Origin: Octopus sinensis
Taxonomy: Eukaryota
Direction of reading: 5' to 3'
Length of the DNA: 64,000 bases
NCBI RefSeq assembly: GCF_006345805.1
Contig: NC_043015.1
Coordinates: 45,012,001 to 45,076,000, forward strand
Part shown: positions 1 to 64,000 of the stretch, in pieces
How the letters are laid out: each line of letters starts with the position of its first letter
Numbering within the stretch: the first letter of the stretch is position 1
The notes under the pieces: generated by a model
The model's input: only the letters and a program-made list of their open reading frames with translations
What the model was told of the DNA's origin: nothing
The model's database searches: none
Made by a program: the position numbers and the translations under genes

Positions 1-369
1 AGTTGTAATAATACATATAAATAATTTAATATATGGTTTAACTTCAGTAAATAGCCTTTCTATCCACTACTACTATTACAATTGTAATAATATTCAGTAG
101 GCATTGATCAGGCCTTATGGTTTTTTTCACTCCTGCCTATCGGATCCGTGATCAGGTTTCAATTCCGGATGATAACCATCACGGCGCTGATATCCTTGAG
201 AAAAGCAAGAACAATAATTAATTATCATGGTGTTCTTTCGATTTGACTCGACAAAACAAAACATTGAAACCGGCTCCTTCCGTGAAAAGCACGTTGACTT
301 GTCAACTGTCAGTTGACGAAATGGGAGGAGGAGAAAGCTAATGGGTTATACGTGCGTGTGTTCTTGTTC

Positions 370-406
<37 letters not shown>

Positions 407-513
407 TGATCCTCTGTCTGTGTGTACGTGCTAATGTTGGTGTATACATATCAGCTTATCTAAATTCCTATAATAAAAATGGAAAAAGAGGAACAAGGTA
501 TAATTAGTTACGC

Positions 514-603
514 ACTGGGGTCGATGTAATCGACTTAATCCTTTTGTCTGTCCTTGTTTGTCCCTTCTGTGTTTAGCCCCTTGTGGGTAGTAAAGAAATA
601 GGT
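514..603 (+). mobile_element. SINE family C, 3' fragment
   Basis: GTTACGCACTGGGGTCGATGTAATCGACTTAATC...GTGGGTAGTAAAGAAATAGGTAT matches the 3' part of the copies at 52769, 57760 and 58783. Confidence 0.8.
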
Positions 604-850
604 ATAATGGAATGGAAGGTTTATGATACCTGTGGAGTATCTCCTTCTTCCATTATAATTGTCTTGTAGTTTCAAGGAGCTGGAACAGGTCACCAATTTG
701 TAACGTCCATGCGAAGCGAAGCGAGGTGACAAGAATGGCTCCCCAATACAATGAATATAAATAGAACAATGCATATATGTGCCAGAGGGAAATATGAGAC
801 ACAACCAGATAGAATGATTAAGAGAAGATTTATTGAGATGTTAACATGTC

Positions 851-1236
851 AAGAGTGGCTGTGTGGTAAGTAGCTTGCTAACCAACCACATGGTTCTGGC
901 TTCAGTCCCACTGCGTGATATCTTGAGCAAGTGTCTTCTGCTATAGCCCCAGGCTGACCAATGCCTTGTGAGTGGATTTGGCAGACGGAAACTGAAAGAA
1001 GCTTGTCGTATATATGTATATATATATATGTATGTGTGTGTGTCTGTGTTTGTCCCCCTAGCATTGCTTGACAACCGATGCTGGTGTGTTTACGTGCCCG
1101 TCACTTAGCGGTTCGGCAAAAGAGACCGATAGACTAAGTACTGGGCTTATAAAGAATAAGTCCCAGGGTCGATTTGCTCGACTAAAGGCAGTGCTCCAGC
1201 ATGGCCAAAGTCAAATGACTAAAACAAGTAAATGAG
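851..1236 (+). mobile_element. tRNA-headed SINE family A with internal (TA/TG)n tract
   Basis: GAGTGGCTGTGTGGTAAG...TTCAGTCCCACTGCG head (Pol III A/B-box-like), internal microsatellite and CAAATGACT.AAACAAGTAAA tail; many copies in the window. Confidence 0.85.
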
Positions 1237-1546
1237 TATGTGTGATTGTGTGTGCATCATATATATAGAATAATAAACAGACCGTCAAAAGAACCAGATG
1301 TATGCGTATGTGGGCATAGACATATGTGTGTTAAGAACATATAAGGATGGCAATGAAGAAGAGGAAGTGAAAGGATCTATAGCGATCAAAGTGAGGAGTA
1401 AATTCGTAGGTACAAGAAGGTTAAATACCAGTTCGTAGTCAATTGTACACGATAGTTGATATACTGCATCGAGAAGTTGCAGCGATGATGCAGAGCCAGT
1501 TGTGGTACATGCCATGTGTGAAGTTGTGGCTGTGATGCTGCTGCCG

Positions 1547-2811
1547 GGGCACTTGGTATAGTTTACTTATGAGTTCAATATTTTGCTTTAGCACCCACTA
1601 CACTCACGGAGTGGTTGGCGTTAGGAAGGGCATCCAGCCGTAGAAACACTGTCAGATCAGACTGGGCCTGGTGCAGCCTTCCGGCCTCACAGTCCCCAGT
1701 TGAACCGTCCAACCCATGCTAGCATGGAAAGCGGACGCTAAATGATGATGATGATGAGTTCAATAAAGGCAAGAATGCAGCGGAAAGTGTGGAGAATGTT
1801 AGTGCAGTATACGGGGATCAGACAATAAGTGTAAACCAGTGTCAACTGTGGTTCCAGAAATTCCAAGCTGGTAACTACAGTCTAGAAGAGAAACCTCGTC
1901 CTGCAAGATCTATAGAGCATGATGAGGATGACTTGCAAACCCTGGTGAAACAAAATCCCATTGTAACTGTTGAGGAACTATCAGAGAAGCTTGGATTGGG
2001 TCACTCAACCATTCATTGACATATATATGTCATTGGAAACTCAGAAAATTGGGTCAATGTGTTCCTCATGAACTTTCCAAGTCTAGTTGCATGCAGAGAG
2101 TGAATGTGTGCTCTTCTTTGCTGTCATGTCTCATGAATGAACCATTTTTGGACCAAATAGCAACTGGTGACAAGAAATGGGTTCTCTATAAAAATGTCAA
2201 GCACCAAAGACAGTGGGTAGGGAATGGAGAAACAACAGAACCCCAGGCTAAAGAAAGACTTCACCCACATAATGTGTTGTTATCTGTTTGGTGGGATATG
2301 AAAGGTTTTGGGCAACTTTGAACTTTTAGACCCAAATCAAACGATAACAAAGGAGATCTACTGCGAGCAGCTTGAGTGGCTTAAGTCAGCACTAGAAGAA
2401 AAACAACCATCTTTGGTTTCATGACGAAAGGTTTTCTTCCATCAGGATAATGCTCACAGTGAGGATGATATTCCAAAGGCTGGAGCAGTTTGAAAGGGAA
2501 ATGATGCCCCACCCACCATATTCACCGGACATTGCCCCATCTGATTATCATTTATTCCACAGTCTTCAAAATCATTTGGATGGAAAAGATATGAATTCTG
2601 TAGACAAGGTCAGAACAGTACTAGAGGAGTATTTTTCATCACAGACAAGTGAATTCTGGAAGAGGGATCTTGTAAGTCAACCAGTTAGATGGAAGAGCAT
2701 GGTAGAATTTTTTAGATTAAAAAAAAGTATATTTTAGATTAAAGAACTTTGTCTTAATTTTGTAAAATAAAAGAAGTATAAAAAACTCACATTATCTATG
2801 GTATGACCATA
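1547..2811 (+). mobile_element. Decayed mariner (Tc1/mariner) transposon
   Basis: Broken frames give YEFNKG/KNAAESVENVSAVYG (HTH), CVPHEL (WVPHEL motif), IATGDKKWVLY and YSPDIAPSDYHLF; 3' TIR near 2786-2811 resembles the one at 61185-61210. Confidence 0.9.
1581..1753 (+). mobile_element. RTE-LINE 3' end (family B) inserted in the mariner
   Basis: Ends GGAAAGCGGACGCTAAATGATGATG; flanked by a 12-bp direct repeat ATGAGTTCAATA (1569-1580 and 1754-1765). Confidence 0.85.
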
Positions 2812-2959
2812 TATATATATATATATATATTAGCATTAAAGACCCATCGTTGCCGGGTCATAGTGCTAGTGCATGTATATATGTGTATATATATGTGTAC
2901 ATATTACATGTACATCTATATATATACATCTACACATTAAATACAAAATACAAAGTTAT

Positions 2960-3320
2960 ATCTTGATATCGCTAGTGATAACAATACTCAAAATATATAA
3001 GAGACTGAAATTGTTAGCCCGTCTCCTGTAATTTCGATCAATTGTATCTTGTCCTCCCTCTTGTATAGAAGTGTGGCTACAATCCAGCCTACCTCTACTT
3101 CCGGTGGGGGGGGACATTTTAAATTTTTTTCCGGGAAGTCCTACGTCCCAGATATAAAGGTAAAAATAAAATATTTTCACTTTGCAAGTGCGAGTCGAGT
3201 ACTCCCTTGCACGCTCCATTGACTCGAACCTTGCTTCTATTGTGGCAAATTTACCGCCTCTGATTAGATATGTTTCATAGTCGCACCAAGACACTTTTCG
3301 AAAGTGCTTTCCTCCATGTG
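2960..3320 (-). mobile_element. Degraded ORF1/gag-like fragment of a non-LTR retrotransposon
   Basis: Frameshifted reading RGGKFATIEARFESMERAREYS...LPLYLGRRTSRKKI.NVPP.EVEVGWIVATLLY; family assignment is pattern recall only. Confidence 0.4.
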
Positions 3321-3509
3321 TTCAAATCTTCTTTTTTCTCTACATTGTATACTTTATAGACAATAGTCTTTTCAAGTCATTGATGCAATTTTATACCAAT
3401 TGCTATTTTTACTTTTTGATGTTACGATTATATTATACTTTAGTTTGATTTTAATTATTACTTACTACATATAATTCAATTGCTATTATTATTATTTTTA
3501 TTGTTAAAG

Positions 3510-3763
3510 TGAAAGTATCTGACATAAAATAGAGAATTGTTTTTGTTTCACTTTTAACACGTAATACTGAAATAGTGGAGAAAATATGATATTGCTATGG
3601 GCTCGCTCTAGGTAAGAAGTTGAACTTTTTTTTGCCCATGAAACTACATGGACCCTAAGTAAGGCATGTGTAAAATTTGAATGAAATTGGTTGTGTAGTT
3701 CTCAAGTTTTAGGGAAACACACAGACAGACAGACACACATTCTCAGTTTTATATATATAAAGA
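3510..3763 (-). mobile_element. Non-autonomous Helitron-like fragment (5' end)
   Basis: Minus strand starts A|TCTTTATATATATAAAACTGAGAATGTGTGTCTGTCTG, similar to the 5' ends at 6609, 10375 and 44350; 3' end not identified. Confidence 0.55.
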
Positions 3764-3861
3764 TATATATATATATAATAGTAGGGAATATAATTCCAAA
3801 CTTACAGGGAAATATTCAATTTAGCAACTCTAAATCAAATTTCACAATATATAATATATGT

Positions 3862-4071
3862 ATATAATCTAGAGAAAAACCTCTATTAAGTGAAAGACGT
3901 TATTCACACCATATAGAAAAAAATAAATATACTATAAAAACCTTATTCTGAAAATCAATAAAGTATTGTACTTTATTGATTTTCAGAAAGTTTTTATAGT
4001 ATATTCAATATTTTTCTATATGGTGTGAATAACATCTATCACTATTGAATTGCTTAATAGAGGTTTTTCTC

Positions 4072-4080
<9 letters not shown>
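3862..4080. repeat. Imperfect ~220-bp palindrome (fold-back)
   Basis: GAGAAAAACCTCTATTAAG...GAAAATCAATAAAGTA-ttg-TACTTTATTGATTTTC...CTTAATAGAGGTTTTTCTC; loop at 3966-3968. Confidence 0.85.
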
Positions 4081-4121
<41 letters not shown>

Positions 4122-4126
<5 letters not shown>

Positions 4127-4330
4127 ATTCAAACATGAAAACACAAAGAGAAAACACAACAACACGAGGACGTGGAACAAGTATAGTATTATTGGACGCT
4201 CAGGAAAGAAGGAGGGTTTAACGTTTCGAGCGGAGCTCTTCGTCAGAAACAAGGAAAAGGAAAGATCCAAAGAAGGGAAGACAGAGGAAAAAAATAAATC
4301 GCCAACGGTACACTCGCAGTCACATTTTGA
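4122..4330 (-). mobile_element. Penelope-like terminal repeat fragment
   Basis: Shares AAACATGAAAACACAAAGAGAAAACACAACAAC...TATTATTGGACGCT.AGGAA with 12141-12290 and carries a hammerhead core. Confidence 0.6.
4216..4250 (-). ncRNA. Minimal type-I hammerhead ribozyme
   Basis: Minus strand GUUU-CUGACGA-A-GAGC(UCC)GCUC-GAAACGUU-AAAC: 4-bp stem I, intact CUGANGA and GAAA core, 4-bp stem II, palindromic ACGU in place of stem III, GUU cleavage triplet. Confidence 0.7.
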
Positions 4331-4569
4331 ACATTCGTCAATACTGACATTTTTTCAGCTATCTTGGAAACGTCTGAATCATTTGTATATATATATATAT
4401 GTGTGTGTTTGTGTGTATATATATATATACAAAATGAGAAAATGGAGAAACATACCTAAATCAATTATCAACCATCAGATAATACCCAATCAATACTTTA
4501 TTAAACCATTACATAATAGCAATGACATTATACATAATATATTGCAAATATAACTAGACATGGAAATAT

Positions 4570-4626
<57 letters not shown>

Positions 4627-4696
4627 TATATATATATGTATGTATATATATATATATTATATATATATATATGAGTGTGTGTATATACATATATAC

Positions 4697-5577
4697 ATGG
4701 TCTGATCGATAAGTATATGGACTGTTGCTATAGTAACGAAGCTAAAGTATGCAGAGTGAAGTCACTTGGTACAGATTGACTTTGAACTCTGCTGTTTTAA
4801 TGATCTAGCACACTTCTACTGTTTACAGCAGGGCTTGGAAGGAAGGTGTGTAGCATGTGATCATCCCATTGACCATGACAGAGAAAGTTGAGCAGAGAAT
4901 CTGCATCAAATTTTGCCAAAAGCTTAGCAATACCTGCTCAGGGGCATCTGCAAGGTTTTCAAAAAGCTTTCATCGTTCTCAACACATTCAAGGAGAATTT
5001 GTGCAACTGAAACCCGAGTGTCTTTTTGGTCAGCTGAAAGCAGTTTTGGCACAAATCTTGCCAGACATGCATTTCGTACTGAAATCTTCAGTGATAAAGG
5101 ACTAAATTTAACTGCAAGTAATCTGCACATCCTCTGATAACTCACAGGTGGTGATGATTCAATGATTTCCTGTCACAGCTGCTTGCACATTTGTGATGTT
5201 TTTATCAGTTCTACTGATTGCAGGTCTCCCAGAACATTTGTCAATATTGACATTTTTTCAGCTATCTTGGAAATATCTGAATCACTTGTATACTTGTGTG
5301 TGACTCATACACTCCTCTCCATACACTTTCTGCAACTTTGTGTAAGCCTCTGAGCAGGTATCGCCATGACAGCTTCCTTTGTTGAGGTCAATGCAATGAT
5401 CACACGCTACACACCTTCCTTCCAAACACTGCTGTACACAGCAGAAGTGAGCTAGAATGTTAAAACTTAGTGTGCGTGCACAGCAGAGTTAAAGGTCAAA
5501 CAGTGCCAAGCAGCTTCACTCTACATGCTTTAGCTTCGTTACTATGGCAACAATCTGAATACTTATTGATCAGGCTT
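4697..5577. mobile_element. Mariner-derived non-autonomous element built from two inverted 5' ends
   Basis: Left arm (+) has a TIR and MTEKVEQRICIKFCQKL; right arm (-) has the same TIR plus N-terminal transposase remnants (ARFVPKLLSADQKDTRV). Confidence 0.75.
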
Positions 5578-5675
5578 TGAATGTGTGTTTGTGTATATAC
5601 AGATGTGTGAGCGTGTGTGTATATGCGTGTGTATGTGTGTGTCTGTTTATGTGTATGTTTGTATGTATGTATCTA

Positions 5676-5967
5676 TCATCATCATCATCATTTAGCGTCT
5701 GTTTTCCATGCTAGCATGGGTTGGACGGTTGAACCGGTGTCTGGGAAGCCAGGAGGCTGCACCAGGCTCCAGTCTGATCTGGCAGTGTTTCTACAGCCAG
5801 ATGCTCTTCCTAACGTCAACCACTTCGTGAGTGTAGTGGGTGCTTTTTACGTGCCACTGGTACAGGTATCACAACTACAATTTCCATTTGTGATTTTTGA
5901 TGTTGATGGTGATGTACTTGACTCAATAGGTCTCCTCAAGCACAGCAGGTCGCCCTACGATCCAAGG
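5676..5967 (-). mobile_element. RTE-LINE 3' end (family B)
   Basis: (CAT)n-TTTAGCGTCTGTTTTCCATGCTAGCATGGGTTGGACGG signature. Confidence 0.8.
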
Positions 5968-6095
5968 TAACCACGCATTTAGTATCCCTGCCAATTTTCA
6001 GCTCGATCCTAGCCTCAGTTTGGTCGCCATTAACCGTCAAAGCAAAATGTGCATACAACTCTGGAACAAGCTTTTAAATCAATGTAAGCATGCAT

Positions 6096-6504
6096 AGGCG
6101 CAGGAGTGGCTGTGTGGTAAGTAGCTTGCTAACCAACCACATGGTTCCGGGTTCAGTCCCACTGCGTGGCACTTTGGGCAAGTGTCTTCTGCTATAGCCC
6201 CGGGCCGACCAAAGCCTTGTGAGTGGATTTGGTAGACGGAAACTGAAAGAAGCCCGTCGTATATATGTATATATATGTATATATATGTATGTGTGTCTGT
6301 GTGTTTGTGTTTGTCCCCCTAGCATTGCTTGACAACCGATGCTGGTGTGTTTACGTCCCCGTCACTTAGCGGTTCGGCAAAAGAGACCGATAGAATAAGT
6401 ACTGGGCTTACAAAAGAATAAGTCCCGGGGTTGAGTTGCTCGATTAAAGGCGGTGCTCCAGCATGGCCGCAGTCAAATGACCGAAACAAGTAAAAGAGTA
6501 AAGA
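6096..6504 (+). mobile_element. SINE family A, full length
   Basis: Head GGCGCAGGAGTGGCTGTGTGG to tail GAAACAAGTAAAAGAGTAAAG. Confidence 0.85.
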
Positions 6505-6608
6505 ATAATATTGGAAATGCATTCAATGTGGCAACAGGGCCAACATTGGCCAAAATTGGTGAAGCAAAGAAAACTCAATCCTCCCTAGAAAATTCCTTAT
6601 TAAAGAAA

Positions 6609-7121
6609 TCTATATATATAAAACTGTAGTTGTGTGAGTGTCTGTCCCCTTCGATTTAGATTCCTAACTACTCCCACATTTTGCGGTGCAGTTTAACCAA
6701 ATTCGGGTATCTTATAGTCGTGATTCATATCGAGCCCGTCTGAGTATTAGCGCGCGTCTACGCTGAGTCTACGATTTTAAAAATAATTTAACATCATTTT
6801 TTATTCCATTTTAATGCATAATTATTCGTGTGTCGATGGCGGCGGAATTGGCGTCCATGGTCACACCTGCACCTGTTTGGTTCTTCCCCTTCTTCCCTCC
6901 CTCGTGAACCTGTGGGGAAGGGAGTGTAAGGAAATCAACGTCGTAAAGCGTTGTCAAGGAGACCAGCGCACTTTTAGAGCAACGACTTCATGGCTTGAAG
7001 ACACCAAAACAGAAATGGCTAAGAAAGCCCGAATTGTCATCTATAAGGGAAGTAACTCTCTAAAAATGCTTATATAGTTATTTCCCTTACAAACCCGAGC
7101 AACGCCGGGCAATACTGCTAG
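6609..7121 (+). mobile_element. Complete non-autonomous Helitron (513 bp)
   Basis: A|TCTATATATATAAAACTG ... subterminal hairpin CCCGAGCAACGCCGGG ... CTAG|T; inserted between A and T, no TSD. Confidence 0.8.
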
Positions 7122-7262
7122 TAATAGATAAGAAACTGGACAAAACAACAATACATGCAAAACTTGGTATTATGCTGTCTGGAAGCAAGAAATATTTCTT
7201 CTCCAATAATGAAAAGTACAGCATGAAGAAAAAGTCAAAACAATTGATGCAGTCAAGCTTAC

Positions 7263-7653
7263 TCTCTTTTTTCTTTTACTCTTTTACTTGTTTCAGTCAT
7301 TTGACTGCGGCCATGCTGGAGCACCGCCTTTAGTCGAGCAACTCGACCCCGGGACTTATTCTTTTTGTAAGCCCAGTACTTATTCTATCGGTCTCTTTTG
7401 CCGAACCGCTAAGTGACGGGGACGTAAACACACCAGCATCGGTTATCAAGCAATGCTAGGGGGACAAACACAGACACACACACATATATATATACGACAG
7501 GCTTCTTTCAGTTTCCGTCTACCAAATCCACTCACAAGGCATTGGTCGGCCCGGGGCTATAGCAGAAGACACTTGCCCAAGATGTCACGCAGTGGGACTG
7601 AACCCGGAACCATGTGGTTGGTTAGCAAGCTACTTACCACACAGCCACTCCTG
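7263..7653 (-). mobile_element. SINE family A
   Basis: Reverse complement of the 6096..6504 copy. Confidence 0.85.
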
Positions 7654-7871
7654 ACATCTCCAAACAAAGTGACAACAAGAGTCAAAAAAAACTATGACTA
7701 TAGAAAAGAATTTACCAAATGGGGAGAAGAAAAATTCATTCAGAGAAAACTATAAAGAAAAATCCATTATGAAAACAATACAACCAAAGAGATTAAAAAA
7801 ATCAAAAAACAAACATAGACACCAACCCCAGAGGAACCAGACAAAGGTATCGGACCTTTAGTTGTCCAGAA

Positions 7872-8464
7872 AGGATCTTTTTGATTTGACCGGCAGATTT
7901 TTTAAATAATTTCTTTGTAACTAAACACTTTTAAACTTCGTATACTGGTAGAATGTGTTACATAAAACATCTTTTTCTCTTGGCTTTCTTGAGAAAATTC
8001 TGTAGTTTGTAAGATATTTGGTCATTAATCTCTTGCATTTCGGCAATTTCAACCAATCAATGACCGTCTATTGAGGTGAAAACAATATCTGCCGAAGTCT
8101 GTCAACAGCAATTTTTTGCGGTGTCACATGAAAATATCCCTACTATTTCGAGGGGTCACTCGTAAACAATGCTGAATAACAAACCATTCCCTTTTTAGTG
8201 TCCACCCATAATTATGACCCTAGTATCGATCTATTGCATTTCAATCTGTTTTAGGGTTAGGGTTAGAGTTAGGGTTAGGGTTAAGGTTAGGGTTAGGGGT
8301 GGGGGAAGGGTACCTTTTTTCTTCAGAAATGTAAATAAATTTTCTCAAGAAAGCCAAGAGAAAAAGATGTGTTATAAACACATTCTACCAGTATACGAAG
8401 TTTAAAATTTTTTAGTTACATAGAAATTATTTTAAAAATTTGCCGGTCAAACCAAAAAGATCCT
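7872..8464. mobile_element. MITE with ~130-bp terminal inverted repeats and an internal (TTAGGG)n tract
   Basis: AGGATCTTTTTGATTTGACCGGCAG... pairs with ...TGCCGGTCAAACCAAAAAGATCCT; related ends occur at 33528 and 53436. Confidence 0.8.
8251..8298 (+). repeat. Interstitial telomeric repeat, 8 x TTAGGG (2 variant units)
   Basis: ttaggg ttaggg ttagag ttaggg ttaggg ttaagg ttaggg ttaggg. Confidence 0.9.
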
Positions 8465-9107
8465 CCAAGAATATATGTGGGGATGGCTGATCCCAAGTGT
8501 AGATTAGAAACCTGTATCCTACAATACCAAAATATAAAGCTCTGATAAACAAATGCACAGAACATAGAAGACAAGCATCATAAAGTGTATATTTAGAAAC
8601 ATGTTGATGTGTATATAATAAGAGGAGAAGAGGGAGAGAGAGAAAGAGATGTTTGCAAAAACAATGACTGAATCAAAAGTGACATCTTCAGTTGTAAATA
8701 AACTTCAACAAGTAGACCACATCAATACAATATAATTGAAAAGAAGCCTCTCTCTCTCTCTTTCCCTTTCCTTTTCCTTTTCTCTTTTCTTTCTTGTCCA
8801 TCTTCTTGTCTTTCTCTCTTTCTCCCTTTCTTCAAAAAACAAACTCCACATCTGTTAGTCAAAGACCATTCTTCTTTCTTCTGCATCCTTTCCTCTTTTC
8901 TGTCTCCTACTCTCCTTCTTTATTTCCTTCATTCCTTCCTTCCTTCCTCTTTTCTCTTTCTCCTTTACTAAACAAAGCAAAACAACCTTTTTTGATTTGT
9001 ATAAAAGATATAGAAATTTTCTGTAAAGCTTATCTGAAGAGACCCCATGTATGGATGAAAGCAATAATAAACAACTATCCAAAATTTTGACTGCCTTCTT
9101 TTTCTTC

Positions 9108-9625
9108 ATCATCATTTCATCATTGTTCGACCGGGATCAAGACAATGGAATTTACCATGCTACGCCAGACTTCATGGTCCATCATAGCATTACGGAGTTC
9201 CTGTTGCTGGATGCCTGTATCCCTGGAGATTACATCAGGGTAGGAGAGTGTGCACCCTCTGGTGTTGCGAGAAGATGGCTTCCAGAGGAGAAGAGTAGAA
9301 ATTGCCTCGTTTTCAGCTCTACAACAATGTCCAGCAAACTGGACTCTCCTACCTTTCACAATAGATGACACAAGTGGAGTTTCCCATATATTTGCATTTT
9401 GGTTGGATGACGCTTCCACGAGAGATTTTGAGCTCTCATAAGGAGGCGAGTGTAGGTTCCATCCAACCGCCTCTCAAGCTTCTTTGATAACGTCCAGGTT
9501 TCTGAGCCATATAGTAGAACTGGTTCAACTGTGGCTTTGAAGATTTCAAGTTTGAAGTCTCTACTTAGATTTGATGACCAGATCTTATGCATGTCATTAC
9601 AGGCTGACCAGGCCACCCTTTCTTT
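9108..9625 (-). mobile_element. RTE-clade LINE 3' fragment (RT C-terminus)
   Basis: AWSACNDMHKIWSSNLSRDFKLEIFKATVEPVLLYGSETW...RRVQFAGHC; same family as 16905..17425. Confidence 0.85.
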
Positions 9626-9917
9626 TTCTTAATATACTATGTCTGTACACTCCTTCAAACACTACACACACACATACACACAAAATCAAAGTTTGTTATC
9701 CTGTAGAAGTTCAAGTAATGGTACATGTCTATTAAGATTATAAAGATTACAAATAAAATAGTCATTTCCCCTTTAAGAAAAAATCCAAGTTGAAAATGTT
9801 GACACTTCAAAGAGTCATGACAACTATCATCCTTTTTTCTTCCCTTAATCATTTATATAACTTTCGGAGTGCTGTCGACTTGAAAGACAGAAATTCTCCC
9901 TTTATTTTTATGAGATA

Positions 9918-10375
9918 CTAGCAGCATAGCCCGACGTTGCCCAGGTATGTAAGAGCCCCTAGTAGGCAACGACTAATCCCAATCTAGTACTTTCCCTCTA
10001 GGGAATGAAGGCGCATATGTAGGTTGCAATGTCTTCTCTTCACTCGAATACTTCTGTGTATACGATGTTCCTAGCTGTCCCTTTGGGCGAAAACATGAAA
10101 ACATCATTGCGCCTCCCAACGCGTGAACAGCCCACATACAGCCCAGAAAATGTGTTGCATATAAAAAGCTTAGATTCTCGACCCCATGTCGAATTTATCG
10201 ATTTTTTCAGAACTGGGGGAACTTTTCAAAATTTTTGCTGCGTTAGTTTTGAATTATGACATTGGGCTATGTGTATGTCAAGTTTCATCAGAATCGGTTG
10301 AAAGCTGTGGTCAGGGTGACGGTACAACCTGACAGACACACAGACAGACAAACTGCCGTTTATATAAAGAAGAGA
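9918..10375 (-). mobile_element. Non-autonomous Helitron
   Basis: Minus strand A|TCTCTTCTTTATATAAAC...CCTGGGCAACGTCGGG...CTAG|T. Confidence 0.7.
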
Positions 10376-10899
10376 TATTTTGAATAACAGGTACTTGATT
10401 TTTTTTCTTCTTAAAGAGGGAAACTACTATTTTATTTAAAATAAAATATTAATCGTATATTTGCCATTTGGCTAACCCCTAAGGGTGGATGCTACTGTAG
10501 TTTGTAGCCCCAGGAGGACACCTCCTCCAGCTGGCTATAGACACAATTTCTGTGCCCTATCAGTATTTGCAAAGGGAAGCCATCCTTCCCGTCTTCAACT
10601 TATGATACACACGGACTCGAGTTTCTGGGTATTGACCTGTCATCAGCGTGTGACAATCACAGTTGTCAATGAAAAGTAGGTTCCCTTCACAAATACTTAT
10701 CCCTTTTCCAGTATCGTACAGACACTGATATCGAAAAAGTGTAAGGAAAAAAACAGACAGATTCTCATAAGAATGGAAAAACAAACAACTAGAAATGGGT
10801 TGTACCTTATAATGAAACTCTTTTAAGAGCATTCAAATGCCACTGCAACGTTGAAATTGTTGCCTCTGTCAGGTTACTTAAGTACATCATCAAGTACAT

Positions 10900-11222
10900 C
10901 ATCATCATCATCATCATCGTTTAACGTCCGTTCTCCATGCTAGCATGGGTTGGACGGTTCGACCGGGATCTGGGAAGCCAGAAGGCTGCACCAGGCTCCG
11001 GTCTTATCTGGCAATGATTCTACAGCTGGATGCCCTTCCTAATGCCAACCACTCCGTGAGTGTAGTAGGTGATTTTTACGTGTCACCTGCACTGGTGCCA
11101 GGCGAGGCTGGCATCGGCCACGGTCGGATTGGTGCATTTTACGTGCCACCTGCACGGAAGCCGGTCGAGGCGGCACTGGCTTCGGCCACGATTCGGATGG
11201 TGCTTTTTACGTGCCGCCGACA
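10900..11222 (-). mobile_element. RTE-LINE 3' end (family B)
   Basis: (CAT)n tail signature; very similar to the copy at 54769..55065. Confidence 0.8.
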
Positions 11223-11392
11223 TGCTTAAAGAAAATGACCAAGCTGCTATTCAAATAAACAATGATAACAAAATTACCGTATTTTAACGTATATAAGGAA
11301 CCCTTTTTTGTCAAAAATTAGATTTTAAAAATATGGGAGTTTCTTATACATGGATAGTGAGGATATATATCTGTCAATGAACAACATATCTC

Positions 11393-11790
11393 TTTTTCTC
11401 TTTTTACTTGTTTCATTCATTTTGACTGCGGCCATGCTGGTGCACCTTCTTTAATCGAGCAACTCAACCCCGGGACTTATTCTTTGTAAGCCCAGTACTT
11501 ATTCAATCAGTCTCTTTTGCCGAACCGCTAATTGACGGCGACATAAACACACCAGCATCGGTTGTCAAGCAATGCTAGGGGGACAAACACAGACACACAA
11601 ACACACACACATACACATACATATATATACATATATATGACGGGCTTCTTTCAGTTTCTGTCTACCAAATCCACTCACAAGGCTTTGGTCGGCCCAAGGC
11701 TATAGTAGAAGACACTTGCCCAAGGTGCCATGCAATGGGACTGAACCCAGAACCATGTGGTTGGTAAACAAGCTACTTACCACACAGCCA
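11393..11790 (-). mobile_element. SINE family A
   Basis: Reverse-complement match to the family A body. Confidence 0.8.
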
Positions 11791-11797
11791 GTGAACA

Positions 11798-12040
11798 ACA
11801 TTGACAGAATTCTTTTCATTGTGTATCAATGATGACTTGGCAAAAACATTACTTCATGCTTAAGTACCCATTTATTTCACTTGGAACAGTAGTAACAAAG
11901 AATGGCTAAGAAGAACGTGAGGAAAAACAGTTGAAGGCCATTTGAATGCTTTCAAAGAAGAAACACTAGGTCGTGTTAATGTTGTCACACCAAAGGCAGG
12001 AGAACCGTATTATTTAAGAATTTTATTGCATGAAGTTTGA
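11798..12040 (+). mobile_element. Helitron RepHel coding remnant (two in-frame stops)
   Basis: One frame reads TLTEFFSLCINDDLAKTLLHA*VPIYFTWNSSNKEWLRRT*GKTVEGHLNAFKEETLGRVNVVTPKAGEPYYLRILLHEV, matching the Helitron segment between Rep and helicase (TLTxFF..AKTLLY..VP.YYTW..LGR.Y.V.P..E.YYLRLLL). Confidence 0.8.
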
Positions 12041-12140
12041 AATAGTATTTTTTCGTTTCCTGTTGCGTATCAACATTTTCAACGGCAGGTACTTCTAGTA
12101 TATGTGTGTGTGTGTATACATATACATATACATTCATAAA

Positions 12141-12290
12141 GTTAATCCAAACATGAAAACACAAAGAGAAAACACAACAACGCGAGGACATGGAACAAAT
12201 ATAGTATTATTGGACGCTTAGGAAGGAAGGGAAGAAGGAGGGTTTTACATTTTGAGTGGATCTCTTCGTCAGAAACATAGAAAAAAGAGT
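12141..12290 (-). mobile_element. Penelope-like terminal fragment with a decayed hammerhead
   Basis: Paralogous to 4122..4330; core reads CUGACGA...AAAAUGU (G of GAAA lost, stem II broken). Confidence 0.55.
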
Positions 12291-12700
12291 ACATAAGTAT
12301 GTAGATATATCATTCATTTCTACACTTGTTTTACAACCATTCAATGGTTCTTTTTGATATCTATCTATTTATCTCTCTATCTTCCTATATATGTGTATAT
12401 ATACACACACATACATATATTTATTCATATGCACATACACACTCATACATACATACATACATGCATGCGTGCATGCATGCATGCATACATACATACATGA
12501 ATACATACATACATGCATATCTACATACATACATACATATGTACGTACATAGGGATAGCTAGATGGATGTATAGATGGCTTGACAGGCTGTGTGGACAAC
12601 ATGGAACAAGGTTATGATGAGAATGATGATGATGATGCTGATATGTTTGTGTATGCTTATATATATATACATACATATATATATATATATATACACACAC

Positions 12701-12868
12701 ACTCTTGGAGTGGTTGGCGTTAGGAAGGGCATCCAGCTGTGGAAACTCTGCCAGATCAAGATTGGAGCCGGGTGCAGCCATCTGGCTCACCAGCCCTCAG
12801 TCAAAATCGTCCAACCCATGCTAGCATGGAAAGCGGACGTTAAACGATGATGATGATGATGATGATGA
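12701..12868 (+). mobile_element. RTE-LINE 3' end (family B)
   Basis: Ends GGAAAGCGGACGTTAAACGATGATGATG. Confidence 0.8.
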
Positions 12869-13009
12869 TACACAGACATATACTACTTTTACAGGGAAAA
12901 GATCAACAGGGATTTTTCTTGTGCATTGAGTCATAATTCAGATAATGTTCTCTTTTGCAGAAATCAACATAAAGAATGCCAAGCACACATATATAGATAT
13001 AAAGATTGA

Positions 13010-13026
13010 TGGATAGACAGACAGAC

Positions 13027-13096
<70 letters not shown>

Positions 13097-13262
13097 TTAG
13101 ATAGATAGACAGATAGATAGATAAATAGATAGACAGATAGATAAATAGAGAGATTGATAGATAAATAGATAGACAGATAGATAGATAGATAGTTAGATAG
13201 ATAGAAAGATAGACAGATAGATAGATAGTTAGATAGATGGATGGATAGATGGATAGACAGAC

Positions 13263-13343
<81 letters not shown>

Positions 13344-13428
13344 TAGATAGATAGAAATTAACTAACTAACTAGATAGATAGATAGAGAGATAAATAGATA
13401 GATAGATAGTTAGATAGATAGATAGATA
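13010..13428. repeat. (GATA)n microsatellite, ~420 bp
   Basis: Direct reading, with GACA/GTTA/GATG interruptions. Confidence 0.95.
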
Positions 13429-13630
13429 TGCGTACAGGCATACACACTTAGTTCTTATATACTCTCAGACATACCTACATATGTGTGTGTATGTGTGTGT
13501 GTATGCGCTTACGTGCATGTGGGTTCAGCAAGGGAGGTAAATAGGTATAACATATAATTTAGAAACTAACCAATCATTTTCTTCGTACGAAATGTGGCTG
13601 AATAGGTTTTTTTTCTATAGTAATACTTAC

Positions 13631-13646
13631 CTTGGATTGTCGGCAT
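13631..13646 (-). CDS. Candidate first coding exon (MPTIQ + 1 nt) of an unidentified gene continuing left of the window
   Basis: Minus strand gtccATG CCG ACA ATC CAA G|GTAAGT (consensus donor) in unique, relatively CpG-rich sequence; no downstream exon identified. Confidence 0.3.
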
Positions 13647-15177
13647 GGACAACAATGGAAAGCGACTGAAGAAATTCTGGATTATTTACCAAAAATATAG
13701 TTAGTTGCTGTGATATATTTGGGCAGGTATTTCCTTACAGTCACTGATTTCTTATTGCAAGCTCGTTTTACTCGTGCGATTTCGTTTTTGTTAAATTAAT
13801 TCGAATTGGTCTGGGCTGGGCTGGACATGATTTGATTACTAAGACCAACATGTTCGTTAATTTTTGATAATTCTGTTTTTATTTTTTGTGTTTCTTGGTG
13901 TTTATATCGGTAAATCGAACCATATTTTCGTTCGGTACGAAATCATGATATATTTGTTTAGTCTCTTTGCAAAAGAAAAACAATTTTAAATGATCAGATT
14001 TCTGCTCTCTGTTTGAAAACAAATATTTAAGTCCATATAAATATTAGCTGGACTCTCTTGCTATTGGCCTTTTTTTTTTTTAATTAACGCATCTGCATGC
14101 TACTGGGACTTAATCAGTTGTGAATAACAAATGGTTTGTTTTCCAATTGCCTTATTTTCGAATCCCCTTGTGGTGTTCCTTAGCAATATTCGTTCGATCG
14201 TCCAAATATTTTGATTTCTTCTCTAAGTGAAAGTAGATAATGAGAAGTAAATATATACTAGTAGCTATTTTTAGTCAGAGGAGGGGGAATTCCCTTATCT
14301 ACTTAAAGAGGTGGTGGTGGTGGTAGTTAGCAATAAATAAAAACAATGATTACTTGAACGGGTTATGTATGAAACCTTTTGAACGAATCGTTTTTGCTGA
14401 AATCCTAGTTACCACTGACCGAGTAGGCTTATGATAGAAGGTGTTCCAGCCGTGACCATCCCGTTTTTCCATATCCAGGTCTACACACTCCAACGTGTCC
14501 TTCGTTTTATGAAAGACCGTAGGGATTTGATTCAAGGGAGATTTGGCTGCTATTTCTTGCAGGTTGAGTGACAACAGAGATGTTCCCTCATTGGCTCGCC
14601 CTTAAACGAGAATGGATACAAAGTCTCAGGATATATTGGGGGGAGAACGAATACAACAACAGTCTCGAATGTATCGCATGATATACAGGGGTCTTATACA
14701 TTCATACTTTATTTTTCCAAGGGCATTGATGAAGCGACAAATAAAATGAATTTCCATCTGGAAATCGAAACCGGGCCTCTGGCTTCGGATCGGCGAGAAA
14801 TTACTGACGAACCCGTGCTTCTACATAAATGGATTTTACACATAGGCAACAACTTTGAGATATTTAGAGGGAAAAAAATTGGTAATTTAATTGTTCGTGC
14901 CCATAACAAGTTCTTATAGCTTACCGATACCTGCAATCTCCTATTGTAATTCCATTACCATCTTGGATACTTTGTAGAATTATTTTAGCTTTTTGTGCGC
15001 GACTTCAGCCAACAACTACTCTGGTTTGACTCCCTAGTTGTCAGACGTTTGTGGGAGGGATCACACCAAGTCGTATTCCATGAGTCCACAGTTGTTTCCA
15101 GTTAATCAACAAAAACTGCCATTTCAACATTTTTTTTCTTTGCCTCTTTTATCCATCTCTTAAACGCCGCCAAAAGT

Positions 15178-15292
<115 letters not shown>

Positions 15293-15419
15293 TATATGTG
15301 TGTGTTGTGTGTTAGGAAATAGAGAATTGAATAATAACAATATTCATTTTTCGAAAACTTCGTGTAAAAAATAACAAGAGAAATGCTATTGATATTGAAA
15401 ATGTATGAATTTTTTTCTG

Positions 15420-15454
<35 letters not shown>

Positions 15455-15784
15455 GTGTGTGTGTTATATACACACGTACATATTTTATATCTATTATATA
15501 TGTGTGTGTTTGTGTATCTATCTATCTATCTATCTATCTATCTGTGTGTATGTATATAATGTATAGTGGTTAAGAAAAAAGACCGATAGAATAAGTTCTG
15601 GGGTCGATTTCTGCGACTAAAGGCGGTGCTCCGGCATGGCCGTAGTCAAATGACTAAAACAAATAAAAAAATACATGTATATATTATATGTATGTATTAA
15701 ATATATGAATATATGTATATATAGATATATATATATACGTATATGTATATATACATGTATATTATATATATATATGTGTGTATG

Positions 15785-15825
<41 letters not shown>

Positions 15826-15832
15826 TATATAT

Positions 15833-15875
<43 letters not shown>

Positions 15876-15941
15876 GGTCCCGGGTTGATACGGGGTTAAC
15901 CACAGTAAATAAGGTACTCAATACATAGCAGAGTAAAATTA

Positions 15942-16079
15942 ATTTATTATATAGAAGGAGCTTCTACAGGACTAGAACTGTTTCATTCAAGAGAAATCTT
16001 CAGGAAGCTAGTTAACTAGCTTCCTGAAGATTTCTCTTGAATGAAACAGTTCTGGTCCTGTAGAAGCTCCTTCTATATA

Positions 16080-16085
<6 letters not shown>
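15942..16085. repeat. 144-bp spacerless palindrome (72-bp arms, one mismatch)
   Basis: ATTTATTATATAGAAGGAGC...GGAAGCTAGTT|AACTAGCTTCC...GCTCCTTCTATATAATAAAT; centre 16013/16014; mismatch 15973/16054. Confidence 0.95.
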
Positions 16086-16127
<42 letters not shown>

Positions 16128-16329
16128 CATACAAGCTTTTACTTGCATTTCAGTCTTAGATTGTGGCCATGCTGGGGCTTCCAAAGAATGTAGAATTAAA
16201 TAATTTTAATGCACAATTGCTGTAAGTTTTATAGTAGAAATAATGCTATTGTGTATAACATTATTATACACAGAAACATGTATGTATGTATATGTATGTA
16301 TATATATATGTATGTGTGTATATATATAT

Positions 16330-16482
16330 ATAACGGGAAGCTTTATGAAAATAGACAAAAGACGAAGGCAGGTGGAAAACAAACAAACAATTGTATTAGT
16401 ATGGCGCTCAGGAAATATAAATAAAACAAGTCTTTAACGTTTCAAGCCTACGCTCTTCAACAGAAAGATACACAGAAAGAAA
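16330..16482 (-). mobile_element. Penelope-like fragment with a variant hammerhead core
   Basis: Minus strand CUUU-CUGUUGA-A-GAGC(GUAG)GCUU-GAAACGUU-AAAG at 16432-16467. Confidence 0.55.
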
Positions 16483-16904
16483 TATATATATGTCCACACT
16501 CATACATGATGGACTTCCATAGAGTTTTCATCTACCAGATGCCATGCAGCATCTTGGATGATTTTTGCAGTATTTCCAGGCCAGCCAACACCTTTTGACT
16601 ACATTGAAACAGGGGTTACTAAAGTTATTTGTTTGTTTTATGTCCATTTTTCCTTGTTAGCATGCACTTGTGGAATATATCATTGAGGCATGGTTTTACA
16701 GCTGGATGCCCTTTCTGTTGCTAACTCTTAACTTTCTTTCCACTAATGAATCTCGTTTCACATATCTTTGAAGGCACGAAGCAAGTAGATAATTTGTCGA
16801 CAGAAATTTTAATACCGCTTAGTAACTTCTGACTTTCTTAGGTTTCTGATTACAAATATCTTGGGTCATACGTATCATCATCTGGAAAAGATTTTCTAAC
16901 TAGA

Positions 16905-17425
16905 AAGGGTATGGCCTGGTCAGCCTGTAATGACGTGCATAAGATCTGGTCATCAAATCTAAGTAGAGACTTCAAACTTGAAATCTTCAAAGCCACAGTC
17001 GAACCAATTCTACTATATGGCTCAGAAACCTGGACATTATCAAAGAAGCTTGAGAGGTGGTTGGATGGAACCTACACTCGCCTCCTTATGAGAGCTCAAA
17101 ATCTCTCGTGGAAGCGTCATCCAACCAAAATGCTAATAAATGGGAAACTACCACCTGTGTCATCTCTTGTGAAAGGTAGGAGAGTCCAGTTTGCTGGACA
17201 TTGTTGTAGAGCTGAAAAAGAGGTAATTTCTACTCTTCTCCTCTGGAAGCCATCAACTCGCAATACCAGAGGGCACACACTCTCCTATCCTGATGTAATC
17301 TCCAGGGATGCAGGCATCCAGCAACAGGACCTCCGTAATGCTTTGATGGACCGTGAAGTCTGGCGTAGCATGGTAAATTCCATTGTCTCGACTACGGTTG
17401 AACAATGATGAGTGATGATGATGAT
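16905..17425 (+). mobile_element. RTE-clade LINE 3' fragment
   Basis: 165-aa ORF 16911..17408 (LLYGSETWTL...RRVQFAGHC) followed by a (GAT)n tail. Confidence 0.9.
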
Positions 17426-17710
17426 TAGGATGCAAATGTAAACAAACACACTGATACATGCACACCCACAGGCATATACATACATACACACACTAGATTT
17501 TTTTTATTAATGGATATAGGTCATTCAAATTGCATATATTTGTAGAGTAACATCCTATTCTTCATCACAGGCAAATAATGGGTTCCAAACAGAAGCAACA
17601 TGCTATCTTTGAGTTCTTGATGAAGGAAGGGTACAGGCTGTCTGACATTTACAGAAGGCTACAAGTTGTTTATGGAGGTGACACCATTGACAAGATAAAT
17701 GTGCATAAAT

Positions 17711-18060
17711 CATCATCATCATCATCATTTAACGTCCGCTTTCCATGCTAGCATGGGTTGGACGATTTGACTGAGGACTGGCGAACCAGATGGCTGCACC
17801 AGGCTCCAATCTTGATCTGGCAGAGTTTCTACAGCTGGAAGCCCTTTCTAACGCCAACCACTCCGAGAGTGTAGTGGATGTTTTTACGTGCCACCGGCAT
17901 GAGGGCCAGTTTGGTGGTACTGGCAACGGCCACACCCAAATGGTGTTTTTTACGTGCCACCTGCACAAGAGCCAGTCCAGCGGCACTGGCGACGACCTCG
18001 CTCGAATATTTCACATGCCACCAGAACAAGTGCTAGTAAGGCGACGGGGTAACGATCACA
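17711..18060 (-). mobile_element. RTE-LINE 3' end (family B)
   Basis: (CAT)n tail plus internal ~60-bp TTTTACGTGCCACC sub-repeats. Confidence 0.8.
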
Positions 18061-18065
18061 CATCT

Positions 18066-19012
18066 TTGAAGAAATTTAAAGGAGGAGAAAACAGCTTTGA
18101 AGGAAAATCATGCTGTGGGAGCCCATCAATTACAACCACTGGCACAAATTGCCAACTAGTGGACAAACCCATTCACATGGACTTGTTACGCAACTGGACT
18201 GTTGACACAATGCATCACAGAAAATAGTGGAAAACTTTGGGCTCTGGAAAATGAGTGTAAAGAGGGAACGTGGTTTGAAAGAGAGAAGGGTAGAATTCCT
18301 TTTTATCTGTTGCAAGCATTTGAAGCCAATGAAAACCTGGTTTTTTGGTGGGTTTTTTTTTTTTTTTCAATCTGGTGATGGGATAAAACATGAACATTAT
18401 CTTTATGATTCAGAAACAAAGGCCCAGTCCAAAGAATGGCATCACAACTTTTCTCCAAAGTCTAAGAAGTTCAAGAGGCTATGTATGATCACCACAGAAA
18501 ATCATGATTATTTTTTTTTTTTGTGATTTTCTGAGACATAGCTATACTATGAACAAAGAACAACACATTGAGATAGTAAGACAAGATTAGAGAAGGTATT
18601 AGGAGGTGAGCTGGCAGAAATGTTAGCACGCTGGGCGAAATACTTAGCAGTATTTTATGTGCTTGGCAAACAGTAGAGGGTCTGCCATCTGCTGCACAAC
18701 CTGGATCTGGCACTCTCCAACATCTACCTGTTCAGTCCAGTGAAGAACAGTTTTCAGGGACAATGGTTTAATGACACAGATGAGGTCCAAATGGCTGTGA
18801 AGAAGTGAGTACACACCTGAACCTTTTTCAAAGAGAATTTGAGAATTAAATTCAACTTTGCTAAAAATTCCTCACTTGTGATGAAGACTATATTGCATAG
18901 TACCTTTGTATGGAGAGAGAATTTCTCTACCAATATATGCACTTTGAATAACCTATGTCACTTAATGAAGAAGTTATGCCAACTTTTGCATTAATTTTAC
19001 TATAACCCATAT
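18066..19012 (+). mobile_element. Decayed mariner transposon (second family)
   Basis: KKFKGGENSFEGKSCCGSP (HTH), GDG...YDSETKAQSKEWHHNFSPKSKKFK, YLFSPVK...FNDTDEVQMAVKK; interrupted by a SINE C head near 18600. Confidence 0.7.
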
Positions 19013-19022
19013 GTATGTATGT

Positions 19023-19335
19023 GTGGAGGTGTAATGGCCCAGTGGTTAGGACAGAGGACTTGCAGTTGGAGGATCGTGGTTTCGATTCCCAGGCCGGGCG
19101 TTGTGTGTGTGTATTGAGCGAAAACACCTAAAGCTCCACGAGGCTCCAGCAGGGGGTGGTGGTGACCCCTGTTGTACTCTTTTGCCTCAACTTTCTCTCA
19201 ATCTTTCTTCATGTTTCTTGAGTAATGCTGCAATAGACTGGCGTCCCGTCAGCAGGGGTGGACACATATGCCATAGAAACCAGGAAACCAGGCCAATGAG
19301 CCTGGCTAGGATTGAAAAAGGCGCATAAAAAAAAA
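19023..19335 (+). mobile_element. tRNA-headed SINE family D
   Basis: GTGGAGGTGTAATGGCCCAGTGGTTAGG...GGTTTCGATTCC head; homologous to 29857 and 35672. Confidence 0.75.
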
Positions 19336-19575
19336 TGTATGTATGTATGGATGGATGGATGCATGCATGTATATCATCATCATCATCATTTAACACCCAT
19401 TTTCCATGCTGGCATAGGCTGAATGATTTCTATGGCTGGGTGCCCTTCCTAATGCCAACCACTGCACAATGTTCTGGGTGCTTTTTGTGATACTAGCACC
19501 ACCCATACACACACACATTCTCTCATTATATATAAGTTGACATAAACACGAGCACTAAAATTTGTGTGTGTGTGA

Positions 19576-19781
19576 ATTCTTTTATTTGTTTCAGTCATTA
19601 TTTGACTGTGGCCATGCTGGAGCACTGTCTTTAGTCGAACAAATCGAACCCAGAATTTATTCTTTGTAAGCCTAGTACTTATTCTATCGGTCTCTTTTGC
19701 CAAGCCGCTAAATTACGGAGACATAAACACACCAATATCAGTTGTCAAGTAATGGTGGGAGGACAAACACACATATATGTA

Positions 19782-19832
<51 letters not shown>

Positions 19833-20027
19833 TTGTGTGTCAGTGTTTTATATATATAAACACACGACAAGCTTCTTTCAGTTTCTGCCTACCAAATCCA
19901 CTCACAAGGCTTTGGTCGGCCTGAGGTTATAGTAGAAGACACTTGCCCAAGGTGCCACGCAGTGGGACTGAGCCCAGAACCATGTGATTGGTAAGCAAGC
20001 TACTTACCACACAGCCACTCCTGCACC
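19576..20027 (-). mobile_element. SINE family A
   Basis: Reverse-complement match with an expanded internal microsatellite. Confidence 0.8.
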
Positions 20028-20439
20028 TAATGCTCATATTCCATGCTTGAATGAAACTTTATGTTGGTGTTCCATGTTGACATTCTGACTACTTTCATCA
20101 AGAATAAAAGATGCTTTACTTGGAAAAAAAAACAGGTAAAGGTTGGCAACAAGGAGAGCTGCTAGCCATAAAATCATGCCTCAGATAGCTTTCTCCAAAC
20201 TATGCTGGTATCATAGAATGGACATTAAACAAGTGAATGATAAATCTACTATATAAATGAGAGTGTATGTGTGTATATCATAGAAAAGTTTCAAAGAGTG
20301 TTTCCTAGAGAAAAACGGATTTCATTTTTGAAATCTGTGTCCCAAGGAGAAGATTTTTGGTTACTAGTAATCAAAAAATATAATTTCCTATGAGAAATAA
20401 CTCAACTTCCAGAATGGTAACGTTAAATGTCTTTAGAAG

Positions 20440-21077
20440 ATATCGTCTTAAACTCATGATTTTCTGAGTGTGTGCACATTTGTGTGTGTGTGTGTGTTGT
20501 GTCTTATAACTCTGTCTGCTTACCTCTCTTGGGTCTTTTTTGTTGCTGTCACAGATTTTGAATTTTTAAAATTTAGTGGGAATTTTCAAATTTGGCATAT
20601 TGGTGTAATTTTTCACATTGAATCAGATTTTGTTATTTATTCCAGAAAAAACTGTAGAAAAATGTTACAGAAGTTTAAAGTTTGGTCATTTTTAACTAAT
20701 CGGAAAATAGGATTTGGAAGCTAACACTTTCTGCGTGATAGCTGTTTATTACGAAATGAAAGCAAAAGCATTACGAAATGATGAATTTTTACTAAACAAA
20801 ATGGAAGTAAAACATTATGATGATGGAAATTGTAAGAAGTTCTGAAGTTTTAATAAGTTTTAATGAATAAAATCATGTGAAATGATCAAACAGGCATGTA
20901 AATAATTAAAAAAGGAAAAAATCCACTATAAAATCTTTTGTGAAAAATTGCACAAATCTATCCTAATCAAGAGGCTTATCCATCGGGGGAAACATGGTCT
21001 GACATGGAATTTAAAAAAATTCTAATAAAGTTATTCTATTGTGAAAGTTACCCAGCAACAACGGGCTACTCAGCTAG
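20440..21077 (+). mobile_element. Helitron-like element (3' end clear, 5' end uncertain)
   Basis: Ends CCCAGCAACAACGGG-CTACTCAG-CTAG|T. Confidence 0.5.
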
Positions 21078-21659
21078 TATATGTATGTATGTATATATCT
21101 ATCCATATATATATATATATATATATATAATAGACCTTTATATAAATAAATAACGTGAAATACACGAAGGGACGAACAAAAAGACAAACGGGTCATTCAA
21201 AGCCTTCATTCTTCAGTCAGAAACTGATCCCTCATCGCAGATTTCGGCTGTTTAATTCTGAGATCCGCTCTGAATCAGCCAGCCACAGAAGGAAAGAATG
21301 AAACGCAACAGAGACAAACATGAAACGAAAAATCTTTTTTGGGGACAGTAACAGTTAAAAACATGGATGACATAGGCGCCCTATATATATATATAATCCA
21401 AGGAATGAAAATGTCCAGTCTTTCACTGCTCCACTGTTAAATACCAAATTACATGGGTATATATTAAATTTATAAAAATGAATAGAAAATGGATATATAT
21501 ATAGCCAATTCAAAAATTAAAGTTTAAAATTCATTAGCATAATACTATATCATATTATATTTTTATAATAAAAGAATATAATAAATAATAAATATTAAAT
21601 ATAAATTACATACAACTGTTTCGATTCTGTGAATTCTCCTCCTCCTCCTCCTCCTCATC

Positions 21660-23060
21660 TAATGTCTGCTTTCCATGCTGGCATAGGTTGGACAGTTTGA
21701 CCGCTGGCTGGCGAACCAGAAGGCTGCACCAGGTGCCAATCTGATCTGGCAGAGTTTCTACAGCTGGATGCCTTTCCTAACGCCAACCACTCCGAGAGTG
21801 TAGTGGGTGCTTTTTACATGCCACTAGCATGAGGGCCAGTCAGGCAGTACTAGCATCAACCACACTCAAATGGTGCTTTTTACATGCCACCGGCACAGGA
21901 CCCAGTCAAGGGGCACTGGCAACGACCACGCTTGAATGGTGCTTTTTACATGCCACTGGCACAGGTGCCAATCAGTCTGTACTATCATTGGCCACGACAA
22001 CGATTTCACTTACCTCAACAGGTCTTCGCAAGTGCAGTTTATTGCCCAATGATTGAAGGGTACTTTTAAATGGACTGGTTATGCTGCACTGACATAGGCC
22101 ATGGTTATCGTTTCACTTGGCTTGCCAGGTCTTCTCAAGCACAGCATATCTCCAAAGGTCTAAGTCGCTTGTCATTGCCTCGGTGAGGTCCTATGTTCAA
22201 AGGTCATGCTTCGCCACTTCATCCCAGGTTTTCCTGGGTCTACCTCTTCCACGGGTTCCTTCAACCACTAGGGTGTGGCCTTTTTCACCCAGCTGTCTTC
22301 ATCCATTCGCAACATATGACCATACCAGCACAGTCGTCTCTCTTGCACACTACATCTGATGCTTCTTAAGTCCAACTTTTCTCTCAAGGCACTTACACTC
22401 TGTTGAGTATGCACACTGATATTACACATCCAGCAGAGCATACTGGCTTCATTCCTTGCAAGCTTACGCATGTCCTCAGCAGTCACAGCCCATGTTTCAC
22501 TGCCATGTAGCATGGCTGTTCATACACATGCCTTTTACTCTGAGCGACAGGCCCTTTGTCACCAGCAGAGGTAGGAGCTCTCTGAACTTTCCCCAGGCTA
22601 TTCTTATTCTAGCAACTACACTTTCGAGCATCCACTCCCACTACTGACTTGGTCACCTAGGTAATGGAAGCTATCAACTACTTGTAGTTTTTCCCCCTGG
22701 AATGTGACAGAAGCTGTTTTCTGCACATTTTCAGTGTTTATTGTTCCTGAGCATTTGCCACACACAAAAACTATCTTCCCAGTTAGCCTTCCTTTGATAT
22801 TGCTGCACCTTTTACACATTCATAGCTTACACTGGGTACATCTTATGGATTTTCTACCTGCACCTTTTCTACAGATTGAGTAGGGCCATCTACCTGAAGG
22901 GGTTTGTGGTTTGTCTGCCTTCCTACTTATTAAGACATTGGTTTTTGCTAGGTTGACTCTAAGGCCCTTCGATTCTAGATCTTGCTTCCACATCTGAAAC
23001 CTCTTATAGTAGCCCTCTTAGTCTCTTAGACAACCACAGTCACTAGCTATACCATTGATA
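21660..23060 (-). mobile_element. 5'-truncated RTE LINE (source of the family B 3' ends)
   Basis: LHGSETWAVTAEDMRKLARNE...RRLCWYGHMLRM and a CxxC insert (FVCGKC), contiguous with a family B 3' UTR at 21660-22150. Confidence 0.85.
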
Positions 23061-23985
23061 CAAAATTATCACAGGCAATAAAGTATCCTAGTGATGTCGT
23101 AAACCTGCAGCATGACCTAAATGCAATATACAAGTGGGCAGAGCAAAACAGTATGCAATTTGATGCTGAAAAGTTTCAAGCACTGCACTATAAGATCACA
23201 AATGCTCCACAACTGGCATTTACAGGACCTGGGGGTACTGCAATCCCAGAGTCACAAACAGTGAGAGACCTTGGCATCAGTGTGTGTAATGATGCATCAT
23301 TTCACATGCGCATTACCAAGTTGGCAGCAAAGTGCAGACAACTTGTGGGATGGATACTGAGGACGTTCAGGATGAGAGATCAGGAAGTCATGTTGACTCT
23401 AAGGAAGATCTTTGTCCTCAGCCACCTAGACTACTGCTCTCAGCTGTGGTCACCACACAGTGTCAAGCTAGCAACAGAGCTTGAAACAATCCAGTATCAC
23501 TACACTAAAAAGATTGCTACAGTCCAACAGATGCCGACGACCGCTCAGTTCAAAGTCTCTCTTGACCAGAAATGGCCTGAACTCTTTGCATGAACACCCT
23601 CCCTGTACATAACTCCATGTCGTCCTACATGGCCTTGCTTTTTGCTTTTTGAGCCAAAAAATTAACTTAACTTAGATGAATTACAGGGAGAGGCTGAAAG
23701 AACTAACTCTACTCCCCAGAGCACAGATGTGAGGGATATGTAATAATTTACATGGGGAAAATACTGGAAGGGCTAGGACCCAATTTTGGCATCAAGCGTT
23801 ATATGAATACTTGTACTGGATGCCACTGCATCGTGCCAAAGGTACCGTCCAATGCATCTGATATAAGAACCAGGAACTGCAATAGCCTAGAGTTCAGAGG
23901 ATCAAAGCTCTTCGATGCTCTGCCAGAACAATTGAGAAACTTATATGATATAAATGTGAAAGTTTTCAAAAAGAAACTGGACACT
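23061..23985 (+). mobile_element. CR1/L2-clade LINE fragment
   Basis: MQFDAEKFQALH...VRDLGI...SHLDYCSQLWSP...LETIQ; frameshifted. Confidence 0.8.
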
Positions 23986-24338
23986 TGCCCAAGGTACCAC
24001 ACATCAGGACTGAAACCAGAACCGTGTGGTTGGGAAGCACACTTCTTCCAGCACAGACTCACCTGTGCCTAAATATATATATCTGTGTGTGTGTGTGGGT
24101 GGGTGGTGGACTCTCCTGTCATAAGCAACACTGATGAAGTTTCCATAACGTTTTGCTGAATAACCTGTACAGATGACTTGTACTAATTATTGATGTTTCA
24201 GATATTTCATTATGAACATTTCAGTAATCAGTGACCAGTCAGTCTTCAACCACATCTTCAGATAACATGCCAACACAGCAGAAAATTAAACCCAGCTTCC
24301 TCCGGTAATTTGTTGTGCATTCAGTGCATCAGCAACTT

Positions 24339-24384
<46 letters not shown>

Positions 24385-24412
24385 TATATATATATAATAT
24401 ATATATATATAT

Positions 24413-24810
24413 AGGCGTAGGAGTGGCTGTGTGGTAAGTTGCTTGCTTACGAGCCACATGGTTCCGGATTCAGTCCCACTGCGTGGCACCTTCGGCAAGT
24501 GCCTTCTCCTATAGCCTCGGGCCAACCAAAGCCTTGTGAGTGGATTTGGTAGACGGAAACTGAAAGAAGCCCGTCGTATATATGTGTATATGTATGTGTG
24601 TGTATATGTTTGCGTGTCTGTGTTTGCCCCCCCAACCTCGCTTGACAACCGATGCTGATGTGTTTGCATCCCCGTAACTTAGCAGTTCGGCAAAGAGACC
24701 GATAGAATAAGTACTAGGCTTACAGTGAATAAGTCCTGGGGTCGATTTGCTCGACTAAAGGCAGTGCTCCAGCATGGCCACAGTCAAATGACTGAAACAA
24801 GTAAAAGAGT
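24413..24810 (+). mobile_element. SINE family A
   Basis: Full head-to-tail match. Confidence 0.85.
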
Positions 24811-24894
24811 ATATATATATTATATATATAATCTATCATCATCGTTTGCTTTTACATAATTCACTCTAACACACACACACATATATATATATAT

Positions 24895-25297
24895 TCTTTT
24901 ATTTGTTTCAGTCATTTGACTGTGGCCATGCTGGAGCACCTCCTTTAGTCAAACAACTCGACCCCAGGACTTATTCTTTGTAAGTCTAGTACTTATTCTA
25001 TCGGGCTCTTTTGCCGAACTGCTAAGTTACAAGGATATAGACATGCCACCATTGGTTGTCAAGCAATGTTGGTGGGACAAACACAGATACACACACACAT
25101 ATATAATTTCAAATTAATAATAAAAGGGTAAAATTAATTGAAACAATTAGCTGACCCCTAATTATAATTATTTATATATATGACAGGCTTCTTTCAGTTT
25201 CTGTCTGCGAAATCCACTCACAAGGCTTTGGTCGGCCTAAGGCTAAAGTAGAAGACACTCACCCAAGGTGCCACACAGTGGGACTGAACCTAGAACC
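24895..25297 (-). mobile_element. SINE family A, tail-to-tail with the previous copy
   Basis: Reverse-complement match; ~70-bp AT-rich insert in its microsatellite. Confidence 0.8.
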
Positions 25298-25530
25298 ATG
25301 TGTGTGTGTGATAACTGAAAGGAGCCCATTGATACGTATGTGTGTATGTGAGGTGCTGTGATGGGTTTCTTTCAATTACCATCTTCCAAATCCATTCACA
25401 AGATTTTGGTTGGCCCAGCACTAGAGTAACATATGCCATTTGATAAGCAGAAACCATGTAGCTTGGAAGCAAACTTATTAACCTCACAGCAGGCCAGTGC
25501 CTATATATCATACAGACATATATATTGGTA

Positions 25531-25570
<40 letters not shown>

Positions 25571-25706
25571 CATATATAATACACACACGCATATATACAT
25601 ACATATGTATATATATATGCACATACACATATATACATACATATATACACACACATATATGTTCACACATATGTATATATATATATACACACATACACAC
25701 ACACAT

Positions 25707-25886
25707 ACATCATCATCATCATCATTTGGCATCCGCTTTCCATGCTAGCATGGGTTGGACGGTTCAACTGGGGTCTGTGAAGCTGGAAGGCTTCGTCAGG
25801 CCCAGTCAGATCTGGCAGTGTTTCTACGGCTGGATGCCCTTCCTAACGCCAACCACTCCGTGAGTGTAGTGGGTGCTTTTTACGTG
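25707..25886 (-). mobile_element. RTE-LINE 3' end (family B) within a microsatellite
   Basis: (CAT)n-TTTGGCATCCGCTTTCCATGCTAGC. Confidence 0.8.
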
Positions 25887-26175
25887 CTTTTTACATACAT
25901 ACATACATACATATATATATATACCCATACATATACATACATACATACACATACATACATACATACATATATATATATACACATACATACATATATACAC
26001 ACATACATACATACATATACACATACATACACACATACATACATACATATACATACATACATACACACATACATACATACATATATATATATACACATAC
26101 ATATACATACATACATATACATACACACATACATACATACACACATACATATATACATACACAAACATACAGACA
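25887..26175. repeat. (TACA)n/(TA)n compound microsatellite
   Basis: Direct reading. Confidence 0.95.
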
Positions 26176-26499
26176 GACAGAGAAATAGCAGTGTAAAGTA
26201 TCCTGTCAGTTATCTTTCAATTATCATTTCTTCTTTTTTTTTTTTCTTCTTTACCATTCGATTTACCATTATTGGTAGTTTACACAAAATCCGATCGATT
26301 TCCTATTGATTCCTCTTGGAATTGTCTCAGTACTTTCTAAATTTATGCCAGGCAGAATGTTGTGCAGTAGAGAAAAAATATATATATATATATATTTAAT
26401 TGTTTCTATATATTCATCTCCTGCACGACAAGCCCCCCCCCCCGCCTCCCCCACTACTGTCTCACGTCTCTGATCATTCTTTTGAATTCGGAACTCGTG

Positions 26500-26522
26500 T
26501 ATATGTGTGTATAAAATATGTA

Positions 26523-26563
<41 letters not shown>

Positions 26564-26738
26564 ATATATATAATATGTATGTATGTATGTATATATATAT
26601 ATATATTATGTATGTATGTATGTATGTATATATATATATATATAATATATATGTATGTATGTATATATGTATGTATATATGTATGCGTATGTATGTATAT
26701 ATATATATATATATATATAATGTATGTATGTATGTATG

Positions 26739-26784
<46 letters not shown>

Positions 26785-26923
26785 GTATATATGTATGTAT
26801 ATATATATATATATATATATATAATGTATGTATGTATATATATGTATGTATGTATGTATATATATGTATGTATGTATGTATGTATATATGTATATTATGT
26901 ATGTATGTATATAAATATATATG

Positions 26924-26967
<44 letters not shown>

Positions 26968-27413
26968 GTATGTATGTATATATGTATGTATATATATATG
27001 TATGTATGTATATATGTATGTATATATAATATATGTATGTATGTAATATGTATGTATATATATATATACGTATGTATGCATATATGTATGTATGTATATA
27101 TGTATATATATATATATACGTATGTATGCATATATATATGTATGTATATATATATGTATGTATGTATATATATATGTATGTATGTATGTATATATATATA
27201 TATGTATGTATATATATATGTGTGTGTGTATATATATATATATTATATATATATATATATGTATGTATATATATGTGTGTATATATATATATATGTATAT
27301 ATTTCTTTACTACCCACAAAGGGCTAAACAGAGGGGACAAACAAGGACAATATATATATGTATGTATATATGTATATATATATGTATATATATATATATG
27401 TATATATACATGT

Positions 27414-27444
<31 letters not shown>

Positions 27445-27470
27445 CTCACATATGCACACATATATACATC
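26500..27470. repeat. ~1-kb compound (TG)n/(TATG)n/(TA)n microsatellite
   Basis: Direct reading; contains a ~50-bp SINE C fragment at 27300-27350. Confidence 0.95.
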
Positions 27471-28848
27471 AACACATTTGTGTTTTGTATGTACATATGA
27501 AATACTTTATTCATATAATTTATCTGATGGTGTGTGTGTGTCTGTGTGTGTACGTGTGTCAATCGATAACGAAGTGAGGTTGTATCAGTGCAGTACAGTA
27601 CACAGACCGCTTTCTTCCGTCCAAACATAATACTATCTCTCGCTGGACAGATTACTTGACTTGACAGAAAGATTCGAAGGAATGGATAGAGAGAGAGAGA
27701 GAGAGAGAAAAAAAAAAAAGAAGAAAAAGACACAGCTGTAACGAGAGAGTGTGTGAGAGAGTTGGCATCAGGTGCGACAACACAGAAGATATATAGACAG
27801 TGGTCTTTTGAATAATTAATCATGCTTCTAATAAAGACAACCTCTTAAACTCTTGTCTCTGCTTCTGCACCATCTTCCATTAGAAATTATTCCGTCTTTT
27901 ACTGGATAATTATAAACTTGAAGCCATAGATATTTTGCTGTGTATTTTGTGTTTTTGAGTTGGGGTTTTTATTCCGATATTTTTTTGCGGGGTTTGTTGC
28001 TTTCTTTTGAAAACTTCAGTAAAGAAGTTTCTTAATATTTTTTAGCAGGAACTTTTTTTTTTTTTTCAAAAGTGTCGATTACACCCCTCCCCCCACCTCC
28101 TTTTAGACAATAGAAATTGAAATAAATATACCAAGTTTAAAAGCCGTATTTATTTTATAGAGATAAAAAAAAATATTTTATCTTTTTTTTTTTTTTCTTC
28201 GTGTCGGATTTATTATTATTTCTTGTCGTATCTCGTATTTTGTGGACAATTAAGTTTTGAAGATCAGGTTTTATCATTGTTTTTTATATTTTATGGAAAA
28301 TTGATTTAATTTCTTTTTTTTTTTCGAATGAAAATGGGGAGAATCAATAAAAAATAGTAATAAAATCACGATAAAACGATTATTAAAAAAAAAAAGAAGC
28401 AATTTTTCCCGCCTCTGTACTTGTTAACCTTTTCTTCTGAATCTGAATCGAATTCTGGTGCGTTAAGTCGCTAGATGTAACTACAGTAGGTCGCGATCCT
28501 ATTCGAGGTCTTTAAGAATTTATCTGGGGTTCGTCAAACCGCCCATATTTTAATAACGGTGGCAGCAGAACCTTCGTCTTAGACATAGTCGTTATTACGA
28601 TCAATATTTTGTAATTTTCGTTCAATAATTTGTCTCAAAGAAGGACTTGTATATATGCAAGTAATGTCATATTAACTTCTGAAGAACTGCAAAAGGTTCA
28701 CCAGAAATACTTAAGCGGGAACATTTTTGATTGAAGATAAATTTTTTTTTGTTAGGATGATGAATATTTCAATCACATTGATAATCAATATTATTAGTAG
28801 CTGGCTTTTGAATGTCTTGACTAAATTCTTACTATAAAATGAAGTTTA

Positions 28849-29069
28849 CCCTTTCATTACTGTATTTATTTTGAGATGCTCTATGTTTCATTCAATTATT
28901 TTAAATATAACAAAGAATTTAGTAAAATAACTTAGTTATCATTAAGCTAGTGTTAGGAACATAAATTGCGACTAAGGCTTGGCTGTATATTTTAATGCAA
29001 AACTTATGAAAACAAGACATTTGTACTACAGAGTCAGAACCGGTTTTGGCCGGGTTGGTAATGAAAGGG
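28849..29069 (-). mobile_element. piggyBac-type MITE
   Basis: CCCTTTCATTAC...GTAATGAAAGGG|TTAA; inverted relative to the copies at 57023 and 59409. Confidence 0.8.
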
Positions 29070-29215
29070 TTAAGCATTGTAAGATAGAAAATTCGACACC
29101 AATTAAAAGTTGTTTTTAATTGCAAACAGCTGCTATACAATTGCTGTTTTACTTTTGTATTTGTAGTATCATATTGTGGCGTTAATTCATTTCTTGTGAG
29201 TATGATTAATTTTAG

Positions 29216-29359
29216 TTGGTGTTACTTCGAAATGGAGTTCCTCTGAAGGATGTCTAGAGTAATGTAATATGATGTGGAACTCCGAGATCAGGGAGTCTCT
29301 CCAGATCGAACTGCAACTTCTCCACATTGAGAGATCATAATGCCAGTACTAACGGACAT
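29216..29359 (+). other. Candidate 5' UTR exon of the HECT-like gene
   Basis: TTTTAG acceptor at 29215 and strong ACAT|GTGAGT donor at 29360 in unique sequence; the next acceptor is at 30897. Confidence 0.35.
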
Positions 29360-29856
29360 GTGAGTAAAATGTTTCAGGAAAGAATCTCAAGAAGACACTT
29401 GCCCAAGGTGCCACAGTTTCAGTTGGTGAAGGCGCATGGGTTACTGGTTAGGATGCTGCACTCATGATCATGAAATTATGGTTTTGATTCATAGACCAGG
29501 CAATGTATTGCGTTCTTAAGCAAAACACTTCATTTTACATTGCTTCAGTTCACTCAATTGGCAAAAGCAAGTAATCCGGCATCCCATTCAATGCAGAATG
29601 TATGTTGCACCATGGAAACCAGTTCTATGAATCTATACAACTCAGGAAGGATCTTTATCATATCTGATCTTGTAGTTTCAGTTTATCATGCTTGGGAATC
29701 ATTTTTTCACATTCAAAATGGCCAGGTCTGGCCTCTCACACCTAAGCTACAATGTCATTCTACAAATAAGCAAATACGTCATTGAAATCTTGAAGCTAGA
29801 AGATAATACATGATTAACTCTAAACAACGTGAATAAATAAACAGTGCATTAGACGG

Positions 29857-30150
29857 AGTGGAGGCACATGGCCCAGTGGTTAGAGCAGCAGACTCGCGGT
29901 TGAGGGATCATGAGTTCGAATCTCAGACCGGGCGATGTGTGTGTTTATGAGCGAAACACCTAAGCTCCACGCGGCTCTGGCAGAAGGTAATGGCAAACTT
30001 CTGCTGACTCTTTCGCCACAACTTTCTCTCACTCTTTTCTCCTGCATCTCGCAACAGACCAGCGTCCTGTACAGGTGGGAAACCTATACACCAAGGAAAC
30101 CGGAAAACCGGCCTTGATGAGCCAGGCATGGCTCGAAAAGGAACAAACAT
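29857..30150 (+). mobile_element. tRNA-headed SINE family D
   Basis: GTGGAGGCACATGGCCCAGTGGTTAGAGC...GAGTTCGAATCTC. Confidence 0.75.
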
Positions 30151-30487
30151 TAGACAGAGTAGCTTGAATGTTAAAGGGTTAAGTATCAGAAGGTAAACTG
30201 TAATATGCAAGCAGTAAATAAAACCCATATTTAAATCAATTGAACCTTAATTTAAAAGCAAGGTTTTAATTGTCATGCCTTGTATTTTGGAGAGAGTTTA
30301 CACATGTAGACAAAAACCCTCGTTAGACTCCACGTGTTTTACCCTTAGCATAGAAAAATTAATACCTTTCCCTTCTGCACCTCAGTGAGGTAGCATGGGT
30401 TTTGGTTATCCTCAGTAGTAACCAAATTGGTTGCCTCCTGCCTACTTAAATGTAACATACCTTCTACCATGGCAAACACACATATAT

Positions 30488-30708
30488 ATATTTCTTTACT
30501 ACCCACAAGGGACTAAACACAGAGGGGGACAAACAAGGACAGACATAGGTATTAAGTCGATTACATCGACCCCAGTGCGTAACTGGTACTTAATTTAATC
30601 GACCCCGAAAGGATGAAAGGCAAAGTCGACCTCGGCGGAATTTGAACCCAGAACCTAACGGCAGACGAAATACGGCTACGTATTTCACCCGGCGTGCTAA
30701 CGTTTCTA
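30488..30708 (-). mobile_element. SINE family C, monomer
   Basis: Reverse complement of the 52769 head and body. Confidence 0.85.
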
Positions 30709-30942
30709 GTGGCTATCCCGTGCAGTCAGCACACTCTTGTGCCATACCATTGATTAATCTGATGGTCCATTAAAATATATGAATGGTTTTTCATTAAAAT
30801 AGTTAATGGTTTGTCCTGTCATGTAATTAACTTAACCCACACACACATGTTTTTGTATGAAATCATAAATAATTTTGAAATCGCTTTTTCTTTCCAGACG
30901 AGAAAACTGATTTGAATTTCAAGGGGAAGATTAAAATTAAAA

Positions 30943-32476
30943 ATGGATGACAATACAAAAGTAATGTTGAAGCTGGCTACTTTCTTAGCTCAGCAGAACA
31001 ACTCTCGTGTCAACAATACAGGAAACCAAAACCCTCTTACAGAACTGGCTACCCAACTATTGATGAATAGCACTAGTGAAACCCTTGCCATACCAACGTC
31101 TCTGCAATCACACCCAGCAAAACAACTGCCATCTCATCAACCAGACAACAGCACCTCTAGCATGTTTCAAACACAAGCTTCACCAGTGCCTATCTCTCAG
31201 AACACTTCATCAAATCACATGAATAATACTTACAGTGTAAATGCTTCATCACTTCAAGGGAACATCGCAAATACAAAGAGTTCAGTTCCTAGGGCTAATG
31301 AGATGATGTCGCTGAACAATACTTCAAACAAAGACATGATTCCAGTAGCATCCCCAATCAACAGAGATTCTTTTAACGTAATGTCCCCTGTTATGGATCA
31401 AGAAAACTTCTCTCCTATCAACAGAGACAATTTCCCCATCAGCAGGGATACATTTAACGTGACAACTGCCAACTCTTATCCTATCAACTCACCTATGAAT
31501 CACGACACATTCACCACAGCTTCTTCTGTCAACCGAGATTCCTTTACAATGTCATCCGCAGTCAACAGGGAGTCCTATCCTGCAACATCATCTGGAAATT
31601 CACTCTCATCATCCCCAGCGACTAACCGGGAAATGTTAACTGTAATGCCGCCAGTAAATAGAGACACGTTTTCTGCTGCTTCTCCTGTCAACCGAGAAAC
31701 GTATCCCAATAATCCTGCTATGAATAGGGATACATTTAACGTCAACCGAGACAACATGAGTGGGAATTGTCCTGAGACAAGAGATTCATTTTCTTCAGAT
31801 TGCTCTGCTACTAGGGTCTCCTTTAACATAACATCACCAAGAAATCGAGAAAATTACACAAGTACTCCAGTTATTGGTCGAGACTCGTATTCGGTAACCT
31901 CCCCAGTTAATAGCGACTCTTACGGATCTGGGATGCCAACGAGCCATGAGTCTTACCAAGTCAGTTCTCCTTCTAACCGAATTTCTGAAGATTCTGCTAT
32001 GAACTCTTTGAATATGATGCGAGGGGATATCTCCAGAAATACAGCTTTAACAAGAGTTCCTGATGAGATGAATATGAACCAAGTGGAGGACATGGTTGTC
32101 ACTAGTGGCGGTGGTGGTGGAAGTAGTAACGGTAGTAGTATTAACAGCGGTTTGGGCTCAATCAACAGTTCAATGTCATGCAACCTGTCTTCCATGAACT
32201 CTTCTTCCAATGAAGTGCATATAAACTCTTCAAATAATTGTGCCTATTACAAGCGACCGATACAAGGAGAAAAGGGACGATCGTATCCCCAGCCAGTCAT
32301 ACTTCGATCACGACCTCGTCCTGTTAAAGAGAGGTCTAAAAGAGGTCCCAAAGAGAAGGATTATTTCAGAACTGCTTTCTTTTGTCTACCAAATGTGACA
32401 GCCCGACTCCCACGCTTTACGTCCTCTGATCCTCGTGAGCAAGACCTTGTCCTCGATTATCAAAAACAAGGTTATG
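30943..32476 (+). CDS. HECT-like pseudo-ligase gene, coding exon 1 (aa 1-511; S/N/T-rich region with 11-aa repeats, basic patch, start of central domain)
   Basis: Acceptor TTTCCAG at 30897; in-frame TGA at 30913 upstream of ATG 30943; 1.5-kb open frame; donor TAT G|GTAAGA (phase 1). Confidence 0.85.
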
Positions 32477-32568
32477 GTAAGAAATGTTTCTTTTATGTTC
32501 TTTTAATTAATGCCCCCTCCCCTCTCAAAAAATTTCTTGTCTTGCAAGTTACTTGGTTACCCTTCCAG

Positions 32569-32975
32569 TGCTGGTGCCACATAAAAATCATCCAGTCCAG
32601 AGTGTGAAGTGGTTGGCATTTGGAAGGGCATCTGGATGTAAAAAGACCATGCCAAAACTGACCTCACCTATGCTGGTGCCACATAAAAAGCATCCAGTCC
32701 AGAGTGTGAAGTGGTTGGCATTTGGAAGGGCATCTGGATGTAAAAATACCATACTAAAACTGACCTCACCTATGCTGGTGCCACATAAAAAGCACTCAGT
32801 CCACTCTATGGGGTGGTTGGTGTTAGGAAGAGCATCCAGCAGTAAAAGCCATGCCAAAACAGACACGGTAGCTAGGGTAGTTTTTCTAGCTTGGTGTAGT
32901 CTCCCACCTGGCCGGCTCCTGTCAAACCGTCCAACCCATGCCAGCATGGAAGGCAGACGTTAAACAATGATGATG
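32569..32975 (+). repeat. Intronic 102-bp tandem repeat derived from a family B element
   Basis: TGCTGGTGCCACATAAAAA starts at 32569, 32671 and 32773; ends in a family B (GAT)n tail. Confidence 0.85.
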
Positions 32976-33243
32976 AAAATAATACTCTTCCTGTTTTGTA
33001 TCATCATCATCATCATCATCATCATTTAACGTCTGTTTTCCATGCTGGCATGGGTCAGATGGTTTAAGGTGGTTGGCATTAAGAAGTGCATCCAGCCAGC
33101 CATATCAAAACAGTGAAGCCTGGTGCAATCTTCTGGCTTGCCAGCTCCTGTCAAACCATCCAACCCATGGAAAATGAATGTTGTTGTTGTTGATGATGAT
33201 GGTGATGATGATCGCTTGACCTAAATTAATTTTTCTTTTACAG

Positions 33244-33476
33244 GTTTCCCAGCAAAAGACTACTTTGAAGGCAAACCTCAGAAGACTTATATTCGTCTCA
33301 GTCATGATGAAGAAAGTTTCCGTTGCTTTCTGTTAAGTATTTATCCGAAACTTGAGGGAAAGTATTATGAACTTTATAGAATTGATCGGCAGAGAAATTT
33401 GGTTCGCATTGAAGCTAAGACCCCCCGCGGTATCAAGAATGCTAAATACCAAGGAACGATCATCATTTTGCCCTAC
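33244..33476 (+). CDS. HECT-like gene, coding exon 2
   Basis: TTTTACAG|GT TTC CCA...; reads GFPAKDYFEGKPQKTYIRLSHDEESFRCFLLSIYPKLEGKYYELYRIDRQRNLVRIEAKTPRGIKNAKYQGTIIILPY; donor GTAAGT; phase 1 to 0. Confidence 0.85.
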
Positions 33477-33527
33477 GTAAGTTTGCAAGGTCGCACTATT
33501 TGTATTTGTACTTCATTTAACAGCTTT

Positions 33528-33712
33528 AGGACCTTTTCGGTTTGAACGGCAGTTTTTACAAATAATTTCCACGTAACTAAACACTTTTAAACTTCGTATA
33601 CTGGTAGAATGTGTTTATAAAACATCTTTTTCTCTTGGCTTTATTGAGAAAATTCTATAGTTTGTAAGATATTTGTTGTTTTTTACTTCAATTTCTGCAA
33701 TTTCAACCATCC
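33528..33712. mobile_element. Single end of the 7872-type MITE
   Basis: AGGACCTTTTCGGTTTGAACGGCAG...AAACTTCGTATACTGGTAGAATGTG. Confidence 0.7.
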
Positions 33713-33895
33713 CTTCTCATTCAGAACTCCCACTACAAGATATAATGATTAGGTAATGAAATGACTTCAACAGGGCCAATGTTTCATCTGTAAAAAAACA
33801 CAATGCGAAACATCCACTTATCAGTTGGCAATTAGTAGAAATTTACAATAGTCTAAAGTGGCTGAAGACTTTTGCATGGTACCGGAGTGGTTGGT

Positions 33896-34058
33896 GCTAC
33901 ACTCACGGACTGGTTGGCGTTAGGAAGGGCATCAAGCTGTATAAACACTGCCAGATCAGACTGGAGCCTGGTGCAGCCTCATGGCTTCCCAGACCCCGGT
34001 CGAACCGTCCAACCCGTGCTAGCACAGAAAACAGACATTAAACGATGATGATGATGAT
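33896..34058 (+). mobile_element. RTE-LINE 3' end (family B)
   Basis: Ends AACAGACATTAAACGATGATGATG. Confidence 0.8.
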
Positions 34059-34388
34059 ATATAGAATTAAGAGTCAGAACCTCCATAAAGTAATTCAATT
34101 AATAATGAAAGATGCTATCTATAATAAAATATAAATTTAAATATATTATTATTAACATTATACTAAAAATTTACCTGAACTTTTCTGAAAACTTAAGAAG
34201 TTAGACATGATGGTTGTCAAGTTAAAGTGCTGGATTATTGATTAAATTTTCATAGTTTCAAATTAGACTCTGCCATCGTTTTCTCTCCTTTGGCTGGCCA
34301 TATAATTTTTCATATCTCAGTCTGCCTGGCTGACAACAAGCTTAATTCATACTTCATGATTAACAGATTACTGCAATAAAAAGTGTGG

Positions 34389-34772
34389 AGTGGCTGTGTG
34401 GTAAGTAGCATGCTTACCAACCACATGGTTCCGGGTTCAGTCCCACTGCGTGGCACCTTGGGCAAGTGTCTTCTACTATAGCCTCGGGCTGACCAAAGCC
34501 TTGTGAGTGGATTTGGTAGACAGAAACTGAAAGAAGTCCGTCGTATATATGTATACATATATATATGTGTGTATATTTGTGTGTCTGTGTTTGTCCCCCC
34601 AACATCGCTTGACAACTGATGCTGGTGTGTTTACGTCCCTGTAACTTAGCGGTTCGGCAAAAGAGACCGATAGAATAAGTACTAGGCTTACAACGAATAA
34701 GTCCTGGGATCAATTTACTCGACTAAAGGCAGTGCTCCAGCATGGCCACAGTCACATGACTGAAACAAGTAA
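34389..34772 (+). mobile_element. SINE family A
   Basis: Full head-to-tail match. Confidence 0.85.
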
Positions 34773-35210
34773 AAGAGTAAATGTTGAGACTCCTTCATCA
34801 TTATCATCATCATCATTTATTATCCGTTTTCCCGTGCTTGCATGGGTCAGATGGAATTTGTTGAGGCAGGTTTTGTACAGTCAAATAACCTTCCTGTCAC
34901 CAATCCTCATCTATTTCTAAGCAAGGTAATATTTCCCCCGCAGTTAGACGTGTGTTTCCGGTACCAGTTGCGTACTGGAGTCGATCTAACTGACTAGCCC
35001 CCTACCCAAAAATTTCGGGCCTTGTGCCTAGAGTAGAAAAGATTCATTTCAGTCATTTGACTGCAGCCATGCTGGAACATTGTCTTCAAAATTTACAAAA
35101 CCCTCCAAAAATGTGAAGCAATTTAATAAACTAAATTATGAATTAAACTTTCTTACTTTTTAATTTAATTTCTTCTTTTGTATTTTTTCAAAAACTTTTT
35201 TTTTATTTAG

Positions 35211-35426
35211 CCTGAAGCTTCAAATCCACCATCAGCTGTTGTGCACAACCCAAGTAGTATTGGAGACTTTCCTGTCCAGCTATGCAATGATTCCATTGAA
35301 AATATTAATGAAAACAATGAATGTGAAGAAGAAAACATGATACCATCACCAAGTGTCTGTGGTTCCACGCCCCAGCAATCTCCTTTCATGCCACCAAACC
35401 ATGAAGTAGCTACATATGATCATAAG
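35211..35426 (+). CDS. HECT-like gene, coding exon 3 (acidic/Pro-rich linker)
   Basis: Long T tract-TTTAG|CCT GAA GCT...CAT AAG|GTAACT; 216 nt, phase 0 to 0; PEASNPP...VATYDHK. Confidence 0.75.
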
Positions 35427-35671
35427 GTAACTATCTTTAATATAAATTATGATTGATTGAATTGGCAGAATTGATTAAGTGTCAGACAAATGTTAGTAAT
35501 ATCCATTTACACTGTAAGTTGAAATCTCGTAATGTTTGTCTTGCATTTCAACCTTGCAGAGATTTTATCCTGTTAGGGAATATGTTGAATAAAATCATAA
35601 TTAACTGATCCTCCTGTATTTTCTTTTGCCCAAGGCCAGGAACTTTACAGCACCCCTTGTATGTATGTATA

Positions 35672-35975
35672 TGTCACGTGATCGACCAGGCTATCAGATG
35701 TTGCTACGCATCGCTGGTCACAATGTGCTTCGCATTGTTTTAGCCTTCAAATGATGCCACCCCACTGGCTAAGGGAGCAGGCCAACAGAAGACAGAGTGA
35801 GAGAAAGTTGTGGTGAAAGAGTACAGCAGGGATCGCCACCACCCCCTGCTGGAGCCTCGTGGAGTTTTAGGCGATTTCGCTCAATAAACACTCACAACGC
35901 CTGGTCTAGGAATCGAAACCGCGATCCTACGACCGCGAGTCTGCTGCCCAAACCACTGGGCCATTGCGCCTCCAC
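35672..35975 (-). mobile_element. tRNA-headed SINE family D
   Basis: Reverse complement of the 19023/29857 head. Confidence 0.75.
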
Positions 35976-36030
35976 ACACATATATATATATGTGTGTTCC
36001 CAAATACATGCACACACGTGTGTGAGTGTA

Positions 36031-36245
36031 TGAGGGGTGCTGAAAAGTTAGTGGCTTTAAGGTATCATGAAAGTCCTGGCTGGAGGTCCAACCTTCCAAG
36101 TTCTTTTACTGAGCTACAAAAAACTGAAGGACCCCTGCAATAAGTTTATGAATCTGAAAGGGGAATTTGTTGAATTAAATCATAATTAACTGATCCATCT
36201 GTATTTTCTTTTACTCAAAGCCAGGAACTTTTTAGCATCCCCTCA
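36031..36245. mobile_element. Mariner-type MITE
   Basis: TA|TGAGGGGTGCTGAAAAGTT...AACTTTTTAGCATCCCCTCA inverted ends; partial copy at ~35570-35660. Confidence 0.7.
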
Positions 36246-37258
36246 TGTGTGTGTGTCTCCTCCCTCACATGATAATAATTAATAAATGAATGTTGCTGTC
36301 ATTCATTTCCAATATTCTTTGAAAACATGTCAGGCCATGGGGAAATATTACCTTGCTTGGAAACTAGTGAGGGATGGCAACAAGAAGATGCATTCGTCTC
36401 TAGAAAATCTGCCTCTATAAACTCTGTCCAACGCATGCAAGCATGGAAAAGAGAACATGAAAATGACGGTGATGATGATGATGATGAATAAAATAGGGGA
36501 CAGGTTTGTTATTGGGTGGGTTCAACTGGTTATTCATGCCTATAAATTTATGGCCTTAAGTCAGTTTCAGAATTATTAGTATTCATCATCATCATCATCA
36601 TCACGATCATCCAGTGTCTATCTTCCATGCTGGCATGGGTTGGATGGGTTGACAGGAGCTGGCAAGCTTGAGAACTGCACCAGGATCCATTGTTTGTTTC
36701 GGCATGGTTTTTGTGGCTGGATGCCCTTCCGAACACCAACCACTTTACAGAGTTGACTGGGTACTTTCCGTGTAGCGCCAGCACTTGCAAGGTCACCAAG
36801 TAACTTGCAAGATCTTTTGAGAGTGAGGGGATGATATTGGAGGCAGTGGCTTTGTGCCAGGTGGTGAGAGGTTATAGTATAACAGAGGGGCAGAAACAGG
36901 TGTTTGCTGTAGAGGGGATACATGGTTACCCTAGTCAGACGAAGAGAGTGAGAGAGAGCAGGAGGAGTGAGCAAGATTGAGAGAGATGGTGGCGCTGTGA
37001 ATATAAATGGGATTATTATTACATAAGGGACAAGAATATAAATGGGATTATTATTGCTGGGAGTACAAGAGTAGAAAGTTCAGGTTGAATGCAAAACAGG
37101 GGGCGGGGTAGTGACTGGTGAAACCTGGCTGTATAGAGTCGGGACAACAAGATAGCAATGATACAGATGGCAGGGCAGGGAGGACAGGGTTGACCTGCAG
37201 GATTAGGGAGGAAGAGATGAATAAAGTATTAATTTATTCCATGTTTTCTACTTCAAAG

Positions 37259-37325
37259 GAATCCTACGAGTTATCACCTCCATCTCCAGAACGTGATATC
37301 AAACCATTTCAAAGATTTGATTCTG
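37259..37325 (+). CDS. HECT-like gene, coding exon 4
   Basis: TTTTCTACTTCAAAG|GAA TCC...TCT G|GTACGT; ESYELSPPSPERDIKPFQRFDS; phase 0 to 1, which is required to join exon 3 to exon 5 in frame. Confidence 0.7.
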
Positions 37326-38463
37326 GTACGTATCCATTATTCATCCTGATACTTTTTTTACCTCATTTTTGAAGACAATGAATTTCAGAATATCATATTA
37401 TCTTTTTGAGAATTAGTCCTAAGTAGCATCTTTTAAATTGTCTTATTTTTTTTTTCATATCTTTCGTACTTTAAATACTGCTTGAATTTTCTCCATATTT
37501 AACAATCATGAAATATATGTAGTTAGGTGCAGGTGTAGCCGTGTGGTTTAAGACCCTTGCTTCCCTACTGTATAGTTTTAGGTTCAGTCCCACTGCGCAG
37601 CACCTTGGATGCTTATTTTCGATCTTCTATGAAAACATGTCCAGTCATAGGAAAATATTACCTTGCTTAGAAACAAGCGAGGTTTGTCAATCTGACCATT
37701 GAAAAATCTACCCCAACAAGTTCTGGATCATGCAAGCAAGGAAAAATTAACATTAAAACAATGATGATGATATTTCACTTCTAAATTAGAGGTTAATAAT
37801 CTGAAAGTTTATAATCATACATGCATTGTTGTTTTAATTTTTTTTTAAATTAATTTTTTTACTTGTTTCAGTCATTGAACTGGTGGCCATGCTGGAGCAC
37901 CACCTTCAAAGGTTTAGTCAAACAAATTGATTCCAGTACCTATTTTTGAAGTCTACTACTTACCCTATCAGTCTCTTTTGACAAACTAAGCTACCTGGAC
38001 ATAAACAAACCTACACCAGTTGTCAAGTGGTTGTGGGAAAAGACACACAGTGGGTGTCATACATATATGTATATGACACACATCATCATCATTGTTAATG
38101 TTCATATTCCATACTGGGATGGGTTGGATGGTTTAACAGGAGTTCACAAGCTGCTGGAGAGCTGCACCAAGCTCCAATTGTCTGTTTTGGTGCCACATAA
38201 AAAGCCCCATGTTGATGCCACATCAAAAGCACCCGTGCTGGTGCCATGTGTAAAGAACTGGTGCTAGTTCGTCATAAAAAGCACCCAGTACACACTGTAA
38301 AGTGGTTGGCATTAGGAAAGGCATCCAGCTGTAGAAACCATGCCAAGACACACTCATATACTCATATATATATATATATATATATATATACACTTAAGGT
38401 GGTTTTAGAGTCAGATCCTGGCTGCTATTTTCAGCATGGCGGTATCTCGTAGATACCCTAAGT

Positions 38464-38509
<46 letters not shown>

Positions 38510-38826
38510 GTGGGCTTCAACATAGTTTCTGCCAGCCAAATTCACTCATGAGGCTTTCACAGACACAAGGTTATAGGAGAAGACACTTGCTCAATGTACC
38601 AGGCAGTGGGACTGAACCTGAAACCACCCAGTTGGAAAGCAAGCTTTTTAACCACACAGCATACCATTAAATTTTTTTTTTTACATCTTAGTTGTTACTG
38701 TCAGGCTTTTGTTTTATACTCTTGCACTAGTTCCATTTATTTTCTATTCTCTGATTGATTTAATATTTAGATGTTCCAGTTGTATCTAATTTCGAATTTT
38801 AATTTCTCTTATTTTCTTTTGCACAG

Positions 38827-39890
38827 AAAATTCTGAATTATTTCAAAGAATTTCCCTCATAAAGCAAACTCTTTCCGAAACGAGAAACTTGAAGATGGAT
38901 AAAAGGTCTATCGTTGGAAATCTGTTGGAGTTGTATCGTGCTGAGCATACCATCTGTAACTATGACATCCGGGTCACATTTAACAATGACCCCAATCTCA
39001 CTTTATCGAACGATCCATCATTTCAAACACGTCACATGTTTTGTATATTCTGGAAGAAAATTTTCAACAATAATTTCGTCGGAAATGAAGAATACTATCC
39101 AGTCATAAGTCCCGAGGCTGAAGACGATATGTTTGAAATTCTCGGCCGCATTCTCGCTCATGGATTAATATTATGTAACTATTGGCCTATCCAGTTTGCT
39201 GTGGCATCAGCCACCTACATGCTCTGTCAAGGCTGCTCTGATGAGCTCATTTTGAAATCATTCACCAATTGCCTCAGTGGATTTGAGCAGAGGATTGTCA
39301 TGTCAGCCCTAAAGGAATCTCGTTCCCAAATTGGAGAACCAACTTTCTCTTCCACTCTAGAAACCAATTTATCAGCATTTCTATGGACTAACGGTTGTCA
39401 ATTAGACCGACCTGGTCAGCTTCCTGGTATTTTGTTAAGCATAGCCAGAAGTTACCTTATATACCAACCATACTGGGCACTTGTGAAGCTGAAAAAAGGA
39501 ATGGAACACTGCAGCAATAAAGTATTCAAAGATTGTTCTGAAAGCGATGTTGAAAATTTATACAAAACATTAACACCTGAAGCATCTCAAATTTGCAAAT
39601 TAATCAAGTATGAGTTTAGTCAAGAAGAATCTCACCAGGAAATTGAGAAAACATTACAGACTTACTTAGAAAAATTACTTTGGGAAATGTCATTAGTTGA
39701 ACTTGCAAACTTGTTACAATTGTGGACTGGTGTGAACTGCTTGTCACAACAAACTTTGTTTGTGAAATTTGTGAACACTTCAGATCAGTTGCTGTTTCAG
39801 AATCATAAATCTCTGCTCCGAATCCCTCGCAAAATACAGACATTTAAAGAATTTACAGAATCCATTCAATTACTTCTGGATGGAACATGA
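38827..39890 (+). CDS. HECT-like gene, coding exon 5: HECT-like domain without the catalytic Cys
   Basis: TTTTGCACAG|AA AAT...; HECT-like landmarks IRVTF, FWKKIF..FVG.EEYYP, ILGRILAHG, IA...LIYQP, LYKTLTP, LLQLWTG, LLRIP...F; stop TGA 39888-39890. Spliced CDS 3114 nt = 1037 aa. Confidence 0.85.
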
Positions 39891-41847
39891 TAAATTCTGT
39901 TTGCATGAGGGAGGAAAAAGATTACCTATTCATTTATATACATACACACATACATATACATATATATATATATACACATGTTTATTTTCTCCTTTCATAG
40001 ATTTTTCTTTATTAGAAATGAAGATAAATCTCAGCTATTTTTGTTGTCTTCTTTTATTTAAAAAGGTTGGTCTGATTGTTGTTATCGATATGAAAGTTGC
40101 CACCAGATGTAAACCGATAATTTAAATTACAATTATTTTTGAAATGTAACCTTGCCAATTCCCTTTGAATAATTCAAAAGGAAAGAGGTCCGTAAACTAG
40201 TTCCACACTAAGACATCAACTGAAAATGCATGTGCTCCATCTACCACATTCACTATGACCTTGTATGTATTAACCATTATCACCACCACCATCATCATCA
40301 TCATATAAAACAGTAATAATAATCTGCAAAGAAACATTAGGTTGTCTCAAAAATGCTTAAGGAACCAGCACCAGACTGGATGCTTTTTAGGATCTAGTTT
40401 GGTACCCATCAAAGCTAAAATCGTTCCTTCCATCTATACTTAATAAAACAGCCAATCAGTATTTATGTACTTCTTACTGACAAAGTCCTTATGCTTAACC
40501 AAAGGAGATCATAATTTTGATCATTCATAATTGTTTTAATTTCAATACTCTCTCGTTCTCTCTCATGTTTCTCTCCATCAACAGCAATCTAATCATTGCA
40601 TCAATTGTACAGAGATATAAGATGTCTATCAGCACAACAAAACACCATACTGTGTAGCCAAGTGTATCACACATTTTCAAGTTTCAGCTTTCTGTTAAAA
40701 GCCATTTCACCACAGATACAAAACTACTATTGAGAAATAATGCACAATTTTCATCATTTTTTTTTTTTACTTTCCCTAAGAATATAGGTTTATATGATAA
40801 ACCTATAATTCATAATAAGCCAATATACATATACCAAGACACAATATTGGTTGTAATATAACCACTAAGTCAACATTGTTTGTAATACCATTGCTAGTTC
40901 AGTAATACAACTAATTTGTTCAATTTTTGCTAAAATTGATTCCATTTTCCATCCTTCATGGGGAGGGTTTATAAAATAAGCACCAGTCATATATTAAAAT
41001 CAGGTCAGTTTCTCCCTGTCTTTCTAAAAAGTATTGTGCCTTGTTGAAAGAAATTGATAATTCAGATAGAAGTGGATATAATCATCATCATCATTATTTA
41101 ATGTTCACTTTTCCAAGCTTGCATGGGTCAGACGAAATTTGCTGAGACAGACTTTCTATGTCAGATGCCAGATACCCTTCCTGTCACCAACTGTCACCTG
41201 TTTCCAATCAATATTATTTTCCCTTTGCTAAACATTGTTTTTCATAGAAGACTGAAATAAACAACTTCATTTGTACGACAACAAGGCCTGTTTACAACCA
41301 TCACGGTTATCTAGACAAGGACATACACACACACACACTTCTTTCATTTTCCATCTATAAAGTTCACTCACCAAGCCTTGGTCAGTTTGGGATTAAAGTA
41401 GAAGACTTGCTGAAGGTGCTGTGCAGTGGGACTGAACCCAAGACCACATGGTTGGGAAGCAAGCTTCTTAACCACACAACTATGCTTGCACCTATTAGGA
41501 ATGTAACAAAATAACTTCACAGAGGTTGAAGTGGGTTTTTTTTTAATGATTTAGTATGTAGGAAGGGGCCTTTGCAGGCTCTCCTGCACCTGTGAGACTA
41601 TTATCATTAATGTCATCTTCGAATCTTAATAAGTCAACACCTCAACACCTGAGAGAAAGATGAACCGTGAAGGATTTCCAGAGGGAAGACATTCTGAGAA
41701 GGAAAGATTGGGTGTACTGAGTAGTACCAGGTCTAGGGGTGGAGGTGAACACAGTATGGGTGGAGAGACAAGTAGGACAAGAATGTCTCCAAGACTTCTT
41801 GAAAGTTTATAAAATAAGTGCTCAGTATAAAGACTATTATAGTCATA

Positions 41848-42245
41848 ATCATCATCATCGTTTAACGTCCGCTTTCCATGCTAGCATGAGTTGGACGATT
41901 TGACTGAGGTCTGGCGAACCAGATGGCTACACCGGACTCCATTCTGATCTGGTAGAGTTTCCACAGCTGGATGCCCTTCCTAACGCCAACCACTCCGAGA
42001 GTGTAGTGGGTGCTTTTATGTGCCACCGGCACAAGGGCCAATCAGGCGGTACTGGCAACGGCCACACTCAAATGGTGCTTTTTATGTGCCACCTGCACAG
42101 GAACCAGTCCAGCGGTACTGGCAACGACCTAGCTCGAATGTTTTTTCACCTGCCACCAGCACAAGTGCCAGTAAGGCAACGCAGGTAATGATCATGCTTG
42201 AATGGTGTTTTTTACGTGCCATCGGCACAGAGGCCAGCCTGTTGC
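41848..42245 (-). mobile_element. RTE-LINE 3' end (family B)
   Basis: (CAT)n tail and three TTTTA(T/C)GTGCCA sub-repeats. Confidence 0.8.
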
Positions 42246-42320
42246 TCTGGCAAATAATAGAAAAAGGCAAAAGGAGAGAGGAAACATAGCATGGTGTAGG
42301 CCAGAGGCTGAAGGATGTCT

Positions 42321-42682
42321 ACTCTTTACTCTTTTACTTGTTTCAGTCATTTGACTGCGGCCATGCTAGAGCATCGCCTTTAGTCGAGCAAATCGACCCC
42401 GGGACTTATTCTCTGTAAGCCCAGTACTTATTCTATCCCGCTAAGTAACAGGGACGTAAACACACCAGCATCGGTTGTCAAGCAATGCTAGGGGGACAAA
42501 CACACACACATACATATATACGACAGGCTTCTTTCAGTTTCCATCTACCAAATCCACTCACAAGGCATTGGTCGGCCCGGGGCTATAGCAGAAGACACTT
42601 GCCCAAGATGCCATGCAGCGGGACTGAACCCAGAACCATGTGGTTGGTTAGCAAGCTACTTACACACAGCCACTCCTGCGCC
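42321..42682 (-). mobile_element. SINE family A
   Basis: Reverse-complement match. Confidence 0.8.
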
Positions 42683-42945
42683 TGTCTGTTTATAACTTTA
42701 TGCAAAAAAAAAGTCTAGGATGGCTACTCCATTGTGGGCCTCAATTGAGCTTTGAAGAATATCAGTAATTGTTAGGAGCTAAAGTATCTTCTTCTGACTT
42801 GAAGAGAAGAGCCAGTCCTCGGTATGTTTAAATCCTGGCAGAATTAGCTTGATGTGTTTTTCACTACATCCCACTACCAAACTTGATAAACGAGCAAGTA
42901 GTTAAATACTGATTTAATTCACTGCACCCTCTGGCAAGAAAGGTA

Positions 42946-42988
<43 letters not shown>

Positions 42989-43230
42989 TGCCAAAAGAAA
43001 TCAATGTTTTATCAGAACATGTATAACCAGAGCGATGGTTATACATGTTCTGATAAAACATTGATTTCTTTTGGCACAAAAGTGTTTATTGGTAAAGTCA
43101 ACCACAATATATGAAATATGAATCGTATCTTGACCAAATGTAGAACATCTACTTTAGACCAACATCATCTTTCTCTTCAGAGGTCTTACATTATTGTTTT
43201 AAATTTTTAAAAAATTGTTATCCAGGGTTA

Positions 43231-43440
43231 CTCTCTTTACTCTTTTACTTGTTTCAGTCATTTGACTGTGGCCATGCCGGAGCACCGCCTTTAGTCGGGC
43301 AAATTGACCCCAGGATTTATTCTTTGTAAGCCTAGTACTTATTCTATCGGTCTCTTTTGCCGAACCACTAAGTTACGGAGACGTAAACACACCAGCATCG
43401 GTTGTCAAGCGATGTTGGGGAGACAAGCACAGACACATAA

Positions 43441-43475
<35 letters not shown>

Positions 43476-43487
43476 CACACACACAAT

Positions 43488-43560
<73 letters not shown>

Positions 43561-43767
43561 CATATATCATCATCATCATCATCGTTTAACGTCCGCTTTC
43601 CATGCTAGCATGGGTTGGACGGTTCAACTGGGGTCTGGCAAGCTCGAAGGCTGCACCAGGCCAGTCAGATCTGGCAGTGTTTCTACAGCTGGATGCCCTT
43701 CCTAACGCCAACCACTCCGAGAGTGTAGTGGGTGATTTTATGTGCCACCGACACAGGTGCCATATAT

Positions 43768-43830
<63 letters not shown>

Positions 43831-44520
43831 CGAGCAAACCCCCCCCCCCCGTCCAATGGACGGTGCTGAGTTGTCAAACATTTAAACCAAATTTTCTCAA
43901 AACAACTTGTCCCTTTGAGAAACACTGATTTAACCTAAATTTGAGACAGCAGCAAAAGAAGAAATAAAGATAGACTTCCTTCCTTCATGCCAAGTTTGAA
44001 GAGAATATCTCTTTTGCATCTTACTTTTTTGGTCTCTTAAATATACTGCATTTTGTGGCATTATTTCAAGCCAGCCGGACTTTTTTGTGCAAACAGCACA
44101 TGCATTTTTCTCGCGTACGCATAGTATCGATCGCAACAGCTGATGTGCTTGCGCGTATAAATGCACGTTCCCACAGCTTTATTGATCGCATTCTCACCTG
44201 GAATCGATTTTCGTAATTTTTTCAAGACTTGTACACACCCTGATACCATCGGTATCTACATATCAAATTTGAGCACAATCGGATGGAGGATGCCCGAGAT
44301 CCTAGAAGACACACACCCAGACAGACAGACAACAGATTTTATATAATAGATATACATATTTATGACAGGCTTCTTTCAGTTTCCGTCTACCAAATTCACT
44401 CACAAGGCTTTGGTCGGCCCAAGACTACAGTAGAAGACACTTACCTAAGGTGCCACACAGTGGGACTGAACCCAGAATCATGTGGTTTGGAAGCAAGCTT
44501 CTTACCATTCAGCTACATCT
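43231..44520 (-). mobile_element. SINE family A split by nested insertions (family B at 43567-43760; Helitron-like ~43950-44350)
   Basis: 3' half at 43231-43445 and 5' half at 44363-44520 in the same orientation; Helitron 5' end A|TCTATTATATAAAATCTG on the minus strand at 44350. Confidence 0.65.
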
Positions 44521-44674
44521 GTGCCTATATTGTTTCATTTCAAAATATCAGGAACTATTGTCAGGGAGAAAACAACAAAGAAATCTTTACCTGTTTTATC
44601 CTTCAGCTTTCAGATTAATCTGCCAAATGCAATGTTTATTTCTTCACGTTGCTTTGAATTAATAATGCATTATA

Positions 44675-45020
44675 CTTTTACCTGTTTCAGTCATTTGACT
44701 GAGGCCATGCTAGAGCATCACCTTTAGTCGAGCAAATCGACCCCAGGACTTATTCATTGTAGGCCAAGCACTTATTTTATTGGTCTCATGTCAAATTGCT
44801 AAGTTACTGGGACGTAAACACACCAGCATCTGTTGTCAAGTGATGTTGGGGAGACAGACAGACACACACACACACACATATATATACGACAGGCTTCTTT
44901 CAGTTTCCATCTAACAACTCCACTTGGTTGGCTCGAGACTATAGTAGAAGATACTTGCCCAACATGCCATGCAGTGGGACTGAACCCAGAACCATGTACT
45001 TGGTAAGCAAGCAACTCCTG
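44675..45020 (-). mobile_element. SINE family A
   Basis: Reverse-complement match. Confidence 0.75.
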
Positions 45021-45440
45021 TACCTATTATCTCATAGTTTGGGGATTTCAAAGGCATAAGTGTTGATTCTTAGCATGTAGGTGTGAAAGGCCAGATCTGG
45101 CCAGTTTGAACATAAACAGGTAGACCATAGGGACCAGATATGGCCAGTTTAAAAGCTAGATGGTTAATTCCTATCCTGAAATCCAAGCCTTTTATTGATG
45201 TAGTGAGAGTAGAATGCTCAGCTAATTTAATTCTTACTTCTCACCAAGATCAACTTATCTGTCATCCTTTCTGGTTCAAGCAACAGAGCCCTTGACCTTG
45301 TGAGAATGTAAAAAAACAGAAAACTGCTATACAGGTATGTCCTGGTGATCAGGTATCGTAGGGGAGACAATTCTTTCTAGATCAATTAAAGGTAGAATTT
45401 GTGGTTTGAATTTTAAATCAAAAACCAATGAATAAGGTGT

Positions 45441-45815
45441 ACTCTTTTACTTGTTTCAGTCATTTGACTGCGGCCATACTGGCGCACCACCTGTAGTCAA
45501 GGAAATCAACACCAGGACTTATTCTTTGTAAGCCTAGTACTTACTCTATCGGTCTCTTTTGCCGAACCGCTAAGTTACAGGAACGTAAACACACTAGCAT
45601 CAGTTGTCAAGCGATGTTGGTGGGGACAAACACAGACACACACTCATATATATGATGGGCTTCTTTCAGTTTCCATTTACCAAATCCACTCACAAGGCTT
45701 TTGTCGGCCGAGGCTATAGTAAGAAGGCACTTGTCCAAGGTGCCACACAGTAGGACTGAACCCGGAACCATGTGGTTGGTAAGCAAGCTACTTACCACAC
45801 AGCCACACCTGTACC
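45441..45815 (-). mobile_element. SINE family A
   Basis: Reverse-complement match. Confidence 0.8.
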
Positions 45816-46004
45816 TATGTGTACTGAATATATACAATGAATAATTTTTTGTCTTACACATTACAAAAACCTTAAAATTTTCAATTGTTAGTAGTCATAT
45901 ATAGTACCATTTCATCCTTATTTGAAACTGTCAGCTTGGCATAAACTGAGACAAATAAATTCCACTAAATTAAACATTTTAGAAAGCTAAACACATCTTC
46001 TTTG

Positions 46005-46535
46005 GCTCCAAAATAAATCGAGATGGTGACTGCACTCCAGAAATAAGACGGCGGATAGTACTAGGCAGAGAGGCAATGGTCAGTATGAGCAGGGTCTGGA
46101 AGAGTAGAGACATCAGACTCGCTACCAAATGCAGATTGGTGAATGCAATTGTCTTCCCAATAGCAACATATGGATGCGAGACCTGGACAAAAAAGAGAAG
46201 TAATGCATTTGAGCTTTGGTGTTGGAGAAGACTTTTACGGATTCCATGGACAGCGAGGCTCACCAATGGAGAAAATGCCGCTAGAAGCTAGGATCAACAA
46301 GCATAGATTGGCATATTTCGGTCATATTATGCAGAGAAAATCCCTGGAGAAGGACATCATGCTCGGAATGGTTAGTGGCAAGAGAGGAAGAGGCCAACCA
46401 AGAACCCGCTGGCTTGACACCATCAAGAGTGATACCGGAATGGACATAGCCAATCTGAAAGAAGTGGCCCAGGATAGAACTGACTGGAGGACACTGATCC
46501 AACGAGTGATCGAGAGTTGACCTCGACTGAGCGAA
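46005..46535 (+). mobile_element. RTE (BovB-like) LINE 3' fragment
   Basis: VWKSRDIRLATKCRLVNAIVFPIATYGCETWT...YFGHIMQR.SLEKDIMLG...GRGQPRTRWLD. Confidence 0.85.
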
Positions 46536-46599
46536 TAGAGAGAGACACACAGTGCTTCTAGAACTTGAGTTTCGCTGAGGTGGGCAGGTCCTCTCAAGA

Positions 46600-47220
46600 A
46601 TTTCATACCACCGGACATCTTAGTCCATTGTTATTTCCTCCATGAGGCCCAACTTCCTGAGATCGGTCCTTACCACTTCATCTCACACTTTCCTACGTCT
46701 CCCTCTTCCATAGGTACCTTCTACTTTCAGTGATAGGCACTTCTTTATGCAGCTGTCCTCGTTCATATGCATCACATGTCCAAACCAACGTAGTCTTCTC
46801 TCTTGCATGCTATATTTGATTCCTCCTTTGCCCAACTTTTCTCTCAATACATTTGCACTTTGCCGTACATGTGCACCAATGTTGCACACCCAGCAGAGCA
46901 TACTACCTTCGTTTTTCTTCAGTCTACGCATGTCTTCTGCATTCAGAACCCATATCTCATTACCATGGAATATAGTTTACCTTTCACTCTGAGAGAGAGA
47001 GTCTTTTGTTGCCAACAGGGGTAATTACTCTCTGAATTTCCTCCAACCAATTCTTATTCTAGAAACAATACTTTCAGAGCATCCTCCACCATTGCTTATT
47101 TGGTCACCAAGGTAACAGAAACTATCAACAACTTCAAGAGAGCCTCCTGGGCATTTGAGAGAACCTAATTCACCTGTGCTCTTAGTGCTTTTTGTTCCTG
47201 CACATCTACCACATACAAAG
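46600..47220 (-). mobile_element. RTE LINE fragment (same family as 21660..23060)
   Basis: MRRLKKNEGSMLCWVCN...RRLRWFGHVMHM. Confidence 0.8.
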
Positions 47221-47247
47221 GACTACTTATATATATATATATATATA

Positions 47248-47590
47248 TTGGTGGCACATAAAAAGTACCATCTGAACATGGCCGATGCCAGCACTGCCTT
47301 GATTCGCTTCTATGCCGGTTGCATGTGACCTGCTGTGCTTGAGGAGACCTACTGAGTCAAGTACATCAACATCAAAATAAATATCAAATGGAAATTGTAG
47401 TTGTGATCTCTGTGCCAGTGACACGTAAAAAGCACCCACTACACTCATGGAGTGGTTGGCATTAGGAAGGGCATCCAGCTGTAGAAACACTGCCAGATCA
47501 AACTGGAGCCTGGTGCAGCCTCCTGGCTTCCCAGACCCCGGTCGAACCGTCCAACCTGTGCTAGCACGGAAAACGGACGTTAAACGATGA
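47248..47590 (+). mobile_element. RTE-LINE 3' end (family B)
   Basis: Ends GAAAACGGACGTTAAACGATGA. Confidence 0.8.
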
Positions 47591-47798
47591 TATATATATA
47601 TATATACACACATTAAATTAATAATTATATAAAGGGAGCAAGGGGGAAACTCCTTTTTGCCTTGCTCCCTTAATATAATTACATACACATAATTATTAAT
47701 GTATAACTTACCTATAAATTTTTATTGCATGCTGACTACCCGATAAAAATTATTAACATGATTTTATCCTTATATTCTATTCTAGCATGAACTAATAT

Positions 47799-47831
<33 letters not shown>

Positions 47832-48166
47832 ATATATATATATATTATATATATATATATATATACATGCATATATATATGTTAGTAGTCTTTAAGGTTT
47901 GATGTCAAAAGAATAAAAGAAATTGATGGAATTTCAGGTGAAAAATATTTTGGCACATTTTATTTTCAATACATTCTTGCAGCCAACAACATACACACAT
48001 CTTTAGTCAAGGATAAAACAAACAATAATTTTGATAGTAGATTTATATATACATAAATTTGATGTGGATAAAGTTATATTACAACTCTGTGGTGATTCAT
48101 GATTATAACAGACCATTAACTTTGTCAAACAATAAGACAATTAGATATCTGTTTGGCAGCTGTAGA

Positions 48167-48205
<39 letters not shown>

Positions 48206-48210
<5 letters not shown>

Positions 48211-48417
48211 TAATAAAGGGTTAATTGCAACAAGTTGCTCAAAACCACATACCGAAAATATTAGAAATAGCAGCCAAATAGGTCACAAACCCACATACCA
48301 AAAATATTAGAAATAGCAGCCAAATAGGTCACCATTACTACTAGTAGTAGTAATGGTGACCTATTTGGCTGCTATTGTTGTAATTAACTTGTTGTAATTA
48401 ACCCTTTATTATAATTA
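48206..48417. repeat. Fold-back element with outer 32-bp inverted repeats and an inner 64-bp palindrome
   Basis: TAATTATAATAAAGGGTTAATTGCAACAAGTT / AACTTGTTGTAATTAACCCTTTATTATAATTA; inner AATAGCAGCCAAATAGGTCACCATTACTACT-agt-AGTAGTAATGGTGACCTATTTGGCTGCTATT. Confidence 0.85.
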
Positions 48418-48842
48418 ATATAATCCTTACCGAATATGGTCATTTCCATACCGAAAAAAACTACTAGGTGAAATTTATTCATTTTATTAAGTTAATTATA
48501 TTTCACCCTTTATTTGTGTGTGTATATATATATATATATATATACATACATACATGAATGCTGTACAGTGGCCAGATTATGATAGGGGATATTTAGGTGG
48601 TACAATTAAGAATTATTTTTTTTCGTATGGCTATTGTTGATTGATTCTGGGCTATATATTACCTTTGTGCTGCTGCTCAAACTGGTGGTAATTGCAGCCA
48701 AATCTACTAACAATCACACCTATCTTAAAGAGCAACAAAAATTCCTATCGATCTGAGGTAATCAATCACTCACTCTAGATTTAAAGCAACCAAAAATGAA
48801 CAAAATTGAAGCAAAAACTTTTATTTCGATGCTGTTATTATC

Positions 48843-49247
48843 ATTCAGGTCACTGCTTGGAACCGAACTCGGAATCTCGGGGTTAGTAGCCCGTGCTCTT
48901 AACCACTACGCAATATGCCCGTGAGCCCACAGGCATATGGCGTAGTGGTTAAGAGCGTGGGCTACTAAACCCAAGATTCTGAGTTCGATTCCAAGCAGTG
49001 ACCTGAATAATGACAATAATAATAATAATTAATTCTTTTATTGGCCACAAGAGCTGACCATCACCAAACCAACACCAAGAAAGAAGACAACAACAATAAT
49101 AATAATGTCTAAAATACCTTAGGAATGAGAACCCAGGTTCGAAATTTCCTCAAGACACCTGATGAAGGCTGGAGAGCATATCAGCCGAAATGTTGTGTTA
49201 ACAACAAACAAGATGTGGACAAATATCCGTCAAATGTAAATAATGTA
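48843..49247 (+). mobile_element. tRNA-headed element with an inverted 5' duplication and a hammerhead-bearing tail
   Basis: A box TGGCGTAGTGG 48938-48948; B box GAGTTCGATTCC 48981-48992; 48843-48919 is the reverse complement of 48932-49008; hammerhead core at 49154-49199; (AAATGT)-type tail. Confidence 0.7.
49154..49199 (+). ncRNA. Minimal type-I hammerhead ribozyme (C-to-U change in the ACGU palindrome)
   Basis: GACAC-CUGAUGA-A-GGCUG(10-nt loop)CAGCC-GAAAUGUU-GUGUU: 5-bp stem I, 5-bp stem II, intact core. Confidence 0.6.
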
Positions 49248-49648
49248 AAGTAAAAACATTCAACAAAACAACATCATCCTTAATTACCCTCCGAAATATT
49301 CCCTGTGACAATAAAGCTGACAGCAGTATGATTTCTAAAAAGAATTCTTTCACGAGACAAACGGATGGTTAACATGTAGTTTACGACCGTAAAAGCGTGA
49401 AAATAGATTGTCTTAAAAATAATGAAAATAAATTGCGATGGAAACCAGAAGTGATGACACTGACCTTCCATAATTCCATGTAAACAATGTGTGTATAACC
49501 AATGTATAGAACATACATATTATTTAGGTAATCTTTCTACGAGAAACACGTGAAGTGAAAGTATTTCGGTAATCACTTGCTTTTGGTCTCAGAACTGTCA
49601 AACCATTAAAATCTTTTATTTCTTTAACTTTTTTCCAGCTGAATGGCT

Positions 49649-49925
49649 TCATCATCATCATCATCATAGTTTAACGTCCGCTTTCCATGCTAGCATGGGT
49701 TGGATGATTTTGACTGAGGGCTGGCGAACCAGATGGCTGCACCAGGCTTCAATCTTGATCTGGCAGGGTTTCTACAGCTGGATGCCCTTCCTAACGCCAA
49801 CCACTTCGAGAGTGTAGTGGATGCTTTTACGTGCCACCGGCACGGGACCAGTCAGGCGGCACTGGCAACGACCTCGAGTGCCAGTAATGCAACGCTGGTA
49901 ATGATCACGCTCGAATGGTGCCTTT
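49649..49925 (-). mobile_element. RTE-LINE 3' end (family B)
   Basis: (CAT)n tail signature. Confidence 0.8.
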
Positions 49926-51263
49926 TAAGTTCTTATGTTTATATAAAGGCTTGTGTTTATATATTTTTGTGTATATGTGTATGTGTTTATGTAGGAGTGT
50001 GTATGTATGTATATTTGTGTACGTAAGTATATGCATTAATATAACATGAAAAGCGAACATATATACTCTTTTACTTGTTTCAGTCATTTGACTGCAGCCA
50101 TGCTGGAGCACCGCCTTTAGTCGAGCAAATCGACCCCAGGACTTATTCTTTAAATGGAACTAAATCGCCCTGAGATCACACGCAATTTTTTTTTTTTTTC
50201 ATAATCGCGTGAATTCCCGTGTACAAAACACAGATTCGCAAAACTTCCTGAAAATTCAAAAAAAATAAGTCACATACCATCATCAACAACAACTCGACCA
50301 AAGATTGAGCAAAAGTGTCAATGGCTCTACAAAAGTTGGTGGTATTGCATAATCTAATATATTCCATAATCACGATCGACACGTCAGTATTTCGTTTAAG
50401 AGGTTTTGTTAATTACCATATTTACTCACTTATAAGTCATAACCTAATTCTTGTTTTTCAGTTGAAAATCAAAATAGTGTTACTTATATACAAATAAATA
50501 TGGTACGTTTGGGGAGGGGGCGATCTAAAAATACAGAAAAATAAAGTATACAAATAATGAAAGTTAAATAGATCATAAGAACCACTTCATAAAAGTGATC
50601 TTGACATTTAGAATCTTAAAAACAACTATATACACATTTTTTAATTCACTTTTGTGTGAATAAATCGACGACTTAAATTCTTAGACCACTACAAATGGGA
50701 TTAAGTATCCGAACAAAGCAAAAATTAGTATTAAAAAATTAACGACTTTGTTCAACACTTGCTAATTAATTATATTACATTGTTTTAGAATTGTTCATTA
50801 AAAAAAAATGGAAGATTTAAATGCTTTTTTCCACCTTCTGATGTTTCAAATTGTTTACAAATGATTAAGCTTAATGGCAGAAAAGAGAAAACTTGAGGAG
50901 AGTTATTTTTAAATCCAAAATGTCAAGATCGCACAACACTTCTTTTGTTCGGGTTGGATTAAAGAAAGAAAAAAAAAAACAAGAATGACAAAAGAATTTA
51001 GAAAAAAATATAATATTCAAAATTTCTTTTTTTAGAAAAACAAGGAAAAAGACAAGTTTTGCTTATGGTATTGATCATAGACTGGGGAGGTGGGGGTACT
51101 GTGAAATTAGGGACAATAAAGCAAAATGTCACATCTATATAAACAATCTGATGGAATATTCTCAAATATAATGGTAAAACAAGATTGTCAGCCCTAATTG
51201 GTATACAATTAAGGCAAAAAAACAAGAATAAATTTTAAATTTTTCACAGTTTAAGATAGATCT

Positions 51264-52151
51264 TTAACGGCGTTTAGTTCCACCAAATCCAGAGGCTGTT
51301 CGAGTTTCGGAGCTGCTGAAGCTACTTGAGGGGCCAGAATGATAACCTGTTGGTGACCCAAACCAGTCTCTTTGATACCCATCATTGTAATAAGAGTTCG
51401 AGCGGTAACCACCTCTGTTTCCAAAAAGGTAGCCGAGAAATGCACCAGAAGCTAGACCACTGAAAAATCCAGGCTGTTGTCCGGTATTACTGTGAGATGT
51501 GGAGCTGTACGGAGGTGGAGCATCCTGGCCTGAGCAGTAATCGGATCTGAAACCGTATGGCGGTGGAGGGGCACTTGGAGTTGACCCGCTTTGTGCGCCT
51601 CCGGGAAACGATGATGGATTGGTAGGTGTTGCAAAACAAGTACGATACACGAAGAAGATAATCATAATAACAAACAGGAAAGTGAAAATTGAGCCGAACC
51701 CAAAACCCGATTCGTGTTTCGACGAGTAATGGTTGAAGTAACTGCCTGAGCCTTTCTGGTTTACGTAGTCAATGTCGTATTCCAGACCGCAAGAGCCAGC
51801 CAGGATGTAAGGGTCGTCAGCATACTCGTAACCTTCGCACGAGACAACGATCTGTCCGAAGCGATACCTTTTGTCCATGTCCGTTTTACATTCCCACTGG
51901 ATATCGTAGCCGTCCCAACCTCTGTTGTAACACTGGACGGTCTGTGGAATGACGGACCGACATCCTGCTGATCCGCCAGTGCATTTCAACTGAGCGACTG
52001 GGGAAGACCTCCTCGCGGTCGTCATCTGTCCACGATTTAGAGTGATCACGTTGATGTCCTGCAACAGGACTTTCCTTCCTTCGATTTCTTGGCCATAAAT
52101 CAAAACCAGTAAAATAAGTGTAAGTGCGGGAAGTCTCTTGATTTCTGTCAT
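51264..52151 (-). CDS. SARAF: Store-operated calcium entry-associated regulatory factor (SARAF/TMEM66), single coding exon, 295 aa
   Basis: Signal peptide; luminal domain with LTL..G.MTT.RRSSPV.QLKC, VQCYNRGWDGYDIQWECK, SCEGYEY..DPYIL.GSCGLEY and 6 Cys (57, 64, 74, 88, 105, 121); one TM helix (~153-169); PPPY motifs; C-terminal SGFGGTKRR. Confidence 0.95.
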   Translation of the reverse strand: MTEIKRLPALTLILLVLIYGQEIEGRKVLLQDINVITLNRGQMTTARRSSPVAQLKCTGGSAGCRSVIPQTVQCYNRGWDGYDIQWECKTDMDKRYRFGQIVVSCEGYEYADDPYILAGSCGLEYDIDYVNQKGSGSYFNHYSSKHESGFGFGSIFTFLFVIMIIFFVYRTCFATPTNPSSFPGGAQSGSTPSAPPPPYGFRSDYCSGQDAPPPYSSTSHSNTGQQPGFFSGLASGAFLGYLFGNRGGYRSNSYYNDGYQRDWFGSPTGYHSGPSSSFSSSETRTASGFGGTKRR

Positions 52152-52430
52152 CTTTGAGGGTAGCTACACGCTCGTAACGTCGACAAAGCGCTCACTAAGA
52201 GGATATGTCACTTCCACCTGCGAAGGGAGATAATTTGTCGCTTTCTGAGTACTTGCAACTTACTAATTGCTCAGGATACAATTAAGGATCTCTGTAGAAA
52301 ATTCGAAATAAATATATTTAGTTAATCTTCCAAGGCTTTTATAAATGTCATGGTATTTTGTGGGAGTGTGTTTTTCCCAGCTATTAATAGATCAATACAT
52401 TTTCTTTCTCCGAAATAGAGGTATTCACAA

Positions 52431-52438
52431 TGACGTCA
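52431..52438. promoter_or_regulatory. Perfect CRE palindrome upstream of SARAF
   Basis: TGACGTCA about 280 bp 5' of the SARAF ATG; an ETS-like GGAAGTG lies at 52209-52215 on the minus strand. Confidence 0.35.
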
Positions 52439-52768
52439 TATGACAGTGTGTGAACATAGTTGGTAGGAAAACGCAGTTGTTTATTGTAAAAAGAATTTCA
52501 TCAGCTGTATCCACCAGACACGTAACGATAAGCTGTTGGCTAGTTTTTATAATTGTTTCACTTTTAGTAGTATTTACTCAGAAAGAAATATAAATGATGA
52601 TGAAATATGTTGTCACATTTATTCTATGTTGCTTCATTAATTTTTATTTATTTATTTTTAAGAGTTTAAAAATTAGACATTAGAAGTATCAAATAAAGAT
52701 CAAAAATTGGTACTTTCAAAACAACATTTATTAAGAGTTGGGACCAATATCGATATTTTTTTTTAACC

Positions 52769-53176
52769 AGGCGGCGAGCTGGCAGAAACGTTAGCACGCC
52801 GGGCGAAATGCGTAGCCGTATTTCGTCTACCGTTACGTTCTGAGTTCAAATTCCGCCGAGATCGACTTTGCTTTTCATCCTTTCGGGGTCGATTAAATAA
52901 GTACCAGTTACGCACTGGGTCGATATAATCGACTTAATCCGTTTGTCTGTCCTTGTTTGTCCTCTCTGTGTGGGTAGTAAAGAAATAGGTATTTTGTCTG
53001 CTGCTACGTTCTGAGTTCAAATTCCGCCGAGGTCGACTTTGCTTTTCATCCTTTCGGGGTCGATTAAATAAGTACCAGTTACGCACTGGGTCGATATAAT
53101 CGACTTAATCCGTTTGTCTGTTCTTGTTTGTCCTCTCTGTGTTTAGCCCCTTGTGGGTAGTAAAGGAATAGATATT
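52769..53176 (+). mobile_element. SINE family C dimer
   Basis: Head AGGCGGCGAGCTGGCAGAAACG; second, headless unit starts at GTATTT 52989. Confidence 0.85.
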
Positions 53177-53435
53177 TTTTAAACCGTTCCATAGAGACAT
53201 ATATGTTAAATTTGGAAACTTTTTGTAGTAATCCAGATCAGAATTTTATCTAGCATTTTCTATTTTGGAACGTTTCACTTTTCACCTAAACAATTCTGCA
53301 TTTTACATTTTCCGTATAGCTTCATTGCAATCTTCCTAATAAATGTTAGAAAGTTATTTCAAATATTTATTTACTTCTGTAGTTTTCAGAAAAAAGCTTT
53401 TCTCTGTAAATTTTTTTTTTAAATTCGGAAAAGTT

Positions 53436-53497
53436 GGATCTTTTCGCTTTGACCGGCAGATTTTTTTAATAATTTCTTTGTCAAAGCGAAAAGATCC
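53436..53497. mobile_element. 62-bp remnant of the 7872-type MITE with perfect 18-bp inverted ends
   Basis: GGATCTTTTCGCTTTGAC ... GTCAAAGCGAAAAGATCC, followed by TTTAA. Confidence 0.7.
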
Positions 53498-54768
53498 TTT
53501 AATTGGGGTGGAGTGAGGGGAAATTAAAAGCGAAAAAACAAAACCGACGTATACGACAAGTATGTAAAATATATTTCTGTGTACTGCTTTCTCTGTTCAT
53601 TCGGATAAGCTGTAGAAATGAGGTTAAAACTCGGATCTTGTGAATTTTCCGAGGTCCTCTCCACACCCTCCCGTTGCTTTGCACTCATTTTTTTTTCCAT
53701 TTTCGTTTCCTACACATTTGTTTACACCCATTGCACTATTTTCTTCTGATTATCATTTCCGGGTCAAGTTGAGAGGTAAAAAATTTTTAATAGGTCTTTT
53801 GGACAAAATCCTAATCTCCTACATCGAAAACAGGAATCCGAAGAAATTTTTTTGGGGGAAAAAAAATGGAAGGAACACAAATGTCACCTCCGACATGCTA
53901 GAAACAACAGCTAAATGACATGATTTCTGAAAAAAAAACTTCCTTTAAAGTTTATATCGAAGATCAGGTTTTTAAAATTGCTCATCACAAACGCGAATTA
54001 CAAAATAAAAAAGGTAATTTCAATTGAAGTTGAGCTAGGTAAAACTTCAGTACAAATTATATTATTTCTTGTGTGCATGCGCAAAATTACAGAGATTACG
54101 GATTTTTCTTAAAGAAACGTTCAAACCTCCTTCTCCAACCTCCACCTATCACCTCTCTACTTTCAAAAAGCTAAAATTTCCGAATGTTTCACTTGTAGCT
54201 TTTTTTGAAAGTGGGGAAGTTTTTTTAGAAGTGGTGTCGTTTAGCTATTGTTTCTAGTACATCGGGTTTCCTGGTGGTGGTCTGATATTTTTGACGTTTG
54301 TTATTTCAGTAGAATTCTACGCATGCATGAAACATCAAACGAAAGTGGAACATTCGAAGTTTTTAGCTTTTTAAAAGCAGGGAGGTGGTGGGTAGGTGAG
54401 GTGGGGAGAAGGGGCATTGAGTGTTTATTTAAGAAAAATTAAATTTGGAAAAATTAAAAATTCCCAGATTCATAACCTCTGTATTTTTCTATGTGGATTA
54501 AAAAGAAAATTCGAAAAAAAGTTAAAAATTGGGGTGAAGTTGGGTGAAAATTAAAATTTTGAAAACGTGATCTTTCGGCGAAATCGTATTCTCATGTATC
54601 AAAAACATAGAAATCCGAATAAATTTTTTGGGAAATAAAAAACGGAAGTGAGTGAAATGCATATGAATGAGCGCAGATTGGATCAAACCATAAGCTAAAA
54701 CCCTTCATAACTTTTTTTTATTCTTGTGAATTTTCACAAAATTTTTTTTCGGTTCTGTCTTCTGCACA

Positions 54769-55065
54769 TCATCATCATCGTTTAACGTCCGTTCTCCATG
54801 CTAGCATGGGTTGGACGGTTCGACCGGGGATCTGGGAAGCCAGAAGGCTGCACCAGGCTCCGGTCTTATCTGGCAATGTTTCTAAAGCTGGATGCCCCTC
54901 CTAACACCAACCACTCCGTGAGTGTAGTGGGTGCTTTTTATGTGCCACCTGCACTGGTGCCAGGCGAGGCTGGCATCAGCCACAATTGGATTGGCGCATT
55001 TTATGTGCCACCAGCACGGAAGCCAGTCGAGGCGGCACTGGCTTCGGCCACGATTCGGATGGTGC
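54769..55065 (-). mobile_element. RTE-LINE 3' end (family B)
   Basis: Close match to 10900..11222. Confidence 0.8.
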
Positions 55066-55599
55066 ACAATGGAATTAATATGATTATGCAATGAAATTTT
55101 TATTTTAATATTTTAAACCACCCCTACCCACCTTAATTCTATAAAACTGTGCATAAAATAATCATCGTATTCCAATTTCTTTCTCTTTTCAATGAATAGC
55201 AGATGAGTGACTATCTTTCCATACAGACACAACACAGGCTACACTTTCAGGCTTTTTGGATAAAGTTTTCAGAAATAACCCAATAGGTTTACCATTAATT
55301 CCATGAAATATTCACGGGTCCTGCTAGTAATATTCTATAGTATAACTGCAGTATGGTCAAGATGACATCACAGTACCTGAGCATCCTCTTTGGCTGAAAA
55401 AATACTCGGCTCTAAATTTGAAATAACACTTTTTACTCAAGTCTTACACTGAACTTATTTCTTATAAGTAACTATCATACTTCCATGTTTTTGAGTGTTG
55501 AAATTAATCTTTTTATTCATCAGTGGGTTTTTTTTTCTGTAGCCTTGTGCTAAACTTCTCTAAGCCAGATTAAGAAAAAGAATGGTAGTTATATAGTAT

Positions 55600-55957
55600 C
55601 CAGGTAACCTGTGACAAACTCCACCCATCTAACACCCGTGGACATATTTACAAAGTCAGAAAACAGCATAGCTCCCGTGACTTCAGGAAACATTTTTCAC
55701 GCTGAGAGTTGCTGAAGCATGGAACAAACTGCCGGCATCAGTTGTTAGTTGTTGGAGCACTGCATCCTTCAAAACTTCCATGCTTTCTGAGATTCGCCAA
55801 CACTACACCTGATTTTCTCCCCTCCATACATACACAGGCATGTATCTGACTCATACATTGTTTGCTTTCCAGACATTTTTACATTACTGCATATGCTTTA
55901 TGACAAGTTGTGGTGCACCTGAGCACTGTATACAATAATTTCATTATTATTATTATA
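55600..55957 (+). mobile_element. CR1-clade LINE 3' end
   Basis: TRGHIYKVRKQHSSRDFRKHFFTLRVAEAWNKLPASVV and an (ATT)n tail; a second 3' piece lies at ~56500-56717. Confidence 0.8.
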
Positions 55958-57022
55958 AAATCATGTCTTATCATAATATAAATTCACAATTCTATTTGTA
56001 AATTAATGTGACTTGATTATGCTGCCATGTATATCTTTCAAGTGCTAGTCTGCAACTTGACAGAACATGTCTAACCGTCGCTTTCTCTCCGCATCTACAC
56101 TCATCGGTTTTGTTTATGTTCCATCAGAAAAAGTGATCTGACATCATTCCTAAATGTTAAAAAGCTATTAAACTATTTTGCAATTCTAAGTTTGTCAACA
56201 CCAACAGCTGATAGAAATAAATCATAGTACACAGACGATGGTAGTTCTTTCTAGCAATTTTTAATCCACAGTTGACACTTTTGACACAATTCATGAATGC
56301 AGGGGGTTAACTGCAGAGCATGAATAGTCAGAGTAGAAACATGTACCAATTTAGGGATTTCAAAGAAAGTGCGAATGTCACAATCTGGCTCATAACAGTT
56401 GATAAAGATTTTATACAAAATTATTTAATGCAAGATATCGGTTTTATTTTAAAATAAAAACAGAACAGCTGATGTTTTTAACTAATCTGGTAGTATTTTC
56501 AAATACTGCATCCTTTAAGGCCCTCATGCTTTCTGAAATCTGCCGAAACTACACCTGATTGTCCCCCTTCCATACTCATACACATATGTGTGTGTCATGA
56601 CTCATGCACTGATCTTTTCCTGACGCTTGTACATTACCCTATGTACTATACATACACTTTAGATGAATTGTAGTGCACCTGAGCACTGTACACAATTATT
56701 ATTATTATTATTATTAATAGCAAAACAGATGTTTTTCAAGTATCTACAGTGAAAAAAGATTGGAAAAAAATCATCAGAATATGATGAGATCTTGGTTCGC
56801 TGTATGTACCATTTTGCTTGCAAACTGTTTTTTAAAAGCTATGTGTTACTTATAACAATAATTTTCTGACTGAATCTCAGAACAGTATAAAAGCATAGAG
56901 AGCTTGGAATGTAGGAAGGTGATGTTATATTGAATAAAAATAAAGACAAATAAAAGAACTGTGGATCAATAACTTGAAGAACAGATAAGAAAAAGCATTC
57001 AGTACTATTTTGAAGTATTTAA

Positions 57023-57244
57023 CCCTTTCATTACCAACCCGGCTGAAACCGCCTGTGGCTCTGTAGTACAAATGTCTTGTTTTCATAAGTTTTGAATTAA
57101 AATCTTCCACCAAACCTTAGTCACAATTTATGCTCCTAACACCAGCTTAGTGATAACAAAGTTAATTTACTAAATTCTTTGTTTTATATAAAATTAATTG
57201 AAAGAAATATAGAACATCTCAAGAGAAATACGGTAACAATAGGG
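57023..57244 (+). mobile_element. piggyBac-type MITE
   Basis: TTAA|CCCTTTCATTAC...AGGG|TTAA. Confidence 0.85.
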
Positions 57245-57759
57245 TTAAAGAGATGTAGATGTTAAAAGGGTTTTTTTAAGAAAAATAGGTTTTGTATTTA
57301 GAGATCATAAGAAGAAATGAAGTTCACTGAATAATGACAATGCCACAAAGACTGCACTGTTGCTGTGAATTAATGTATGTGTGTATGGGCTTCCATACTT
57401 ACAAGCAGAAGTAGTCTGGCAGCCACAGTATAATGAAACTTACATGATATCATATTCTTCTGGACATATTCTATTGATAAATTGTGTGAAACAAAACTGT
57501 AACTGCATCATTTAATTGAATAAAGATTGGAAGGCACCTACCTAGTTTGTTTTTTTTTTGTTTTCATTACAACTTATTCAACTTTGGTCAAGAATTTAAA
57601 AAGAAACTGACACTCTGTCGGCTACAACGACAAAGGTTCCAGTATATCAGATCAACAGAACAACCTGCTCGTGACATTAACATGCAAGTGTCTGAGCACT
57701 CCACTTACATGCATCCACTTGAAGTAGTTCCCAGGGATATTCAGCATGACACAGAATGT

Positions 57760-58352
57760 GGCTGGCAGAAACGTTAGCATGCCGGGCGAAATGCTTAGCG
57801 GTATTTTGTCTACCACTACATTCTGAGTTTAAATTCCGTCGAGGTCAACTTTGCCTTTCATCATTTCGGGGTCGATTAAATAAGTACCAGTTACGCACTG
57901 GGGTCGATATAATCGACTTAATCCGTTTGTCTGTCCTTGTTTGTCCTCTCTGTGTTTAGCCCCTTGTGGGTAGTAAAGAAATAGGTATTTCGTCTGCTGT
58001 TATGTTCTGAGTTTAAATTCTGCCGAGGTAGATTTTGCCTTTCATCCTTTCGGGGTCGATTAAATAAGTACCAGTTACGCACTGGGGTTGATATAATCGA
58101 CTTAATCCGTTTGTCTGTCCTTGTTTGTCCCCTCTATGTTTAGCCCCTTGTGGGTAGTAAAGAAATATGTATTTCGTCTGCCGTTATGTTCTGAGTTTAA
58201 ATTCCCCCGAGGTCAACTTTGCCTTTCATCATTTCAGGGTCGATTAAATAAGTACCAGTTACACACTGGGGTTGATATAATCGACTTGATCCGTTTGTCT
58301 GTCCTTGTTTGTCCCCTCTGTGTGTAGCCCCTTGTGGGCAATAAAGAAATAA
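57760..58352 (+). mobile_element. SINE family C trimer (184-bp period)
   Basis: GTATTT unit starts at 57801, 57985 and 58169. Confidence 0.85.
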
Positions 58353-58782
58353 GAATACCTGGAACTAAATTAGCCGACAACTGGGTCATGTGACTTGATG
58401 CTAAGACAAACTCTGGTGAGCCGATGCTCCAGTATTAAGGTTAAAGCAGCCAAATTGGCAAGATGTCTAATATTACAATAAAACGAATATGTTAAACAGT
58501 TCTGCCAAGCCAAACAAAATGACTGGAAACTATAATTTAACTGATGCTGCAATTCCATAGCGTGAAAGGTTGTGTAAAACTGAGAAAAGCATTCGCCTAT
58601 GACCCAGAGGGATGTTAGGTCTAAACAAACCAGCAGACATGTTACACCAGATAGAAGATGATGAAGAATACGATGGTAATAATCTAAGGTCCAAAGAATG
58701 TGAATCCAATGACTGTAGGAATGACAATTTGGTATCTTGTTGATATGAAGCTAACTGTTGGAGATCGATTGAGTCTGTGGTC

Positions 58783-59195
58783 AAGCTGGCAGAAACATTA
58801 GCACGCCGGGCGAAATGCTGAGCTGTATTTCGTCTGCCGCTACGTTATGAGTTCAAATTCCGCCGAGTTCGACTTTGCCTTTCATCCTTTCGGGGTCGAT
58901 AAATGAAGTACCAGTTACGCACTGGGGTCGATGTAATCGACTTAATACCTATGTCTGTCCTTGTTTGTCCCCTCTATGTTTAGCCCCTTGTGGGTAGTAA
59001 AGAAATAGGTATTTCGTCTGTCGCTACGTTCTGAGTTCAAATTCCGCCGAGGTCGACTTTACCTTTCATCCTTTCGGGGTCGATAAATTAAGTACCAGTT
59101 ACACACTGGGGTCGATGTAATCGACTTAATACCTATGTCTGTCCTTGTTTGTCCTCTCTATGTTTAGCCCCTTGTGGGTAATAAAGAAATAGGTA
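58783..59195 (+). mobile_element. SINE family C dimer (184-bp period)
   Basis: GTATTT unit starts at 58825 and 59009. Confidence 0.85.
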
Positions 59196-59408
59196 TGCTG
59201 AGCATTGATATACATGTGAGATAAGGTGTCAGCTGCAGAATTGCTTATGCCTTTAGCATACTGTATGTTCAAAGCATACTGGGAGATGAAATCAAGAAGT
59301 AATAAATCTCTCAGAGAATATTTGTCAGACTTTGATTTTAAGGTAAAGGCTTATGGTAAGTAAAAACTGTAAACTGCTGTTCTTCAAGAAAGTGCCAAAA
59401 ATGTTTAA

Positions 59409-59629
59409 CCCTTTCATTACCAACCCGGCTGAAACCGGCTCTGGCTCTGTAGTACAAATGTCTTGTTTTCATAAGTTCTGAATTAAAATCTTCCACCAAA
59501 TCTTAGTCACAATTCATGTTCCTAACACCAGCTGAATGATAACTAAGTTATTTTACTAGATTCTTTGTTACATTTAAAATAATTGAAAGAAACACAGAGC
59601 ATCTCAAAGTACATGCAGTAACGAAAGGG
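59409..59629 (+). mobile_element. piggyBac-type MITE
   Basis: TTAA|CCCTTTCATTAC...GTAACGAAAGGG|TTAA; TTAA duplicated. Confidence 0.9.
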
Positions 59630-60371
59630 TTAATGTTTAGGGAGACAGCCAAAAGTTCCTTGCTGAAAGTACTACATCAAGTCTCGGCAGGTTTAAGGCA
59701 TTGAAAAAAGCAAGAAATAGGTTACCAGGCGTTTGAAATGAATTGTTGCAAAACTCCACTGACTTCAACATTGGATGCATCAACTATTAATGACAGTAGC
59801 GCATCAAAGGCATGGTGTGACAACAGAGTTACTCTGGATAATATTTCTGATATTTTCAAACGCTTGCAGGTGAGAAAAATTTAGCGACATAGCTTCATTT
59901 GTCTTCTTACGGTTTTATAAAAGTTTAGTGCTTTTAATCATAAATCTGCCTGATCAGTCTTGTGCTAGGGGAAAACAAGAGCCTCTGAAACTTATTATGT
60001 TTTGTCCTGTCTTGTCTTTATAGAAGTGGCATTCATCAATAATAATGCGGATCTTTCAATCGAATAATATATCTGAATTTAACAACACGTAAAATTTCTT
60101 GATATTTGGTTTTTCTGCTTCTAGTATTTGTTGTGAATATTCTACAAATAGCAATAATAACTCTCTGAGATAACAGGGAGATAACTCTTTTGTGTGTAAG
60201 GGGAGCTAACTTAGTCCTACGCCTATCACTAAAATACTTCTGAGATTTTCAGCGGTACGGAATTACTCGAAATGAAAATACACATACATATGTGTGTATA
60301 TATATTGTTTTGCAAAATTCTTCATGTGAAATTCATGTGTTAGAACAGATATTGTTATATTTAGTGATAGT

Positions 60372-60730
60372 CGCAGGAGTGGCTGTGTGGTAAGTAGCTT
60401 GTTTACCAACCACACGGTTCCGGGTTCAGTCCCACTGCGTGTACTATAGCCTTGGGCCGACCAAAGCCTTGTGAGTGGATTTGGTAGACGGAAACTGAAA
60501 GAATCCTGTCGTATATATATATGTGTTTGTGTGTCTGTGTTTGTCTCCCCAACATTGCTTGACAACCGATGTTGGTATGTTTATGTACCCGTTACTTAGC
60601 GGTTCAGCAAAAGAGATCGATAGAATAAGTACTAGGCTTACAAAGAATAAGTCCTGGGGTCGATTTGCTCGACTAAAAGGCGGTGCTCCAGCATGGCCGC
60701 AGTCAAATGACTGAAACAAGTAAAAGAGGG
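60372..60730 (+). mobile_element. SINE family A
   Basis: Head-to-tail match with a small internal deletion. Confidence 0.8.
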
Positions 60731-60859
60731 AGTAAAGAGAGTCATCTTTTGCCAATTAAACGCAAGCACTGTTTATCTTCACGTTAGCTTTATATTTATT
60801 ATTTTAGTTGCTTTGGAATAAGCAGAACAAGAGAAAATACGTGGGATAAAGAGTCGTTG

Positions 60860-61210
60860 CTGAAATGATGCCCTATCCAGGGGAGCAGTTTGAATGGGAA
60901 ACGATGCCCCATCCACTATATTCAGAGGACATTGTCCCATCTGATTATCATTTATTCCACAGTCTTCAAAATCATCAGGATGGAAAAAAATATGAATTCT
61001 GTAAACAAGGTCAGAACAGTACTGAAGGAGTATTTTTCATCACGGACAAGTGAATTTTGGAAGAGGGCTTTGCAAGTCTACCAGTTAGACGGAAGAGCAT
61101 TGTAGATAATGAAGGAGAGTATAATTTAGATTAAAAAAAAAACTTTGATTATCTTAATTTTGAAAAATAAAAGTGTAAAAAAAAACACATTATTTATGGG
61201 ATGACCCAAT
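60860..61210 (+). mobile_element. Mariner 3' fragment with TIR (same family as 1547..2811)
   Basis: EQFEWETMPHPLYSEDIVPSDYHLFHSLQNH and TIR ...CATTATTTATGGGATGACCCAATA. Confidence 0.85.
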
Positions 61211-61246
61211 ATATATATGTGTGTGTGTGTGTGTGTGTATGTTTAT

Positions 61247-61282
<36 letters not shown>

Positions 61283-61299
61283 CAAAGTGGAGTTGTAGG

Positions 61300-61780
61300 G
61301 TACCGCACGAGTGGAATTGTATACGAAAGAAGGTTTACATATAGCGCTGCAGACAAGACTGTGCTGATGAAGAGATTGGCAAGAGTTGCCTTGTCTAGGT
61401 TCACCTTCAGCACACCCTTCACCGAGTTGAATGCTCTCCATTCTGCTCTTACCCTTTGTGAAATTTCATTCGCCATCTCTCATTTTATAGTCACTTTTTG
61501 ACCAAGATACACATTCCAGTTTATGTTTGGAATCTTGCTAAGAGATCACATCTGGAACAAGGAGATCAGGAATAGAACTGGAGTGAAGAAGGTCATCACA
61601 GAATACCACCCCGCGAAGCTACAATGGGCTGGTCAAGTTGCAAGGTTCACAGGCAATCAGTGGACCCGTGCAGTTGTCGAGTGGTACTCATGTAAATAGA
61701 AGACCTACAATCAGGTAAGAAGATGATTTAAGAAAGATATTTGGAACAATGTGGATGAAAATGGCAAGAGCACAAAGGAA
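61300..61780. mobile_element. RTE LINE fragment with an inverted 5' segment
   Basis: Minus 61300-61476 EISQRVRAEWRAFNSVKGVL; plus 61535-61690 LRDHIWNKEIRNRTGV...KLQWAGQVAR...WTRAVVEWY. Confidence 0.7.
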
Positions 61781-64000
61781 ATGGTACACATGTGGCCAGT
61801 GGAGCCGACTTGGCACCAGACAGCCTGGCCGATCCAGGCTATCCGGGTGACATCAGTTAGTTCTACATTTCTGAGCCTAATCAATGAATTAGAATCCAAT
61901 AACAAGTTAAAAATTCAATATTTTATTTACAGTGTTATGAAATACAAAAAGAATGAAGAATAATAAAAATACATAGTTTTTAAAAGAGATTAATACATCA
62001 ATCCTTGTTTATCTCAAATTCAATTATCACTGATCCAGGACAACTCAGTATGCTCAATTATGTACCGTTATGCTTATCAGAAATTGGTCTTTGATAACAT
62101 GGGTTGGCAATCAGTCAAGAATTCTGCTTGGACCACAAAAGTGCACCACCAACAATGCTCAGGACAACTTGAAGCCTCAGAAGAAAATTTATTTTGCCCC
62201 ATATGTCCTATTGTCTATTTATCGCTCATTCATTTAACATGGTGTTTTTAGAACTGAATACCTATGGTAAACGAGGATAGATGTGCCATTCAATTATTTT
62301 ATACATACTAGTTGTTAGCTTGTCTTTCTGGCAGATTCAGTTGAGCATCAGGTAGAATGCCTTACAGTATTTGCTCTGGCTTTTTATAGTCTGAGTTCAA
62401 ATCCTACCAACATCAACTTTGCTTTTCACCCTTCTGGGGTCAATAAAATAAAGCACCAGTCAATTATTGGGGATCAGTGTAATCAACTGACCGGTTTCCA
62501 CAAAATTTCTGGCTTTGTGACTTTGTAAGAAATTATTTATCCATTTCAAAAGAATTTCTCACAAATTTCCAATTAGTCAAAATAATCTTCAAAGATCAAC
62601 ATGAATTAGTTGGCATTAGTTGATTGATTGACATGAGGTACAAAATATATAATCTCAGAGAAAGAAATGAAGGAATTTGTACATGGACGGAATGTTCTAC
62701 ATAGATAAATTCCAATTTACCAAATAATCTTACTCATCACATGGGCGGAATGGTCTATATTGATAAATTCGAGTAAAACAAGTAATTTTACTCATCACAG
62801 AGGTTCTGTTTCTATGGCTGGAATTCAGTATGGTGCAGCTCTGAAAGAAATCAAAGAGAAATTATGAGCACAATATGTAACTCTTGTAAAAATCCCACCC
62901 CAATGATCACCCAGAGGTCCAGTCCTTGTTGCAGTGTGATGGTTTGTGTACCTTAATGACCCTCAGAGCTCTTCCAGTGAAGTTCAAGCTCCAGGTAGAA
63001 TTTCCCTTGCTGGACAGGTCAAAGGATAGAGGCCAGACTAATATGGATCACCTCTTCCCAGAAATAAAAATCGGTTTGTGAAAAAAGTCAGCAGCCACAA
63101 AAGGGCAAAATTACAGAATCACCCAACCTGGGAGACAAAGGCCTTCCATCAGGGAAACATATGAAGCAGAGTTGCAAAAGAAGGGATTCAAATGGAAAAA
63201 AGCAGGAAAGATAGACCAGAGTCAAGAACAGTGGATAAAAAAAATCATCAATGGTTAAGCTTCATAGACACCGAAGAGTTTAATTGGCAACCTTTCGTTT
63301 ATTTGTTTGGATTCTCTTTTGACTTAGTAATGTTGCTCTCAATCGCTTTAGAGAAAAATAAAGTTGAAATTCTAGAAATACTTTCAATGAGTTTCACAAA
63401 GAATCGCATTGTCAAACTCCCCACATTTGATAATGACTTAACAAATCTTTAGAATCATTGCTTTCTTCACATGCAGCTTCATCTATGTTGTGTACAAAGA
63501 GCCAAAAATAGCTTTGATTTTTGTGAAGACAAGTAAAAGAGTAAAGAGAGGACATTTAGTGATATTGTGAATAGCTGCTGGGTTGAATAAAAATATCAAT
63601 ATACACAGTTGAAGCAGCATTAAACTGAAATCCCTAAACATCACATCGCACAGAGGCCAGCTTGTTGCTCTGGCAACGATCACGCTCGTATGGTACTCTT
63701 AGTGCTCTACTAGCACGGATGCCAGTCATTGAATTTGATCTTAACCATTTGATACACCACTGACAGGGAAGATGCCTATCATTCTTGCAAACCACAGAAC
63801 TTCTATAAGAGATTTTATCTCAGATGAAAACTGCTGCATCTTGCCTGTCAACAGTGGGTATACATTAAGTATGATACATAGACGGCTATTTTAATTTAAT
63901 ATTTCAAGGCAGCACCTGTAATAGAAACAGAACTAGTTGATTTTCACCACCACTGCCACCACCTCCAACAACAGCAGCATTTAACATCCACGTTCCATTT

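What the first reader, a model, noticed from the sequence alone, without database searches (positions are those of the whole stretch)
30943..39890. Uncharacterised 1037-aa protein: 11-aa repeat array + small central domain + catalytically dead HECT
Seen: five exons join in frame (phases 1, 0, 0, 1) with no stops, so the gene appears intact despite TE-filled introns. The ORF track shows it only as disconnected pieces. Known: HECT E3 ligases need a C-lobe cysteine. Inference: the central-domain-plus-HECT layout resembles the WW-less, G2E3-like HECT proteins of invertebrates and fish. Here it seems remodelled into a non-catalytic scaffold with a long disordered phospho-repeat arm and a basic, NLS-like patch (RSRPRPVKERSKRGPKEK). 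I do not recognise this architecture as a described protein. This is the best candidate for a new system in the window.
Basis: partly seen in the sequence, partly recalled or inferred. Interest (0 to 1): 0.8.

Follow-up and report, generated by a model that had tools for sequence, protein, structure and literature searches.

The report
Cysteine-less HECT protein with ubiquitin-like domain
This is a real, intact five-exon octopus gene, conserved across molluscs but never studied, whose protein joins a disordered repeat arm and a ubiquitin-like domain to a HECT ubiquitin-ligase fold that lacks the normal catalytic cysteine, so it probably binds rather than transfers ubiquitin.

Summary
Five GT-AG exons (30943-32476, 33244-33476, 35211-35426, 37259-37325, 38827-39890; phases 1,0,0,1) give a 1037-aa ORF. 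It is 98% identical to O. bimaculoides LOC106878106, and an intron-less transcript contig from a related cephalopod supports it.

The C-terminal 353 aa get no direct Pfam HECT hit. They are still a HECT domain:
- relatives found by profile search pass PF00632;
- a family profile hits solved HECT domains (E 1e-13);
- an AlphaFold model (pLDDT 95.9) matches UBR5, NEDD4 and HUWE1 HECT domains.

The catalytic-Cys column holds His1010 (Tyr in O. bimaculoides). Every molluscan orthologue lacks the Cys, so the loss is ancient, not an octopus remodelling. The "small central domain" (aa 474-589) models as a ubiquitin-like beta-grasp fold. The NRD[ST][FY] 11-aa repeat is real and seen only in coleoid cephalopods.

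The G2E3 likeness is unsupported: there are no PHD/RING fingers. The nearest Cys-bearing relatives are HECT-only ORFs, and the two whose neighbourhoods I examined lie beside integrase genes.

Most likely it is a non-catalytic HECT pseudoenzyme that acts as an adaptor. One loose end is a Cys (Cys988) that is near-invariant in this clade and almost perfectly anticorrelated with the canonical Cys. This is a new variant of a known kind, of moderate interest.

The parts
30943..32476 (+). Exon 1 (aa 1-511, plus the first base of codon 512); donor GTAAGA
   Evidence: Decapodiform genomic ORFs P0006 and P0007 read through the same donor (...GYG|K).
30943..31077 (+). Conserved N-terminal segment, aa 1-45 (MDDNTKVMLKLATFLAQQN...ELATQLLMN): two short helix-like motifs
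   Evidence: 87-100% identical among cephalopods and recognisable in unionid and dreissenid bivalves. No Pfam family.
31342..31977 (+). About 11-aa repeat array, xxSPVNRD[ST][FY]x, roughly 16 units (aa 134-345), in a low-complexity S/N/T/P-rich arm
   Evidence: Present in octopods and decapodiforms; absent from the P0004/P0005 type and from bivalves. No DNA-level tandem repeat.
32305..32358 (+). Basic patch RSRPRPVKERSKRGPKEK (aa 455-472); the KRGPKEK core is invariant in molluscs
   Evidence: Low pLDDT (54-68) in the AF2 model, so probably flexible.
32362..33476 (+). Ubiquitin-like (beta-grasp) domain, aa 474-589. It is encoded by the end of exon 1 (32362-32476) plus all of exon 2 (33244-33476); intron 1 lies between them.
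   Evidence: AF2 mean pLDDT 87.4. All top Foldseek PDB matches are beta-grasp domains: p47 UBX, PB1, TBCE UBL, RAWUL, USP4/11/15 UBL. 99% identical between octopus and decapodiform. No Pfam family.
33244..33476 (+). Exon 2 (aa 512-589), phase 1 in and phase 0 out
   Evidence: The same exon boundaries appear as read-through ORFs in other molluscs (P0023, P0041-43, P0052, P0090-92).
35211..35426 (+). Exon 3 (aa 590-661), acidic/Pro-rich linker
37259..37325 (+). Exon 4 (67 nt; aa 662-683 plus one base), linker with the conserved PPSPERDIKPFQ
   Evidence: The peptide is present in P0001-P0003.
38827..39890 (+). Exon 5: complete HECT-fold domain (aa 685-1037) and the stop codon
39804..39806 (+). 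His1010 codon: the position of the canonical HECT catalytic cysteine
   Evidence: Column holds Cys in 43 of 54 relatives and His here. Pro1017 lies at +7, as in C-F-N-x-L-x-L-P. The residue is Tyr in O. bimaculoides.
39738..39740 (+). Cys988 codon: a Cys near-invariant in this clade (W-x-G-x-[DN]-C-L), anticorrelated with the canonical Cys

Best explanation
SHOWN. The locus is an intact, spliced, conserved protein-coding gene. It is the octopus orthologue of O. bimaculoides LOC106878106 and belongs to an uncharacterised family found across molluscs. The protein has five parts:
1. A short conserved N-terminal helical segment.
2. A long disordered arm that, in coleoid cephalopods, carries about 16 copies of an 11-residue NRD[ST][FY] unit.
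3. An invariant basic KRGPKEK patch.
4. A ubiquitin-like beta-grasp domain.
5. After an acidic linker, a complete bilobal HECT fold. Its catalytic-cysteine position holds a variable non-Cys residue (His1010 here), and its -4 position is Leu rather than Phe.

INFERRED. Canonical HECT catalysis needs a thioester on that cysteine, so the domain cannot work as a canonical HECT ligase. The fold, and above all the UBL, are nevertheless under strong purifying selection. The most likely role is therefore a pseudoenzyme adaptor in the ubiquitin system. The dead HECT would keep non-covalent contacts of the fold (E2, ubiquitin or a partner). The UBL would serve as an in-cis or in-trans ligand of that fold or of ubiquitin receptors. 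The repeat arm would add multivalent short-motif binding, possibly regulated by phosphorylation. The basic patch would direct nuclear localisation. This is analogous to the way Cys-less UEV proteins relate to E2 enzymes.
For: - Gene model and junctions.
- Orthologues: O. bimaculoides 98%, Argonauta 84-89%, a decapodiform transcript 60-75%, a second cephalopod-type transcript 40%. Bivalves (Potamilus, Sinanodonta, Dreissena, Mytilus, Saccostrea, Pecten, Tegillarca) and Haliotis.
- HECT homology: the exhaustive profile search found 952 hits. Intermediates P0069, P0100, P0124 and P0118 pass the PF00632 gathering score (43.7, 40.4, 29.8 and 31.5 bits against 23.9). Profile A4 hits TOM1 at 9.7e-14 and covers the HUWE1 HECT domain end to end. 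AF2 pLDDT 95.9, pTM 0.92. Foldseek probability 1.00 and E about 1e-11 to UBR5, Rsp5, NEDD4 and HUWE1 HECT domains.
- Missing Cys. All 49 sequences in the set that lack the catalytic Cys are listed there, and the residue varies among them (H, Y, D, S, R, N, E, F, K, G).
- C-terminal -4 residue is Leu1034, whereas Cys-bearing relatives often end F-D-x-x.
- UBL.
- Conservation by region: UBL 99%, pre-UBL 88%, HECT 71%, repeats 35% (octopus against decapodiform).
Against: - Nothing here tests binding to ubiquitin or an E2, localisation, or phosphorylation.
- Pfam HECT does not hit the protein directly, and a shallow family profile did not hit PDB HECT domains. The HECT assignment therefore rests on transitive homology and a predicted model.
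- The UBL assignment rests on weak Foldseek scores (best E 5e-3, TM 0.35-0.5).
- The clade-wide Cys988 leaves open a non-canonical catalytic route.
- The basic patch fits no strict classical NLS pattern. That is from my own reading of the sequence, not a tool result.
Confidence: 0.55

Rival explanations
1. It is still an active ligase that uses a relocated nucleophile. The clade that lost the canonical cysteine carries a near-invariant Cys (Cys988 here, motif W-x-G-x-[D/N]-C-L). That Cys sits in the loop just before the C-lobe beta-hairpin whose turn normally carries the catalytic Cys.
For: Over 202 aligned HECT domains the counts are: canonical Cys without Cys988, 150; no canonical Cys with Cys988, 48; both, 3; neither, 1. 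In the AF2 secondary structure Cys988 (exon-5 residue 304) lies in loop 301-309, before strand 310-315. Position 1010 (residue 326) lies in the turn after strand 322-324 of the same hairpin. Closeness in space is my inference from that topology, not a measurement.
Against: The 48 sequences form essentially one clade, so the anticorrelation may reflect a single event. About 60 other positions are equally invariant among the cephalopod sequences. The -4 Phe is lost and C-terminal tails vary widely between orthologues.
Confidence: 0.1
2. The HECT fold has been co-opted for a role unrelated to ubiquitin, for example a nuclear, chromatin or RNA-protein scaffold, with the beta-grasp domain acting as a PB1- or RBD-like interaction module.
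For: Beta-grasp matches include PB1, RAWUL and Ras-binding domains as well as UBL and UBX domains. The catalytic residues are degenerate. The basic patch and the conserved N-terminal helices have no ubiquitin-related signature.
Against: The whole bilobal fold, including both N-lobe subdomains, is kept at very high model confidence. Cys-bearing relatives with the same central-domain-plus-HECT layout exist (P0050; the Hydractinia protein P0063 has the same layout, but its model ends before the catalytic-Cys position). This suggests descent from a working ligase.
Confidence: 0.2
3. It is a molluscan G2E3 orthologue or G2E3-like ligase.
For: The nearest Cys-bearing relatives are small, WW-less HECT proteins with an RRPxAHTC motif. 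From memory, not tested here, such proteins are often auto-named 'G2E3-like'.
Against: There are no PHD or RING-like fingers, which PMC7394505 gives as the unusual feature of G2E3. None of the relatives I looked up carries that name. Marin 2010 dates G2E3 after the chordate/echinoderm split. No G2E3 sequence was available for a direct comparison.
Confidence: 0.05
4. It is an artefact: a pseudogene, or chance ORF pieces between transposons.
For: The introns are full of repeats. Pfam finds nothing in the protein.
Against: The spliced ORF is 3114 nt long. It has the same exon structure as the NCBI models. A related species has an intron-less transcript. The UBL is 99% conserved across coleoids, and orthologues occur across Mollusca.
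Confidence: 0.02

Closest known systems
Canonical HECT E3 ligases (E6AP/UBE3A, NEDD4 family, HUWE1, UBR5, TOM1; Pfam PF00632)
   Same: Same bilobal fold over the full 350 residues. The domain sits at the C-terminus, and the core N-lobe motifs (FW, LGxxLxHG, YxP) are shared.
   Different: No catalytic Cys (His1010). The -4 Phe is replaced by Leu. The loop between the TG motif and the next strand is shorter. The protein falls below the Pfam threshold.
HECT-only, Cys-bearing relatives of about 350 aa (P0112, P0190 and others), and P0118 with a retrotransposon Gag domain
   Same: They are the closest sequence relatives of the C-terminal domain outside the Cys-less molluscan clade (about 19-25% identity in alignment A4; profile E 1e-17 to 1e-36).
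   Different: They keep RRPxAHTC and usually lack the UBL and the N-terminal arm. Two of them lie next to an HTH plus integrase-core ORF pair, so they look transposon-associated.
G2E3
   Same: A HECT protein without WW or RLD domains.
   Different: G2E3 has N-terminal PHD/RING-like fingers and a catalytic Cys (PMC7394505). This protein has neither. No direct sequence comparison was possible.
UEV proteins (UEV1A/MMS2, TSG101), the Cys-less relatives of E2 enzymes (comparison from general knowledge)
   Same: A ubiquitin-system enzyme fold kept under selection after loss of the thioester cysteine. It is the best precedent for a binding-only role.
   Different: Different fold and different step of the cascade. 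The analogy is conceptual only and was not tested.
Beta-grasp modules in ubiquitin-system proteins (p47 UBX, USP4/11/15 UBL, RING1B RAWUL, PB1; the Parkin Ubl as a regulatory precedent, from general knowledge)
   Same: The predicted fold of aa 526-589, with an added N-terminal strand and helix.
   Different: No sequence-family membership. No C-terminal Gly-Gly. The preceding KRGPKEK...FFCLP...LPxF[ST]S element is specific to this family.

Membership tests
HECT domain (PF00632) E3 ligases | Significant match to the curated HECT profile | tested here: not met
   No PF00632 hit at E<=10 for exon 5 or for aa 512-1037. Molluscan orthologues P0008, P0010, P0013 and P0015 also have no hit.
HECT domain (PF00632) E3 ligases | Homology to HECT domains by transitive or profile search | tested here: met
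   The family profile finds proteins that pass the PF00632 gathering score. Profile A4, which includes the window sequence, hits solved HECT domains at E 1e-13 to 1e-9, with full-length cover of HUWE1 and NEDD4.
HECT domain (PF00632) E3 ligases | Bilobal HECT fold (N-lobe plus C-lobe) | tested here: met
   AF2 pLDDT 95.9. Foldseek against PDB: 95 matches at E<=1e-3, and all 50 listed matches are HECT domains, probability 1.00. This is a predicted model, not an experimental structure.
HECT domain (PF00632) E3 ligases | Catalytic cysteine in the C-lobe (the ...HTC-FNxLxLP motif) | tested here: not met
   His1010 occupies the column, which holds Cys in 43 of 54 relatives, and Pro1017 lies at +7. 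The same result came from an hmmsearch alignment of 242 domain hits (202 of them scorable at both columns).
HECT domain (PF00632) E3 ligases | Phe at position -4 from the C-terminus, needed for ligation (from general knowledge) | tested here: not met
   The C-terminus is ...L1034-D-G-T. Cys-bearing relatives commonly end F-D-x-x.
HECT domain (PF00632) E3 ligases | Thioester formation with ubiquitin and E3 activity | not testable with these tools
   This needs a biochemical assay.
G2E3 | N-terminal PHD/RING-like zinc fingers | tested here: not met
   No PHD or RING hit in exon 1 or elsewhere. The feature is taken from PMC7394505.
G2E3 | HECT domain groups with vertebrate G2E3 in a phylogeny | not tested
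No G2E3 entry appeared among the 60 listed PDB matches (69 in all).
Ubiquitin-like (beta-grasp) superfold | Beta-grasp topology | tested here: met
   AF2 pLDDT 87.4, with order strand-helix-strand-strand-helix-strand. All 50 top Foldseek matches are beta-grasp domains, but the scores are weak: best E 5.4e-3, probability up to 0.99, TM 0.35-0.63.
Ubiquitin-like (beta-grasp) superfold | Sequence membership in a named UBL, UBX or PB1 family | tested here: not met
   No Pfam family for any of the 18 aligned members. The best PDB profile hits are non-significant (E 0.049 and 0.65).

The most novel reading that the evidence does not exclude
The molluscan UBL-HECT clade may not be dead. It may have moved its nucleophile to the clade-wide Cys988, in the loop next to the old catalytic hairpin. 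That would be a HECT ligase with a relocated active-site cysteine, possibly regulated in cis by its own ubiquitin-like domain.
Probability: 0.1. Interest if true: 0.75.

Novelty: new variant of a known kind. Interest (0 to 1): 0.4.

Why it matters
Pseudoenzymes are well known for E2s (UEV proteins) and for deubiquitinases. My literature searches, however, found no described, conserved, cysteine-less HECT family.

This family is invisible to the usual PF00632 screen. The published Mytilus HECT survey used that model (PMC11353290), and the Mytilus orthologue P0010 gets no Pfam hit. HECT inventories of molluscs therefore under-count it.

A UBL fused to a dead HECT fold gives a defined system for asking what the HECT scaffold does apart from catalysis. 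The coleoid-specific 11-residue repeat arm is a clear lineage-specific addition.

It does not open a long-standing question, and the function is still inferred.

Tried and rejected
1. Direct Pfam scans of the exon pieces and of aa 512-1037 gave only a sub-threshold SNU71_RBD match (20 bits against a cut-off of 27), which I took as chance.

2. A shallow family profile (5 sequences) against PDB gave no HECT hit. The wider profile A4 was needed.

3. The first homologue search, with the full protein, was swamped by the low-complexity arm: 3 hits from a capped list of 8000 candidates. I repeated it with the conserved part.

4. I first thought the Cys in decapodiform and P0004-type orthologues (..YKCLL....HQCLL..) might be a retained catalytic Cys. 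Column mapping puts it at +2 (Ser1012 here), not at the catalytic position. I rejected it as the canonical Cys.

5. TRF on exon 1 found no 33-nt repeat, so the array is not recent.

6. I looked for a paralogue in the window by tblastn with P0004, P0008 and P0014. There is none outside the five exons.

7. I searched for names of the HECT-only relatives to test 'G2E3-like' and found none.

8. Literature searches for the accessions and LOC ids found 0 papers.

9. Brooks et al. 2008 on G2E3 is not held in the library.

10. I considered dN/dS between the window and L001 but did not run it. At 60-75% protein identity dS would be saturated, so I used identity by region instead.

Full report
**1. The observation**

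Exon 1 runs from the ATG at 30943 to 32476 (donor GTAAGA). Exon 2 is 33244-33476, exon 3 is 35211-35426 and exon 5 is 38827-39890.

A scan for phase-0-in, phase-1-out exons of 67 nt between exons 3 and 5 gave two candidates. Only 37259-37325 has a good acceptor (ttttctacttcaaag|) and donor (|gtacgt). Joining the five pieces gives 3114 nt, in frame, with one terminal TGA, and 1037 aa, exactly as reported. The intron phases are 1,0,0,1 and all splice sites are GT-AG.

The introns are 45-87% covered by sequence repeated elsewhere in the window, while each exon matches only itself.

**2. Is the model real?**

The protein is 98% identical over its full length to O. bimaculoides LOC106878106 (1033 aa) and 84% identical to Argonauta hians LOC115221967. 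A 986-aa orthologue (60% overall, 75% over the conserved 607 aa) sits as one uninterrupted ORF on a 3134-nt Logan contig. That contig is therefore an assembled transcript.

The protein alignment crosses all four junctions without gaps, and the exon-4 peptide is present. At the DNA level the transcript aligns collinearly, with breaks at 32477/33243 and at 33476.

Genomic read-through ORFs from other molluscs stop at the same exon-1 and exon-2 boundaries. The gene is intact and already predicted in public annotation, but it carries only the names 'uncharacterized protein' or 'HECT domain-containing protein'.

**3. The N-terminal arm**

The first 45 residues are conserved: 87-100% among cephalopods, and recognisable in unionid and dreissenid bivalves.

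Residues 134-345 hold the repeat. The strict motif R[DEV][STN][FYL] occurs 12 times, against 0.11 expected by shuffling (maximum 4 in 2000). A looser motif gives 16 units with a dominant spacing of 11. TRF sees no 33-nt DNA repeat, so the units are old.

The repeat is shared by octopods and decapodiform sequences. It is replaced by a Gln-rich stretch in the P0004/P0005 type and is absent from bivalves. It is therefore a coleoid addition to an older protein. Its composition (S, N, T, P, R, D) fits disorder. A phospho-regulated role is conjecture.

**4. The C-terminal domain**

Pfam gives no HECT hit, even at E<=10, and a five-sequence profile did not reach any solved HECT domain. The exhaustive profile search changed this. 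It returned 952 proteins at E<=1e-3. Among them, P0069, P0100, P0124 and P0118 pass the PF00632 gathering score, and most of the roughly 350-aa relatives carry precomputed PF00632.

A profile of exon 5 plus 53 such relatives hits TOM1 (9.7e-14), AREL1, E6AP, Rsp5 and NEDD4, and covers the HUWE1 HECT domain end to end. AlphaFold2 on that alignment gives mean pLDDT 95.9 and pTM 0.92. Foldseek places the model on UBR5, Rsp5, NEDD4, HUWE1, SMURF and E6AP HECT domains, with probability 1.00 and E about 1e-11.

The domain is a divergent but complete HECT fold.

**5. The catalytic cysteine**

In alignment A4 the column of the RRPxAHT-C motif holds Cys in 43 of 54 sequences, and the window has His1010 there. 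Pro1017 lies at +7, as in C-F-N-x-L-x-L-P. An independent hmmsearch alignment of 242 domain hits (202 scorable at both columns) gives the same assignment.

O. bimaculoides has Tyr at this position. Other molluscs have D, S, R, N, E, F, K or G, so the position is unconstrained. The Cys that I first noticed in decapodiform and P0004-type sequences lies at +2 (Ser1012 here), not at the catalytic position. The -4 residue is Leu1034 rather than Phe.

The loss is shared by cephalopods, seven bivalve genera and Haliotis. It is ancient, not an octopus remodelling. P0050, which has the same central-domain-plus-HECT layout, keeps the Cys (FPTAFTCTN). The cnidarian Hydractinia has a related layout, though its model ends before the Cys position. 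This suggests descent from an active ligase.

**6. The central domain**

A model of aa 453-594, built from 18 sequences, has mean pLDDT 87.4. It contains:
- a strand at 474-481 (YFRTAFFC);
- a helix at 497-508;
- a strand-helix-strand-strand-helix-strand unit at 526-589.

All top Foldseek matches are beta-grasp domains: p47 UBX, PB1, TBCE UBL, RING1B RAWUL, USP4/11/15 UBL and Ras-binding domains. The scores are weak (best E 5.4e-3, probability up to 0.99). No Pfam family or significant PDB sequence match exists.

It is the most conserved part of the protein, 99% identical between octopus and decapodiform. The basic patch (aa 455-472) is low-confidence and probably flexible. Its KRGPKEK core is invariant in molluscs. 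A Mytilus protein (P0076) carries two such modules in tandem.

**7. Mechanism**

Shown: the architecture, the fold, the absent canonical nucleophile and strong purifying selection.

Inferred: the protein is a HECT pseudoenzyme that keeps non-covalent functions of the fold, with a UBL as ligand and a multivalent disordered arm. The relation resembles that of UEV proteins to E2 enzymes.

An unexplained feature keeps a more interesting reading alive. Cys988, in W-x-G-x-[D/N]-C-L, is present in 48 of the 49 aligned domains that lack the canonical Cys. The full counts are in the table below.

| Canonical Cys | Cys988 | Domains |
|---|---|---|
| present | absent | 150 |
| absent | present | 48 |
| present | present | 3 |
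| absent | absent | 1 |

In the model's secondary structure Cys988 lies in the loop before the hairpin whose turn holds position 1010. Because the 48 sequences are essentially one clade, this may be a single historical event. I could not measure distances.

**8. Comparison with what is known**

It is not G2E3. It has no PHD/RING fingers, none of the relatives I looked up carries a G2E3 name, and Marin 2010 dates G2E3 late.

Its nearest Cys-bearing relatives are HECT-only ORFs. In two independent assemblies these lie next to an HTH plus integrase-core (rva_4, E 8e-77) ORF pair. One anemone relative carries a retrotransposon Gag domain.

The published mussel HECT survey used PF00632, which misses this family. 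Literature searches found no description of the gene or of a conserved Cys-less HECT family.

**9. Verdict**

Three points need correction. The Cys loss is ancient, the central domain is ubiquitin-like, and the G2E3 link is unsupported.

This is a new variant of a known kind, of moderate interest (0.4).

Noticed in passing
window 51264-52151 (-): An intact single-ORF gene of 295 aa for a SARAF protein (store-operated calcium entry regulator; PF06682, E 8e-82). It lies about 11 kb downstream on the opposite strand.
   Followed up: partly
window 16911-17408 (+): A 165-aa ORF that looks like the C-terminal end of a LINE-type reverse transcriptase. Pfam gives only a weak DUF6451 hit.
   Followed up: partly
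window about 25750-27580, both strands: A long AT-rich microsatellite-like block (GC 0.26) that produces several spurious ORFs of 150-280 aa, rich in Y, I, C and H.
   Followed up: no
L004 6001-9715 and L005 543-12885: Cys-bearing HECT-only relatives (P0190, P0112) each sit beside a convergent HTH ORF plus an integrase-core ORF (rva_4, E 8e-77), in two different ENA assemblies. L005 also holds a second HECT ORF and a DDE_1+PHD ORF. The active relatives of this domain look transposon-associated.
   Followed up: partly
window 39738-39740 (Cys988) against 39804-39806 (His1010): Near-perfect anticorrelation across 202 HECT domains between the canonical catalytic Cys and a Cys at the 988 position (150 / 48 / 3 / 1). 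It is either a signature of one clade or a relocated nucleophile.
   Followed up: partly
L003 (ENA ERZ21867824 ctg121759l, 336187 bp): The contig carrying exon 1 of the decapodiform orthologue (P0006) has the same length as the contig that carries P0182, the last exon of the Gln-rich P0004-type gene. Cephalopods probably have two linked paralogues. None is in this window, and none is within 10 kb of P0006.
   Followed up: partly
P0076 (Mytilus coruscus CAC5409682.1): A 417-aa protein with two tandem copies of the basic-patch plus beta-grasp module and no HECT domain. The module can therefore exist on its own.
   Followed up: no
window 32511-32960 (intron 1): Three tandem copies of a roughly 90-nt unit. 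Translated, it reads ...LVPHKKHPVQSVKWLAFGRASGCK.... Related copies occur in the other introns and elsewhere in the window, so it is probably a SINE-like element.
   Followed up: no

What the first reader, a model, noticed from the sequence alone, without database searches (positions are those of the whole stretch)
31327..31986. About 20 imperfect 11-residue repeats, consensus xSPxNR(D/E)(S/T)(F/Y)x
Seen: N-R-D/E-type anchors at aa 129, 140, 152, 160, 167, 186, 197, 208, 228, 239, 250, 261, 268, 279, 290, 301, 312, 323, 334 and 345, mostly 11 aa apart (e.g. ASPINRDSFNV, MPPVNRDTFSA, ASPVNRETYPN, TSPRNRENYTS). The DNA units are strongly diverged while the peptide pattern persists, which suggests selection on the protein. 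Inference: regularly spaced Arg and aromatic stickers with S/T-P sites could make a phosphorylation-switched condensate or multivalent docking array.
Basis: partly seen in the sequence, partly recalled or inferred. Interest (0 to 1): 0.7.

Follow-up and report, generated by a model that had tools for sequence, protein, structure and literature searches.

The report
Octopus HECT-fold protein's 11-residue repeat arm
The repeats are real: about 20 copies of an 11-amino-acid unit built around N-R-D/E-S/T-F/Y form a disordered, lysine-free arm, seen only in octopus-like cephalopods, of an uncharacterised ubiquitin-system-like protein, and they most likely act as a multi-copy docking or self-association array, which remains untested.

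Summary
Observation confirmed. Lag-11 autocorrelation has z = 9.9 (0 of 2000 shuffles), and TRF finds no DNA repeat.

The stretch lies in the first coding exon of a five-exon gene. Its 1037-aa spliced product is identical to Octopus sinensis LOC115221967 / O. vulgaris CAI9736961, which is annotated "uncharacterized".

Architecture from AlphaFold2 and Foldseek:
- two N-terminal helices
- about 400 disordered residues holding the repeats
- a ubiquitin-like beta-grasp domain (weak match)
- a linker
- a C-terminal HECT fold with no Cys in the expected catalytic loop

R[DE]x[FY] motif counts are 11 in Octopus, 8-9 in Argonauta and 13-14 in two distant cephalopod-type orthologues, against about 0.1 expected. 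One lineage has only 4. Bivalve homologues and two unidentified transcripts have none.

Synonymous sites are saturated, yet the motif persists, so it is under selection. The array lies in a 306-residue lysine-free, arginine-containing stretch. This is a "lysine desert", as described for disordered regions of ubiquitin-system proteins.

The best reading is a multivalent linear-motif array. The phospho-switch and condensate ideas are untested: no full CDK consensus site exists, and only 3 of 10 S/T-P sites are positionally conserved. Interest is modest.

The parts
30943..32476 (+). Coding part of exon 1 (aa 1-511 and the first base of codon 512). The start ATG is at 30943, the likely splice acceptor is ...ttccag| at about 30897, and the donor G|GTAAGA follows 32476.
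   Evidence: ORF. Splice signals read. A brute-force splice reconstruction reproduces P0027 exactly, 1037 of 1037 residues. Conservation with the orthologous contig L001 stops about 15 bp past the donor.
30943..31080 (+). Conserved N-terminal two-helix motif (aa 1-46: MDDNTKVMLKLATFLAQQNN ... NPLTELATQLLMNS).
   Evidence: Nearly invariant in 7 cephalopod sequences and recognisable in Dreissena, unionids, P0054 and P0005. AlphaFold2 places helices at 3-20 and 31-46.
31312..31992 (+). The repeat array (aa 124-350): 20 units of nominally 11 residues with consensus [S/T]-P-(V/I/M)-N-R-(D/E)-(S/T)-(F/Y)-x-x-x. Eleven units are well formed and nine degenerate.
   Evidence: Predicted disordered.
32011..32067 (+). 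Their Arg residues are 11 apart.
   Evidence: Read from the sequence. N357, M358, M359, D362, N366 and R371 are invariant in 7 orthologues.
31333..32250 (+). Lysine-free stretch (aa 131-436, 306 residues) enclosing the array. The disordered region contains 21 Arg and 4 Lys.
   Evidence: The stretch is conserved in length (230-312 residues) in the other cephalopod orthologues. The rest of the protein has 6.1% Lys.
32338..32476 (+). Start of the conserved KRGPKEK / beta-grasp (ubiquitin-like) domain at the end of exon 1. It continues in exons 2 and 3.
   Evidence: KRGP found at aa 466. Invariant columns across molluscs. AlphaFold2 mean pLDDT is 87.9. All top Foldseek hits are beta-grasp domains, but E-values are weak at 5e-3 to 0.1.
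33244..33476 (+). Exon 2 (middle of the ubiquitin-like domain).
   Evidence: tblastn and exact splice reconstruction.
35211..35426 (+). Exon 3 (end of the ubiquitin-like domain and start of the second disordered linker).
   Evidence: pLDDT is below 50 for P0003 residues 601-680.
37259..37325 (+). Exon 4 (linker).
38827..39890 (+). Exon 5 with the stop codon. It encodes the whole C-terminal HECT-fold domain (aa about 685-1037). The expected catalytic loop reads N-H-K-S and has no Cys.
   Evidence: AlphaFold2 pLDDT is about 90. Foldseek against PDB matches UBR5, NEDD4, HUWE1, Smurf and E6AP HECT domains, with E down to 6e-12 and TM (target) up to 0.59.

Best explanation
SHOWN:
- The repeats lie in the first coding exon of Octopus LOC115221967, a 1037-aa protein that nobody has characterised.
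- The domain order is: two short N-terminal helices, about 400 disordered residues, a small ubiquitin-like beta-grasp domain, a second linker, and a C-terminal HECT-fold domain.
- The disordered arm holds about 20 units of 11 residues centred on N-R-(D/E)-(S/T)-(F/Y), usually preceded by (S/T)-P-hydrophobic.
- The array is present in octopods (Octopus, Argonauta) and in a second, distant cephalopod-type lineage. It is absent from bivalve homologues and from two unidentified transcripts that are about 40% identical.
- Since the expansion, the units have diverged by point substitution rather than being homogenised. The core motif has been kept while synonymous sites saturated.
- The array sits inside a 306-residue stretch with no lysine and 7% arginine.

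INFERRED:
- A 33-bp unit expanded in tandem once, before the two cephalopod lineages split.
- The arm works as a flexible, multivalent array of one short linear motif. Many copies of R-(D/E)-x-(F/Y) either dock several copies of one partner domain or self-associate through Arg-aromatic and Arg-acid contacts. This would concentrate the ubiquitin-like and HECT-fold modules or their clients.
- Basic residues are Arg and never Lys because a disordered arm tethered to ubiquitin-transfer machinery would otherwise be ubiquitylated. This is the 'lysine desert' logic.
- Ser/Thr between the acid and the aromatic residue (R-x-S/T-hydrophobic, 10 sites) and the S/T-P sites could tune binding by phosphorylation. 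That step is pure inference.
For: - Gene model and identity.
- Periodicity: z = 9.9 in Octopus, and z = 8.1, 5.8 and 8.2 in Argonauta, P0001 and P0002.
- Motif enrichment: 11, 9, 13 and 14 copies against about 0.1 expected, with a maximum of 2 in 5000 shuffles.
- No copies in 10 non-coleoid homologues or fragments.
- Selection: pS 0.76 (saturated) against pN 0.31 in the repeats and 0.50 in the neighbouring linker.
- Core more conserved than spacers: Fisher p 6.5e-5 and 2.5e-4.
- No concerted evolution: unit nucleotide identity is 0.45, and TRF finds nothing.
- Expression: spliced RNA-assembly contigs carry the whole ORF, including the array, in related species.
- Disorder: pLDDT about 28 with no secondary structure over residues 44-461.
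- HECT fold: Foldseek E 6e-12 with about 400 aligned columns.
- Beta-grasp fold: all top Foldseek hits are beta-grasp domains such as UBX, RAWUL, Atg8, PB1 and USP-UBL.
- Lysine-free stretch: 306 residues, conserved at 230-312 residues in orthologues, with R 21 against K 4.
- Literature: lysine deserts are enriched in disordered regions of E3 ligases and UBL-domain shuttle proteins and are not Arg-depleted. Arg residues in the UBQLN1 desert are needed for speckle formation (PMC10169902). A conserved desert is functionally required in the HECT ligase EEL-1/HUWE1 (PMC13472506).
Against: - No partner is known. From memory, the motif matches no linear-motif class (NPF, DPF, FxDxF, LIR, RVxF, RxL, PIP, TQT), and no tool here could test that.
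- One lineage (P0053) has lost most units (4 motifs, lag-11 z = 1.6), so the array is dispensable there.
- A spacer-only test of unit-by-unit collinearity between Octopus and the distant orthologues is not significant (rho 0.16 with 642 of 5000 permutations as high, and rho -0.29). Strict one-to-one orthology of units is therefore unproven. The core-versus-spacer contrast may also be inflated by alignment bias.
- The octopus HECT fold has no Cys in the expected catalytic loop. If the protein is not an active ligase, protection from its own activity would not explain the lysine desert.
- The ubiquitin-like assignment rests on weak Foldseek E-values.
Confidence: 0.5

Rival explanations
1. Phosphorylation-switched condensate scaffold. 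Evenly spaced Arg and Phe/Tyr 'stickers' in an S/T/N/P-rich spacer drive phase separation, and proline-directed kinases (CDK/MAPK) dissolve or tune it.
For: - The region is disordered.
- It holds 17 aromatic and 16 Arg residues in 227, spaced with period 11.
- Ser, Asn and Thr together make up 41% of the region.
- Arg is used instead of Lys. Arg favours condensates over Lys, and Arg in the UBQLN1 desert is needed for speckles (PMC10169902).
- There are 10 S/T-P sites.
Against: - No [ST]-P-x-[KR] site exists.
- Only 3 of 10 S/T-P sites are positionally conserved in distant orthologues.
- Aromatic content is 7.5% and Gly 2%, lower than I recall for FUS/hnRNPA1-type domains.
- Each Arg is neutralised by an adjacent acid, and the net charge is -6.
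- The tight conservation of a five-residue core (N-R-D/E-x-F/Y) looks more like a specific binding motif than a generic sticker.
- There is no experimental evidence of any kind.
Confidence: 0.2
2. Largely neutral relic. An old minisatellite expansion inside a disordered linker, whose only role is length and flexibility (an entropic spacer) between the N-terminal helices and the ubiquitin-like domain. The motif is decaying slowly.
For: - The array is absent from all non-coleoid homologues, whose linkers are short or Q-rich.
- P0053 has lost periodicity and most motifs.
- Nine of the 20 Octopus units are already degenerate.
- The spacer-only collinearity test is not significant.
Against: - Synonymous sites are saturated, yet four lineages each keep 9-14 copies of a four-residue pattern expected about 0.1 times.
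- pN in the repeats (0.31) is lower than in the neighbouring non-repeat linker (0.50).
- Core positions are more conserved than the rest.
- The lysine-free state is also maintained across lineages.
Confidence: 0.2
3. A folded repeat structure: either an 11-mer amphipathic helix of the apolipoprotein / alpha-synuclein / LEA-3 / perilipin type, or a beta-solenoid with one unit per turn.
For: An exact 11-residue period is the hallmark of 3-11 amphipathic helices (own knowledge). The periodicity is strong.
Against: - Pro occurs at position -2 in 11 of 20 units and makes up 8.8% of the region.
- AlphaFold2 gives no helix or strand and pLDDT about 28 over the whole array, although the flanking domains reach about 90.
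- The 7-, 8-, 12-, 19- and 20-residue spacings would break any regular solenoid.
Confidence: 0.04
4. Not a real protein feature: a chance ORF or mis-annotated intron or transposon sequence.
For: Nothing beyond the absence of Pfam hits.
Against: - The spliced product equals the annotated O. sinensis / O. vulgaris protein residue for residue.
- Orthologues exist in O. bimaculoides and Argonauta hians.
- Full-length spliced RNA contigs containing the array exist in related species.
- Conservation starts at the ATG and stops at the splice donor.
Confidence: 0.01

Closest known systems
Lysine deserts in disordered regions of ubiquitin-proteasome components (RAD23A, UBQLN1/2, BAG6, RNF115, RNF126; HUWE1/EEL-1)
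   Same: A long (306-aa), evolutionarily maintained stretch with no lysine, predicted disordered and not depleted of Arg, in a protein carrying ubiquitin-system folds: a UBL-like domain followed by a HECT fold. The published deserts have the same properties, often lie next to a UBL domain, and in UBQLN1 contain Arg residues needed for speckles (PMC10169902; PMC13472506).
   Different: Periodic motifs are not mentioned in the parts of those papers I read. Here the desert is filled with a periodic 11-residue unit. The octopus HECT fold lacks a Cys in the expected catalytic loop, so it is unclear whose ligase activity would be avoided. The desert is clade-specific, because bivalve homologues have Lys in their linkers.
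Multi-copy linear-motif arrays in disordered arms, such as Eps15 DPF repeats, epsin/Eps15-partner NPF repeats, GW182 GW repeats, ASCIZ TQT (LC8) sites and nucleoporin FG repeats (own knowledge)
   Same: Many copies of a 3-5-residue core containing an aromatic residue. The cores are embedded in polar, Pro-containing, disordered spacers. Core residues are conserved while spacers and exact copy number drift between lineages.
   Different: The core N-R-(D/E)-(S/T)-(F/Y) matches none of those motifs, and no receptor domain is known. The spacing here is much more regular (13 of 19 intervals exactly 11), which shows a tandem-duplication origin.
Sticker-and-spacer prion-like low-complexity domains (FUS, hnRNPA1) and the RNA polymerase II CTD heptads (own knowledge)
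   Same: Disordered, with evenly spaced aromatic residues, Arg as a possible second sticker, S/T-P sites inside a tandem unit, and a polar S/N/T-rich spacer.
   Different: Aromatic density is lower (7.5%) and there is almost no Gly or Gln. An acidic residue is fixed next to every Arg. There is no RNA-binding domain in the protein. The units are far less uniform than CTD heptads, and the S/T-P sites are poorly conserved.
HECT-type E3 ubiquitin ligases (UBR5, NEDD4, HUWE1, E6AP). This is context for the host protein, not for the repeats.
   Same: The C-terminal 350 residues adopt the bilobed HECT fold (Foldseek E 6e-12 to 1e-8 for about 50 HECT structures). As in other HECT proteins, the variable N-terminal part would be the partner-selecting part (own knowledge).
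   Different: No Pfam HECT hit for the octopus protein and no PDB sequence-profile hit. The expected catalytic loop reads N-H/Y-K-S in octopods and has Thr in bivalves. A Cys appears there only in P0053, P0054 and P0005.
Unrelated proteins with 11-residue R-D-x-F/Y repeats found by the profile search: the N-terminal region of salmonid DNA polymerase nu (ERDGFGASHTV), P0023 (AAINRENFDNQ), P0022/P0051 (SSPSRDSYSGS) and P0025 (SLSRDSLAGKE)
   Same: The same period and a similar R-(D/E)-x-aromatic/hydrophobic core in low-complexity tandem arrays.
   Different: There is no homology outside the repeat, and these units are nearly identical to each other (young arrays). They were retrieved by a period-11 profile, so the shared period is a selection effect and does not show a shared function.

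Membership tests
HECT E3 ubiquitin ligase (host protein) | Bilobed HECT fold (N-lobe plus C-lobe) at the C-terminus | tested here: met
   AlphaFold2 pLDDT is about 90 for residues 681-1033 of P0003. Foldseek against PDB gives 96 matches at E <= 0.001. The 50 listed are all HECT-ligase structures, with E down to 6e-12, about 400 aligned columns and TM (target) up to 0.59.
HECT E3 ubiquitin ligase (host protein) | Sequence-profile membership (Pfam PF00632 above its gathering score) | tested here: not met
   No HECT hit for the octopus protein or for 10 of 11 family members. Dreissena P0015 scores 18.5 bits against a cut-off of 23.9. A family profile finds no PDB chain at E <= 1.
HECT E3 ubiquitin ligase (host protein) | Catalytic Cys in the C-lobe loop about 30-35 residues from the C-terminus | tested here: not met
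   The loop between the last two strands of the model reads N-Y-K-S in O. bimaculoides and N-H-K-S in the window. It has Thr in bivalves and Cys only in P0053, P0054 and P0005. Caveat: I placed the loop from the sequence alignment and model secondary structure, because no residue-level superposition was available. An invariant Cys (C984 in P0003) lies 24 residues upstream.
HECT E3 ubiquitin ligase (host protein) | E2 binding and ubiquitin thioester formation | not testable with these tools
   Needs a biochemical assay.
Lysine desert of a ubiquitin-system protein (sensu PMC10169902) | Long uninterrupted stretch without Lys, in a disordered region | tested here: met
   306 residues (aa 131-436) without Lys, all within the pLDDT < 50 segment. 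With 6.1% Lys elsewhere in the protein, the chance probability is about 0.939^306, roughly 4e-9 (my own arithmetic).
Lysine desert of a ubiquitin-system protein (sensu PMC10169902) | Conserved in orthologues and not explained by general depletion of basic residues | tested here: met
   Lys-free stretches of 302, 312, 230, 256 and 260 residues in P0003, P0052, P0053, P0001 and P0002. Arg 16-24 against Lys 4-6 in their disordered regions.
Lysine desert of a ubiquitin-system protein (sensu PMC10169902) | Introduced lysines become ubiquitylated or destabilise the protein | not testable with these tools
   Experimental.
Sticker-and-spacer phase-separating low-complexity domain | Intrinsic disorder with uniformly patterned aromatic (and Arg) residues | tested here: met
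   pLDDT is about 28 with no secondary structure. F/Y and R recur with period 11.
Sticker-and-spacer phase-separating low-complexity domain | Actual phase separation, and its control by phosphorylation | not testable with these tools
   Indirect indicators are weak. There are no [ST]P.[KR] sites and 10 minimal S/T-P sites, of which 3 are positionally conserved.
11-mer amphipathic-helix repeats (apolipoprotein, alpha-synuclein, LEA-3, perilipin) | Helix-compatible units (no regular Pro) predicted or shown to be helical | tested here: not met
   Pro occurs in most units (11 of 20 at position -2). AlphaFold2 predicts no helix anywhere in residues 47-461.
Ubiquitin-like (beta-grasp) domain (middle domain of the host protein) | Beta-grasp fold | tested here: inconclusive
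   The model is confident (pLDDT 87.9, pTM 0.81). The best Foldseek hit has E = 5e-3 (p47 UBX, TM target 0.65). The remaining hits are almost all beta-grasp domains (RAWUL, GABARAP/GATE-16, PB1, USP UBL, ubiquitin) at E 0.007-0.17. One family member has a weak Pfam OTU1_UBXL hit at E 0.02.

The most novel reading that the evidence does not exclude
The array is a cephalopod invention that turns an ancient mollusc ubiquitin-like/HECT-fold protein into a multivalent scaffold. The 10-14 R-(D/E)-(S/T)-(F/Y) units bind a specific, still unknown receptor domain, or self-associate into condensates. The Ser/Thr wedged between the acid and the aromatic residue acts as a phospho-switch. Strict avoidance of lysine keeps the arm from being ubiquitylated by the machinery it recruits. 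This would define a new linear-motif class and a clade-specific regulatory module of the ubiquitin system.
Probability: 0.15. Interest if true: 0.6.

Novelty: new member of a known kind. Interest (0 to 1): 0.35.

Why it matters
If the motif has a dedicated receptor, it would be a new short-linear-motif class. It would also be a clean natural example of a disordered arm gaining multivalency by one tandem expansion and then being held by selection while its DNA repeat signature disappears.

The combination of a periodic motif array and a strict lysine desert next to ubiquitin-like and HECT folds gives a concrete, testable case for two ideas. One is that lysine deserts protect flexible arms of ubiquitin-system proteins. 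The other is that Arg is kept there for interaction reasons.

The host family has no Pfam or PDB sequence match and was found here only in mollusc or unidentified sequences. It is entirely uncharacterised and may be a pseudo-HECT. This work supplies a domain map and a gene model check for it.

Otherwise this is one lineage-specific repeat in one uncharacterised protein, with no known phenotype and no open question that it resolves.

Tried and rejected
- The word-indexed protein search with the conserved C-terminal 85 aa of exon 1 returned nothing, not even the known orthologues. I treat this as a tool limitation and the search was wasted.
- Pfam scans of the exon product, the full protein and 11 family members gave no significant family. 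The only results were sub-threshold HECT, SNU71_RBD and OTU1_UBXL hits.
- The PDB sequence-profile search with the family alignment gave no hit at E <= 1.
- tblastx and blastn of the 10 kb downstream of the orthologous exon in L001 against the window found no further conserved exon, because the introns are too long. The exons were found by mapping P0003 and P0027 instead.
- Literature searches for the motif string, the LOC identifiers and the run/assembly accessions returned nothing relevant. A general search on repeat/motif arrays gave only background.
- I could not name the source organisms of P0001 (ENA ERZ21867824), P0002 (ERR3431203), P0053 (SRR27666071) or P0054 (SRR21372852). Calling the first three "decapodiform" is an inference from about 55% identity to Octopus, against 84% for Argonauta.
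- The spacer-only test of unit-by-unit collinearity between Octopus and P0001/P0002 was not significant. Unit orthology rests on the global alignment and on landmarks: the two Cys-containing units and the 7-residue short unit.
- The bacterial promoter/terminator scan near the exon start is irrelevant for a eukaryotic gene.
- Pfam checks of three retroelement-looking ORFs elsewhere in the window were uninformative.
- From memory only, I compared the unit with known motif classes: NPF, DPF/FxDxF, LIR, PP1 RVxF, cyclin RxL, 14-3-3, TRAF6, SPOP and PxVxL. None fits consistently. One unit (TRVSF, aa 290-294) matches RVxF, but it reads TRDSF in the distant orthologues, so I take it as chance.
- N-glycosylation is rejected. 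There are 20 N-x-S/T sequons, but I saw no signal peptide when reading the N-terminus, and the sequons follow from the Asn/Ser/Thr-rich composition.
Full report
**1. The observation**

The window is eukaryotic DNA, with long introns, interspersed repeats and about 38% GC. The finding lies in a 554-codon open frame at 30943-32607 (+).

Thirteen of the 19 intervals are exactly 11 residues. Only 11 units are well formed ([NSTG]R[DE][STN][FY]). The other nine are degenerate.

The period is highly significant. The BLOSUM62 autocorrelation has z = 9.9 at lag 11 and z = 7.1 at lag 22. None of 2000 shuffles reached either value, and the largest z at any lag in any shuffle was 4.4. The core R[DE]x[FY] occurs 11 times, against 0.09 expected and a maximum of 2 in 5000 shuffles.

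At the DNA level the repeat is invisible. Tandem Repeats Finder reports nothing, unit nucleotide identity averages 0.45, and identical residues share a codon only 38% of the time.

**2. The gene**

An acceptor (ttccag|) lies about 45 bp upstream of the ATG, and a donor (G|GTAAGA) follows 32476.

A profile search of 1.84 billion representative proteins found a 1033-aa full-length relative, P0003. It is O. bimaculoides XP_014782703, "uncharacterized protein LOC106878106". Its cluster mate P0027 is O. sinensis XP_029647925 (LOC115221967) and O. vulgaris CAI9736961.

Mapping these proteins onto the window and enumerating GT/AG boundaries gives five coding exons: 30943-32476, 33244-33476, 35211-35426, 37259-37325 and 38827-39890. 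Their joined translation equals P0027 at all 1037 residues. The window is therefore Octopus vulgaris/sinensis, and the repeats are aa 124-350 of this protein.

Spliced RNA-assembly contigs carry the complete ORF, including the array, in a related species (P0053). A homologue without the array (P0054) is also carried on such a contig.

**3. The host protein**

Pfam finds nothing significant in it or in ten relatives. A family profile finds no PDB chain.

AlphaFold2 with an 11-sequence alignment gives the following:
- two N-terminal helices (3-20 and 31-46)
- a region from 44 to 461 with pLDDT about 28 and no secondary structure
- a confident domain at 462-600
- a second low-confidence linker at 601-680
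- a confident C-terminal domain at 681-1033 with pLDDT about 90

Foldseek against the PDB matches the C-terminal domain to about 50 HECT-ligase structures, including UBR5, NEDD4, HUWE1, Smurf1/2, AREL1, WWP1/2 and E6AP. E-values reach 6e-12, about 400 columns align, and TM normalised to the target reaches 0.59. This domain is encoded exactly by exon 5.

The loop where HECT ligases carry the catalytic cysteine lies between the last two strands of the model. It reads N-H/Y-K-S in octopods, has Thr in bivalves, and has Cys only in P0053, P0054 and P0005. The octopus protein is therefore a HECT-fold protein but probably not a canonical thioester-forming HECT ligase. No residue-level superposition was available to confirm this.

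The middle domain was modelled alone (pLDDT 87.9, pTM 0.81). It gives only weak Foldseek hits (E 5e-3 to 0.17). Nearly all of them are beta-grasp or ubiquitin-like domains: p47 UBX, RING1B RAWUL, GABARAP/GATE-16, PB1, USP UBLs and ubiquitin. I call it ubiquitin-like, tentatively.

**4. Distribution and evolution of the array**

Homologues sharing the KRGPKEK/beta-grasp domain and the HECT fold occur in bivalves: Saccostrea, Dreissena, Potamilus, Sinanodonta, Tegillarca, Mytilus and Pecten. They also occur in two unidentified transcripts, P0054 and P0005, which are about 40% identical. None of these has a single R[DE]x[FY] in its linker, which is short or Q-rich.

| Sequence | R[DE]x[FY] copies | Lag-11 z |
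|---|---|---|
| Octopus (three species) | 11 | 9.9 |
| Argonauta hians | 8-9 | 8.1 |
| P0001 (distant, about 55% identical) | 13 | 5.8 |
| P0002 (distant, about 55% identical) | 14 | 8.2 |
| P0053 | 4 | 1.6 |

A global alignment puts the arrays in register. Its landmarks include the two Cys-containing units and the 7-residue short unit. However, a spacer-only test of unit collinearity is not significant. I therefore regard one-to-one unit orthology as likely for parts of the array but not proven.

Between Octopus and P0001, synonymous differences are saturated (pS 0.76-0.91). pN is 0.31 in the repeats, 0.50 in the upstream linker and 0.057 in the conserved exon end. Core residues are more conserved than the rest (0.64-0.66 vs 0.37-0.38; Fisher p 6.5e-5 and 2.5e-4). 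Alignment bias is a caveat for that comparison.

The alignment-free fact is that four lineages each retain 9-14 copies of a pattern expected about 0.1 times, despite saturated silent sites. Purifying selection on the motif explains this best. A single old tandem expansion followed by point divergence, without concerted evolution, explains why the DNA repeat has vanished.

From my own knowledge, the octopod-decapodiform split is a few hundred million years old. That the distant sequences are decapodiform is an inference.

**5. Lysine desert**

The array lies in a stretch of 306 residues (aa 131-436) with no lysine. The disordered region holds 21 Arg, and the rest of the protein has 6.1% Lys. 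Lys-free stretches of 230-312 residues are kept in all cephalopod orthologues.

Such "lysine deserts" are reported to be enriched in disordered regions of E3 ligases and UBL-domain shuttle proteins. They are not depleted of Arg and protect against adventitious ubiquitylation. In UBQLN1 they contain Arg residues needed for speckle formation (PMC10169902). A conserved desert is functionally required in the HECT ligase EEL-1/HUWE1 (PMC13472506).

This fits a disordered arm attached to ubiquitin-like and HECT folds. It also offers a reason why the basic residue of the unit is always Arg.

**6. Mechanism**

Shown:
- disorder
- periodic Arg-acid-Ser/Thr-aromatic cores
- selection on the core
- lysine avoidance
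- a ubiquitin-system fold context

Inferred: the arm is a multivalent linear-motif array. It either docks several copies of one receptor domain or self-associates. This would raise the local concentration of the ubiquitin-like/HECT-fold module or its clients.

Each unit offers a Ser/Thr in an R-x-S/T-hydrophobic context (10 sites). About half offer an S/T-P (10 sites), but none fits [ST]-P-x-[KR]. Only 3 of 10 S/T-P sites are positionally conserved in the distant orthologues, against 5-7 of 10 R-x-S/T-hydrophobic sites.

The condensate idea is compatible with the composition but has no direct support. A folded 11-mer helix or solenoid is disfavoured by the regular Pro, the irregular spacings and the AlphaFold2 result. 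A purely neutral relic is disfavoured by the motif retention, but the decay in P0053 shows that the constraint can be lost.

**7. Comparison and novelty**

The feature belongs to known kinds: tandemly generated linear-motif arrays in disordered arms, and lysine deserts of ubiquitin-system proteins. The specific core motif, its regular 11-residue origin and its host family are undescribed. That family is known here only from mollusc sequences, has UBL-like plus HECT-fold domains, and has no Pfam model. No paper mentions the gene.

The profile search also retrieved unrelated proteins with 11-residue R-D-x-F/Y repeats, including salmonid DNA polymerase nu. These are young, near-identical arrays picked up by a period-11 profile, and I treat them as convergent low-complexity sequence.

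**Verdict**

This is a real and selected feature that is moderately interesting. The mechanism is still inferential. I took no step that needed referral.

Noticed in passing
window 31333-32250 (aa 131-436): A 306-residue stretch with no lysine but 7% arginine encloses the repeat array. Lys-free stretches of 230-312 residues are kept in the other cephalopod orthologues. This matches published 'lysine deserts' of ubiquitin-system proteins.
   Followed up: yes
window 38827-39890 (exon 5): The C-terminal domain is a HECT fold by Foldseek, but the expected catalytic loop reads N-H-K-S with no Cys. Relatives have Thr (bivalves) or Cys (P0053, P0054, P0005). A different Cys (C984 of P0003, in W-x-G-x-x-C-L) and Trp979 are invariant across all 11 family members. 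The protein may be a pseudo-HECT or have a relocated active site.
   Followed up: partly
window 32338-32476, 33244-33476 and 35211-35426: The conserved KRGPKEK... domain models confidently (pLDDT 88). It resembles beta-grasp/ubiquitin-like domains (UBX, RAWUL, Atg8, PB1, USP-UBL) only weakly, with E 5e-3 to 0.17. I know of no described ligase with a UBL-like domain directly upstream of a HECT fold.
   Followed up: partly
window 51264-52151 (-): An uninterrupted 295-codon ORF encodes a full-length SARAF homologue (store-operated calcium entry regulator; Pfam PF06682, E 8e-82). It appears to be a single coding exon, which may mean an intronless gene or a retrocopy.
   Followed up: no
window 32569-32864 (intron 1), plus about 12 other places (near 5600, 11000, 19400, 25800, 36600, 38200, 41800, 43600, 47400, 49600, 54800): A SINE-like interspersed element whose spurious ORFs read '...LDALPNANH...'. 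In intron 1 it forms a 102-bp x 2.9 tandem array.
   Followed up: partly
window about 25200-27600: An AT-rich microsatellite/low-complexity block (GC 0.257) gives long spurious [10 protein letters not shown] ORFs on both strands.
   Followed up: no
window 16911-17408, 23153-23593 and 46170-46520 (+): ORFs that look like C-terminal fragments of retroelement (LINE-type) proteins, judged by eye. Pfam gave only sub-threshold, uninformative hits.
   Followed up: partly
P0006 (Oncorhynchus kisutch XP_031687209, DNA polymerase nu cluster), residues about 320-545: About 20 near-identical 11-residue repeats (ERDGFGASHTV) sit in the N-terminal region of salmonid DNA polymerase nu. Copy number seems variable, since cluster members range from 547 to 1627 aa. 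Similar 11-mers occur in P0023, P0022/P0051 and P0025. I regard them as convergent and unrelated to the octopus gene.
   Followed up: no
P0018 (Tegillarca granosa KAJ8314875), middle domain: The gene model contains a three-fold internal duplication of the 'VKTPRAIKDLKYQGTLVVIPY' segment of the ubiquitin-like domain. It is probably an assembly or annotation artefact, or a recent exon duplication.
   Followed up: no
window aa 290-294 (nt 31810-31824): One unit reads T-R-V-S-F, which fits the PP1-docking RVxF pattern (own knowledge). It is kept in the four octopod sequences but reads TRDSF in the distant orthologues, so it is probably a chance variant.
   Followed up: no

What the first reader, a model, noticed from the sequence alone, without database searches (positions are those of the whole stretch)
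38827..39890. HECT-like domain has lost both hallmark motifs
Seen: after IRVTF the usual E.G.D.GG..RE motif is replaced by NNDPNLTLSNDPSFQTRH. After LLQLWTG the catalytic P.AHTC..L.LP loop is replaced by DQLLFQNHKSLLRIP (39795-39827), with no Cys, and the chain ends LLLDGT without the usual near-terminal Phe. The frame is still open for 354 codons. Inference: a conserved pseudo-E3 that may act as a decoy for E2s, substrates or active HECT paralogues.
Basis: partly seen in the sequence, partly recalled or inferred. Interest (0 to 1): 0.7.

Follow-up and report, generated by a model that had tools for sequence, protein, structure and literature searches.

The report
Conserved cysteine-less HECT domain in octopus
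The last exon of an octopus gene encodes a well-folded copy of the HECT ubiquitin-ligase domain that has lost its catalytic cysteine and other hallmark motifs, yet has been kept under strong selection across molluscs, so it is most likely a non-enzymatic "pseudo-ligase" that works by binding rather than by catalysis.

Summary
Window 38827..39890 (+) is the fifth and last coding exon of a GT-AG gene (30943..39890). Its spliced product is identical to the 1037-aa Octopus vulgaris/sinensis "uncharacterized protein LOC115221967".

The exon encodes a complete bilobal HECT fold:
- AlphaFold2 gives pLDDT 92, and every top Foldseek PDB hit is a HECT domain.
- hhalign to Cys-retaining relatives gives E 9.5e-49, and those relatives match HUWE1/TOM1 HECT at E 5e-15.

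It scores below the Pfam HECT threshold and lacks all three hallmarks. Three independent alignments place His326 (39804-39806) on the catalytic Cys column. Orthologues carry Y/R/K/N/D/E/S/F/G there. The GE.G.D.GG..RE motif and the -4 Phe are also gone.

The loss is old and single. All 25 Cys-less sequences form one clade (octopuses, bivalves, abalone) nested among Cys-retaining relatives. Selection is strong (dN/dS 0.078 against O. bimaculoides), so this is not decay.

The protein also carries a conserved beta-grasp (ubiquitin-like) domain that Cys-retaining paralogues share. The "pseudo-E3" reading is supported. The "decoy" mechanism is untested. An invariant Cys304 (GVNCL) leaves a small chance of relocated catalysis.

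The parts
38827..39890 (+). Last coding exon (exon 5). It encodes the whole HECT-fold domain (353 aa plus stop), which is the finding itself.
   Evidence: Acceptor cag|38827. The translation is identical to the C-terminus of P0151. AlphaFold2 pLDDT 92, pTM 0.89. Foldseek top hits are all HECT domains.
38982..39035 (+). NNDPNLTLSNDPSFQTRH, the segment that replaces the N-lobe GE.G.D.GG..R(E/D) motif.
   Evidence: hhalign and phmmer columns. Conservation here is 0.41 in the Cys-less clade and 0.64 in catalytic relatives.
39783..39827 (+). DQLLFQNHKSLLRIP, the former active-site loop (P.AHTC..L.LP in relatives).
   Evidence: Loop conservation is 0.47 in the Cys-less clade and 0.70 in catalytic relatives.
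39804..39806 (+). His326 codon (CAT) on the catalytic-cysteine column. It is Tyr in O. bimaculoides and R/K/N/D/E/S/F/G in other molluscs.
   Evidence: Three alignment methods agree. Residue states per sequence are in the tree output.
39738..39740 (+). Cys304 codon in GVNCL. It is invariant in the Cys-less clade and aligns with the K/R of GTS(K/R)VP in canonical HECTs.
   Evidence: Listed among the invariant columns of A1. Variable (C/I/L/T/P) in the sister clade. The K/R correspondence is inferred by chaining the A2-TOM1 alignment.
30943..32476 (+). Coding exon 1. It holds the start ATG, the N-terminal LxxLA(T/R)QLL motifs, an Octopus-specific NR(D/E)x(F/Y) repeat region (31360-31956), the basic KRGPKEKD patch (from 32338) and the first half of the beta-grasp domain (from about 32278).
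33244..33476 (+). Coding exon 2, the second half of the conserved beta-grasp (ubiquitin-like) domain.
   Evidence: AlphaFold2 pLDDT 88. Foldseek gives weak but uniformly UBX/RAWUL/PB1/UBL hits.
35211..35426 (+). Coding exon 3, a poorly conserved linker.
37259..37325 (+). Coding exon 4, a linker that ends in phase 1 and joins to 38827.
   Evidence: exact spliced translation.

Best explanation
The finding is the terminal exon of a five-exon Octopus gene, the orthologue of LOC115221967/LOC106878106. It encodes a complete, stably folded bilobal HECT domain of the divergent G2E3-like/UBR5-like type.

The domain has lost the thioester-forming cysteine (now His326), the N-lobe GE.G.D.GG..RE motif and the -4 hydrophobic tail residue. 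The loss happened once, in the ancestor of a clade shared by cephalopods, bivalves and gastropods. The rest of the fold has stayed under strong purifying selection since then.

It is therefore a HECT pseudoligase. It cannot run the canonical E2-to-E3-Cys-to-substrate relay and must act through binding.

Inferred, not shown: the retained N-lobe and C-lobe surfaces, together with the conserved N-terminal beta-grasp (ubiquitin-like) domain and the basic/disordered region, form a scaffold or regulator within the ubiquitin system. The likely partners are an E2~Ub, ubiquitin or a UBL (possibly its own beta-grasp domain in cis), or a catalytic paralogue of the same architecture.
For: **Shown**
- The gene model is exact and identical to an annotated protein.
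- HECT homology: hhalign of the Cys-less clade against Cys-retaining relatives gives probability 100, E 9.5e-49 over 329 columns.
- Those relatives hit the TOM1, HUWE1, NEDD4 and E6AP HECT domains down to E 5e-15.
- Several relatives pass the Pfam HECT gathering score.
- AlphaFold2 gives pLDDT 92. Foldseek gives 97 PDB hits at E<=1e-3 and all 50 listed are HECT domains, the best being UBR5 at E 4e-11, TMq 0.68.
- The Cys column holds H, Y, R, K, N, D, E, S, F or G in the clade.
- The Cys-less sequences form one clade in the NJ tree. The sister clade (Priapulus, Mytilus) and 78 of 80 other relatives keep the Cys.
- Relaxation is motif-specific. The two motif regions are the least conserved parts in the Cys-less clade (0.41 and 0.47 against a domain mean of 0.56). 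In catalytic relatives they are the most conserved (0.64 and 0.70 against 0.52). The N-lobe core is more conserved in the Cys-less clade (0.67 against 0.54).
- dN/dS is 0.078 for this exon and 0.074 for the whole gene.
- An orthologue is present as mRNA-like contigs of about 3.5 kb with UTRs in 21 sequencing runs.
- The beta-grasp domain is shared with Cys-retaining HECT proteins from mussel and jellyfish.

**Inferred**
- Everything about what the domain binds.
Against: - No binding partner, expression pattern or phenotype is known.
- The invariant Cys304 could be a relocated nucleophile.
- The NJ tree is a quick distance tree without support values.
- Many clade members come from unlabelled metagenome or SRA contigs.
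- The window sequence itself does not reach Pfam's HECT threshold.
- The beta-grasp assignment rests on weak Foldseek E-values (8e-3 or worse).
Confidence: 0.72

Rival explanations
1. E2 or paralogue decoy. The dead HECT sequesters E2~Ub, or substrates, or heterodimerises with active HECT paralogues. It acts as a dominant-negative brake on their activity.
For: - The region corresponding to the N-lobe small subdomain is retained, with conserved motifs in both groups (CSD..L..SF...S..E; L..YG....P).
- Catalytic paralogues with the same beta-grasp plus HECT architecture coexist in mollusc genomes, for example Mytilus P0058 and P0034 alongside the pseudo-orthologue P0014.
Against: - Nothing tested here separates inhibition from scaffolding or from a ubiquitin-independent role.
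- E2-contact residues could not be mapped reliably at 12-14% identity to solved HECT-E2 complexes.
- The long conserved N-terminal regions suggest a dedicated function of their own, not simple titration.
Confidence: 0.15
2. Cryptic catalysis. The domain is still a ligase that uses a relocated nucleophile. The candidate is the clade-invariant Cys304 in the W.G..CL loop, in the way some pseudoenzymes have migrated catalytic residues.
For: - Cys304 is one of only 20 invariant columns in the Cys-less clade.
- The same column is variable (C/I/L/T/P) in the Cys-retaining sister clade, so it became fixed when the canonical Cys was lost.
- Bivalve orthologues have further cysteines in this loop (WCGYDCLC).
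Against: - The supporting catalytic environment is gone as well: the H and T of AHTC, the -4 Phe, and the N-lobe GG..RE motif.
- The column also holds Cys in some relatives that keep the catalytic Cys, for example P0045, P0064 and P0025. That fits a structural role.
- No geometry could be measured.
Confidence: 0.07
3. Ubiquitin-independent neofunctionalisation. The HECT fold has been reused purely as a structural or protein-interaction module, for example in a nuclear complex, with no remaining link to E2s or ubiquitin.
For: - All three catalytic hallmarks are lost.
- The invariant basic KRGPKEKD patch and the long disordered N-terminus fit a nuclear or nucleic-acid-associated protein.
- The N-lobe core is more conserved than in catalytic relatives, which suggests new constraints.
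Against: - It retains a beta-grasp (ubiquitin-like) domain that also accompanies catalytic HECTs of this subfamily.
- The C-lobe is retained at full length.
- There is no positive evidence for any other pathway.
Confidence: 0.2
4. A decaying pseudogene, a gene-prediction artefact, or a chance resemblance to HECT.
For: - No Pfam HECT hit for the window sequence.
- The word-indexed homology search returned nothing.
Against: - The reading frame is intact with canonical splice sites.
- dN/dS is 0.078.
- Full-length orthologues exist in cephalopods, bivalves and a gastropod.
- An orthologue is represented by mRNA-like contigs.
- Profile and fold evidence support HECT.
Confidence: 0.01

Closest known systems
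G2E3 and the 'G2E3-like Metazoa' group of class IV HECT ligases (Grau-Bove et al. 2013, PMC3673628)
   Same: - Short, highly divergent HECT domain of about 330-350 aa at the C-terminus.
- Variable N-terminal partners.
- The best structural match here is UBR5, the other class IV member.
- The nearest sequence relatives are the stand-alone or fused Cys-retaining HECTs of alignment A2.
   Different: - G2E3 and those relatives keep AHTC/ANTC, GE.G.D.GG..RE and a hydrophobic -4 residue.
- G2E3 has PHD/RING-like fingers. I found none here or in the relatives I scanned.
- G2E3's HECT was called non-functional or inactive (PMC3673628 and PMC12511632, citing Brooks 2008). A 2026 highlight reports that its catalytic Cys is needed for H3K14 ubiquitination (PMC12920882).
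- The octopus protein has no such Cys at all.
- Direct comparison with a G2E3 sequence was not done.
Canonical HECT E3 ligases (E6AP/UBE3A, NEDD4 family, HUWE1/TOM1, UBR5)
   Same: Bilobal N-lobe/C-lobe fold, and homology through intermediate profiles.
   Different: - No catalytic Cys.
- No N-lobe GG..RE motif.
- No -4 Phe.
- Below the Pfam threshold.
Ubiquitin E2 variants (UEV: Mms2/Uev1, TSG101), cited from general knowledge
   Same: A catalytic-cysteine-less copy of a ubiquitin-transfer fold, kept under selection, that works by binding ubiquitin or partner enzymes. This is the best analogy for how a Cys-less HECT could work.
   Different: - A different fold (UBC, not HECT).
- UEV partners and functions are experimentally established.
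- Nothing is established for this protein.
RING pseudoligases in the TRIM family (bioRxiv 10.1101/2024.10.15.614675)
   Same: E3-type domains that are retained but lack ligase activity.
   Different: They are RING domains, which never form a thioester, and inactivity there was shown experimentally. Here the inference comes from the loss of the nucleophile.

Membership tests
HECT domain (Pfam PF00632 / HECT-type E3 ligases) | Bilobal HECT fold (N-lobe plus C-lobe) | tested here: met
   AlphaFold2 pLDDT 92, pTM 0.89. Foldseek PDB gives 97 hits at E<=1e-3, and all 50 listed are HECT domains at probability 1.00.
HECT domain (Pfam PF00632 / HECT-type E3 ligases) | Sequence match to the family model above the curated threshold | tested here: not met
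   - No HECT hit for the window exon, even at E<=1.
- The Haliotis orthologue scores 17.9 bits against a cut-off of 23.9.
- Homology is shown only transitively: hhalign E 9.5e-49 to relatives that do pass.
HECT domain (Pfam PF00632 / HECT-type E3 ligases) | Catalytic cysteine in the P.AHTC..L.LP loop, about 30-35 residues from the C-terminus | tested here: not met
   His326 sits on that column. Orthologues have Y/R/K/N/D/E/S/F/G.
HECT domain (Pfam PF00632 / HECT-type E3 ligases) | N-lobe motif F.GE.G.D.GG..REff | tested here: not met
   Replaced by NNDPNLTLSNDPSFQTRH. It is absent and unconserved across the clade.
HECT domain (Pfam PF00632 / HECT-type E3 ligases) | Hydrophobic (-4 Phe) residue in the C-terminal tail | tested here: not met
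   The tail is ...LLLDGT. F or M at -4 occurs in 55 of 82 relatives and 1 of 25 members of the Cys-less clade.
HECT domain (Pfam PF00632 / HECT-type E3 ligases) | Forms a ubiquitin thioester and transfers ubiquitin | not testable with these tools
   Needs biochemistry.
G2E3 family / G2E3-like Metazoa (class IV HECT) | HECT domain groups with G2E3 or GL-Metazoa in a phylogeny | not tested
   - No G2E3 reference sequence was available to the tools.
- The only support is indirect: the best structural hit is UBR5, a class IV member, and the description of GL-Metazoa as very divergent HECTs (PMC3673628).
G2E3 family / G2E3-like Metazoa (class IV HECT) | PHD/RING-like zinc fingers N-terminal to the HECT domain (G2E3 proper) | tested here: not met
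   No zinc-finger or PHD Pfam hit in P0001, the 1033-aa O. bimaculoides orthologue that is 98% identical over this exon, or in the other orthologues scanned.
Pseudoenzyme (pseudoligase) | Homologous to an enzyme family but lacking its catalytic residues | tested here: met
Pseudoenzyme (pseudoligase) | Maintained by purifying selection, so not a pseudogene | tested here: met
   dN/dS is 0.078 for the exon and 0.074 for the gene. Orthologues span three mollusc classes.
Pseudoenzyme (pseudoligase) | Demonstrated lack of catalytic activity | not testable with these tools
   Needs a ubiquitination or thioester assay. The invariant Cys304 keeps this open.

The most novel reading that the evidence does not exclude
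The clade did not simply lose catalysis. It rewired it. The clade-invariant Cys304 in the W.G..CL loop, which became fixed when the canonical Cys was lost, would serve as a relocated nucleophile or as part of a new active site. That would make this a mechanistically new type of HECT-fold transferase, possibly for a UBL or a non-protein substrate.
Probability: 0.06. Interest if true: 0.85.

Novelty: new variant of a known kind. Interest (0 to 1): 0.5.

Why it matters
HECT ligases are defined by their thioester-forming cysteine. The papers I could search treat it as universal.
- Two full-text searches found no described, conserved Cys-less HECT family.
- "Pseudo-HECT" appears once as a relevant term, for suspected pseudogene fragments in Leishmania.

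This clade has kept the whole bilobal fold under strong selection since before cephalopods, bivalves and gastropods diverged. By general knowledge that split dates to roughly the Cambrian.

It would be the HECT counterpart of the UEV proteins and of the RING pseudoligases.

It also offers a natural experiment. The conserved surfaces that remain should mark the non-catalytic interaction sites of a HECT domain: E2, ubiquitin, or partner binding.

Its practical weight is limited for now. The organisms are not standard models, and no phenotype or partner is known.

Tried and rejected
- **Pfam scan of the exon.** No HECT hit. Only sub-threshold SNU71_RBD and DUF7415 hits, judged to be noise.
- **phmmer against PDB sequences.** Only a viral "16L protein" at E 0.029, judged to be chance.
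- **Profile of the Cys-less clade alone against PDB.** No hit at E<=10. A Cys-retaining intermediate profile was needed.
- **Word-indexed homology search with the exon.** It returned nothing, although an identical protein exists. The exhaustive HMMER search found 507 relatives.
- **Rfam scan of the window.** Nothing.
- **Ser at the Cys column.** My first by-eye alignment put Ser328 of NHKS there, and put the Cys of P0002 (SHQC) at the catalytic position. All three alignment methods place His326 there instead. The P0002 Cys is two residues downstream.
- **Search for true G2E3 orthologues (PHD fingers) among longer relatives.** None detected, so the G2E3 label stays untested.
- **Brooks et al. 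2008 (PMC2494922).** Not held in the library. I relied on secondary citations.
- **Logan members P0153 and P0154 as possible transcripts.** They read through into intron 1, so they are genomic ORFs.
- **Distance from Cys304 to the old active site.** Not measurable, because model coordinates are not exposed to scripts.
- **Mapping of E2-contact residues.** Abandoned, because identity to solved HECT-E2 complexes is only 10-16%.

Full report
**What is at the coordinates**

The window is animal DNA of about 37% G+C with TA/CA microsatellites and SINE-like repeats. The stretch 38827..39890 follows a polypyrimidine tract and the acceptor cag|. It is open in one frame for 353 codons up to the TGA at 39888-39890.

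An exhaustive HMMER search found a 1033-aa Octopus bimaculoides protein that is 98% identical over the whole exon. Its cluster holds the 1037-aa O. vulgaris CAI9736961.1 / O. sinensis XP_029647925.1 protein, "uncharacterized protein LOC115221967". UniProt calls the O. bimaculoides entry "HECT domain-containing protein".

A five-exon GT-AG model translates exactly to that 1037-aa protein: 30943-32476, 33244-33476, 35211-35426, 37259-37325, 38827-39890. The finding is therefore the complete last coding exon of a real, annotated gene. The window comes from O. vulgaris or O. sinensis. A SARAF gene lies downstream on the minus strand both here (51264-52151) and at the O. bimaculoides locus, which shows synteny.

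**Is it a HECT domain?**

Direct sequence tests say no:
- No Pfam HECT hit.
- No meaningful PDB sequence hit.
- A profile of the mollusc orthologues alone finds no solved structure.

Homology through intermediates and by fold says yes:
- The orthologue profile (A1) aligns with a profile of 18 Cys-retaining relatives of about 350 aa (A2). hhalign gives probability 100 and E 9.5e-49 over 329 columns.
- A2 in turn matches the HECT domains of TOM1, HUWE1, AREL1, ITCH, NEDD4, E6AP and UBR5, down to E 5e-15 and mostly full length.
- Many of those relatives pass Pfam's HECT threshold.
- AlphaFold2 on A1 gives a confident model with mean pLDDT 92 and pTM 0.89.
- All 50 listed Foldseek PDB hits are HECT domains at probability 1.00. 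The best is UBR5 at E 4.4e-11, TMq 0.68.

The moderate TM-scores are expected for a two-lobed domain with a flexible hinge.

**Are the hallmarks really lost?**

Yes, all three.

1. The catalytic cysteine.
   - phmmer, hhalign and a joint MAFFT alignment agree. They align LLFQNHKSLLRIPRKIQTFKEF with P(I/V)AHTC..L(E)LP..Y.SY.EF, which places His326 (CAT, 39804-39806) on the catalytic Cys column.
   - My first by-eye guess of a Cys-to-Ser change was wrong.
   - O. bimaculoides has Tyr at that position. Other clade members have R, K, H, N, D, E, S, F or G. No alternative nucleophile is conserved there.
2. The N-lobe motif. NNDPNLTLSNDPSFQTRH occupies the place of GE.G.D.GGv.R(D/E).
3. The tail. 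It ends in LLLDGT. F or M at -4, within a W.(F/M)D.. motif, occurs in 55 of 82 Cys-retaining relatives and in 1 of 25 clade members.

**How old is the loss, and how constrained is the domain?**

The orthologue clade has the same overall architecture. It comprises octopuses, bivalves (Dreissena, Potamilus, Sinanodonta, Saccostrea, Tegillarca, Pecten, Mytilus, Solemya) and the gastropod Haliotis.

A neighbour-joining tree of 107 domains gave these results:
- Every Cys-less sequence falls in one clade.
- The sister group (Priapulus, Mytilus paralogues) keeps ANTC and GEE..D..GVTRE.
- 78 of 80 remaining relatives keep the Cys.

This points to one ancient loss. The tree is a quick distance tree without support values.

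Against O. bimaculoides, the Nei-Gojobori estimates are as follows:

| Region | dS | dN | dN/dS |
|---|---|---|---|
| Last exon (HECT-like) | 0.092 | 0.0072 | 0.078 |
| Whole gene | 0.095 | 0.007 | 0.074 |

The last exon has 19 synonymous and 6 non-synonymous differences. The flanking intron and the 3' flank are 95.5-96.3% identical.

Conservation is redistributed in the way expected for a pseudoenzyme:

| Region | Cys-less clade | Catalytic relatives |
|---|---|---|
| N-lobe motif region (aa 50-70) | 0.41 | 0.64 |
| Former active-site loop (aa 319-328) | 0.47 | 0.70 |
| Whole domain | 0.56 | 0.52 |
| N-lobe core (aa 72-120) | 0.67 | 0.54 |

An orthologue (P0002) is carried by contigs of about 3.5 kb with 5' and 3' untranslated regions and an uninterrupted 795-codon ORF. 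It appears in 21 sequencing runs. This indicates transcription, but the species is not labelled.

**The rest of the protein**

- Short N-terminal (M/L)xxLA(T/R)Q(L/I)L motifs.
- A disordered region. In Octopus it carries about 14 copies of NR(D/E)x(F/Y) at a spacing of about 11 residues.
- An invariant basic KRGPKEKD patch.
- A strongly conserved domain of about 150 aa with no Pfam match.

AlphaFold2 models that domain at pLDDT 88. Foldseek hits are weak (E 8e-3 or worse), but they are uniformly beta-grasp folds: p47 UBX, Ring1B RAWUL, PB1 and USP UBL domains.

The same domain precedes Cys-retaining HECT domains in a Mytilus paralogue (P0058, which also has a ubiquitin-like segment), in a jellyfish protein (P0053, SAHTC) and in P0146. 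The ancestral architecture was therefore beta-grasp plus active HECT. The mollusc orthogroup is a derived Cys-less branch of it.

**How it most likely works**

Shown: the canonical E2-to-Cys-to-substrate relay cannot operate, because the nucleophile column is unconserved and its supporting motifs are gone. The fold is nonetheless maintained.

Inferred: the protein acts through binding, as a scaffold or regulator in the ubiquitin system. Likely partners are an E2, ubiquitin or a UBL (possibly its own beta-grasp domain), or a catalytic paralogue. This would be analogous to the Cys-less UEV proteins.

The main open loophole is Cys304 in GVNCL (39738-39740):
- It is invariant in the clade.
- It is variable in the sister clade.
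- I could not measure its position relative to the old active site.
- It also occurs in some relatives that keep the catalytic Cys. That favours a structural role.

**Comparison with what is known**

Grau-Bove et al. (PMC3673628) describe class IV HECTs. These are UBR5, G2E3 and the "G2E3-like" groups, and they form a fast-evolving, highly divergent set with varied architectures. The best structural match to UBR5 fits that neighbourhood. I did not test membership of G2E3 proper. The PHD/RING-like fingers that characterise G2E3 are absent.

G2E3's own HECT domain has been called non-functional or inactive (PMC3673628; PMC12511632). A 2026 highlight reports that its catalytic Cys is required for H3K14 mono-ubiquitination (PMC12920882). 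In any case G2E3 retains the Cys.

Two full-text searches found no described family of conserved Cys-less HECT domains. RING pseudoligases in TRIM proteins are described.

**Verdict**

- The "conserved pseudo-E3" interpretation is supported.
- The "decoy" mechanism is untested.
- This is a new variant of a known kind: a HECT-fold pseudoligase clade. It is of moderate interest, and the experiments that would settle its activity and partners are inexpensive.

Noticed in passing
window 51264-52151 (-): Single-ORF SARAF gene (store-operated calcium entry regulator; Pfam PF06682, E 8e-82). It is also the downstream neighbour of the O. bimaculoides orthologue (L001 21106-21987), so synteny is conserved.
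   Followed up: partly
window 32278-32476 + 33244-33476 + 35211-35222 (+): A conserved domain of about 150 aa with no Pfam match, in the same gene. It is predicted to be a beta-grasp/ubiquitin-like fold (pLDDT 88; weak UBX/RAWUL/PB1/UBL Foldseek hits). An invariant basic KRGPKEKD patch precedes it. The same domain occurs before Cys-retaining HECT domains in Mytilus and a jellyfish.
   Followed up: yes
window 31360-31956 (+), exon 1: An Octopus-specific run of about 14 NR(D/E)x(F/Y) motifs spaced about 11 residues apart in the disordered N-terminal region. Bivalve and gastropod orthologues lack it. Its function is unknown.
   Followed up: partly
window 30964-31062 (+), exon 1: Two copies of a short helix-like motif (M/L)xxLA(T/R)Q(L/I)L at the N-terminus. 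It recurs in the Dreissena, Potamilus and Solemya orthologues and may be a conserved linear interaction motif.
   Followed up: no
window 25755-27577 (both strands): A long TA/CA-rich microsatellite block that generates artefactual 150-280-aa YIYIY/CMYVC ORFs on both strands.
   Followed up: no
window 16911-17408 (+): A 165-aa ORF resembling the C-terminal tail of a non-LTR retrotransposon ORF2. Its only support is a weak, sub-threshold DUF6451 hit. It is probably a dead repeat fragment.
   Followed up: partly
window 38585-38658, 41405-41478, 37548-37607: SINE-like repeat copies, 77-83% alike and some inverted, flank the last exon. TA microsatellites sit on either side of the exon, upstream at 38356-38517 and downstream at 39924-39996.
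   Followed up: no
protein P0141 (remote relative, not in the window): An 853-aa protein with two RRM domains and a HECT domain whose active-site loop reads AHTH. This is an independent Cys-to-His replacement outside the mollusc clade. The organism is unknown.
   Followed up: no
protein P0012 (Tegillarca granosa orthologue): The beta-grasp domain contains a tandemly repeated VKTPRAIKDLKYQGTLVVI segment that no other orthologue has. It is probably an assembly or gene-model artefact.
   Followed up: no
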